64,000 nucleotides of DNA. Origin: Ylistrum balloti (Eukaryota). Below, in pieces: positions 1 through 64,000 of this stretch. Location of the stretch: positions 620,001 through 684,000 of the forward strand of contig NW_026782196.1 in the NCBI RefSeq assembly GCF_031769215.1. Direction: 5' to 3'. Every line of letters starts with the position of its first letter. Positions within the stretch are counted from its first letter, which is position 1. The notes under the pieces were generated by a model. The model was given only the letters and a program-made list of their open reading frames with translations. It was not told where the DNA came from and did no database searches. The position numbers were made by a program, and so were the translations under genes.

Positions 1-343
1 ATCGTATGCTGCAGTCATATCACATTTTACATTTTAAATTCTTTCACTTGACTCCCTGACTATAGTAAGAAAGGTAAGTGACTGAATGCTTTCACTCCTT
101 TTATTAGAAGCCAATGTTTGAATGTCAGTCATATTGATGTTGTGTGGGTAAAAACTGACTACCAAATAAACAAGCTGTAGTGAAGTCTGCCTCCATTCTC
201 GCAAATAAACATTAATATTCATTTAAAACCTACACACCAGAATCTCATACAGAAACCAAATCTGTAAATAACACAGAATATGTTGAGAAGTTTCTACTTA
301 AAAGACTCTGTGTTAGTGTAAGTATAACATATCCAGTTTATTT

Positions 344-597
344 ATCCTTGGATCCCTTAAGCTACACCCAACAAACTCCATCCTTAGATCCCTACAGCTA
401 CACCCAACAAACTCCATCCTTGGATCCCTACAGCTACACCCAACAAACTCCATCCTTGGATCCCTACAGTTACACCCAACAAACTCCATCCTTGGATCCC
501 TACAGCTACACCCAACAAACTCCATCCTTAGATCCCTACAGTTACACCCAACAAACTCCATTCTTGGATCCCTAGAGCTACACCCAAAGAACACCAT
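344..597. repeat. 36-bp minisatellite, about 7 copies
   Basis: unit cttggatccctacagctacacccaacaaactccatc. Confidence 0.95.
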
Positions 598-622
598 GCA
601 GTGATATTGGGTCTCTCAATTC

Positions 623-870
623 TTTTGTTACTACAAAATGACAAGAATGAGTTCCTGTAGAGACACTTACCCTCCTGAAGTTTGGAGTTGAGCAGATCTA
701 CATTTTGTTACTACAACATGACAAGATTGAGTTCCTGTAGAGACACTTACCCTCCTGAAGTTTGGAGTTGAGCAGATCTACATTTTGTTACTACAACATG
801 ATAAGATTGAGTTCCTGTAGAGACACTTACCCTCCTGAAGTTTGGAGTTGAGCAGATCTACATTTTGTTT
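623..870. repeat. 80-bp tandem triplication including the 3' half and donor of p190 exon 24
   Basis: near-identical copies at 631, 711 and 791. Confidence 0.95.
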
Positions 871-908
871 ATTGCCAGGTATACGGTAAATCCCTTCTGT
901 GTGCATTC
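831..908 (-). CDS. ARHGAP35: p190 exon 24 (RhoGAP arginine finger)
   Basis: acceptor cttacag|GA; [25 protein letters not shown]; donor G|gtaagt. Confidence 0.94.
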
Positions 909-3900
909 CTGTAAGATAAAAATATTAGTCAGGTTACCTCCCTTAGACATTCAATTAAAATCCATTTTCCTTTATGATGCAGGTCTACTGGACTAACAGT
1001 ACTCTTGATATCATCTGCTATTGTGATGTATGATGTTTACTTATGTAGAATCTAAGAAGACTAATTTGTAGAAGGTGTAAAAATTCAAGATTTCCTAAAA
1101 TGTCTTTTTTATACTATTCAAAAACTTTCTTACATTTCATTTTTAACATCTATCAATGGAATTTCTTCTTTCAAGAAATATTAAATAATATCTTTTGAAT
1201 GTATTCTTTCAAGAAATATTCTACTGAGAATTTGTTTACTGGCGAATGTACCATACTCTTCAAAACTATATATTGCATTTTCCCCCTCATCAGATTAGTT
1301 CAATCTAAAGCTATTTCATTTCACATTTCTGTCTATCCCAACTTCAGAATCTGGCTACCATTTGAAAATAAGCCTCTTTCTTCAGGAAATTATTTGTTGC
1401 TAAAAATAGAAACACATTAGAATGTCAAGCACCAATGAAATTTTGTTGCTTGGTGTTACATACTGATTACGTAGTCATGGATTTTCTTATGAGGTATATA
1501 AAAAGGTCATATTATATTAAGCAATAGTCATAATCTTGCTATTATTTAGAGTACTACAATTTCAGATTTAGTAGGTTTCACTGTAACAGCATCAATTATA
1601 GAAATGATTATACACTGTAGTTCACATTAAACAGTACAATTAATCATTACCCCAAAATATTTTAATGCCTGATGTTGTTCTACCATGATTACTTGAAACT
1701 TTGAAAGAAATTCATATCAAAACATTAAAATTAAATCAACTGTAGCAAAAGACATGATGAGAATGAATCACATATGATGAATCAACATAGGTACATGTGT
1801 AAAACATGAAATAATACTCCATTGTGAGATTTGCACACCATTTGGGGAGGGTTGTCATCCTTCAGAATCTGTTCAACCGATGTCATCGCATTATCATTAG
1901 GCAGGGAATAAATTAAAAGGAATTTCTAATACATGTGACAGAAAGAGAAATGTCTCTTTGCTTTCCTAGAAATTCTCACATTTTTCTTTCGGTCAAACAT
2001 TGATTAAAAAATTACAGGAAATTTTTTCTATAACAGCAGTTTCTGTAAATAGTATTTTTTGTTTTAGATTTTGCCACATTTTTTCTCCATGGAAACTTTT
2101 GATCAGATGACAGGAATGAAGAAAAGGTGTTCTCAGTTCTTGCAGGAATGTATATCTTAAGTATATTTGAATAGATAAAATGCAGTTAGGGAACAAATTA
2201 TCATGGTGATGAGGTCTGATACTGTTGTGACTAGCTACAGACCCACCATGCCCCTACAGCTGTCAGAAAAACATGCAGCTGTTTCACAACAGATTTCTTA
2301 TAAACAGCACTAAGAGTGTGATGTAGAAGAAGACGTGGTCATACAGAAGCTGTAATACCTAATGGTGATCTTTGCTGTTTGAACATATTATGAAGGATGA
2401 CAAATCCATTTCTAACATTATTATGAAGGATTTTTTCTTAAAATTTGATGTCAACTGTCAAAGATTTGTGTTTAAACACAGCAAATGATGTAAAATCCCA
2501 CCATCCACCTATAACATGGGAAAGGATAATATAACACAGCACACGAAACTCAAGGTCAGGAAGATGTTTGTATAATATCTTCATTAATAGTTATATGATT
2601 AAAACCTGAATCAAACATGATCATGTGAACAAACTTGCATTGTCAATCACAGTCACATGACATGTTAAAATAACCATATGATCATGTGACTAACTTACAT
2701 TGTCAGTCACATAAGTTCATTATAATGACATGTGGTAAGGTATGATCATGTGATCAAACTTTCACAGAGAGTCACATGGTGATGACATGTTATGAATATG
2801 GTCAGATGACCCATTTCCACACTGTGATGATGTAATATCATAACCTGGGCATGAAAATGCATTGTGATGCACAGCGGTAACATAAGCCACAAGGCCTTTG
2901 TTTTTGCTCACAGCAACACAAACAGTTTTACATGCATTAATTATAAGCTGCATGTTTAGAACTCAATAAAAAAACATTTCTAGTATCATATAGTACTTAC
3001 GACCAATTTTCACTGGAAATAAGGTAAGTATAGTTTTTAAAACGTGGATGAGATCATGATCAGCCAAAGGGAGATAATCGTAACATAGGCTGGCCTCTCT
3101 TGCTCTCTATCTTTTATATATACATCATAACAGGGCCAAGGGAGTCAAATGATTCACAGTATGAGAGTGAAAATTATCATGTATCCCTAAAAAAACAATT
3201 TGATTTTACAAGAACCATAACCTACATATTTCCTAGGAATGAGTGACTTATTTTTAGAAATAACACATATTCAAGGCCATCTATATCCTTTTTGACAAGT
3301 TATGCTACCAACATGGAAAATTCAAAAATATTCTCTAGTGTGATTACAAAATTAAGCATTATGATTTAATTTTCATCAACAATAAAAAGAACCCTTAAAG
3401 CTCATGTTAATTTGACAAGCTAGGACATTTACATGAATAATTCATTCAACTGATGCAAAATCTAGTGCACTAATAAAGTTTATGTTCTCAAAATGATGAT
3501 AATACTATCAAATAAAGGGAGAGAATAGTTTCAGAAAAAAACATCATGCTACAAGTTCACATGTGTCCTTTGTTCTTCCCCATAACCTTTCTAGGGAATA
3601 AACCTAGAGGAGTGGTAAGTAAGGGTAGGACGAGAGTTACCTTCAGCATCTATATATTCCACACAAGTCTCCACAAACTGTGGAAGGGAGGGGTTGGCGG
3701 AGGACATAGGGAATTCCTGCAGTCGACATCCACTCTCATTTCCTGCACCCCTACTGTCTTTCTTCTTCTTCTTTTGTATCTTCTGCTGTTCTTTTTGCTT
3801 CCTCTCCTAAAACAAATAAGTCAGAGGTTAAAAATTCATACAATAAGTCAGTGGTTAAAAATTCATACAGTAAGTCAGGGGTTAAAAATTCATACAATAA

Positions 3901-6900
3901 GTCAGAGGTTAAAAATTCATACAGTAAGTCAGAGGTTAAAAATTCATACAGTAAGTCAGAGGTTAAAAATTCATACAGTAAGTCAGAGGTTAAAAATTCA
4001 TAAACACAATGTATACAATAACTTTTACAAGAAATATACCACCAATCAAAAGATATTTCAAATGTAAGAAACAATTTACTTTTGTTTCTTTCTATGATAG
4101 TTTTCTTAGCTACAGAATACAAATCATTAGCTATTTTCACAATTATTCATCCACAAGGGTCGAAGGGCATGACATGTATTTTTTCAGGGTCTTGAATTAT
4201 GTACCTCCTCAGATTCCACCAATGAGTCAGCAGTTTTTGGTTTCTTCACTGTTGAATAGGGCATCACTTGTACTGAGGCACTACACCCCATAATGATAAT
4301 ATTTATGATCCTCACAGGATGAAACAGCAACAAAGTTTCCAGAATAGTTTACTATTTTATATCAAACATCCTCTAGCCATATCAGATATTAGCTAGTAGA
4401 CTTTATGTTTGTCATATCCAATGTCCAAACACATATGGAGGACTATGTTAATCATATGTCCTCCATAAACATGGTAGACTGATTGTGCTAGTCCATATAG
4501 TCAGTAAACATGAACCAAAAGATTAAGCTGGTCACATTTCGTCAGTGAACATGGACTGGTTGACTAAGAACATGGTTGACTATGCCTGCTGGGTTTCTCT
4601 TAAGTCACAAAGTATAATGCCCTGATCCTCACCTGGAGGATGAAAATATGGAAACGTCTTAATTCTGAATAAGTGTGTACTTAAATGACCATTACTACAA
4701 CATTCCTGTGAGCTCATTAGTAATCAGTAAGCAATTTGACTTCTATTGGACATTTAATTCTACAAACTGCAAGTATATAAACCATATTCAACTGATCATT
4801 AATGAATAATGATCAAATCCACATTTAAGCTTCTTTTAAAGAAACCCTTGTTCTTTATTCTGCCAAAGATTAATATTACCAGACCTTTAATTCTGAGCGC
4901 TATATAAATCTTTATCAAAATTCCTGTATCTTAACTCAAGCTAGGTAAAGACACTAAATCCCATTCAGTCAGCTACTACAAAGAACATTCTACCAACTAC
5001 CATCCTCTATCTAATTAGTACATATACTTAAACTGACTTCTGTTTTTTCAAATTTTTTTACCGGATCTAAAGCTCAAATCTCTGAACCATAAAATTTATC
5101 ATGGAGAAAATGGCCTACTATGATTAATTTTCAGCTTAGAATTTTGCAACACTCTACATGTAAAGCATTATGCACTTTAGAATTTAAGAGAGTTAAATAA
5201 ATACACTTCAAATTTTTATAATGTTATAAATTTACTGAGTACCTTGGACACTTCTAAGGTGAAATATCAAATGTCAACAATATGAATATATGTTCCTGCT
5301 TTTGTAATAACACTATGTAACATTTTGTTGATATCACAAAATGTTCTTGAAAAATAACATTAAAAATACCAAACAATTATCTAGGACATTCAGATTATTG
5401 CTTCCAAATAACTGCTACCAAAATATTATTACATGTACACAACTCGAATCTTAGTAAACTGATACAAAGACAGACCCATTAGAAATTATTTTACAGTTAT
5501 TGATGTTGGCCTCTCAGTTTCCTACAGATAAATAGAAAATAAAACCCCTTTAATCTTCTACAATGATATTCTGTAGGAAATATAGTTGTATATACACTAC
5601 CCGGTTAATCTCTCTTAATACCAGTGCTGACAAAAGCTCACAATATAACTAATTCTGTAGACAGATAAAAAAAAAAAAAAAACACTCCTGTCACAAACTC
5701 CCAATATATATATTGTTATAGTTTGGAATACAAGGTAAAGAAAAGAGCATTCAGTCTGTAACTTGTACACCATCTGATTTCTGTAGCCAGGTAGAAATTT
5801 GACCCTATTATGTAGAAGACATCAGGACATGGGATATCTCTATACTTCCTTCTTAATCAATAATCCTAATCTTTCTACAGTCTTTGTAACATAAATTTTA
5901 TCATAAAATGTTTCAATGAAAGCAACAGAATACTTTTCTGATCCTAAAAGATTCCATAATGAAGGTGGTTTACATACATAAAATACATACCACTACTGTC
6001 ACTGATGTACCACTGAATTCTGAACTAACATCAAATTCAAGATTTATTCTTTACATCTAAACCACTGCAGTAAAAGACTTCTTCACTACATAGTTCAAAC
6101 CACCAGTATCATTCCTGGCCTTCACATATATAGTAACCAGTTGAATCTATATGGACTCTTAATAGTAGTAACTGCATTTATAATTTTTCTAACTACAACC
6201 GGAAAATCCATGAAACATTCAATTTCGTCTTTGAACAATTTCAGAAATTTGATAAGCTCGTGGTCTGCATTAGCAAATATTTGAAAGAAACTAAATTTTA
6301 AGATGTTTTGAATACTTTTCACAGTCTAGCCCCTACAGTTTTTTATCTGCAACAAACTTCCTTCTTGGTGCTTAAGCAATTCATAATACTAAATTCTTTA
6401 TCTGTCAGTGAATCAATAAACACGAGTAATAAATTACAGTCTGATATTTACACCTGGACATCAAAGAATACATCTGGGTACATGATGAAAGCTTTGTAAA
6501 TAAACGGTAAGTACAATTCCATGTATATCAATAAGTTTACGACTTTTGAGAACTCCACCCGATTTGATCACCAATTTCGTAGAACGAACAAATAATTGAT
6601 AAGAAACCATCAACATTTACATCCTTAAAGTTTTCTATTCACAGGTCCATACTCCCATGATATACAACACACCTCCTTTTAAGGAATAAGCTTTGAAAGC
6701 TTTCATCACCATTCAAGTTCATCATACTGTAAAAAGTACTGACACCATCAACTGTACTGTAAGGTATTCTAAAACATTGACCAATACACTGCATATCACA
6801 GCCACATGTCAGTATAGTCACACCAACAAATTCTGGGTCTGGCAGTCAGACTTCCTCAAATCACTAAAAAATACAGTCTCTATATATAGATATACATAAA

Positions 6901-9900
6901 TATCCAGTCATATACCGGTAATCTAATAACATTGACAATCACTGCAATCATTTATATATAAAATCAAAAACAGTAAAGACACTTCTTTATCTTCATAAAT
7001 TAAACTCTACATTTCTGATGAAGCAGAGATAATCCTGATGGTTAATCCTGATGGCTAATCCTGACAGTCTGTTAGGGAATTTCCATAATGTACACACTAT
7101 ATACACTGAATACTAGCAGACGACACCCGAGCATAAAGCTTAAGGTGTTCACAAAGTCAATCGACTATATACCTATGTGTACAAGCTGCCTGTTGAACTG
7201 GATTGTTCATGGTTGCCATAGGTGACAAGTAAACAAATCCAGTTTCCAGATCCTTAACACACTGAAAGTTACTGATAAAGATTCAAAAGTTCAAAGGCAA
7301 TTTATTCTAAAGTTTAACAGAATAAAGATATATATATAATTTATAAAAATAGTGAAGACTAAAGAGGTTGTAGTCATTAGGATGAGACCAGAGGTGGGCC
7401 TATATTGATTATACACTACACTGGACATATCTATTATATATATACTACCTGCTTATGCTAATGAGGAGTAAACTACGTTCTGGGCACAGGTACACAATGT
7501 ATTGTCATTTATTTACAATGTAGCAGGTAATCCTATTGTCCTTTGTAGAGGTCATATACCTATATATCAATTATATACATGACTGGTGATAAAATGTCAG
7601 CCAGATCTTTGATAAATTTCTTACATAAATACAGCTTGCAACTTCACTCTGTAATGTAAATCTTTAATCATTGTATTGACTGGTTTGAATTCAACCACTC
7701 TATGTACCTACACAATGATAATCTCATATCACCTAAACATTAATCTAATAAATAATTCACAACACCCATTTAAATCAATTAGAATATTAAAGTCTCTAAC
7801 TCATCCAGCAGAAATGTACACTTCAGCCAATTTTAAAAAAAATGCTAGTCTTTATAAAACAGTGAATTTTTAACCAGAAATTCTGAAGGTCACCTAAAAC
7901 ATAAGATATTCAATCATTCAATGTTTCTTTTATTCAATCTCGATAGTAGATGTCAGGTGAATTCTTCAAATTTTATTTCCAAACCATTGACCGTAAATCA
8001 GCATCAATGGNNNNNNNNNNNNNNNNNNNNNNNNNNNNNNNNNNNNNNNNNNNNNNNNNNNNNNNNNNNNNNNNNNNNNNNNNNNNNNNNNNNNNNNNNN
8101 NNNNNNNNNNNNNNNNNNNNNNNNNNNNNNNNNNNNNNNNNNNNNNNNNNNNNNNNNNNNNNNNNNNNNNNNNNNNNNNNNNNNNNNNNNNNNNNNNNNN
8201 NNNNNNNNATATACAGCTAGTGTCCTAATTATATATTCATACTCTGGCACCAGAAACAATGGCTAGTGATGCACGGTCATTATATATGGTATCCATTCAG
8301 CAATTTCCTGAGATAGATCAAATCATACCTTAAAGTAGACACACAATTTTAACAAGAAATGGAAACCTGCTTTATCATCCAATCAAGTCCAAATCACATT
8401 TATATCATTTGATGAAAATAATATTAGACCAATACTGAACCCTGATTATAGATTTTCATAACAATTCAAGCAATATATGGCTTTAGTTGTCAGCTGAAAT
8501 AGTGAAAGTGAGAATTCAATTAAATCCTGAGAAAGCTTGACTTGTGATTTGCCTACACAGGACTCTTAATATTGGAGGATTAGGAACGTTGGTAAATCCT
8601 TCCATAACAATCAAGAAATACTGGTAACAATTGTTGTCAAGAAGTCAACAATTTAATTTGAGGATGATGGTGGTGATATAGGCTCTAATCATTCAATAAA
8701 ATTTGATACAGGTAATCCCAAAGGATCACCACTGTACCATCATTATTTTTTCTTTATAAGTTGGGTACTTTTCGTCTTTCCTCTTATTTTCTCTTTAATT
8801 ATATGAAATTTGAAAATACCAAAATCTAAGATGGATGCTACAATGAAAGGAACCAGAGGGACATTCATAGAAAGTCGGGGAATATTCTTGCATTACTGAA
8901 GAAATAGTGAAAACAACCTTCAACTGCTTTTTTTCCCCTCTCATATCTGTCCCATCATCAAAAGATCACTATTAAGGATCAAGAAGTACCTTCACATGAA
9001 ATTTGAGAAATATCTCAAGAGCAATAATAAGCTCTCATTATCAAAATCTAAGATGGCCTGCTGTTAGCCATGTTACAACAGTACTACTAAGAATAGAAGA
9101 GAACCTTTGTATGAAAGTTGGGAAAGATCTGTGCTTTTCAAGAAATAATCATTAAAGGAATCTGACAATAAATGAACATGGGGCAATTTGAATAACCATC
9201 TAAGGGGCTATCATGTAGAAATGATCAGAAAAGGTAGATGGAGCTAAACAGATCTTGGCTCTCATCATAATTTGATCTTTATTGGTTCTTTTAAAGTTCT
9301 TTTCCCTTCTTTTCTCTCCTTTGCTCTGTTTTTGCTCTTAATTTTACAAAATTTGTAAACTCCTTTTAATAGCTTTAATTATCTTGGTCTGCCAAATCAA
9401 AGATGGTCACCTGTCAAACAATTTGTTTTTCAAATCAGTCTATATATCAAATAGCCACCTTGAATATTCAAATCAGGCCAAAATGTAGTATGCACTTTCC
9501 TGTATCTGAAATCTGAGAACAATCAATCACATGTTTTTTTCAGAAACAGCAATAACAAACTAGGACTGTTAAAAGCCAAGATGGTCGCCTGGTGGCTATC
9601 TTTTTTTCTCAATCAGTCCCAAATTGAACTAAGCACAACTAAGAACGACGACATTCAGTGATTCTCTGGAATAGCAATAGCAAGAATTGTTGAAGGACAG
9701 ATGGACAATGGACGATGCGATGGACGATTGACAGACAAGGGGCAATTTGATTAGCCATCATCTGTTAATGGTGGGCTCAGAATTACAATACACGTATTTG
9801 CAATTCATGAAAAATCCACCAATTTTCTTTCCAAAATAGGGCAAATATGTCTCATCACAAACAAGTGATAAAAACACTACTGCAAATTATACTGTGCAGT

Positions 9901-12900
9901 AAATAGTATGATCTAAGTGTGATTTATTTGTGATTTATTTCCTGTTACTGGTTGTTATGTCAGAAAAAATCAATGACACAAAAGGGGTCCCATTTTCAGC
10001 AATAACCAAATAACAATTGCTCAACTAGAATTCATACATACATGATAAATATGAAAATGATGAGTATCCTTTGTCAAATTCAATAGGAAAACATTCTAAT
10101 ATGAAATTGGAAATTGTCTGTAGAAAAGACAGAAAACAGTATAACTCGCATCTGCCTTTATCCTTAAATAAGATATTGGAAATTGTCCGTAGAAAAGACA
10201 GAAAGCAGTATAACTCACCTCCTCCTTCTTCCTTCTCTTTTCATCCTCCTTTATCTTCTGTTGTTCCTTGCGTTGTTTCTTGGAAGTTTTCATCTTGGAG
10301 GCCCAGTTACCACTATCATTGAGGTCAAGGTCGGCACTGTCCATACTTGTTGCCATCAAACCACCAAAGCGATCCTGTGATAAAAACTTTAAATTATTAT
10401 AATTCTATCCATCTTACGTGTTCCAAGTCAATATGTTTACACAGGAGAAAAGTGTAATATATTAATACAACAGGCCCATGGGCCTTAACGGTCATCGGTC
10501 ATAAAATACAAGATTTCAAATTTTGAACTTGAGAAGAAGTCGAAAATGTGTTTTCAAGGTGGCGGCCATGTTGGATTTCGGACCATCCTGAAATTAATAA
10601 ACTTTGGTCAGGATCATATCACGATCATTTCAGGTAAGTTTCAGCTCAATGAGACATGTAGAACTTGAGAAGAAGTTGAAAATGTTTACGACGGATGACA
10701 GATAGTGCCGGATAAAAGGCAATTGCATTAAGTCATCAGGCCCTTCGGTCAGATGACCTAAAAACATTGAGAAGCTCAAATTTGTCCCATTAATCCTGAG
10801 TACACTGTTACTGTAAACTTTGTTTTACAAACAAAGAGTTTGAATTCTATTTGATTATGTTCTATTTCAACTAGAACAATTTTATCTTCATGTGCCATTT
10901 AATGTAACAAGATGATGAAATGTTACAATTCTCATTTTAAAATGAGCTTCCCACTCCCAGTCTTTTGATATATACTTTCATAAAAGAATTCTTTAGTGAG
11001 ATTTTACAATATCATACTTCTCCAAACCAAATCCCTATTCAACTCCTGTTATATTTTTGCCTACAAACACATTGCTGAAGTACTATAACAGGTGATCTAC
11101 AACTATAACAAGAGGCCCATGGGCCGTAACGGTCATCTGACATAAAATACAAGATTTCAAATTTTGAACTTGAGATGAAGTCGAAAATGTGGTTTCAAGA
11201 AGGCGGCCATGTTGGATTTCGGACCAACCCGAAATTAACAACTTTGGTCAGGATCATGTCACGATCATTTCAGGTAAGTTTCAACTCAATGAGATGTGTA
11301 GAACTTGAGAAGAAGTTGAAAATGTTTATGACGGTCAGATGACCTAAAAATATAAACAACCCACAAACTTAAACTTTAATACAAGGAGGCTGCACATTTA
11401 TGCAAATAAACTAGTTTGTCAGTTCTTTCAATGTAATGTCTCAAACAGAAATTGGAATGGATCTGCAGATATTAATACACCCCTTCATACTTAGTCAAAG
11501 TTTGTCAGAAAACACTAAGAAAGATAAATAGTTCTGTCCTTATTTCATAGTGAACATCCCAGGTCCAGAGATACTGATTTGAAACTGGACAGGATAACAC
11601 AAGACAATATGGAACAGGACAGCTAGAGAAGAGGACACAACAGAGAGATGGGTAATAATTCTGAGTGACTATCATACTGAAGACCATGGTGTAAAATCCA
11701 AGATCTACTTACCCGAGGCAAGGTTGCAAACTCCCTCTCTCCATATACTATGTCCCTGTAATGGCCTACAACAGATGTCTGTCTTTTAGCAAAATGTTAT
11801 CAAAAATGAAGAGAGTCAACTCATCGTAATTGATCCATTAACACAATTTTTATAAAACTTTAGGAGTAAATTATGTTTTAAAGCTTTATTTTTGCCTACA
11901 TATTTGAACCAAATTTTACTCACACAATTTTAATTTACAAAAACTTCACATAAGCCTACTAAAGTGACAAGAGTTTTACATACTAGGAGGTGAGCCAGCC
12001 AGGTTGTCACTGTCTGACAGCTGAGGACTAAAGGCTTGCCCACTACTCTCACTACCACCTGGTGGCCGACGCTTTTTAATTTTGGGTGGTTTCTTCTCCT
12101 TGCGAACTAATTGCAGCTCATCTCCCGTGCCCTCACTTCCATCAGAAGGGGAATTACTCCGTTCTACAAAGGCACGACACGCAATTTACAATAAATAATC
12201 CAATCACTACTGTATATTTCAGGATCTGTACATAGTATTTTGTTTACCTTTAAAAACTTACAACTTATAAGACTAGAGAAAAATTCTTCAATGATTCTGA
12301 TGTTCCAGTATTGTAAAATGATATATTTTCATGGGGCTCAAGTTTCATGTATTTTTTTCTATAAACTCCCTATTTCATTGACATTTTATTTTGTTGATGA
12401 ACATCCATGAAATAAATATGAATTTCTGGTTAAGGAGTACCCAAGAATCAGCCAAAGTAAATCCAAAAACAAGATGCTACATCCTTCTCATAATGGACAA
12501 AGACAGAAAACCCTTACATGTGGATAACAAATTAGTGACTGACCTCGATCACGGTCACGTATTCTCAAGTGACGGAACTGACTGGCCAGATCAGAGTTCA
12601 TTGGATCTCCACGGACAGCCTGGGGTTTGGACTTGGTCTTTTTCTTGTGTGGAGTTGGTTTCCTGTTACACTTTGTGTACAGACTCTTTTCTCGCTCACG
12701 CTCCAGTGAACTGAACTCAGAATCTTCCGAATCTGTATTGCCTTCTGTTTAATAAACCAATCAATAATTTTTGTGAAAAATTATTTTGAATAGGTTTGCA
12801 TTGTATAACATTTCTGTTAGTTAAAAACCCTTCAAACTATGGTAGCCTTCTTAAAGGGTCTATCCATCATTACTTCAGTGCATTATTATCAATTAGGAGA

Positions 12901-15900
12901 TAAGAATATTGAGGAAGAGACTTACTTTTACGCTGCTGTGAGCGAACCCTCTGGAGGATACCATCAGGAAGAGCATCATTAACTGAAGCGTAGTCAGATT
13001 CTGGTGTCGGGGAACTCACCACATCCTGTAATGTCATGGTAAAACATCAAAATAGAAATATACCAGGTCATTCTTCCTCCCTAAGAAGTTTGTGTATCAA
13101 GAAGCCATTAAGAAAGAGAGCATATATTTTTGTGGTATTTTCACAGGTTAGTATCCTAGAGAAAGTCAAGATTATAAAGATATTTTTCCTCGTTTAAGAC
13201 AAGGAAATCTATGTCTGAGGGAAAGAATGTTGCTTTTTAATCCAAGGCTTTTTTTAACTTTAGGATTGGACAAGGAAATCTCTATCTGTGGAAGAGATTC
13301 TTGTCTATCTAATATAAGGCTTTAACTTTAGGGTTGGACAAGGAAATCTCTATCTGAGAAAGAGATTCTTGTCTATCTAATCCAAGGCTTTAACTTTAGG
13401 GTTGGACAAGGAAATCTCTATCTGAGGGAGAGATTCTTGTCTATCTAATCCAAGGCTTTAACTTTAGGGTTGGACAAGGAAATCTCTATCTGAGGGAGAG
13501 ATTCTTGTCTATCTAAACCATGGCTTTAACTTTAGGGTAGGACACAGAAATCTTTTTTATGGGGGAGAGATTGTTGTCTATCTTATCATAGGCTTTAACT
13601 TTAATAGGCATTAGGGTAGGATCGAGAAATTTCTATCCAAGGAGATTCTTGACTGTCTGACCCATTGACTTGCCAAGTTTTAGGGCTCCCTCGATACTCC
13701 AGGGGTTACAATCACTTTCGCTCTCTGCAACCCCTGGAATATGCAACAGTAAGTTTGAAGGCATAAGCAAAGTAATTTCATTGGTTTCAGGAGAAAAAAC
13801 TGACTGATTAGAGGCTGATTCGCTCCCTTTGAAGATTACAAAGGAGTGACACCAAACTTCAAAGCTATTACAATATACCGTTATGTGACCCCTAGATTAA
13901 TTTGATATTCATCAGAGTATCAAACTGGTCTTCTCGTCTTATCAAGATGTCGCACATTGGAACCTTCAATTTTGCATGAAATATTCCAGGGGTACAGAGA
14001 GCCAAAAATGATGGTAACTCCTGGAGTATAGAGGCCGTTTTTAAGGTTGGTCAAAGAAATCTATCCTTGAAAGAGATTCTCTTCTGTCTGCTTCAAGGCT
14101 TTACCTTAATTACGGGAGGAAGAGAAATATCTGTCTAGGGCAATTCTTGTCTAACTCTAGGCTTTACCTTAATTTCCCATAGCAGAGCTGCGTTTATATT
14201 AATGCAACTCTAGGCTTTACCTAAATTTACCATAGCAGAGCTGCGTTTATACTAGTGCAACTCAAGGCTTTACCTAAATTTACCATAGCAGAGCTGCGTT
14301 TATACTAGTGCAACTCAAGGCTTTACCTAAATTTACCATAGCAGAGCTGCGTTTATACTAGTGCAACTCAAGGCTTTACCTAAATTTACCATAGCAGAGC
14401 TGCGTTTATACTAGTGCACAGGTGAAGGTTTGTATTTGTAAATTAGGCAACCAAACTTAAAATTAAAAACACTGTAGTCTTTTTACCGTAACATTTTTAC
14501 ATTTTTATGTGCACAGCCTTCCTCTTTCCCAACCCAACTCAGTGCTATCAATGTTATGTCAATGTAGAATGTTCACGAGTAGGAATTTATTGTTTTATTC
14601 TAAAATAATGTTGAAGGGACTTGCAACTCGTAAAGATATAAATGTGAACATGATATTTGTTTTAATCTAGGTATTAATTTCACTAAATTATGTGTATAAG
14701 AGTGGGTGCATATTCATCTGTGTGTGCTGCAATGGCAAGTGTTTCACATTACATTTTCTGTTTCATATTCGTAGTTATAACTGTTTATTGAAATAAACGA
14801 TATTATTGTATCTATTTATTACTTATATACTACTGCCATCCTATGCTATGAGACATGTATCCAGTCAACAACGGATGAATGTACAGTCAATCTTCATTGC
14901 ACAATGTTTCCCTTCATTGAAACACGGCTAAATAGAACCATCGGATAAGTCAAATATTTCATTAGGTCCCGCTGACTTCTTTGTGTTTACTATACCTTAA
15001 CAGTAGCATAGTCAGATGAGATCTCTATGTGTTCTGGTAAGGCCAGTGGAGCCTGTATAGCATTCTTGGACGGCTTTCTTCCAGCAAACTGCAACATATA
15101 ATCACACATCTATCGAGGATACCTCTTCATTTTAAACAGTTTTATGTGTTTGATGACACTTAATCCACTTAATCATCGCATACAAACTTCATGCTGGTTG
15201 TCCCATATGAAAATCTATTCACATATTTAACCATAAATTACTGAAAGATAATATCTGAAATATTTCTCTGTAGATCTTACCTGTGGATTTCGTGAATGAT
15301 AGATTTCATTTTCCCTCCAAATCGTTTCCTCTGAACTTCTCCGTGAATCATCATCCAGTCGACCTGGAAGGAGCAAAGGCTACATGCTGATTCTATAATT
15401 CCCACTACTTCACTAAATAGTAGATATACCACTACAGAATGACTAGCCAATATTAGCAACACTACTGGTGCAATATGTGTCAGACATCTCTACCAGTGAG
15501 TGTCTAAAAGGCCATGGCTACAATACTTAAATGTCAACAGATCAAAAATGTTCATAATATCCATTATCAATGTCTAATGTCAACGTCTCATCATGTGTCT
15601 TGACACAAAATTTTACAGTTTATGATAAATCCTGTGTTTAACGTCACTGTCTCATCATGTGTAGACACAAAATTTTACGGTTTATGATCAATCCTGTGTT
15701 TAACGTCACTGTCTCATCATGTGTCTTGACACAAAATTTTACAGTCCTGTGTTTAACGTCACTGTCTCATCATGTGTAGACACAAAATTTTACGGTTTAT
15801 GATCAATCCTGTGTTTAACGTCACTGTCTCATCATGTGTCTAGCCCCAAAATTTTACTGTTTATGATAACACTGTGTTTAACATCACTGTCTTATCATGT

Positions 15901-18900
15901 GTCTAGACACAAAATTTTACTGTTTATGATCAATCCTGTGTTTAACATCACTGTCTCATCATGTGTCTAGCCCCAAAATTTTACTGTTTATGATAACACT
16001 GTGTTTAACATCACTGTCTTATCATGTGACTAGACCCAAACTTTTATTGTTTATGATAAATTCTATGTATATTGTCAATGTATGTATATAATCATCATGT
16101 GTTGTTACATTAACCCAGAAGTAACAGGTACCCCAACATTAACAGGTACCCCAACATTAACAAGTACCCTAACATTAACATATACCCTAACATTAACAGA
16201 TACCCTTATGTTAACAGGTACCCTAACATTAAATGTACCCTAACATTAACAGGTACCCCAACATTAACAGGTACCCCAACATTAACAGATACCCTTATGT
16301 TAACAGGTACCCTAACCTTAACAGGTACCATAACATTAACAGGTACCCCAACATTAACAGATACCGTAACATTAACAGATACCCCAACATTAACAGGTAC
16401 CCCAACATTAACAGGTACCCCAACATTAACAGATACCGTAACATTAACAGGTACCCCAACATTAACAGATACCGTAACATTAACAGATATCCTAACATTA
16501 AAGGTACCCCAACATTAACAGGTACCACAACATTAACAGATACCCTAACATAAACAGGTACCCCAACATTAACAGATACCCTTATGTTAACAGGTACCCT
16601 AACATTTAATGTACCCTAACATTAACAGGTACCCCAACATTAACAGGTACCCCAACATTAACAGATACCGTAACATTAACAGATACCCCAACATTAACAG
16701 GTACCCCAACATTAACAGGTACCCCAACATTAACAGATACCGTAACATTAACAGGTACCCCAACATTAACAGATACCGTAACATTAACAGATATCCTAAC
16801 ATTAAAGGTACCCCAACATTAACAGGTACCACAACATTAACAGATACCCTAACATAAACAGGTACCCCAACATTAACAGATACCCTTATGTTAACAGGTA
16901 CCCTAACATTTAATGTACCCTAACATTAACAGGTACCCCAACATTAACAGGTACCCCAACATTAACAGATACCGTAACATTAACAGATACCCCAACATTA
17001 ACAGGTACCCCAACATTAACAGGTACCCCAACATTAACAGATACCGTAACATTAACAGGTACCCCAACATTAACAGATACCGTAACATTAACAGATATCC
17101 TAACATTAAAGGTACCCCAACATTAACAGGTACCGCAACATTAACAGATACCCTAACATAAACAGGTACCCCAACATTAACAGATACCCTAACATAAACA
17201 GGTACCCCAACATAAACAGGTACCCCAACATTAACAGGTACCCTAACATTAACAGGTACCATAACATTAACAGGTACCCTAACATTAACAGGCATCCTAA
17301 CATTAACAGGTACCCTAACCTTAACAGGTACCATAACATTAACAGGTACCCTAACATTAACAGGTACCCTAACCTTAACAGATTCCCTAACATTAACAGG
17401 TACCATAACATTAACAGGTACCCTAACATTAACAGATACTCTGAAAAGTTAATAGACAGCTGCTGATATCTATTACACAGATTCATAAAAATCATTTTCT
17501 TGAATTTGCTTTTATTTACTGGTACTCAAATTTTGGAAATTTGACAGCATATTTTTAATACTGATAGAATTGCAAAAAATTGTTCAGCCCTATAATTGGT
17601 TAAGTTTCTATTTCTCTTCTTTTTCAAAACAATTTTCAGAAGCCTCTGTAAGAAAATGTTACATACAAGAAAGCAGTATACAAATATTTTTATGCTGTTA
17701 AAATTCATATACAGTAAAGACAAGATATCATCACTGAAATCTGAAAACACTCTGTGGACATAGATGATACCAGTATATTCTGAACAGCAGCCTATATTAG
17801 AAAGGAGAACTCTCTTTTCCCCCTCTCATACATAAATCTTTACATGCCACATAAAATTCACATAATTTATTAACACAATTAATGATATGATGATATATAG
17901 TGGATAAATGAGAGGCAAAGTTAGAAATCACACAACAGAAGAATGAACCTGATCTTATAAAAGATCTTTATGCAAATAAAAAATAATGGAAATGGCTTGA
18001 TGAAGAAACTGGTAAAGAGATCCATGATGCTACAGACTTAAAGAGGTATGACTCAGTTGAAAATGGTATAGGTTAAGGTCGTGGATGTACTGACTACAAT
18101 TTGTGATTGGTGTATCCTATTCATCAAGAACTAGGACAAAAAGGTAGCAAGTGTATGACAAGATATATCATAGGTGTGATTAAATCATTGAAGACATATT
18201 CATCATAAGTACATACAGGTTAAAAGGTCAAAAACTCACAACAATGTCATAGAAACAGACATCTTAAAGAGTTATCAAATGATTGTATAATGGAAAGGTC
18301 ATAATTAATGGGTAGAAAGGTCACATGATTATATAATGAAAAAGTCACAGGATTATTTATAAAGGAGAATACATTTCTATTATGAAAAAGTAAAACATAT
18401 GAAGGACATGACAAGAATAGACAGAAACACTGTAGACAAGGTAGACAGAAAAGGGACAAAGTGTTGATACATTTTAGTGTCTGTGTAAGATCACTGTATA
18501 TGGTGCAGAGTTAAAAACATCAAGGACACGACAGATGTGTCAAGTGTAGGACGATGGTTAAAAAGAAACTGTAAACAACAAAGCAAATTTGCACCTATTA
18601 ATTCAGAAAAGTCAACAGTAGTACAATGAATTATACATATTACATACCATATGCTGCAAGAGAATTTGTTATGTTAGGCATGCACTTGTCTGGTACATCA
18701 TCACTAACCACATTCCAATGCACAGAGGATTAACATCATTTCTAACGGCATGGAGTTCATGTTTTCTTACATAAAATTTTGAATTTTTTTTCATTTCATT
18801 CCTTCTAATAAAATCTCCATAGATAAATCAAACTCAACTTGTACCCCTTCCCCTACAACCCCATCAAAAAGATATGTCAGAAAGTTTTTGTGTTGCAATG

Positions 18901-21900
18901 AAATTTGTGCAAATGAGGTATTATTATCCGATGTCATAAGACTGACTTTTCCCTCCAAAACATTTACCATTCACTCCAATACTGTATTGGACAGGCAGGC
19001 ATCTCTAACCGGTTAGCTAGGTACATGCATTATCTTTTGACTACAAGGCAAGTATATATACTAGTTAACCTTGCGGTTAATGCAACAACACAAAGGCACC
19101 CAGCCACACAGCGATGCAGGGTAGGCCGCAGGTGTTAACATATTGTATAATACTGTGTCACCTCCAATCTCTCTTCTACAAAAACCTCATACAATATAAG
19201 AACCTACACTTTTTAAGTTTGCTCACTTCACATGAAACTGAGACAGGTATAAAAGTCCCATTTTCAGATTTTTTTTCAGAAGAAAGAAATTTGCATTAAT
19301 TATCCATTATTAACTTTCATCAGAAGCTAAAATTTTAAGCAGATTACTTTGTAATACACCAGAAACATTTCTAATTATCACAAATTTTTCAATAGCTTTC
19401 ATTTTTTATAATACCGCGTTCTACTGGATGGATTGTACCAGGATAATCTGAGGAAGAGAGATCAGCCATGACACACTCCAATGGACATTGTAATTAAAAC
19501 AATCACCGTTGCCTGGATTGATTAATTTGGCATCAGAGGGGAATGTGCTCGCCTTCTTCTGTGGTCTCCGCGGTTCATTAATGGCCCAGGCTGATGGGAG
19601 GATGGGGAGAGAAAAAGACATTATCATTCAAGGCAATGTCAGGCTATAGCCCAATACATTGCTAGGTTACAGACCAATATATCCATTTATACATACTGTC
19701 ATTATTACAAGTGATACCTGGTACAGAATACTTATCTCCAGCATCAACATTTCACCTTCAAATGTATAGAAATAGGGAGTAAAGAAGAGACAGAATAAAG
19801 ATGGAGCCAACATTTTGTTTGGAATAAGAAATTGAGAAATTTATTGGGTGTATGTCTCAGGAATGACCTAAAGTTCATAGTCGAAGTCTTGAATTCTAAC
19901 ATCTTGATAATGGGATGCCAAATAAAATGGTCTACAACATCACAGAAACATTGATACATTCAACAAATACAAGATCACTGTTATATAACTTTTGGATTAT
20001 CAACAACTAAATACAACACTACACTTCAGTTTAATTCAATATATATCTATACTGGAAAAACATACTAACAACATTTCTACTACTGAACAATATTTCAATT
20101 GTTTGTTAACACACCATTCGACACACTTTGATGATGTTTAGTGTCTAACCCTGCAGCAATACAAAAAGTAAAGAGATGTTTTGCCAGGTAAATCTTTCTT
20201 AATTGTGACACAAGTGATGAAGGTAACTCAGAAGTGTACAAGATTTTTCGGTGCACTTCTTGCAAACTTTTGAAGTGATGAACACTAGCTCTTCACCAAG
20301 ATTTTTATCTCTTCACCAAGATTTTTATATCATATAAAAAGTACATATTTAATGATCAATGAATGTTTTTTTGACAATTAGCATTACCTTCTAAGTATAT
20401 TTTTTAACGTATAGAACACTGTAACTTTTTCAAAGTAATTAAAACTTAAAGGTCAGCATATCAGTAAAACAATTAATCCCTGATAGAGGTATTCCTGTTT
20501 ATGACTAAAGAAAGCAATTCTTATGGTATATGCTTAAAATGTTATGATCAGGGATGATCAGAAATTCTTTTGGGTCTACTGAGAAAAAATCTTTCTACAC
20601 TATCCCAGGGCTTGAGGGCCTGTAATTTCCACTAGCTGAAGCTGAAAATTGGTAGCCCTGGGCATCAGGTAAGCTTTACACTCCTGGATAACTCCTTATA
20701 AAGTAATCTTGCTGAATTTTCTAATCAGTACATTGTGTAACAATTATTTTTGGTTTTGGAACTGAATTTTCTTAATCATCAAGGTTCTTTCTCAAATGAT
20801 AACATCAAATTTTCAGCAATAAATAGGACAATCATCATTAATTAAAACTTAGTGACAAGATAGGTAGAAATTATCTAAACATTTACAATGTATGCAAGTC
20901 ATAAATTATAAGTATAAAGACAACAAAAAAGATTTAATACCAATACAGAGCTCAGCTAACAACAAAGAAAGAAATATTTTTTTACAAAAAAAGAGCAGAT
21001 GACAACAAAAAACAATGATATCACAGCAAGGAAAGGAAATAATATATTACTTACATCTAACGATTATTGTATATGATAAACAAGGTGTATAGTGAGCAAT
21101 TTTAAGGATTTTTTATGAAGATTCTTTCAATAGTATCTAGTAACTGTAGTTACTGTCAATATATATGTATACTGCCTTTAAATCTTACATACAACACGTC
21201 ATAGTGTTCACATGAATGTATGAATCTCATAAAATGAAGTATCGGATCGTGATCCCATAGTGTTGACAGGTAATTGGTATAATTCCAAAAATCTTATACT
21301 TTATTTGTAAAAGGTTCAATTTTTTTTTATACTTAAGTATATGAAATTTCTGAAGGTTAAAAGACATAGACAATAGACATACTAAGTGCCAGGAAAGCTA
21401 GCTGTATTCACTTAAAATAGAAATAATAAAGGGAGATATCTTATCACTAATAATCTAATGGCTTATATGTTACAGTAGTAACATAAGGGAGATAACTGGT
21501 TCAGAAAAAGCAATGTCAATGCTGGCACAACATCAAATACATGTACTAGTCAGTATCAACAGTGGATGCTCAACAAATTACTAGATCTAAAAAGCGCAAA
21601 TCAAAAATGAAAGAAAAATAAGTAGTGATCTAACAAAAAAAACCATTACAGAAAAATAATAGTCAAAGAATGGTTCACATTGAATATGTATGTGCAGAGT
21701 CACTGAAGTGCTTAAATATGTGAAGGGAGGATGTAGGAAATAATATCTGGAATCTGCTGGAAATAAAATCTGAGGCAAAAAAGAATCTGTAAATGATGGA
21801 AGCGGAATTCTAGGATCTTCTGGACCAATCACAAAAAGCTAACAAAATAAATAATCACAGAAGCCAATAATCTATTTTTCATTCCATGATATATCCACCA

Positions 21901-24900
21901 ATCACCTTCATCTTCTTCCTTCACTGCAAGTTTCATACTATACGACTTCCTGAACTGATAATGAGGCTCTCTGTCACTATCTGCCTGTTCCAGACTCATT
22001 GTGCTGGTGAGTTTGAGCTCTCGTTCCAGAACAGGACAAGATTTGCGATATAATTCCTTTTGAGCATCTGAATGGAGAAGATTTGGGCAGATATAGAAAC
22101 TATTTTCTATCAAAAATAGAAATATCATATCCATTGAGGAGGCCATTATAGGAAGAAGTCATTTTAAAAAATCATTCAACATACTTTTCCTTTCTGTCCT
22201 GGACCAATATCTTGTGTCGTTGTCTATACACGTGAATCCATAATACTTTTGTTCCCTGATTGGTGCACATGGTTTAACTTCTCCTCGTAATGTAGGAGAC
22301 TACCAAAAATATTACTACCTATGTAATCCCATCCTTAGCCATTCAAGGCCCAGTTATGTTTTATAGTGTAACCCTCAAATCTGGTCCAATGTATCTAGTT
22401 TGAAGTCTAATCTCATTGATACACTGTTACACACATAGCCTAAAACTAAGTATCTTTTCACTGTGTTGGACATGGATACAATACAATTTCAGTTCACTAG
22501 TACTGTGTAACACTGGTGCCAGGTGTAGAAGTAGAATATGGGATAGATGACGGACGAGAGATTTCAGAGACAGACAATCCTTCAATATGACACCAGAACA
22601 AAAATATTAAGTTAAACAGAAAGGAATGAAATCCATCCAAACCAATACAAATCAACAATATTGAAAGATTTATAACAAGATAAAATCATTCATGTACAAT
22701 ATGTATCAAAAAACTTTATCTTATACAATGTTAAAAGATAAAATCAAAATGCAAGATCTTACTAATAACATCCATATATATCATCACAAAAAAGCAGATA
22801 TTTAAATTTCTTTAACATCCTAGAGGAGTATATACACGATCCAAATATGAAGAAATTTGAGAGTTTGGTTACATGATTATGAGTAGATATAACGAAGACA
22901 TGATGTAACCTGTATAATATTGTTTCACCATTCTAACGTTCCCCTGATTTTATCATGCCTCCCATGCTAACAGCTAGGACTTTTTCACCATGCACAACTA
23001 TCAACAGATATTGTATGAAGTGTTTATGATAGAAGCATTTAAACTCTATATAAGTCATGTGTGTACCTTTTGAGAAATTTTATAATGTTAACACTCCATT
23101 TTTTTTTTTTTTTTTAAATTAATCTACCTAGTTATTGTAATTTATTCTGAAGCTTTCTTCATTTCTACAACCAGAATGAATTTCTCTAATCTGTCAATCA
23201 TTTACATTTCGCACAGGATTTATTTCTGCCCCAATACATAATGGAGAGTCACTCCCGAATTCTTTTTTTTTTTTTTTTTAATTAAACTACCTAGTTATTG
23301 TAATTTATTCTGAAGCTTTCTTCATTTCTACAACCAGAATGAATTTCTCAAATCTGTCAATCATTTACATTTCGCACAGGATTTATTTCTGCCCCAATAC
23401 ATAATGGAGAGTTACTCCCGAATTCCAATCCCTTGTATTTATCCATTACTTGGTTAACTCTTGATGGGATCCATGTTGTTTCGGTAACCAATATCAGTCT
23501 TCAAGGACCTATGCCATTAATGAGTGATCATCGGTGAATTTAAGGTCATTTCTAGATCAGCATATGTGAAATCATGTATTCACAAATAGGTCTGAAGAGG
23601 TAAGTTTTCAAAATAAAGTATTAGCTGAACCTAAGTGATTTACAGTACTGGAAACTATAACTTCAGCAAACAATAAGTTCTGTATTAAAAGTCTATGTAA
23701 CAATGTAATTAATATACTTTAAGACAGGACCCTATACATATATTTCTTGGTTGCATTTAAGTTTTCTCTCTGTAATACTTTCAAAATTATCATGATACTG
23801 AATTCAGATACAAGCTACAATTAAATAAGGATAAAATATTCCAGTACCAAAACCAGTCCACACTACACATTCCTTTAGAAAATGAAGTACTCCTAAATTC
23901 ATACCTGCATGGTATCCCTGCTGCTGACGAATCATACTGGGACGAACCAACTGTTCACCGTTTTTCAATTGGTATGGGGGTGGACATGGGCTTTCTGTAC
24001 GTGGGGGCGGGGATGCCGAGGAAGGGCGCTCTGGTTCACTGTCAGATGTTGGCCCCCCGCGCAAGTTGTTAGGTTGGTCATATATAGGTTCAGACTCTTC
24101 TGTACTTTGGCTGAAAGCAAAATTAAAGTCAAACTTTATATCAAACAATAACCAGTGTATTTAACTATTTCACTTGATAGTTAATGGATCAGAATGATTT
24201 TAATTCTTTATCATACTTTAACTTTTCAAACTCGTCCAATTAACAAAATTTGCACAACCATGGACCAAGGGGAATCGAAATATGAAATCTGAGAATTTTC
24301 CATTCAGAATTGTATAAAAAAATTGCAAATATTTGCTTTGTTTTTCACTCATAAACAGCCAGAGATATTCTGAGGTGGTGGTCTTGTTGTAGTGCAGTTG
24401 GTTAGCAATAACAAGCAAACAATTGAAAATCCAAGATGGTTGTCTGGAAGCCTTTTTGCTTTTCTGAGACCCAAAATGGTCAATCCACTAACGGGATGCA
24501 AAATGCATATGAATTTGACTCATCCTGTATGTAGTGAAAATAGTGATAACAAACTGTAACTATCAAAATCCAAGATGGCCACCTGTTAGCCATTTGGTTT
24601 TAACAATTAGTCCCAAAATGACCAATTCATAACTTGGGACCAAGAGGAACATATACATGAAATTTAGGATTATTCATCTAGTAGGTCTCAAGAAACAGCA
24701 ATAAGAACAATAGTTTAAAGATGGATGGACAGACAGACAATTGGATGACAAACAGCAATAAGAGTAATTGTTTGAAGACAGATGGACAGACGATTGGATG
24801 ACAAACAAAACAGCAATAAGAGTAATTGTTTAATGACAGGTGGACAGACAATTTAATGCCAAACGAAAAGCACGCTGATCATGGTTGGTTGAAAATATTT

Positions 24901-27900
24901 TCCAAATTTCATTATGTGAAAGTATTCTATTATAGTCACATTGCTTAGACTACCGTATTTGGTCTTTAAACAAACTCAAGTTTGTTTTTTAAACACTACA
25001 TAGATTTTCAGCTTTTTTTTTGAGGAATATAATGATCACATGTAGGTAATTTAAGGCCACTGATTTTCAGAACAGAGTTTTAATTTACCTGTTACTAGTA
25101 CTGCTCTTGGTTGTGGGATAGATTTCAAATTGACGGGGGAGTGGGGCCGGGGGACGCTTGGGGTCAATGGAATGACAGGCTTGACCGTAAGCAGGGGGAC
25201 TGCTAGGTACACTGTAGTAGGACTCGGACACAACTTCACGCTTAAACCATGCCTCCTTAAAGAATGGGATGTATATCGGAGCTGAAATACAAAGAAATTC
25301 ATCTGAATCATATCAACAGTCAGTTCTAACAATGGAAGTTGAAATACAACAGGGAAATAAAAAGATAGAACAATGATGAATTTAACAATTACAATGAGTA
25401 TAATCCAGATTTAGGGTTTATCAGTGGATCTGTTTAACTTCCCTAATTTAAGGAAGAATTCTATTCCATTGTTAATATCACTTAAAAACATACAAAATTG
25501 TAGCATCTACAATATCAACTTCCAAGGTGACAAGTGAAACTTAAAAGGTGCTTTCAACTCATGTGCCTTTAACACAATCATCTATTAAATTCATTCATTC
25601 AATTTTGAGCAGTTTTCTTCCTTCTTCATACAACAAAATCAGGAAAATTTTTGTTCTTGGCATTAAAAGCAAAATGAAATAAAATACTGCGTAGGTTCTT
25701 TCACACTGCTAAAATATCTTGCACACTGGTCAGGTATCTTTGATCCAAAATACATCACTGCAGACAAAATGGTCTACATTGCTTACTCTGCTGTTGGAAA
25801 TTAGCAGTAGTCATCTTGAATTCCCCACCAAGAAAATCAGCCAATTGGTTGCCTTCAGAAATGAGATTTTGACTAAGCTCGTCCTTGAAGAAGATAGCTG
25901 ACCCACCGCTATCTGTTACCGCTAAGATCAGAATTGGTAGCACCTGCATCTGATTTCGCAAACTTTCTGCAAATGCCCTGAAGAGAGAACAAATGGTATG
26001 ACAATTCAATGAATTTCCACAAAAATAATGTAAATATTGGACTAAAGGAAGGTTGACTTTGTGATCATTTATTGAACCTTAAGTTATTGTGTCAAAACGT
26101 CTGAATATTTCCTACATCTACAAACTATATTAAAAAATATATGCAATTCATATTTCACTGTATATCCATAACAACAAGTCCATTTGTTGACAGTCTTACA
26201 TCTATATATGAATGGTATATACTGGTATTTTTCCTGTATGTAGGTAATTTCTATATACAGATGTACATGATTCACAGGCAGATTGAAATTAATATTACCA
26301 TCTGTCATGATTTCATTTCTCAGTCGGAGATAATCTGAGATTTTCACATTTTTTTTTCATTCAGTCTGAGTGGTTCCAGTTAAGCTCATTTAAATAATTT
26401 TCGAGACTGAAATAAGCGTAAAAAGGAGAAAGAATCCAGAATTTGAGCAAAAAACTTTTGAAAGCCACTACTTACTTCATTGTTGCATAAGATGCCTTTC
26501 TTTTAGTGGAAAATACTAATATGAAGCCATGGAACATGTGGTAGTCTTCATCATCCTTAAACATTTTGGACACAAAGTTGTGATAGGAAGAGATACATAT
26601 CTCAATCTTCTGTTTGGAAAAATCTGGACTGTTGTCAACATTGGTCTCCATGTTAATGGTAAACATAGAGCTTTGTGGATCAATGTCAATCTGGGTGGGG
26701 TTACTGTTCAGCAGGGGCCCAAGGGGGATCTCACAATGGAATGGGTCACCACACATCAGACACATCCCAATCCTTTCAATAAAAACAATACATATACAAG
26801 TGAATTAGAGCTACAAGGGCATAAAGTGGATTATAGTGTTTTTATCAAATAACATTTGTTTAAAGATACATTGAAGAACAATATTCATGGATGGACAGAA
26901 AAATCAGACTTGTGTGTATTTCTCGATAAATATAGTAATAGTAGTAATAAGATATTCAACAATCAGTGTTTTTTTTTTTCTTGATTTCACAGCAGTTTGT
27001 AGCATCATTATTGGAAAAATACAGTAGGATTATCTGAAAAATTGGGAGGAAGGAAGGGGGTGGGGTGGGGGAGAAATAACACACAATTTGGCTAATAGAA
27101 AAAGACTTTTTTCAGCTGTAAGTCAAGGCAAAAACTGAAAATATACTACACTGATTTGGTCATAACCTTACTGAATGAATATTGACCCCAGACTGGAGTT
27201 AAGATACAGGTTAATAGATAATCTGTGTTGACCCCAGACTGGAGTTAAGATACAGGTTAATAGATAATCTGTGTTGGAGCAATAAACAAGGCCTTAATAC
27301 ACCTATATATGTATTTGAATTGACCGAATGTGAAATCATATAGCTCAAATTGTCAAGACTTTAAGATTTTTTTTAATATATATATATTTTTCTTCTACAC
27401 AAATTCAATCTAGATCTTGACTGGATTTTCAAGCTTTGTTATGAAGACTATAGTTATTGTCCAACCTTATATAAAGGACATTTATAGTAACATTAGTGTT
27501 GAAGTGCTTTCCTATGATAATTACAAAACCTGTTTTATAAAATTTCAAATATTTATAAATGATAGTTAAAAAGGAAAAGATCACCTTAAATATCACCATT
27601 TTCATGTCACTTAATTTCCCTTACAACAAATTTAATTCGAGATTCCAATTAATTTTATATTCAATCATTAAAAGTTATCTGTCTAAATTAGAAAGAAACT
27701 AGACAACTAATAGATTTCAACATAACATCAGACTTACCGTAGGTCAGGCTCTAGGTCCTCAGAGCATGGACGGGATAAACTACCCTGCCCTGAGCCACGA
27801 ACCACCATTATCAGCGACTCCTCTATCTGTACAGGTGAAAATCTCAAACCATGATCTTCTATGTCATCTTCAGCTGGAATGTCTTTAAACTCACATCGCA

Positions 27901-30900
27901 AACTGAAACAACAAATAATAAAAAGATGAAAAATTTAGAAATTTCTACACCAAAGAAGAAACTTTTGTTTCCATTCTAAAAGGCAACATTTTCTTTCTTT
28001 TTGATGAAGAATCTACTGTATAATATAATAGCAACTGAAATTGTAAACTTTAAAGTGCTGTTTAATTCATTCCTGGCTCTATCATTTCTAATTCTAAATT
28101 TGTGTTAAAATGATATATTCACTTAGGTGTCTTTTGTCTAACCTATCAAATAATTATGTATATAAAAATTTATACTTTTTTCCTGATAGTCTGATAATTT
28201 GATTTTCTCAACTTAAGAATTTTACACTATTGACTAAAATACCTAAGTCAGTAAGTGACATTTTTGTACATATTTCTTTACTTATTTGTTTGAAATCTGA
28301 CCTTTAATATACAAATAGTAATTATTATATACACAATAGAGATCAGACAGGCAGTCATTCAGCAGGAGGTCAGCTGATTAAATAGCATGCTTAGTCAAAA
28401 AACCATGTTGTAAATAAACTAATCATACAACCAGTGACAGAAAGTGCAAAAATGTAACATAATATTTTCAACACCACTAAGAGAGGTCACATACTGCTAA
28501 ATCATATCATACAGTCATAGAGATGTACTGAGATAATATGAATTATAACACTGTTAACTGATAAAAGTGCCCTGACCTGCGTGCCAGCTCCTGTCCCCTG
28601 TGAGAGAGAATGATATGCTCCTTCTCTGTCAGGTCAGGATTAAAGGCATGTAGAATGATGATCGGTACACCATGTAATGTTTGGTTTTCATCACGCTGCA
28701 GATCTTCCAGCAATGTTGTCTCCAAGCTAGATCGCACATATTCCAGGGACTCTCGTGAATTATACACACAAAGACACCCTACAAAATCATTACATAAGTA
28801 TTCTACAATCAGAAATGAAATCAAATTAAATTGCTTGTATAACAATTCTTACCAAATTAAATTGATTGTATAACAATTCTAACCAAGTTAAATTGCTTGT
28901 ATAACAATTCTAACCAAGTTAAATTGCTGGTATAACAATTCTAACCAAGTTAACTTGCTTGTATAACAATTCTAACTAAGTTAAATTGTTTATATAACAA
29001 TTCTTACCAGTTTAAATTGATTGTATAACAATTCTAACCAAGTTAAATTGCTTATATAACAATTCTTACCAGTTTAAATTGATTGTATAACAATTCTAAC
29101 CAAGTTAAATTGCTTATATAACAATTCTTACCAGTTTAAATTGATTGTATAACAATTCTAACCAAGTTAAAAATTCTATTACCAAAGAAGCATGTACTAG
29201 TTCAGCACAGAAGATTGCTTGACCCAATTGTAAGTGTTATCAAATATGTGAATGATTAAAACGAATTAAAGACATGTCAAAGTTGTTTAAAAAAACAGAT
29301 TTCAGAGAAAAATTAAAAAAAAGAAACCTCAATGATATATCCCAGAATTAAAGTGGAAAAAATTCATATTAAAGTCAGTGATAAGTCACGTACTTACCAT
29401 GTGGTATAAAATTTGCAGTAGCAAATGAATTGTATTCTAATCTAACATCCTCTTCTATTGGTCTATAATCTAAACTATACACAGCACTTCGATAAGGAAA
29501 CATATCTTGATTGCACATATTCTGAAAAGATAAAGAATCAATGTATAAAAATAGGATGTAATGTTAAAGGCCATTTTGTTAACTATACATCTCCCATCTT
29601 TAGGATGATACCTTAGTCATGCCCAATGTTGAGATTTGTGTAAACATAGTGGTAAAGACTTGCGTGAATGTATAATTGTTCATGGGTACTAGATCATGGT
29701 AAGAGATGTTGTGTATGAAATTGGGTTGAAATACAAATATTTTAATGTAAGTTATTGAAATAAAAAAAAACAATCAAAATTGGACAGTTGTTGACCCTAA
29801 TATGTGATATATCACATCAAACTAAACTGATGTGTACGACTGACAATTAAGTCTAGATGTGTAATAAAATCTAGTCAAGTTTTGCAAGAAAGAAAATAAT
29901 ATGTTAAAACCAATTAGTCTTGTAAATTTAGCAACAACAGTTCTTCACCACATTTCATTTTTATGTCAAGGATTTCAATTTTCATATTCTGATTTTTCTT
30001 TGGATTCTACGCTGGTTGAGCTTTTTCTAAATGTTTTCAGCTAACCAATATTTCTTTACACAGAGGTCATACACCAAGATTTCTTTACACAGGATAAACT
30101 TACCAAGATTTCACTTACCAAGATTTCTTTACACAGTGTCACTTATCAAAATTTTCATTACACAGGGTTCACTTACCAAGATTTCCTTAAACTGGGAGTT
30201 TTCATTACACAGGGTCCACTTACCCATATGTTATTAAATGTATGACTGAACTTACCCGGATTTCTTTACATAGTTCTTCAGCTAGACCAGCCTTGCCTAG
30301 CAGCACCAAATTTAGGGCCTTCATTGAGCCCTCACCTTCAGATATAGAGGGCGGCTCAGATCTGGGGATACAAAGTCTTAATAAGCATGACTAAATCTAA
30401 TATGAAACAGGCTATATAAAATAAAAACTTTGAAACCATCCAATATGAAACAGGCTATAAAACGTCACAACTACCATACCTTCTAATAAATATAAGAAAC
30501 AGGATATATAGCTATAACTATGATACCATTTAATATTAAACTGGCTTATACGTGTCTACCATACAAATTCCTTGTACAGGTATCTATGTTTGACAAAAAT
30601 TTATACAGGACAGTCCACATTTTCCTATGAACAGTTGTTCAGTGGTTTCCATTTTGTGAAATTTTCAATTAAACTAGGAAAATACCCACATATTTCTTTA
30701 AACAATGGGATGACATCATCAGGAAGACACTCTGAGGCCTTCCTTTGATGATAAAGAACAACTTCTGTTGACTGAAGGTCAATGAATTATGATGATCTGA
30801 TGGAAACAATCATTGACTGAAGAGTAACAAAAGCCTACACAGACAGAAGATCCTTTTAGAAGTGTTTTTTTGCCCTTGAAAAATCATAAATATGAAAGTT

Positions 30901-33900
30901 GATAAAATTGACCTCACCTGAAAATGCGTCCCTCAAAGATATTTTGTAATTTTACTTCTGCACATGTATGTTGGAAGTAGCACCTGTCTCGTGATGGACA
31001 CTCCATAAACCCTAGCAGATTAAGGAGGATTGCCGTCCTTTCCTCGTTCAGGCGATCCATCACACGATATCTAGAGTGTACAATAGGATTCTGATGATTG
31101 CATGTATCAATTCTACTTACAGAAAGTAATTGGGAGCAAGTAAAATGATATATTTTAACATAAAACAGTGAAGTCGTGTCACCACTAAAGTCTGTGATCA
31201 AGCTTACAGGGGTCTGTTAAATGAAAAGCTAAGTATTTCTTCCTAATCTAACAGTAATAACAAAGTCTGAATTAATTTACTTCTGTTAAGTTTGAACGAC
31301 TATTGTAAAATGAAACCTCCATTTAAGCCCTGTACTTACTCCCATTCCAAGCTGCTAATTTGATCATGAAAGGTAAGCTTGTCGTAGGGTGTTTGAAGGT
31401 AAGCTTGTCATAGGATGTTTGAAGGCAAGCTTGTTGTAGGGTGTTTGAGGCTGAGAAGTCTCATAATTTTCACAATTTTACTTCAATTAGGAAAGTAAAT
31501 TGCACACTAAGGCTTACAGTAGGATCATCACACTAATTTCAGGTCACCACATTGCCCTGCAGTCACCAGGCCAACATTAAGATCACCACCTTGATCTTTG
31601 GTAAACCACTGGCCTAAGGTTATTGATAAAGATACTGTAGTTATAAATGTAAGCCTTATTGATCCAGCCACTAGTATTCTGGTTTTCACAACAAAAACAA
31701 GGTATTTTCAATAAAATTTTCTTTCCTATTCCAATACGTATAGATATCAATAAGCTTGTTGCTCAAAAATCTGAGTATTCATACATGTATCAATAATGCA
31801 TTGCACTGTCATCTCACAATCTGGACGCTAATAGCTGCGGTTGAAGGTGGCAGGATTACAGACATTTGATTATGTTGTTCTATAAACTAAGACGTCTTTA
31901 ACACTTACCGAGGGTCATCCTCTATATACTTGGTAATGGTACGGATGTCTTCCTGTGTGATCGTATTAGGTGTATTCGACATGTGAATGAATATCTCCAG
32001 CTTCTCCCAAAGCAGTTCCTGAAAATCCTGACGGGCAGCGGTTTTAAGGTCATGCTGGTGTGCATCATACACCTGTTCACGTTCATACGGTTTGAGATCA
32101 ATGTAACAGTCTCTGCCCAAAAATGAAAGGTATGTCTCTTCCAATGACTTTCCAGGCGACACTTCTGGAGTCTCCTCCAATAATTTTTTAAACTGTCTCT
32201 TCAACCTTTAGCAAAAATAGCATGAGATTTTACTGACAATAAGTTCATTCAATATGATTACAATATAATGAACTGCAAAGGAGAGGATGTTTAGATATAG
32301 GAATGAAGCTTCTGATGAATGTAATAATAATCAGCCAGGAAACAGCAGTATTGGCAATGGTCTGATGAAAATGAGAATTTTAAACAATCTTTTTAAATCA
32401 GAAATTTGCCATATTTACAACAAAAAAAAGTACTATGAAACCCAAATCAATGCTGATTTTACATAAATTCTCAACTGCCTAATTAATATCATATACAACA
32501 TAAAATAATTGTTTTTCTTAGTTAATTTTTTGGAACTAATATATTATGTAGATGTGTTCCTTGTCCAAGACACTACACCACATTCACAGTACATACTGAA
32601 GTTTCCTGTGTACATACTGAAGTTTCCTGTGTTGGGCTTGCAGGGCGTTGAAATGATTGCGGAAGCACGTCTCAGCATCACAGGAGGACAGGAGATCAAA
32701 TGGGATGCGTGTCTCCTGATAGTTATCAACAAAATGAGGAGTCGTTTTCCAACTGTCATTCTCATAGCATACCTCCACAAAATACTCTTCAAAATCTGGG
32801 TGTTGTCGGATCATCCGTTGACAGGAAGTCCAACTGAAATATGATATCAATTCTCAACAAATTAAGTATTGTAAGAACACATATTTAGGGTATTATGTAA
32901 TGGAATCATATTTCTTACCATACAGCAGTGAGACAAATTCAAGGAAAAATATTCAGCACTTTCTATTTATCTTCCATTTACAAATTATCTCTTGATACAA
33001 TTTGCAGGAGTGAGCTTATTGTACAATAGTATATTGAAAAAGTCTTTGATGGATTGTTGACCCAAACACTTGGCTGCTTGTCCCTAACACCTGACTGCTT
33101 GTCCCTAACACTTGATTGCTTGCCCCTAACACTTGGCTGCTTGCCCCCAAAACTTGACTGCTTGCCCCTAACACTTGACTGCTTGCCCCCAACACTTGGC
33201 TGCTTGCCCCCAACACTTAACTGCTTGCCCCGAACACTTGACTGCTTGCCCCTAACACTTGACTGCTTGCCCCTAACACCTGACTGCTTGTCCTTGACAC
33301 CTGACTGCCTGCCCCTAATACTTGGCTGCTTGTCCCTCACGCTTGACTGCTTGCCCCAAACACTTGACCTCTAGTCCCTAACATTTGGCTACTTGCCACG
33401 AACACTTGACTGCTTGCCCTTAACATTTGAATGAATGCCTCTTACTCTTGACTGTTTGTCCTAACACTTGACTTCCAGCCCCCCTACACTTGACTTCTTG
33501 TCCCAAACCTTTGTCTGGAACATACATCTATGACCCAAAGACATTTAACTGATGCCCCTGAACCCTGTTATTTGTCAGGCTAGAACCTCTGACCTTTCCG
33601 TGATGGTGTTGAGGTCTGGGAGGAAGTGCTGGAGGACATCAGGTAATTGTTGGAGATAGTGACTCTCTCGTCTGCGTATTTGATCATCACACAGGTGTTT
33701 AATATGTAGTCTGAACAGTTTACGTGCAGATTCAGTTCCAAAATGCTCAATATAATGTAAAAAGTCTGATTCCTTTTCTAACTTCTTGCGTGACGGTGCC
33801 CATACAGCCTTTGGGTCACCAATGTTGTTGCGAAGCAGGCTACAATAGGCCTCTGTTGCCACATCTAGTAATTCCTTCCGCTGTCGAACAGCTTCGGAGA

Positions 33901-35473
33901 ATTGAACAATTTTTGGTCTTGTTTTAGTTTTGTCGATCATATGAGCAAGTGTCAAAAAAGCCTGCTCTACATTGACATTTTCGTGTGCCGACGTCCCCAC
34001 AAGAGGAATATTATTCTTGTACTCGCGTTTTGACAAAAGACGTTCCACTTCTTTTACATAACGATCATTTGCCTCATCTGTTTTTGTTGTCACCATCACA
34101 ACAGGTTTCTTTGTTTTTATTGCACCATTTAATAACAATGTCACAAACTCTACTTGTTGTTCTAGAGTCCGTTGTTGAATTTGACTAACATCGAAACAAC
34201 ATATAAAACCATCAATATTCAGTTTGCCCTCTGGCATTAGTTTCTGCTCATAAGCACTGTCTGTTTCCATGCCTATAAAGAGAAAAAAGAATATCATTAT
34301 ATATATTTATGCATATACCAGCTTTCATAAATCCTTACTCATCTTTCTACATATGACTACTGCACGGTCAAGGTCAGTCAAAACAAAATTTTATAACCAC
34401 CCTGGGGCACTATATCATTTCCCAATGGACAGCTGTTATTCTAGAAAGAAAATCCCCAGATGCTTCTCAATGGAGTTAATTATTGATTTTAAAACCAATA
34501 AATATTCTAGAACTAATTATGTAATATCAATCAAATTTGAAGTATTGTCTTGAAATCAGTTCACTGGAAGATTACAGTAATTATACAGCTTCTGGCAGTG
34601 ATCCATTCAACCTAGGATGTATATAATGTAACTCAGGCAGCTTATACAAGGTAAGGGTGTTATGTCACATCAGCATCAGGTAAACATTCTACATTCTGAT
34701 GTCTTTATCTTCCATGAGTCTGTGTTATAATACATTTACCCATACATCTTTACTTTGTATAAGCATATTCACTGAATGATAGACATTTACAATATATCAA
34801 TGGAGTCCCCATATTCTGGGTATGGTGAATCAATAATCAGACTTCAGGGCAAGTTTAATCATAAATGTATATCTAATTTACATTGATGTGTTATAACTTG
34901 GAAGTTTTTTTCATCCTCCCACTCGGAGTGTTGGACCTTAACACCACAATTTATCATTTGATGTAATGTTCCCGGAAAAATAATAGTCCAACAGGGAAGA
35001 ATTTTCTGGAGAGTAAGGATTTTACAGGACTCCACTTTTAACAATTTTGCTGGGTATTTTTTTACCATACCTAGTTGGTCTTTACATATATACATCAGCT
35101 TCTCAGCAGACTGAACCTTAGTGGCCACACAACGTTTGTAGTAGGGGTCAGTCCGACCCGTCTTGAATGGCTGGAACGATACATCATCAATGAACTCGCT
35201 CTGTTCTATGACATTGAAAACAAAATTGTTGCCGTCATCAGTCTTTGTGACCTCGCCCCAGTAAAGGAAGTGGTCATTATTAATAACGCGTCCAGCAAAG
35301 TCACTTTGACTTAGTACAGAGATGTGGTCCGAGAAGTACTTGTCTGCTACGTAAGAGATGAACCTGTTACAAAGACATGATTTGCCAACACCAACAGGAC
35401 CTTTGTCTCTTTCTGTACCCGACAGTCCGATCACACTGATGTTAAAAGTTCGATCCTCGCCTTTTTTCGCCAT
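831..35473 (-). CDS. ARHGAP35: p190 RhoGAP (ARHGAP35/ARHGAP5 family; probable invertebrate pro-ortholog), 24 coding exons traced, 3' part of the GAP domain lies outside the window
   Basis: Exon translations match p190 hallmarks: [23 protein letters not shown] (N-GTPase P-loop), [27 protein letters not shown] (pG1), [13 protein letters not shown] (pG2), SSLER, polybasic stretch, EGIYRIPG (arginine finger). All junctions are GT-AG with matching phases; 4588 coding nt in the window. Confidence 0.95.
3001..3012 (-). CDS. candidate 12-nt microexon in the RhoGAP domain
   Basis: cttaccttatttccag|TGAAAATTGGTC|gtaagt; phase 1-1, no stop. Confidence 0.45.
3641..3806 (-). CDS. ARHGAP35: p190 exon 23 (polybasic end, RhoGAP domain start)
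   Basis: acceptor ttttag|; [16 protein letters not shown]...[15 protein letters not shown]; donor G|gtaact. Confidence 0.93.
3817..4002. repeat. 27-bp minisatellite x7 abutting the exon 23 acceptor
   Basis: unit taagtcagaggttaaaaattcataca(a/g). Confidence 0.95.
4205..4291 (-). CDS. candidate alternative start-codon exon of p190 ([29 protein letters not shown])
   Basis: ATG in attATGG context, in-frame TAA 20 codons upstream, 29 open codons, phase-0 donor GAG|gtacat matching the phase-0 acceptor of exon 23. Confidence 0.6.
7212..7237. promoter_or_regulatory. RFX X-box plus adjacent forkhead site in p190 intron 22
   Basis: GTTGCCATAGGTGAC (reverse GTCACC-TAT-GGCAAC fits GTNRCC-N0-3-RGYAAC) and GTAAACAAA 2 nt away. 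Confidence 0.4.
8011..8208. other. assembly gap (198 N)
   Basis: run of N. Confidence 1.
8800..9785 (-). mobile_element. degenerate HINE-like element(s)
   Basis: recurring aaaatc(c/t)aagatgg core units and a GGAC/GACA microsatellite, shared with 24420-24890 and 52540-53345; limits approximate. Confidence 0.5.
10219..10374 (-). CDS. ARHGAP35: p190 exon 22 (polybasic/coiled-coil)
   Basis: acceptor tcacag|; DRFGGL...[21 protein letters not shown]; donor GAG|gtgagt. Confidence 0.88.
10467..10764 (-). mobile_element. Helentron-type non-autonomous element (HINE-like), copy 1
   Basis: terminal palindrome ggcccatgggcc, subterminal inverted repeats ggtcatc/gatgacc, A/T-run end. Confidence 0.75.
11108..11350 (-). 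mobile_element. HINE-like element, copy 2 (internally deleted)
   Basis: highly similar to 10467-10764; subTIR ggtcatctga/tcagatgacc. Confidence 0.75.
11713..11765 (-). CDS. ARHGAP35: p190 exon 21
   Basis: acceptor ttgtag|GC; [17 protein letters not shown]; donor CGG|gtaagt; supplies the required phase 1 to 0 transition. Confidence 0.8.
11984..12163 (-). CDS. ARHGAP35: p190 exon 20 (alternative in-frame donor at 12059)
   Basis: acceptor ttgtag|AA; [11 protein letters not shown]...KKRRPPGG...GSPP; donor A|gtatgt. Confidence 0.8.
12544..12744 (-). CDS. ARHGAP35: p190 exon 19
   Basis: acceptor aacag|AA; [16 protein letters not shown]...RDRDR; donor G|gtcagt; SSLER motif as in vertebrate p190. 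Confidence 0.85.
12926..13025 (-). CDS. ARHGAP35: p190 exon 18
   Basis: acceptor ttacag|; [15 protein letters not shown]...QQRK; donor A|gtaagt. Confidence 0.85.
13197..14155. repeat. 68-bp tandem array interrupted by a MITE
   Basis: unit ggctttaactttagggttggacaaggaaatctc...; period 68 (13321 to 13389). Confidence 0.85.
13689..14034. mobile_element. MITE-like element, about 346 bp, with roughly 55-bp imperfect TIRs
   Basis: left cctcgatactccaggggttac...cccctggaatat versus right atattccagggg...gtaactcctggagtatagagg; no clear TSD. Confidence 0.7.
14156..14418. repeat. 53-bp tandem array x5
   Basis: unit aaggctttacctaaatttaccatagcagagctgcgtttatactagtgcaactc. Confidence 0.95.
14996..15088 (-). 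CDS. ARHGAP35: p190 exon 17
   Basis: acceptor ttgcag|; FAGRKPSK...SSDYATVK; donor AAG|gtatag. Confidence 0.85.
15281..15363 (-). CDS. ARHGAP35: p190 exon 16
   Basis: acceptor ttccag|GT; [27 protein letters not shown]; donor CAG|gtaaga; supplies the required phase 1 to 0 transition. Confidence 0.85.
15585..16070. repeat. about 62-64-bp tandem array, about 8 copies
   Basis: unit gtgtttaacgtcactgtctcatcatgtg...acaaaattttac. Confidence 0.9.
16125..17436. repeat. 18-bp minisatellite (about 70 copies) with a 304-bp higher-order repeat
   Basis: unit aacattaacaggtacccc; diagnostic variants recur at 16486/16790/17094. Confidence 0.97.
18648..18653 (-). CDS. candidate 6-nt microexon of p190
   Basis: tgcatg-cctaac-ataacaaattctcttgcag|CATATG|gtatgt; phase 1-1, adds Ala-Tyr. 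Confidence 0.55.
19507..19590 (-). CDS. ARHGAP35: p190 exon 15 (symmetric phase-1)
   Basis: strong acceptor ctcccatcag|CC; [17 protein letters not shown]...PGN; donor G|gtgatt; 84 nt. Confidence 0.7.
21906..22067 (-). CDS. ARHGAP35: p190 exon 14 (symmetric phase-1, possibly a cassette)
   Basis: pyrimidine-rich acceptor cttctccattcag|AT; [10 protein letters not shown]...KEEDE; donor G|gtgatt; 162 nt, open frame. Confidence 0.65.
22185..22223 (-). CDS. candidate 39-nt cassette exon of p190 ([13 protein letters not shown])
   Basis: gtgtatag|...AAA A|gtatgt; phase 1-1, open; weak pyrimidine tract. Confidence 0.35.
23099..23425. repeat. 163-bp direct tandem duplication, each copy starting at a poly-T tract
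   Basis: copies 23099-23262 and 23263-23425 are nearly identical. Confidence 0.95.
23905..24110 (-). CDS. ARHGAP35: p190 exon 13 (Pro/Ser-rich middle region)
   Basis: acceptor ttcag|C; [13 protein letters not shown]...GYHA; donor G|gtatga. Confidence 0.88.
24420..24890 (-). mobile_element. degenerate HINE-like element
   Basis: aaaatccaagatgg cores plus gatggacagacaga microsatellite; limits approximate. Confidence 0.5.
25089..25281 (-). CDS. ARHGAP35: p190 exon 12
   Basis: acceptor ttcag|CT; [14 protein letters not shown]...SYYSVP...RPPAPLPR...STSN; donor AG|gtaaat (different frame from the track ORF). Confidence 0.88.
25787..25977 (-). CDS. ARHGAP35: p190 exon 11
   Basis: acceptor ttcag|G; AFAESL...LPILILAV...NFQQQ; donor A|gtaagc. 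Confidence 0.9.
26476..26772 (-). CDS. ARHGAP35: p190 exon 10 (pseudoGTPase 2)
   Basis: acceptor gaaag|G; [11 protein letters not shown]...[18 protein letters not shown]; donor AA|gtaagt. Confidence 0.93.
27182..27276. repeat. 46-bp tandem duplication
   Basis: ttgaccccagactggagttaagatacaggttaatagataatctgtg x2. Confidence 0.9.
27738..27902 (-). CDS. ARHGAP35: p190 exon 9
   Basis: Not in ORF track; acceptor ttcag|T; LRCEFKDIP...EPDL; donor CG|gtaagt. Confidence 0.9.
28577..28778 (-). CDS. ARHGAP35: p190 exon 8
   Basis: acceptor tgtag|GG; [15 protein letters not shown]...GQELAR; donor AG|gtcagg. Confidence 0.92.
28826..29171. repeat. 31-bp minisatellite x11 just upstream of the exon 8 acceptor
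   Basis: unit ttaaattgcttgtataacaattctaaccaag; alternating variants in the distal half. Confidence 0.95.
29398..29521 (-). CDS. ARHGAP35: p190 exon 7
   Basis: Not in ORF track; acceptor ttcag|; NMCNQD...[25 protein letters not shown]; donor G|gtaagt. Confidence 0.92.
30045..30225. repeat. degenerate 28-bp repeats resembling the exon 6 end and donor
   Basis: acttaccaagatttctttacacag versus the true junction acttacccggatttctttacatag. Confidence 0.8.
30256..30361 (-). CDS. ARHGAP35: p190 exon 6 (pseudoGTPase 1 start)
   Basis: Not in ORF track; acceptor cccag|A; SEPP...[20 protein letters not shown]; donor CGG|gtaagt. Confidence 0.92.
30918..31070 (-). CDS. ARHGAP35: p190 exon 5
   Basis: acceptor tctag|A; [11 protein letters not shown]...GRIF; donor AG|gtgagg. 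Confidence 0.9.
31370..31450. repeat. about 26-bp tandem x3
   Basis: aaggtaagcttgtcgtagggtgtttg-like units. Confidence 0.8.
31909..32205 (-). CDS. ARHGAP35: p190 exon 4 (FF region)
   Basis: acceptor taaag|G; [19 protein letters not shown]...EDDP; donor CG|gtaagt. Confidence 0.93.
32618..32833 (-). CDS. ARHGAP35: p190 exon 3 (FF region); alternative duplicated donor at 32597
   Basis: acceptor ttcag|T; SWTSCQRM...RIPFDLL...QHRKL; donor CA|gtatgt. Confidence 0.92.
33058..33510. repeat. 21-bp minisatellite, about 21 copies
   Basis: unit aacacttgactgcttgcccct. Confidence 0.95.
33594..34272 (-). CDS. ARHGAP35: p190 exon 2 (GTPase domain end, FF region start)
   Basis: acceptor tatag|GC; [10 protein letters not shown]...LNTITE; donor AG|gtcaga, phase 2. 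Confidence 0.93.
35071..35473 (-). CDS. ARHGAP35: p190 exon 1 (ATG; N-terminal GTPase-like domain)
   Basis: [19 protein letters not shown]...KDQL; ATG at 35473; donor G|gtatgg, phase 1. Confidence 0.95.
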
Positions 35474-35999
35474 TTTGGGTAGTGATTGGTCAAAACACAA
35501 TTAACGCTGCTGATTAGTGTAATCAAATCCTTTGCACTTTTAATTTAGAATAGACATGTTGCAATCTTATAAGCAAGTGCACTGGGGGTCAAATGTCACA
35601 AGTGTATGGCATACTAGCCATGTCCTGGCTGGGACCCATAACTGCCATGATGGTCATTTGGTGCACTCTATCCCAGCACCACCAAACACAGATCACCCCA
35701 TGGTGACACATTAGGTAGTGACGATTTCTGTGTTTTAAATGCTAACAAATTGACCAATCAAATGTACCATTAAATACTCTTCCAAATTACTACAGTAATA
35801 CTGCTGCTGTTTCGACAGCCAGCTCCCTACATCTCACGTGTTACTCTTAGAATCCATACTATGGACATGTTTTGGAGCCATATACAAGACTATATCACAT
35901 CAGTTATGATACACTCGCCACCTCCTTCCACAACAGTTCAACACCTCCTTAAAACCTCCAGTTTCCCGTTATCACACACTGGTAGACCCATTTTTGTAT
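35474..35999 (-). other. probable long 5' UTR part of the p190 ATG exon
   Basis: strong acceptor gctgtttcacttgttgtttcag| at 36000; a weaker acceptor near 35582 is an alternative. Confidence 0.4.
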
Positions 36000-38900
36000 C
36001 TGAAACAACAAGTGAAACAGCAATAAACAAAGATTCAAAGATTGTAAATGACATATCAGATATGATAAAAGACAGCAAAGAAAAATCTCTTGAAAGGAAA
36101 CAATTCTTACAGCACCATACATCCAATTAGTGCCTCACAAGTATACTGTTGTATACCTTGTAAAACATTGTAGAATCTACACATATGCTGTTTCTGTATA
36201 AAATGTTGAACTGCCCGGACCTACATCAATGGACAATTTTCTGAGACTGACTATGATAAGTATCATGATACTTTTTATATCATGTTTCCTTTCTTCATGT
36301 GTATCTACAAAATCCATATAGAGCCAAATAAAGGCATCAAGCATTAAGTGGATACTATCATAATGGATTTTTTAAAAATTAAAATCAGAAAGAATTTTAT
36401 CATAAGCATTTTTCTTTCTTATGTTTTCTGAAATCCTTGAAGGTGCCCCTTCCTTATCTGACACAATGAAATAAAATTGAGGTCAGAGTAAAAAATGCAA
36501 GACTTTCATTGACAACTACAACAAGAGTATTTATTACGCCAAATACAATATGTTGTCCCTGTTTGGTAGATTAGTGGTGTGGTGTATAACAGTGTTGTGG
36601 TAGTGGAATGTGGTGTGGGAGGAAGAACTCCGTGCTATACAACAACATCATGTTACATTGAATCACAATGTATCTGTCAAGTACTCACTTATAACTGCTT
36701 CCTTGTTCAGAAAAGTGAGCGTTTCCTTATCATATTCAATGATGATCAGTCAGAAAAAGAACACAGTTTTTTTTAACATTTATAGAGCAGTGATTTGGAT
36801 TATATACTTTTGGGGTAAAAAATATGACAACAAAACTCATACACATAATTGTCATCAAAGACAAGGCAACTTTCTGAAGATGGTGTAGTATGTAATGTTA
36901 TTAGAGTGATTTTTACATTGAATATATACATACATATATAGGTATACATCTATATTACAAATGTATCTTTGGCTATATTTTTCTTTTAAATAGAATTTTT
37001 TTTTATGGATATGAAACTCAAATAAAAACAGAACCACAGGCTGTTCCTTTGTGTTTGGGATTTTACCACTTTATTGGAGTAAGGGGGTGTCAAACACATG
37101 GTAAACGAAAGGTTAAGGACAAAGTTTAAACAGAAAGTGTAGTTATAAATGCACAAAGGACTTGACATACAACAGTATTAAGTTGTTTCTGACACATTGG
37201 GCTAAGGGAACCAAATGAAGGGAAAGAATGAGTTGTGATACTGACAGTTAACCTATTCCAATCTTACATGTACCTACATGATACATTCTGTATATGCTTG
37301 AATGACTAGAAAGCTAGACGTAGTTTAGTCTTTATTGAGAAACACCAGCTGGCCAGTGAATATTACATAGTCTATATAATTTTAAACATGCAGTTAAATC
37401 ACACACAATAGAATATTCATCTTGTTAATCATTATCTATGTATATTGTTATCACTATCTACTAAATCAGTACACATGGTTTACTAAGTTTCATAAGGATA
37501 CATATATAACATTACGAGCCAATCCTCACTTATGTAACAATAAGCAAATACCTTGTAATAAGCCCGCCCATGTATCACCAATGTTATTGTCCTAGCTGTT
37601 TTATGTCTGATGTGTTTGCCCACTGGGTTTTTGTAGGATAACTACGGTATATTACAGGGTAAATGTGTTATACCTAACCAGCAAGCCTCTTATCTACTGA
37701 CTGAACAACATAGTGGAAGTATTTATCAATGAAACACTAGATCTGTTGACTAAAAAAACACATAGAGAAATGTATATAATTTTGTCAATAGTGTATCACG
37801 GAATCTGTAACACACTGTTAGCATTATATATCTGTACAATATACCAAGTCTAAAAGGAGACCAATCACTTCTGCATAAACCTGACATGGAAAATAAAGCT
37901 CCTTAACCAAAAAATTTCAATGAAATTTTCATATTTTTTTTCTAAGAAAAATTTCGTCAGTTGTCCAATCTGTTTTATATTTAATATAGATCTTTTCTTT
38001 AATAAAATCACTGGAAATAATCAATACATCTATCAGAAAATAGTATTATTGATAACAAAGCAAAACATGAGGAAGTTTTAAAAGATTTTGTTAAAGATAA
38101 GCAAAAAAATATAGTACTTGTAATAAACAAAATCTTAAAATAGGGTACCTTCCCAACTAATTAAACATCTTTATGTTAAATATATGCCAATATACGTTAT
38201 TTTGGATACACCATGTTTAGATGAAAGTCTGAATATCAAAACTTCCTCTTCATTTGTTGCCTGATATATAAAACCCAGTATTAATCACAGAATATATTAA
38301 TTAAGATCAATGGTATACAATGTAAAGACATTTCCCTACAATGTTAAATATACCTGAACATACCTTACTGTTATAATATTGTTCAATCATTGTGTTGTTT
38401 TGATATATTTTTCAATGACACAGGAAGTCAACGTTCTAATACAAACTCTGTACTGTATTCTTTATATAAATATATATATATCAATGTACCATACTGAAGG
38501 CATATATCAACAATATACAAGTATTCATGAATGAAACTTGTCTGTGAACTAACATACAATAGACCATGTATACACCTGTACAATGTATGAATGAAACAAT
38601 TACTATAGTATGTGTATATACCTGTGTGAATGAAACACCAACACAAAGCGTGCAATCTGTTGACAAAGTGTCAATGAGCATTATATCTCCTTGATTGTTA
38701 ATGTGTATAGATGTATTCATGAATGAATGAATAATGTCATCTATAAATGCCTTTAAGTAGGATTCAGTGTTTATTATTTTTTTATTATTTCTTTTTGCTA
38801 TGTTACGGTCAAAAAGTCCCAATTTAAGAAAATATCAGCATTATTTTGCCAAGTTTATAAAAAAAATCGCTATTATTATTTCCACCTTATTACAGTAAAT

Positions 38901-40334
38901 GAAACAAAATGTTTTACATCAATGAACACTAACACAAAGACCCCATGAATGAAACAATACTACATAGCCTTGTCTAATATACCTGTACATGAATGTATTC
39001 ATGGAGCAGCAAACCTACCTATTGATCATAACTGTATGCTGTATGAATAAACATGAGTGTATGTGTTACAAACTCTTAAATCATTATAAATTCATATTTT
39101 ATATAGGTTATCAGATCAATAAAACATAAAATCCTACAATAGCAACCCCCCCCCCACCACTCATACTTTCTTCAGAATCATTTTTTGTGTACCTTCTCCT
39201 GTGAGGGTAACTGTATTATTCACTAGGTTCAGCTTTAACGTTCCCCTAAATACTTATGATGATTTCATGAACCACCTAATAGATCTAATAGATAATAGTA
39301 CATCAATATCACACTAACAAACCTCCTGTTAATGTGCTATACCATATATCCATTATATATGCATCTAGGAGTAGATATTAATCCTTTATTTATCATAACC
39401 TATGTCCTCAGGAGTATTTTTCACATAAACTTTTATTTATTTAAACATTATGTCAAAATACACACAGCAGGCCTTCAAAACAGTCTGATTCCGCATTTTT
39501 TTTTTGTATATTGATTAATTGCGGCAACGGTTTGTTGACTTCCACATACACTGTGTTATCTGTTATGTATCAATGAATCACCAGATGGCCAATAAATACC
39601 GTAAACTGTCTTCACTAGTTTTTGTTCCACATTAACATTTTATTTTGACAAAGAAAAACTGAAATGAATTAAACATGTACAGATCTGTATCAATGTTGAG
39701 ATTGTATTGTTGGCTTCAGTATGCTGAAGTATTGTTGAATACGAATCAATACAAAATGGATTTAATGGCAAGAGGCAGCGTGGAACAAGACTCTGATATG
39801 CTTCAGTGATTATAAACTACCCAGTACAAAAAAAACCTAAATGCAAGTTAAGAGACGTATATTTACCCAGGTATATTTTTATGTAACATTTATTCCTACA
39901 CATGTCAAACTTATACATAAAGATTGCTGAGAAAAGCAGTCTTTATAGACAGGTGGCATTTATAGTGAGCTATTATTACTATGAATTGTTTTACATCAAG
40001 ACCAGAACAACTCGCCATAATATATAGGGAATTGAATGTATCTATTTTTTGTCATGCTCCTGTAGGTTAAAACATATTTTGTTTTCTCCTGCTTCTTCTC
40101 CTGTAAAAAATTCAAATGTGAAATATGTGAATGCATCCAAAAAAGCATGTACCTTGATTTGAAGCAAGAAAAAAGACCTATATAGAAAGAAACACATGTT
40201 TATATATACAGAAGACATAAGAGAAGAGCTATATGTAGAACTGACACAAGAAAGTCTGTAAGATCATACAAAATTATGATGATGAGATATGCAGGGTTAG
40301 TCAACCAATATAGCTACTACGTATAGACGCCAGC

Positions 40335-40700
40335 ATAGGTCAATGTATAGAGATATGACACAGAGACATCAACATAGGTCAATGTACAGAGATAAGACAC
40401 AGAAACACTAGCATAAGTCAATGTATAGAGATAAGACATACAGAGACACTAGCATAAGTCAATGTATAGAGATAAGACACACAGAGACATTAGCATAAGT
40501 CAATGTATAGAGATATGACACATAGAGACACTAGCGTAAGTCAATGTACAGAGATAAGACACACAGAGACACTAGCATAAGTCAATGTACAGAGATAAGA
40601 CACACAGAGACATTAGTATAAGTCAATGTACAGAGATAAGACACACAGAGACACTATTATAAGACAATGTACAGAGGTAAGACAGACATACTAGCAAAGG
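40335..40700. repeat. 41-bp minisatellite, about 9 copies
   Basis: unit gacacacagagacactagcataagtcaatgtacagagataa. Confidence 0.9.
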
Positions 40701-43700
40701 TCTATGTATATGGATAAGTCACACAGAGACACAGATATATTAGTGGAAGTATAATCATAGAGACACAACTAAATTTTACAAAAGACAAGTATAAATTGTA
40801 TTGAGATACAGAGACATCTGTTACAGTAAATGTGACACATGTGCATTTTACAAAGAGACAGGTATAATTATATAGAGAGACACCAGTGCAGGTATAACTG
40901 TAGAGACACATGTACATTTTACAAAGAGACATAGGTATAACTATAGAGTCGGTAAAAATCAATATGTGTACCCTGCATGTTGTGTCACAGACTCAGTGCC
41001 AATACACTACTGGGCAGACACTCATAGGTCACACATTCTCCTTGCACACGCTCGATGACGAGAACAAAAGCAGTGTGCTGGAATGATAATGTCGGGCAGC
41101 ATATTATGATCAGTGTGATTATATGGGGGACTAACAGGATACTTACTTTAATCCTATCGTTATATATACTATTATTAAATACTTGAGGCTAGTTGGACTT
41201 TTATCATTACCAACAGAGGATAAGTGGTGTGAGGTGTTTCTCCTCAACAGTCTCTACATGTTTTAATAACATTATATGCATGTACATGATTGGTGTGATT
41301 TTCCCTTAAAAAGCTCATAACAGCAAACTATTAGGAGGCTACAAATTGATGATGATCTCACATACTTCGAGATTTATATCATGATCTCCCAATGGCAGAT
41401 ATAGAGCAACGAGAACTTATGAATGACATTGAAATGTGTGTTTTCTTCATCGTTTTTCCCCTCACAAAAAATGCATTTGCAATTACATTTAGTTCATGTT
41501 AGAAAAAGGATTCAATGTTTTAACACAAAGAACAACTGGGTTTAAACAGTAAATGTATATAAAATATATATAGAACACACATTGCACACAACATAAATTG
41601 TAATAATAATATCTGATTCTATAGTAATGGGAAAAAGTGTGCAATGACAAAGAGCATGACAGTTTACTATTGTTTCCACTTCACAATTTCACAGACTGAA
41701 TGAAATCTGATAGATTAATAGAATGATGACCGTTTAAGACATCTAGATTGATTTTATATAGACAATGAATTCAATCTGACGACCATTTAATAGCAAATAC
41801 ATTGTATTTCACTTTCAGTTTTATTTCAAAATATCAACATGTGTATCTAATTAAGTCATATTTTTCCCTATCTGTTAATCTATTGCAAGAACTTAGAGAA
41901 AATTTTTAAGCCATGTGTGTTATCTGAGGAAATGTGCAAAACACTGACATTGCTTGGTCAACATGGCGCCAAAATGATGACATTCTATTCTCTCGTGATC
42001 CTACAATGTATCTTCATTCCAGTGAATACAATCTAAATTAGGTAACAATGAGTTAATGGAAGGCCAAAATGCAAAATGTAAACTGTACAATGACGTCATA
42101 TATATGATATTATCACTAATCTAATTCCGTGTATATAGATCCCCATAACAAGCACACATGACAATTGTAACCTTTACTATATAAATAACCTATGAATCAT
42201 ACACTTGGCTTTTGTTATTCAAACCAGTAAATGATGTCAACAATTCAGTCTAGATCATGACGACACTGAAGAATACTATTTTTATCAAAAATTCAATATT
42301 TTGTCATTGCTAATCTGTTGATTCTGTTTAACGCTTCACCTCCTTCTGTAGATGGCTATGAGCTTATCAGTGTTTACATTTTAATTAATACACTACATTT
42401 GCAGAATCTCACATGCTTGTTTGTTGAATAATGAACTTATTGAGCAAGTTGATTTATTTCTGATCCTTTTATGATACTAGTTTTTGACGATAAATTATAT
42501 GTAAATAAATTTTATACCACTCTATATGAATCTTTCAATATCTTTTCACTTCTTCTCTCAATTGAACAACACATTATTCATGTCAAGGCAATACCAAGTC
42601 ATCCTACACATACAGAAGTTATGTAAAATATCATTACTATAAACAACTAAACCAATTTTATTTTTTCTTTGTGATTCATTTCTGAATATTGGACATTTCT
42701 ATATATACATATATCATAATGGGAAACTATGGTTGAATAAGCATTATACAAAGAACTAATTATATGCATGATATACAGTATGTAAACTTAACATTAGACT
42801 ACGTGATGATACATTTCATTAGATCTAGAAACCTAAACACAATAATACATAAATGTATTCCTACTTAGTGTTATAATGTGCTGTTCATATATAAATGAAT
42901 AAATGGCGGTATTGATATCACTATTAGAGTAGGCACAGCAAAAATATAATGAAACTTAATACAATATATAAGCATGCACCAATCTCAAATGATAGGCCCT
43001 TGCCAGATAAATATGTATCATCACAATGATTAGACTCACTTAGCACCCTTATAAGTCACAGACTTACATCGTGTGAATAAGCTGCATATCCTGAGTCCCT
43101 ATTGTAATAACACAAATATCATCACATCTACTAGTAATTATATATTTACCACACATACAAAAAAACTAAAGGAGTGGTGTATTTAAAACTATAGGGAAGT
43201 TTCCAATTAAAATATGACAGCAGGAAAATCAATTTTAATCAGATAATAAAATGTGAATTTCTGCCATATTACTTATACAAGTAACGGCTGGGGACAATTT
43301 GTTAACATTGGCAATAAATAAGATATATGCAGCAGTATGATATATTTGTTGATCTACCAGTATAAATAATGAATATATACCTATTATTTACCGACTGTTT
43401 TACGAGAAATCAGTACACCTATCTTCTTTTGCAGAACAAGGGTTGGATTCATTTATATGAGCAGAGTCTACATCTTAATCATGATGAATATGGTACTGAT
43501 ACAAACAATGCTGTGTGATATATAGTGATGACACAATGATAGGATATAATTGATTATATAATTGCTTAACCTCGTCTAATGCAATGATCTACTGTAATTT
43601 TTCATAATTAATCATCAGTACTTTAATATTTTCTTGTGTTTCAGCAAAAATGAAATTAATATCTGCACTCATTGGTTTGAAAGGGACCCTCACAATCAAA

Positions 43701-44764
43701 ACACTCATTGCATACTTTGATAAAGAAGCTCCATCCACTTTCAAGTCAAAGTTGTCAATACATTTGGGTCATCATGTAGTTTGTAGCACAAGAAAAAGCT
43801 TAAAATTTGTCTCTGCACAGATTATCTGCCTAAATTGTATTTCATTGATTCCTAGTGTACACACCCGAAATTCATTATGTCCATTTCTAAATAACAAGGG
43901 TATTTGTTCATTAAAGTAGATGGTAAAACAACAGCCATAACAGAGAGGCTTTGGCAAGTGAATGTAAACTCATCTAAAGTTGTTTGTATGTTTCTTTCGA
44001 ATGGAGTTTGGGATTTAAATATCATTCTATATAGAATTAGCCAATACAGGAAGGAGACTTTACCAGGTGACATGTGCTTTAATTTAGTTGTGATAATACA
44101 ATGAAAGTTAACCTATGAATTGAAAATGTTACCTGCTCAAACTGTTATCATTTTTATATAACCAAAAATCATTTGAAGCAGATAAAGTTGAATCGGAATA
44201 TAAAACAAGGATTTTCACCATTATATTTGCCACCTCACATTGCCATGACACATCTGAATATGCTATTGTCATATATTTCTCCAATGTTGGGGTTGATCAT
44301 CTGCCTCAACAGGAAAAATGATTGCCATATTTGGACTAACATCTAATTGATTGGCAATTCATCTGGGATTATAGCATGAAAATAATCTAACGAAAAAATA
44401 TGTTACATAACCATTATATTAGAATAAAGCATAGCATACAATATATTCAGTAACACAATATGGTATATACATGTATTGACGTGATAATTACTCCAAGGTG
44501 TGTGTGTAAAGGTAAAACTGGGTAACATAAAAAATATACAAAATGAACCAACACCTATAAGTAACTGGCCTATCTTTCATTTGTCTATAACTTACAACCA
44601 CATCACAATAAACATGTTACAGTTAAATATACTAGACAGCACAATATAATTGATTGGAATATGCAATTGGATGAAGAATAATTTATCTATTTAACAAACA
44701 CTCATAACAGGCTCAGTTAACACAGTCACATAACATATGGATATGGTAGTTACCAATGCTGGTC

Positions 44765-45632
44765 AATGACAAGGGATATCAATATGGAGGTCATCTGTGG
44801 TGGTCACTGACAGGTGATTTTGAGGTTGTTTATGATGGTCATTGACAGGTGATATTGAGGTTATTTATGGTGGTCATTGACAGGTGATATTGAGGTTATT
44901 TATGGTGGTCAGTGACATTTGATATGAAAGTTGTCTATGGTGGTCAATGACTGGTGATATGGAGGTTATTTAAGGTGGTCAGTGACTGGTGATATGGAGG
45001 TTGCATAAAGTGGTCAATAACAGGTGATATGGAGGTTGTATATGGTGGTCAGGGACAGGGGATGTGAAAATAGAGGTCATTTATGGTGGTCAGTGATGGG
45101 ATATGGAGGTTATCTATGGTGGTTAGTGACACAATATGGAGGTTATTTAAGGTGGTCAGTGACTGGTGATATGGAGGTTGTATAAAGTGGTCAATAACAG
45201 GTGATATGGAGGTGTATAAGGTGGTCAGGGACAGGGGATGTGAAAATAGAGGTCATTTATGGTGGTCAGTGACAGACAATATTAATATGGAGGTCATATT
45301 TGTTGGTTAGTGACAGGTCATTTTGAGGTCATCTAAGGTGGTCAGTGACTGAATATTGAGGTTGTCGAAGGCAGTTAGTGACAAGTGATATGAATATGGA
45401 GGTCACCTTGGTTGGTTAGTGATAGGTCATATTGAGGTCATCTATGGTGGTCAGTGATGGGATATGGAAGTTATTTATGGTGGTCAGTGACAGGTGATAT
45501 TGAGGTTATTTATGGTGGTCAGTGACAGGTGATATTGAGGTTATTTATGGTGGTCAGTGACAGGTGATATGAAAGTTGTCTATGGTGGTCAGTGACAGGT
45601 GATACGAAAGTTATCTAGGGTGGTCAGTGACA
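44765..45632. repeat. about 35-bp minisatellite with a partial higher-order block
   Basis: unit gtgacaggtgatattgaggttatttatggtggtca; a block containing agggacaggggatgtgaaaatag recurs about 178 bp apart. Confidence 0.9.
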
Positions 45633-46756
45633 ATGACCGATGCTATATATTTCCATTTCAAAAGTCTTTAAATAGTAGAGTTACATTTTGTCAAAATTGA
45701 AGCTTAATGCATTTTGTGTTAAAAATTGATTTTTGCACTCATCATGCATTGTTTGTATCTCTTACTACCAAATCCTGTTATTTTTAGGTCATTTCTATTA
45801 TACAGCATGATCGATCTTCAAAGTTTATATAAGTCACAATCAAGCTACAATTTAATGTCAAAATAACTAATCATTGATCAGAAGAAAACAACTAAGTAAT
45901 ATCATTCAACAATGAAGTATTCCAGATGTTAGGTGACTTTAACTTTAACTGCAATGTCTAGGCCACATTAGATTTAACCGCTGTCATAAATTGATTCATT
46001 AATACGCCATTTTCACTATAAAACATTCAAATAAAAATATTGAGAAGCTTCTCTGTTGTAAAATCTAGTACTGAAGGCAAAATCCAACACAAGTGTCCCT
46101 TTGTGATTGATCATTTAGTTAGTACATAATATATACAAATACAATCAATCTGGATTGATGTGGGGTGTATTAACCCATTACCTGGTTTATATCACATCTT
46201 GGTCAGATCAAACTTCATAATGCACACTGCTTGTCATTGATGACCGATCCATGTCTAATATAATGAGGTTTTCACTGTACTGTATACATGTGTACTGTGA
46301 AGGTGTGTCTGAATCATGTATATGAATGACCTATATTTACCTCAACATATACACATACCAGTAATTGTTTGAATCATACATAATCAAGCAACATGGTAAA
46401 ACTACACCGAGCACAGGAAGTATCCACAACAGTTTACACTGTAAACAGGCCATGTTTAATACTAAATAACATTTACAGTTTCTCGTCATAACGTATAGCC
46501 CCGACCTTGCTATGGCGATATATCTGGAAACCGACAGGGATACGAAAGAATCAACATATATATACACCCATTGTATTATTTTATTTGAAATGTATAAACG
46601 AATGTCAAGACAATCAAATAGCCCCCACTGGGATTCGTTAAATGTATTCTTTACCAGTAGCAAAGATGCTTGCATCTGATTTTTTTAAGGCTCTGAAAAT
46701 TGGCAATATTCATCTCCCATTCCCCTTCACCATCACGTGGATATTTCATCACCTAC

Positions 46757-46930
46757 CTTTCATTTTAGAGACCAAGCAAACCTTCCTTCACCTCTCTTTA
46801 TCCGTTATCTGAAGATGTTTGTAAATACATCATCCATTCTTCATTTATTAAGGATTTTCTCCAGAATAAAATCTACATTCATCGGTCGAAGCCATCATCC
46901 GCCATGTTGAATCTGATCTTCATTCCATAT
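46757..46930 (-). promoter_or_regulatory. probable p190 promoter / non-coding first exon
   Basis: YY1-type motif AACATGGCGG (46908-46899), local CpG enrichment, donor AAG|gtaggt at 46756; the 5' limit is approximate. Confidence 0.5.
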
Positions 46931-47922
46931 ATGGAAGTTTTTGAGTGCTGTCTAAAAGTAAGAACCAACTATCCGGAATTGCTTCGATTAATCGTAGGAC
47001 CACTTTCTGTGAACATCATGCTTTGGTAACTATTTTATATTAATTGTAGCTTTAACAAAACTACATGTAAATGTGTAAGTAAATAAATGATCAGAAAAGA
47101 GAGATAGAACCCTAAAATAAGTTTATTTTATTATATCGGTAGGGTAGACACTTTTCACAAATCCGCGATTAGACGACATTCTACATGACGGTTTATAAAA
47201 ACCTGTTCAATAGACGTTCTAGGCCTACATGAAGAAATATCTCAAACAACCTATCGACTTGTGCCAAGTAGACACTATTTATTTATTCATATATTTATTT
47301 ATTGGACTTCACGTCCGCTACTAACACCTTTCAGCAAACGAGCCTGTAAACAATTAACTGTTCCGTAGACACTACATATGACGGTTAACATAACAAACTG
47401 CACGGTAAACGCTGATGCAGAACAGCGTATACAGCAAAAACTTTACTATAAACACTCCAAAACAACATTATGTGTAACTTTGCTGTATGTTGCTCAAAAT
47501 TGTTGACCAGGAAATATTTCTGTGAAAGAAGTGGATGAGATATACTTGTAACAGTGGAAGGCACTTTACCACTTGTGCAAACAGGATATATGTATTCAAT
47601 ATTTAATAGTAAAAGAAGCCGAACAGGAAATCCCATTCCGAAAATTTGTATATGTACATATGAACATATTATCGTTCAATCACAATACATTTACTTCATT
47701 TTCACTTTGAATTCTATCACAAAATATTGACACAGTGTTCACTGTAAAGTTTATATAGAATTAACTACCTTATTCACAAAATTATACATTAAAGTTATAT
47801 TTTGTATCTTGTGTTGGAAACCTCCTGCTTAATTATAGGTTCGCTATCATACATATGTCTTAAGATGCACCATGACATTGTGGTATGAAATATTGAATCT
47901 AGCTTGGTCATTAGAAAACATT

Positions 47923-48165
47923 GGGTGGTCGGGTGGCGCAGTGGTAATGCACTCGCCTTTCACCTAGCTGACTGGGGTTCAATTCCCGAATGGACGTGAC
48001 AAGGTAGGGGGTCACCTGCCCGACCACGTGGGTTTTCTGCGGGTACTCCAGTTTCCTCCCACAATAAGACCCCTCGCGCGCTTACATCAGGGTCAACAAG
48101 AATGATTAGTATAAGTTGACGTAACTTGTTTCGCAATTGTTGTAAAATAAATAAAGTTTATATTA
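47923..48165 (+). mobile_element. tRNA-derived SINE (Glu-like head, V-domain-like core, AT-rich tail)
   Basis: A box TGGCGCAGTGG, B box GGTTCAATTCC, core gtgggttttctgcgggtactccagtttcctccca, tail aaataaataaag. Confidence 0.85.
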
Positions 48166-49084
48166 TATATTTTAGAAAACAAGAAGTCATCAAACCGTTG
48201 ATGAATGTCATCAGGTCCAAGGGCAAGGTCCTTTGGTCTAAGGTCAAGATCAAATTTCCATGTCTTTTAACTAGTAGATCTTTTGATGTAATCATAGAAC
48301 ATGGTATGTATGATATCAAATAGGACATTACATGACTTAAGTTCATAGGGATAAAGTTCAAATCAATTTTGTATGGCTTGGCTGTTCAACATCTTGTAAA
48401 GCTGTTTTGAGTCGGAGAGATTTTAACAGAATCAAATGAGAAGTCAACAGAAGTCCAGGTTATCCGATCATTGTTAAAATTTCACTTTTGTATTAATTTT
48501 ACAGATAATCATTTTTATGTCAAAAGAAAACAAGATCAAATCTGGTCATAGTTAATCAAAATCATTGGACTAATTGAAAATTTGGTATTGTTAAAGACCA
48601 AAAATTGAAAGAAAATGGTTTGAAGCTGTCTTTTGTCTTCATCACGTTGTTTGACCTTTAATCTATATACAGACATATCTATATCTCTATGAATGTTCTG
48701 TAGTGTAGTTTGTCTGCTTTGCACAGGTATGACTTCAAGGATTCTGTGAGATATGACAACCTCCATATATACATAGATGACTACATACAGTGTGACCTCT
48801 GTAAGACGTAACTCTTCTGTTGAGTAGCATTACCTCTATACATGCTGATGTTATTGTACAGATTTCATTGTCAAGGAGTAATCCACTTTATATGGGATTA
48901 GAAAATGTATGACCAATATATACAGATATACCTGTTCAGATTCTACTGTGTGTAATTACCTCTATATTCAGTTGAGACAATACAGGATCTATGTTATGAG
49001 TTTTATAATGTGGATGACCTCTCTATAAATAATCAATACTGTAGGATGACCTCCAGATACAGGGGTGACTAAAGGTATTGAAGT

Positions 49085-49830
49085 GTAGGACAATATCTCT
49101 TTACATGTTCTATAGTGTAGGATGACCTCTCTATAAACATTCTATAGTGTAGGATGAACTATCTATAAATATTTTACAGTGTAGGATGACCTCTCTATAA
49201 ATAATCTAGAGTGTAGGCTGATCTCTAAATAATCTATAGTGTAGGATGGCCTCGCTATAAATATTCTATAATGTAGGATGACCTCTCTATAAATAATCTA
49301 TAGTGTATAATGACCTCTCTATAAATAATCTATAGTTTATGATGACCTCTCTATAAATAATCTATAGTTTAGGATTATCTCTATAAATAATCTATAGTTT
49401 AGGATGACCTCTCTATAAATATTCTATATTGTAGGATTACCTCTCTATAAATAATCTATAGTGTAGGATTATCTCTCTATAAATATTCTATAGTGTAGGA
49501 TGACCTCTCTATAAATATTCTATAGTGTAGGATTACCTCTCTATAAATATTCTATGTTGTAGGATTATCTCTATAAATATTCTATAGTGTAGGATGACCT
49601 CTCTATAAATAATCTATAGTGTAGGATGACCTCTCTATAAATATTCTGTACTGTAGGATGACCTCTCTATAAATATTCTATAATGTAGGATGACCTAGCT
49701 ATAAATAATCTATAGTGTAGGATGACCTCTCTATATAAATAATCTATAGTGTAGGATGACCTCTCTCTATAAATAATCTATAGTGTAGGATGACCTCTCT
49801 CTATAAATAATCTATAGTGTAGGATGATCA
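49085..49830. repeat. 32-bp minisatellite
   Basis: unit tctatagtgtaggatgacctctctataaataa. Confidence 0.95.
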
Positions 49831-50489
49831 ATTAATACTGATGCTATGATATAGGGTAACCTCTATAGACTGGGTCTGTATTCTAGGGTGATCATTCTAT
49901 ACAGGTGTGGATATACAGGTTGAAAGCACAACATGTTTTATATTTTCTACAGTATAGGGTGACATCTATACATAAGTTCTATAATGTACGGTTGCCTCCA
50001 TGTACAGGAATGTCTCTGCAGGTTTTGAAACATAAGACAACCCCTATATTCTATAATGTAGGATGACCTTTGCAAACAAATGTGACAGTGCAAGTTTTAT
50101 ATTTCACAGTGACCTGTAGATACAAGTGTGACTGTACATGTTCTATAATGTAGGAAAGCCTCCATAAACAAATGTGACTACATGGTCTATCATGAAGGGT
50201 GATCTCTATATACAGGTTCAATAGCTCTAAGAGACCTCTTAATACAGGTTAAATTGTATATAGATTGCAGAATGTAGAATATAGAGAGGTTACTGTAGTG
50301 TAGGTTCTAATATGTATGATCTTACCTTTATATACAGGTGTAAATGGATGTTGTGGAGGGCAGGCTAACCTCTAGATATAGGTGTAATTGTACAAATTCC
50401 AAGATGACCTCTACATACAAATGTGATTGTACAGGTTTTGTAGTGTATGATGACCACATAATTTACAATACCAGTTTTGGGGTGTATGA

Positions 50490-51770
50490 TGACCTCTTCA
50501 TAAGATGACTATACAGGGTTGACAGTGAAGGGTGACCAGTTTATTGGTGTGAATACATTTTCTGTGGTCAAGGATGACCTCTATATAAGGTGACTGTACA
50601 GGGTTGACAGTGTGGGGTGACCTCTGTTTACTGGTGTGACTACATTTTCTGTTGAATTGGATGACCTCTAGATAAGGTGACTACATTGTATTGACAGTGA
50701 AGGGTGACCTGTTTAATTGGTGTGACTACATTTTCTCTGGTCTAGGATTAATTCTCTATATAAAGGTGACTGTACAGGGTTGACAGTGAAGGGTGACCGG
50801 TTTATTGGTGTGAATACATTTTCTGTGGTCTAGGATGACCTCTATATAAGGTGACTGTACAGGGTTGACAGTGTGGGGTGACCTCTGTTTACTGGTGTGA
50901 ATACATTTTCTGTGGTCTAGGATGACCTCTATATAAGGTGACTGTACAGGGTTGACAGTGTAGGGTGACCTCTGTTTACTGGTGTGACTACATTTTCTGT
51001 GGTCTAGGATGACCTCTATATAAGGTGACTGTACAGGGTTGACAGTGTAGGGTGACCTCTGTTTACTGGTGTGACTACATTTTCTGTGGTCTAGGATGAC
51101 CTCTATATAAAGGTGACTGTACAGGGTTGACAGTGTGGGGTGACCTCTGTTTACTGGTGTGAATACATTTTCTGTGGTCTAGGATGACCTCTATATAAAG
51201 GTGACTGTACAGGGTTGACAGTGTAGGGTGACCTCTGTTTACTGGTGTGAATACATTTTCTGTGGTCTAGGATGACCTCTATATAAGGTGACTGTACAGG
51301 GTTGACAGTGTAGGGTGACCTCTGTTTACTGGTGTGAATACATTTTCTGTGGTCTAGGATGACCTCTATATAAAGGTGACTGTACAGGGTTGACAGTGTG
51401 GGGTGACCTCTGTTTACTGGTGTGAATACATTTTCTGTGGTCTAGGATGACCTCTATATAAGGTGACTGTACAGGGTTGACAGTGTGGGGTGACCTCTGT
51501 TTACTGGTGTGAATACATTTTCTGTGGTCTAGGATGACCTCTATATAAGGTGACTGTACAGGGTTGACAGTGTGTGGCGACCTCTGTTTACTTGTGTGAC
51601 TACATTTTCTGTGGTCTAGGATGACCTCTATATAAGGTGACTGTACAGGGTTGACAGTGTGGGGTGACCTCTGTTCACTGGTGTGACTACATTTTCTGTG
51701 GTCTAGGATGACCTCTATGTAAAGGTGACTGTACAGGGTTGACAGTGTGGGGTGACCTGTTTACTTGTGT
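50490..51770. repeat. 87-88-bp tandem array, about 14 copies
   Basis: period 87 (50850, 50937, 51024); contains two or three sub-units related to the 32-bp unit. Confidence 0.95.
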
Positions 51771-52539
51771 AACAGTATAAATCAGTGGTGTACATTGACC
51801 TATATTTTAAGATGAGATTCTGTACAGTCTGGAGTGAGACCCCTACATACAGATGACAGTCAATGTTACTTGGTTAATACTGACATGTAAATAGAGGATA
51901 ATATTTGTTTATTTGATGAATAAACTTTTACTTCATTGAGTATGGTGGAAATGTTTACATTTCAAACAACTGTCCAGCAAAATTCTTAATATGTTGTATA
52001 AATTTCATCTATTACACTATTCCTCTCCTTTTATTGATGCCAGTTGTCCGAGTTCAATCTATTTGAATGCTCCATTATCATTATTCTGATGGATAAGTGG
52101 TTTCATATCTTAGACTCAATAAAGTTAAACACATAATAATTAAATACAGATTCGCCAAGAACCATACAAAAATGTTTCTTACCATTTTATAGGGCTGTTT
52201 TTTCACAGTCTCTACCAGAGTTGTTCTTGAAGTCTACCATAATGCACTTTTGGAGACATTGATACCATCCCACCAAACCAAAAATTAATAGCATGTAATT
52301 CAGGTCCAAGGGCAGTTTATGTATAAATCTTAAAAATACTCAATACAGTGAATCTCAAATTCAAACTTTCTGATCAAGCCCAAAATAAATAATTTTGATT
52401 AATTTCTTGGTTCCAAAATAAATAATGCATAAATAGGGTCAAAGTGCAGCCTAGATATAAAATTTATGAATGATCTATCCAGTTCCAACAAAATATAAAT
52501 GACAAAATCCAATGTTCAAACCAGTCACCAAAATGGGCA

Positions 52540-53345
52540 ATGAACTCAGTTGGGACCAAGGACAATCTATATATAAATTTGTGAATAAACCACACAATAC
52601 ATCTCATGAATTAGCAAACGGCTAAAGATTCTAGAGAGATCTTGGCAGCAATTCTTTATTCTTTATTTTTGGGAAACAGTTTGATATAATTATATGAAAA
52701 ATGGGCACAACTAGGTCCAAGGGAAACCTATGAAAGAGATGTCTTGATGTCCATTTGACTTTCAACTGTCTTTAAAAGTTGCATCTATTTCCTCCTCTGT
52801 TTTTACTTTTGATTAAATCTCAAATTTGAACATTCCTGTAAATAAATAGGAATAATAATCTTTCACAGCCAAGTCAAAGTCAGTCATCTTGTTGGCAAAT
52901 ATGTTTTTCTAATCAGTCCCAAATCAAAAGTTCTCATAGAGGGACCATAAGGAACCTATATACAAAATTTGAAAAAGATCCATCCAGTACTCCTCGAGAA
53001 AAAGTGATAACAATATGTCATCCTCAAAGTCAAAGAAGCTGTCTGTCGCTATTTTGATAACCTTCACATGAAATTTGATGAAGATTTATCTAGTAATTTT
53101 TACAAACAGATGGACTATTGACCACTGACAATGGTGGTCTGAAAATAACCATAACAAACAAAGAATTTAAGTCAAAATCCAAAATGGCTGCATATCAGCC
53201 ATTCTGATGACAACTAGGAACAAAGGACTATCTACAGATGAAACTTGTGAATGATCCGTCTAAAATTTTTTATAGATTAGCAATAATGAGAATTGTTAAA
53301 AGACTGAGAGATGGCAGACAGAACATCGACAAGACCACCATTAAA
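52540..53345 (-). mobile_element. degenerate HINE-like element(s)
   Basis: cores similar to those at 8.8-9.8 kb and 24.4-24.9 kb (gggaccaagg, atcagtcccaaa, aaaatccaaaatggctg); limits approximate. Confidence 0.4.
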
Positions 53346-55744
53346 AGATGATTTAAAATTTCATAATTTGCTTTCTCTTACCGTGAAAACATCATTGATA
53401 TTTTCACCATAGACCTTTTCTTTCACAGTGGAAAATGTAATGTTTTTGCTAAATAATGACTTTTTTTCAGTGCAGTGACTGTACAGGTTTAGGTGTTTAA
53501 TTACCCTTTATATAGTTCTGCCATAGATCTGTGCTTATATACACCAATTCTATATACCATACAGATCCTTGTCATATTTGAGACCAGTATATTTATGAAT
53601 AGACAAAAAATTAAAAACCTAAATCAAGTCTCTTAAAACTTCAAACTTGACCTAGTTTACACCAATTACCACAAACCCTTATCACTAATAGTTATCACTC
53701 TAACAACTAACACCAGAAAAATCACTGGGAAAACCTGTTTGTCATTTGTTCTCATAACTTATCATGTCCAAACAGGAAACAACCCTTGGTCGGCAAGGTG
53801 AAAACAGAGTGCTTTTCTCTAGGAAACTTCAGATTGCTAAAAAAATTATCATGAATCAAATGTATTTGTAGATATTAATTTCCTTGTCTCCTGAAACACT
53901 CAAAATATAACTGAGCTGCCAGAGTAAGCATGAAATCAGTTAAAAACGAAACAAGTCAAAAGTGGAACCAAGCCACTGCTAACAAGCACCCTCATTAATG
54001 ATGTATGATATATAACTTGTTTATTCCAAGTCTGAAGTATATTCAAGCTTCTATAGTTACAGCAGGCCATGACTTCACCGAGTCTCCAATAAGGTTGTTA
54101 TTTCTAGTCACATCTGTCCTCAAAATTATACAGCTGGATTAATCTATTTCAATGTCCGTCCAAACACTTGCCAAAGGAGATAATTTTCTGAATTTGACGT
54201 TTCTTTCTCTTCTTAGTTAATGTACAAACATCAATGAAATTGACAACAAAAAGAGAAATGTTGACATGGATTTAATGTGGATTCATGAATTATCACACAA
54301 ACAAGGAAACACAATCATCAGAATTAAAGGGCAGAGTAAGCGAAACATCAAACCAGGAAATCCTGACAGAACACAACCAGTTAGTCAGGAAAATAAGTTT
54401 TTAGGACCATTGTTCATAGTAAACCACGTATATTAAAATACTCTTAATATGGAGATTTAAAAGACTGAATATACATGGCACTTCTTATTACTAGTTTAAT
54501 GCAAAAAGAGATTCTATTAATCCTACTTTTATACATAAAAATCACGATAGAATGTTATCTTTAAAACAACCAACAAAATTAAGAAAGAAGAAAAGAGGAA
54601 ACAAAAACACTGAGGTGTGGTAGGTATAACATCCCACGACATGGACAATTTCCTCCTTTTCATGTTAACAATATTGGCAGTTAAAGCATTCTTTAAACCT
54701 GAAGGAACATACACATTTAGAGGTTTGCTCAAAGAATGATTAAAAACAGTGAATGTCACTATTATTCTATTATCTATAGCACTATCAAACTTCTGTATCT
54801 TTTCTTTGATAGATGTATCATCAGCTATGTATATGTAATGTATGGGGTTTACACTCAAGAATGAATCACATTTCAGAATTTTCAATAATTAACAAGAAAT
54901 CCATAAAGCTAAAATCTATTTGGATGCTTTCTTGCTAGTACTGGCAGTCTAATTCTTACATAGTAAAATGTTTACATTTAGCTTAACAATGTACCGGATT
55001 CAATGTTTAGATAAAACATAGAAAATGAGAAAAAAAAGCTATATACACAAATACAAATGTACAAAAAGAGACCGGAACTAGACTAGCTTCAAAGTCTTTC
55101 AAAAGAACAACTAATATGTCACAAATACATGTTGTTATTCAAATAATTAAAACCCATCCACTGAATCACAGTATGGAAATGAAATGTATGCTTATTTTTA
55201 AATTAGAAATTAGAATTCAACAGATACATGTACACGCTCAATGCCAAACGGTTGTATTGAAATGTTCCATAACACAATACTAAGCCTTCTTCAAATGTTA
55301 AATTACTTTTTTAATACATTTGCATTTTACTATACAAAATATCACCTTCAGGTAAAACAAGCTGTGCTAAAGGGACAAACATGTACAGATAAACATGTGA
55401 TCATTACACTGGCATAGATGACCTCCAGAAAAATCAGTTACATAAACAGTAACTGGCTAGCCATTTAATGCTTGCTCAGGAATAGCCAGTCTCATTACAG
55501 TATTTGCCACATAGTTTCAGAATACACATCCCTATGAGTCTTCACAAAAATCTTGTCACCAACTTGACAGTAGATTTTTGTCCTTCTCTGTTGGACCAGG
55601 GGAGATTACTCACAACAGGCTTCAGTAAAGTCCATAAATAAGATATATGATTGATGTTGAGGTGAGAGCCTACTCCGATAGTTTATATAACATCTCAGTT
55701 GCTTTTTAAATACAAGGAGACAGGACAGATTACAATCTATATAT

Positions 55745-59323
<3,579 letters not shown>

Positions 59324-59524
59324 CTGAAAATTAAGTGTTACAAAATACATCATATCAGTTAAACTGTTTTTACTGCCTTCATAACGACACATAAAATGTA
59401 AATGTGCAGTGCATTATCAAGTGTCCAGTCCAATGGTATTGATATTGATGTGAAAATTGAGTATGATGAAATAGCACATAGCAATATATAAGTCATACTT
59501 AAGTACAAATACATGTAATACTAA

Positions 59525-60225
59525 AACAAGTACTTATTGTAATGGGGACCATTACAAATGTCCCCTAACGACTCCTTCAGCAGTAAATGATCACAATAAT
59601 CAGACCTGCAGTCATGCCAAACATAGACTACACCATTTTGCTCCTATAGTGCCACCTCATACATATATACCAATTTTCACGAAAATCGGACAATATTTAA
59701 ATTTTGACCACAGCTGACCGCTCAGATGACTGATAGATGGCCGATTGAAAAATGGACTACGCCATTTTGCTCCTATAGTGCCTCCTAATACATATATACC
59801 AATTTTCACGAAAATCAGACGATATCTAAAATTTGGCCAAATTTTGACCACAGCTGACCGCTCAGATGACTGATAGATGGCCGATTGAAAAATGGACTAC
59901 GCCATTTTGCTCCTATAGTGCCATCTAGTACATATATACCAATTTTCAGGAATATCAGACAATATCTAAAATTTGGTCAAATTTTGACCACAGCTGACCA
60001 CTCAGATGAGCGATTGGAAAAAATCAAGTGGCCAGCACTCTGCCTCGCATGTATGAATATGTGTGTAAAGTTTTGTTAAATTCCATGCAATCATTTTTGA
60101 GAAATGCGTCAGAAACCTCAGTGGCGGAAGAAAGTGGAAGAAATAAGAATAATAAAAATAATAATAATGATCAGAAGAAATGGAGCAAACACACTAAGTC
60201 CCCCACTTCGTTTGGGAAACATAAT
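59525..60225. mobile_element. HINE-like element with three tandem cores (129/140 bp) in the SKP1 5'UTR intron
   Basis: cores start at 59633, 59762, 59902; (aat)n tract; terminal hairpin ccccacttcgtttggg. Confidence 0.65.
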
Positions 60226-60922
60226 CATGATAATACTAAATTGAAAAATAAATTGTAGATTTTTTCAATTTTATTGTTAAAGACAATGGATGCCACAATG
60301 TAAAATTTGAGTATTTCCAGAAATTCTATGAATCCCATCAAAATCATTTGAGTACGGGACACAGAACTGGCATGTAGATTTATCACGTGTACTTCAGTTA
60401 CATGTACATGAGGAGACCACTTTGTGAAGTATCAAAATTTGGACTATCTGCAAAGCTACAATCCATTCATCAGCAAGTATCGTGCGCTGATTTATTCTTT
60501 ATAACTTGTGAGTTACCATTTTTTAGTAAGAAATAGCATGCATATGCTCCTACCATTTCGACAGGGTTTCTACAATATCAGAACTAAAGAAATACAAATA
60601 GTGAATAAATCAGCATTGAGGACTTGTCCATTATTATTTGTGAAAATAAAGGCATTTTTTTTCTTGGCAATAACAGAAAAGTAATATAATAACAATACGT
60701 ATGTATGGAGAAATCAGTAAATTACATGTAGTCATCATCTCCAGCAGATCACTGACGTTTTCGTAATTCCTGAGCAAGCTGACAGAGGTAATAACACAAA
60801 ATCGCTATATTCTTATTATGTATCATTCCAAAGGTTTTAACCATTAGATCTTGTGATAAAATTAATCGTTTTCAGTTCAGAAACATCCAATCCAATTTGG
60901 TTGATCTTGTCAACAAAATAAT

Positions 60923-60932
60923 CCGCCATTTT
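60923..60932 (-). promoter_or_regulatory. YY1-type motif AAAATGGCGG, probable SKP1 TSS region
   Basis: Motif seen on the minus strand 1.6 kb upstream of the ATG exon, which begins at an acceptor, so an upstream UTR exon must exist. Confidence 0.45.
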
Positions 60933-61281
60933 GTTGGCAAGAGGGCACACGTTTCGTCAGAGCTTAAAGAGCATTTGGACTCTAATTCGAAAAGTGATAT
61001 GATTTCTATTGAAACACGTTTGCTAGGATATGTTATAGTTCATTAGTGTCCGTCAATTTCGATCGCAATTTCAAACAATTTTTACCTTCTATAATTTTCT
61101 TGGTAGAATCAGAGACGTATAATGGTAGAATCTACCTCTTCTCTTTTTGTGACGAATAGTACGTACACCTATCGGCGATTCAATGTTCACAACAAGATAG
61201 ATAACTCTTGCCATAATATCTGTCATCGCTTACAACGTGGTTTAGGGGCATGACGATTCGTAATGTCTATTATTAACAACG

Positions 61282-61702
61282 TTTTTATACGCCCGTCGAA
61301 AGACGGACGTATTATGGTATGGTGCTGTCCGTCCGTCCGGCGTCCGTCGTAAACTTTTATTTGTCCGGAGATCTCCTCCAACATTTTTCAGCCGATCTCT
61401 ATGAAACTTGGTATGCTTAATCACCATGATATGAAATTGTCTTTTCCTGAACGGGGTTTTGATTTGGTGATTTGAACAACAAGTGTTATGACCCTTTGTT
61501 TATTTCACTATAGAAATCTTGTCCGGAGACCTCCAACATTTTTCAGCCGATCTTTATGAAACTTGGTAGGCTTAATCACCATGATATAAAATTGTGTTTT
61601 CCTGAACGAGGTTTTGATAAGACTATTTGAATAAGAGTTATGCCCCTTTGCTGTTTTGGCTATTCACGGGCGTATTTTGTTCCGCTTTGCGGTACTCTTG
61701 TT
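61282..61702 (+). mobile_element. Helentron-type non-autonomous element (HINE-like)
   Basis: 5' tttttatacgccc + hairpin ccgtcgaaagacgg, (gtcc)n, two 158-bp cores, 3' subTIR gggcgtat, hairpin ccgctttgcgg, end cttgtt. Confidence 0.85.
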
Positions 61703-61838
61703 TTTCTTCGCTCCGCATGCTTTATAAAACTTTAAAAAAAAAATTTTATCAACTGTCATTTACAAAATCCAATTCAGATAATGATTGTATGCAGAAGACT
61801 TTTTAATGATGGCAAATACTAAGCAATATCAGAGACGT

Positions 61839-62421
61839 GTAGTTAGTTATGGTTAGTTACGGTTGTATTCTGACACAGGTCCTTTCATGGGTCCTCTTCG
61901 TCAGACTCGTATTTTTCTTTATAAGTGTGACTTCTAGTTGATGTTTGGTCAAAGTCCGCTTTATAGTCATCTAAAAACATCCTAGTCCTTCCAGAACTCA
62001 TCAAGCCTGTTTTTGAAAGTGTTGGTGTTTTCGGCTCTCACTACCCCCTCAGGCAGACTGTTCCAAAGGTTAGCTACTCGTACACTGAAGCTGGATTTCC
62101 TAACATTTAGTCTAGAATGCTGGGCATAAATTTTCATGGAGTTCCCTCTCCCCTAGGATCTTGTCGCATTGTCCTTCCGTAACTTGGTGAAATCAGCTAC
62201 CTTTTTGTCCTATTTCCCACTTAAAAATTTAAAAACCTCTATCATGTCACCTCTGTGGCGTCTGTATTTCAGTGTTGGTAGTTTTAGTTTTTTCAACCTT
62301 TGATCAAATGTTAGCCCCTTTTCTTTGCACCCCTTCTGTTCATTCAGATTGTTGTGTCTTGGATGGGAACCACACTGAGCTAGCGTAGTCTAAATGTGTT
62401 CTCACCAATTTCTTGTAGAGT
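61839..62421 (-). mobile_element. 5'-truncated, decayed CR1/L2-clade LINE 3' end
   Basis: minus translation LYKKLVRTHLDYASSVWFP...RLKKLKLPTLKYRRHRGDMIEVFK...RVANLWNSLPE...TFKNRLDEFW with stops and frameshifts; (taac)n-like tail. Confidence 0.9.
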
Positions 62422-62821
62422 GGAACATATATGGCAGCATTCACAAAAACATTATATGCTTATCTAAGCAAAATACAAACAGAGACTTGCCCTATTATCA
62501 ATAGTACAGAATCGCTGAATTTCACCAGGGACGTGTATAACATATTGTATTATACGTCCCTGATTTCACTTAATATGAACACTGATCCATGTTGGATATC
62601 TGTGGCTCCGTGATATCGTACTGAATGAAGTACAGGTAAAATAACACACCGTAAATGAGAACATTGAATGTTTGAACGTGTTACTGTTTATGGGTTCTTT
62701 TATGTCCTTGGGGGAAAGTTAAAGAAATACCATGATAATAGTTGTTCTATATTTCGTTACAAAATCCTGTGCCTTGTCCCCTTGCTGTATTGTTAATCAA
62801 ATATGTTTGGATAAAATGAAT

Positions 62822-62944
62822 GACAATGCCAAACCACACAGAGCCCACCAAGTACATAGCCATCTTCAACATGAAGTGACAGAGACGCCCCTATGGCCTG
62901 CAAGGTCACCATACACGAACCCAACTGAGCATATCTCGGACTAA
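62822..62944 (+). mobile_element. Tc1/mariner transposase fragment
   Basis: DNAKPHRA...WPARSPYTNPTEH matches the DNAxPH...WPxxSPDLNPIEH catalytic segment, degraded. Confidence 0.8.
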
Positions 62945-63612
62945 ACGTCAGTGCACGATATCCAATTTGCCAACCAATTGGAAATTAGGGGCTGCATTGA
63001 TTCTGGAGTGCCAGAGTTTACCACGAAACAAGCTTAATTCGGCGTTTGGACACTGGGCACAAGAACTGTACCAAGAGCATGTGACTATACCCGATGATGA
63101 AAGTTTTATACCAGTTTGATCAGTTAATCTTCTTAAACAATTAACTGGTTTTGGCGATTTGCTGACATATTAATTAGAGACAGTTTATGTCAAACTGTTG
63201 GAAAATGGAAATGAGCTTGACTTAAAAAAAAGGCAAGAAGCAGCGGTCCTGCTATAATGAAACATTGAAATATTATCATGTTCATTTATAAGAACAGAAC
63301 CAAGATCAGCGAAGTTTCGGCCGCTCATAATTGGTTTAAATAAGAACAGAGAATTGAAAGAAATGCAAAATGTCGCATTTCTGAAAATATCACCGGCAAA
63401 CGCTATGCTTGTAATTCTGCTGTTTTCTCGACTGTTTTTCTCGTCCAGACCGACTGTTAAAATGTCATGACAACGTCAGAATAATAAGGACTACAATGAA
63501 CGGAAAGACAATAGTCAGTTTAAACCATTGTTATAAAGATGTAAGTTTTCGATATGCTCTTATCAGTAATTGTACCTCACCATCACCGCAATCACAGTTT
63601 GAAATAAAACGT

Positions 63613-63739
63613 TTGATAGCGTCATTTTTGATGTTTCGGTTTTTTCCCTTCATTTTGATAGCGTCATTTTTGATGTTTCGGTTTTTTTCCCTTCATTTTG
63701 ATAGCGTCATTTTGGATGTTTCGGTTTTTTCCCTTCATT
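63613..63739. repeat. 42-43-bp tandem x3
   Basis: ttgatagcgtcatttttgatgtttcggttttttcccttcatt. Confidence 0.92.
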
Positions 63740-64000
63740 TCGCTGAATTGGATTTTCGTAAAGAAAAAAAAAAAAATCAAAAGCAGCACTTTGGACTTTA
63801 GTTAAAGAGCTGGCCACGGTTGTTTAAAGGCTGGTATGTGATAACCAGTATTTCCGATATGAATTGAAGAAAATCGGAAAGATTCTTTATCATTTCACAA
63901 CTGTTGGTTTGTTGAGACAAGGCAGAGTGATTTATTTGAGTGTCAGTTTTGTATTGAATATTCTTGTTTGTTTAGTTGTAGCGATTTGAGATTTTTCACT

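Follow-up and report, generated by a model that had tools for sequence, protein, structure and literature searches.

The p190 RhoGAPs, known as ARHGAP35 (p190A) and ARHGAP5 (p190B) in vertebrates and as RhoGAPp190 in Drosophila, are major Rho-off switches in animal cells, and research on them is mainly concerned with how the GAP domain is directed and restrained by the large modules in the N-terminal and middle parts of the protein. In another GAP family, that of alpha1- and alpha2-chimaerin, the short RacGAP form arises from an internal promoter. A further point of reference is the SH4-type N-terminus of the Src-family members Lck and Fyn and of the G-alpha i/o proteins (MGCTLS...), in which Cys3 beside a myristoylated Gly2 makes up the combined myristoyl and palmitoyl pattern. 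The N-myristoyltransferase pattern (PROSITE PS00008) reads G-{EDRKHPFYW}-x(2)-[STAGCN]-{P} after the initiator Met.

The stretch of DNA analysed here (64,000 nucleotides from Ylistrum balloti, hereafter the window) carries a gene with the whole architecture of the p190 family, including RhoGAP-FF1, the fourth FF domain and the pseudoGTPase pG1. On the minus strand of its intron 22, positions 4291-4205 represent, as we hold with considerable confidence, a genuine and ancient alternative first coding exon whose transcript probably begins within the intron. Molluscs very probably use it to make a short p190 of little beyond the catalytic domain, and this protein probably bears a fatty-acid anchor. 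The predicted short product retains two features of the family, its polybasic stretch and a complete GAP domain. However, it lacks all the N-terminal and middle modules and starts with Met-Gly-Cys instead. It shares with SH4-type proteins the Met-Gly-Cys start, small residues, Ser/Thr6 and basic residues further on, but this is a likeness of motif without homology, and the attached domain is a RhoGAP domain and not a kinase or G-alpha. As in chimaerin, an internal start would give a GAP protein stripped of the regulatory module that the long form has at its N-terminus. The two belong to different GAP families, though, and their sequences are unrelated; furthermore, chimaerin is recruited to membranes by a C1 domain, whereas an acyl anchor is predicted here.

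Our literature searches turned up no paper on a p190 that is lipidated or reduced to its GAP domain. The preliminary description of this locus knew of no such isoform in the family, a remark to be qualified by three computed RefSeq models of the mussel Mytilus edulis (XP_071152188, XP_071152189 and XP_071152190). Hence, the p190 family and a computed short model in one mussel are known, and what appears to be new, with good support from evolution, is a p190 form with a lipid motif and little more than the GAP domain. If the prediction is true, it amounts to a second, differently targeted use of the p190 catalytic domain, in which a lipid anchor and a polybasic patch replace the modules.

The host gene and the start exon in the window

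The host gene is a p190 RhoGAP. Its large exons in the window code for the GTPase-like domain at the N-terminus and for the FF region, and a Ras-like GTPase, FF domains, a pseudoGTPase and a C-terminal RhoGAP domain are found in one protein. Mollusc p190 proteins came up in two kinds of search, one an exhaustive comparison with a profile and one based on a word index, and the window exons are 92% identical over 1536 aligned residues to Pecten maximus XP_033752621 (P0159) and 91% identical to the Mizuhopecten p190 protein. The precomputed Pfam set of the orthologues comprises PF00071, PF16512, PF23083, PF19518 and PF00620. The gene extends past window base 1, which lies inside the RhoGAP domain. 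On either side of the N run at 8011-8208, the locus of Y. balloti XP_060072351 (L004) matches the window at 100% identity and is no independent witness.

Intron 22 is 6412 nt long, from the end of exon 22 at 10219 to the start of exon 23 at 3806, and the acceptor of exon 23 (ttttag/GAGAGG, first exon base 3806) is in phase 0. The ATG of the start exon occupies positions 4291-4289 in the context atcattATGG, with A at -3 and G at +4, and the minus-strand letters from 4291 read atcattATGGGGTGTAGTGCCTCA... An in-frame TAA lies 20 codons 5' of the ATG, with 19 sense codons in between. The donor is GAG/GTACAT, in which 4205 is the last exon base and 4204-4203 are the GT. It deviates from the usual +4A and +5G, and this counts against a genuine exon. 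The statements of the preliminary description about the ATG, the open reading frame, the Kozak bases, the TAA, the donor and the 398 nt to exon 23 were all accurate. A 27-nt tandem repeat in 6.9 copies occupies 3817-4002 of the 398-nt intron. As to the start exon, an origin from a repeat or transposon is ruled out: it occurs as a single copy in the window and belongs to no dispersed repeat. The features of the locus and the counterparts of the start exon in other molluscs are collected in Table 1.

Table 1. Coordinates of the p190 features in the window and of the start-exon counterparts in non-scallop molluscs. A slash marks the exon-intron border.
Feature	Sequence	Position	Strand	Remarks
Exon 24	window	831..908	-	GIYRIPGN, the arginine-finger motif of the RhoGAP domain
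Exon 23	window	3641..3806	-	166 nt; phase-0 acceptor; polybasic stretch (QKKKKKD) and start of the RhoGAP domain
Intron between start exon and exon 23	window	3807..4204	-	398 nt; not conserved
Splice donor of start exon	window	4198..4204	-	GTACATA after GAG; same letters in all three scallops
Candidate alternative first coding exon	window	4205..4291	-	ATG and 28 codons (29 residues); ends in phase 0
Upstream region	window	4292..4765	-	scallop-conserved non-coding blocks; putative 5'UTR or internal promoter
Exon 22 of full-length transcript	window	10219..10371	-	ends in phase 0, GAGGAG/GTGAGT; absent from the predicted short form
Mytilus edulis start exon	L002	6820		MGCTASVHVMPYSTIQVPKSAS...; 45 codons; donor GTGAGC
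Mytilus coruscus start exon	L006	59876		in full-length gene, with exon 22 lying 9.7 kb upstream and exon 23 1.5 kb downstream
Pinctada imbricata start exon	L005	33639		counterpart peptide at syntenic place
Mercenaria mercenaria start exon	L008	71945		MGCGVSNNVPCATVKTVPYERLKRPVNDLNDDDDWRPK/GTAAAT
Lottia gigantea start exon	L007	21864		MGASATVCSETNIKPCICNRSDSQESLITTDG/GTAAAT; peptide begins MGASATVC

The gene strand of intron 22 contains 146 ATGs, 61 of which reach a phase-0 GT before a stop, and 12 of these 61 run for at least 20 codons before doing so. There are seven Met-Gly starts in the intron, and only the one in the start exon opens a long frame; the remaining six end after 4-16 codons, in keeping with the earlier remark that the other ATG-GG starts close early. 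By a rough estimate, an intron of such length should contain about 0.03 MGCxxS starts, and many introns were scanned. Judged from the window alone, the start exon could be a product of chance and is unconvincing despite the rarity of Met-Gly-Cys-x-x-Ser. It is significant because it is conserved across species, and not by virtue of the window statistics.

Conservation of the start exon among molluscs

The counterpart intron of P. maximus spans 13.3 kb (L001, 31823-45128), and a search with the 29-residue peptide gave a single match in it, at 44788-44874, with 27 of the 29 residues identical (E 2e-15). The match sits 255 nt before exon 23. At the DNA level, window positions 4351-4179 align to P. 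maximus at 78% and form an island within an intron that is otherwise almost unalignable. The start exon of Argopecten irradians, MGCSASVHVMPYSTIKKPRTADSMVETEE, is found at 30744-30830 of L003 and shares 24 of its 29 residues with that of Y. balloti.

The differences between the scallop exons are concentrated at third codon positions. Y. balloti and P. maximus differ at 17 of the 87 bases, 14 of them third positions, and 12 codons are changed synonymously, among them a serine codon that switches from TCA to AGT. By codon position, the three scallop pairs show [2,1,14], [4,2,15] and [2,1,8] differences, and the variable columns of the three-way alignment are distributed as [4,2,16] (binomial 1.8e-4). 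Constitutive exon 22 has the same pattern, [2,2,15]. The pairwise dN/dS values are 0.048, 0.056 and 0.068, while the synonymous differences (pS) amount to 0.65-0.71 in the two Y. balloti pairs, i.e. near saturation, and to 0.44 between P. maximus and A. irradians. When the 17 Y. balloti-P. maximus differences were placed at random, none of 100,000 placements kept the peptide as well without creating a stop (p<1e-5). The same holds for the 21 differences between Y. balloti and A. irradians (0 of 100,000 preserved the peptide as well), and for P. maximus and A. irradians 51 of 100,000 did as well. The codon-periodic differences, the low dN/dS and the random placements together are what characterises a frame that is translated and subject to purifying selection. 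Short conserved first exons within long introns can evidently be recovered from codon-periodic conservation alone.

Beyond the scallops, counterparts were found in five species at the syntenic place and on the gene strand, in the final 0.2-1.7 kb of the intron that precedes the GAP-domain exon. The peptides of M. edulis and M. coruscus begin MGCTASVHVMPYST..., and 12 of the first 14 residues of M. edulis match the scallop peptide. The Mercenaria peptide begins MGCGVSNNVPCATVK... and belongs to the sole Met-Gly-Cys open reading frame that this strand contains over 86 kb. In all eight species (seven bivalves and the gastropod Lottia), the ATG frame is the only open frame of the exon, an in-frame stop is located 3-19 codons 5' of the ATG, and ATG, Gly2 and Ser/Thr6 are kept. 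Similarity ends at a phase-0 GT in each of them, although the exon varies in length from 87 to 135 nt; outside the scallops, the donor reads GTGAGC, GTAAGC, GTATGT or GTAAAT. A purine occupies position -3 of the ATG in seven of the eight. In the brachiopod Lingula, where the exon structure differs, we saw no counterpart.

The occurrence of counterparts in bivalves and in Lottia indicates that the start exon is older than the bivalve-gastropod split. For Mercenaria and Lottia, homology of the exon is judged from its position, its motif and its splice phase, and it is less certain than that of the exons of the pteriomorph bivalves. The preliminary description had made conservation of the MGCxxS frame and its donor in related species a critical check. 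Both are kept across scallops, mussels, Pinctada and Mercenaria, and Lottia agrees in the Met-Gly, the Ser/Thr6 and the phase-0 donor but has Ala3 in place of Cys3. Its central proposal, a hidden internal coding start exon joined in frame to exon 23, is supported by the conservation in eight species, the codon periodicity and a dN/dS of about 0.05. The coding constraint, the start codon, the phase of the donor and the age of the exon are matters of observation.

The 5' end of the transcript and rival explanations

In the scallops, conserved non-coding blocks are located at -57..-33, -363..-327 and -474..-458 relative to the ATG. Such blocks fall within the ~480 nt 5' of the ATG and occur almost nowhere else in the intron, and no conservation of these blocks was found across orders. 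There is no CpG island near the start exon, and reading of the alignment revealed no TATA upstream of it that is common to the three scallops. Nor do all three share an acceptor upstream of the ATG: a pyrimidine-rich tract with an AG 19 nt before the ATG is present in two of them, and the AG is lost in Argopecten. The exon has the properties of an alternative first exon, namely an upstream stop, no conserved acceptor and a donor in phase with the next exon. In view of the conserved upstream blocks and the loss of the AG in Argopecten, a local promoter just upstream of the start exon is the simplest and most likely reading. Transcription from the intron and the position of the promoter, as well as the lipidation and membrane targeting discussed below, are what we infer from these data.

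The start exon might encode the beginning of the protein even if the transcript began at a non-coding exon further upstream or elsewhere, with no promoter next to the exon. The lack of a promoter signature near 4291 would be in agreement with such an arrangement, as would the AG at -19 in two of the three scallops. We nevertheless consider it unlikely, since Argopecten does without this AG and the blocks within ~480 nt of the ATG fit a local promoter or 5'UTR. The same AG would have another meaning if the full-length transcript could include the exon as a cassette or 'poison' exon, so that p190 is truncated before the GAP domain, because a message spliced to it from exon 22 would meet a TAG after 9 codons. 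One Pinctada model, FSP39_003567, does place the exon internally. This model is unreliable, however, because it also has a mariner-like transposase fragment spliced in. Moreover, the three-base periodicity in the ATG frame and the near saturation of synonymous sites in the Y. balloti pairs speak for a translated frame, against both a poison exon and a non-coding regulatory element. ATG and Gly2 would not be expected in eight of eight species from a cassette, and we found neither non-periodic conservation nor a conserved acceptor. Explanations of this kind are, in our opinion, very unlikely.

That the frame is translated but never spliced to exon 23, giving an independent micropeptide of about 35 residues, might be suggested by the window, where the open reading frame continues for 6 codons beyond the donor to a TGA. 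Conservation, however, stops exactly at the GT. The 87 nt 3' of the donor have an ungapped identity of 41%, the read-through tails vary from species to species, and a consensus-like phase-0 donor closes the exon in all eight species despite its variable length. A micropeptide is thus extremely improbable. Chance occurrence of an open reading frame in an AT-rich intron drew its appeal from the 61 of 146 ATGs that reach an in-phase GT, and it is already refuted by orthologues in seven other species under strong purifying selection; the probability that remains to it is negligible.

The predicted short product and its counterparts in annotation

According to the proposed mechanism, the transcript would start inside intron 22, probably at a promoter just 5' of the exon, translation would begin at the ATG at 4291, and the start exon would be spliced in phase 0 to exon 23. 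The resulting protein would have a Met-Gly-Cys-Ser-Ala-Ser N-terminus, then the polybasic stretch, and after it an entire RhoGAP domain, arginine finger included. Upon removal of Met1, Gly2 would be myristoylated and, in bivalves, Cys3 palmitoylated, so that the lipid anchor and the polybasic patch could hold a regulator-free RhoGAP domain at membranes.

The predicted scallop product has about 263 residues, of which 29 come from the start exon and 234 from exon 23 and the exons that follow. For the short form, positions 1-146 of the 148 of the Pfam RhoGAP profile are matched both in P0277 and in residues 1394-1627 of P0159, and the domain, complete with its arginine finger, follows the polybasic region. 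Exons upstream of 10219 code for the GTPase-like, FF, pG1 and pG2 modules. These are missing from the short product, since a stop shuts its frame before the ATG, which would make this product an isoform from the gene of a family member and not a canonical p190 protein.

The myristoylation pattern fits the N-terminus in all eight species, where it appears as GCSASV, GCTASV, GCTASI, GCGVSN and GASATV. Each of the eight has Gly2, a permitted residue 3, Ser/Thr6 and a residue other than Pro at position 7. Cys3 is present in the seven bivalve sequences, and Lottia combines Ala3 with Cys8. Conservation of the peptide is highest over its first 14 residues, as expected for an N-terminal targeting signal. 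Such a start would direct myristoylation and palmitoylation and, in turn, membrane targeting of the short product, and any targeting to cilia through UNC119 is speculation. We would give an even chance to the fuller proposition that a GAP-only p190 with a start of its own, dually acylated and tethered to membranes, has been kept in molluscs since before the bivalve-gastropod split and acts as a distinct Rho/Rac silencer at particular membranes, possibly those of cilia, free of the regulatory modules. A GAP-only p190 may also be wider in Lophotrochozoa.

Transcript-derived (Logan) contigs yielded no MGC-starting protein, either with the Pecten C-terminal query or with an alignment of the spliced Mytilus and Pinctada N-termini. 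The two queries matched only ORFs that read through genomic sequence, fragments of the canonical exon 22-23 join, and Mytilus models. Short Logan members of oyster clusters were rejected as candidates for a short p190, being exon-2 ORFs. One sequencing run over 2100-8000 has an even depth of ~10 across introns and exons, scattered single-base differences and no joints; the even intron depth and the absence of joints make it DNA-like.

When the last 234 residues of the Pecten protein served as the query of a length-limited search, no short product of P. maximus, A. irradians, Y. balloti or the main M. edulis locus was returned, and the start exon is missing from every scallop product retrieved. 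The same search found M. edulis XP_071152188 (296 aa), with XP_071152189 (283 aa) and XP_071152190 (282 aa) in its cluster. These proteins, titled 'rho GTPase-activating protein 5-like isoform X1-X3', start with the mussel peptide given above, pass from the start exon into the exon-23 equivalent and reach the normal C-terminus. The models are computed, and their sole location is a scaffold of 25.7 kb from which the upstream exons are missing; they may therefore be ab initio 5' completions rather than RNA-supported. In build they are the same as the scallop short product, apart from the longer Mytilus exon, and the earlier proposal of a lipid-motif N-terminus joined to a polybasic patch and RhoGAP domain without the other modules matches these gene-predictor proteins. 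In all, three independent annotations score the start exon as coding: the RefSeq models, the Pinctada model and CAG2207619.1, which begins at the start exon and reads on through an intronic tandem repeat.

A candidate microexon between exons 23 and 24

On the minus strand of the window, a candidate microexon of only 12 nt (TGAAAATTGGTC) lies in the intron that separates exons 23 and 24 of the p190 RhoGAP gene. The Pecten maximus RefSeq protein reads DAEVKIGRMHTEG at the exon 23/24 junction, which agrees with this candidate. Hence at least one annotated protein of a scallop includes the microexon.

Features of the p190 loci (window, Ylistrum balloti; L001, Pecten maximus; L005, Pinctada imbricata)
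Feature	Position	Strand
Microexon candidate	window 3001-3012	minus
80-nt unit, 3.1 copies, 98% identity	window 623-869	
27-nt unit, 6.9 copies	window 3817-4002	
69-nt unit, 2 copies, 85% identity	window 10098-10234	
Satellite-like part of intron 22	window 8850-9640	
About eleven copies of ~155-nt satellite	L001 41750-43460	
PNINRY-like and GKQSSVR-like arrays	window 16200-17500 and 32980-33370	
Exon for residues 531-583	L001 10448-10606 and 12502-12660	
Transposase fragment	L005 31748-31927	

Tandem repeats at splice sites and within introns

The 80-nt unit includes the 3' end of exon 24 together with its GT donor, thus creating three equivalent donors in tandem. This repeat could be a true duplication or an assembly effect.

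The 27-nt array ends 10 nt ahead of the exon 23 acceptor, and each of its units contains the branch-point-like motifs CTGAC and TTAAC. In Mytilus edulis, the short intron before exon 23 likewise carries a tandem repeat, through which the protein model CAG2207619.1 translates. The 69-nt repeat begins directly after the exon 22 donor.

Elsewhere in the p190 introns, extended arrays of short tandem repeats give PNINRY-like and GKQSSVR-like periodic ORFs upon translation, and part of intron 22 is similar to a satellite of the matching Pecten maximus intron.

Irregularities in the Pecten assembly and the Pinctada model

The Pecten maximus assembly contains two copies of the exon for residues 531-583, with 100% protein identity and a spacing of about 2 kb; either the exon has been duplicated locally or the second copy is an artefact of assembly. 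In the deposited Pinctada imbricata model, a mariner-like transposase fragment (...IEYPPYSPDLAPSDF...) is joined into the p190 CDS immediately upstream of the Met-Gly-Cys exon, a join that is probably a prediction artefact.
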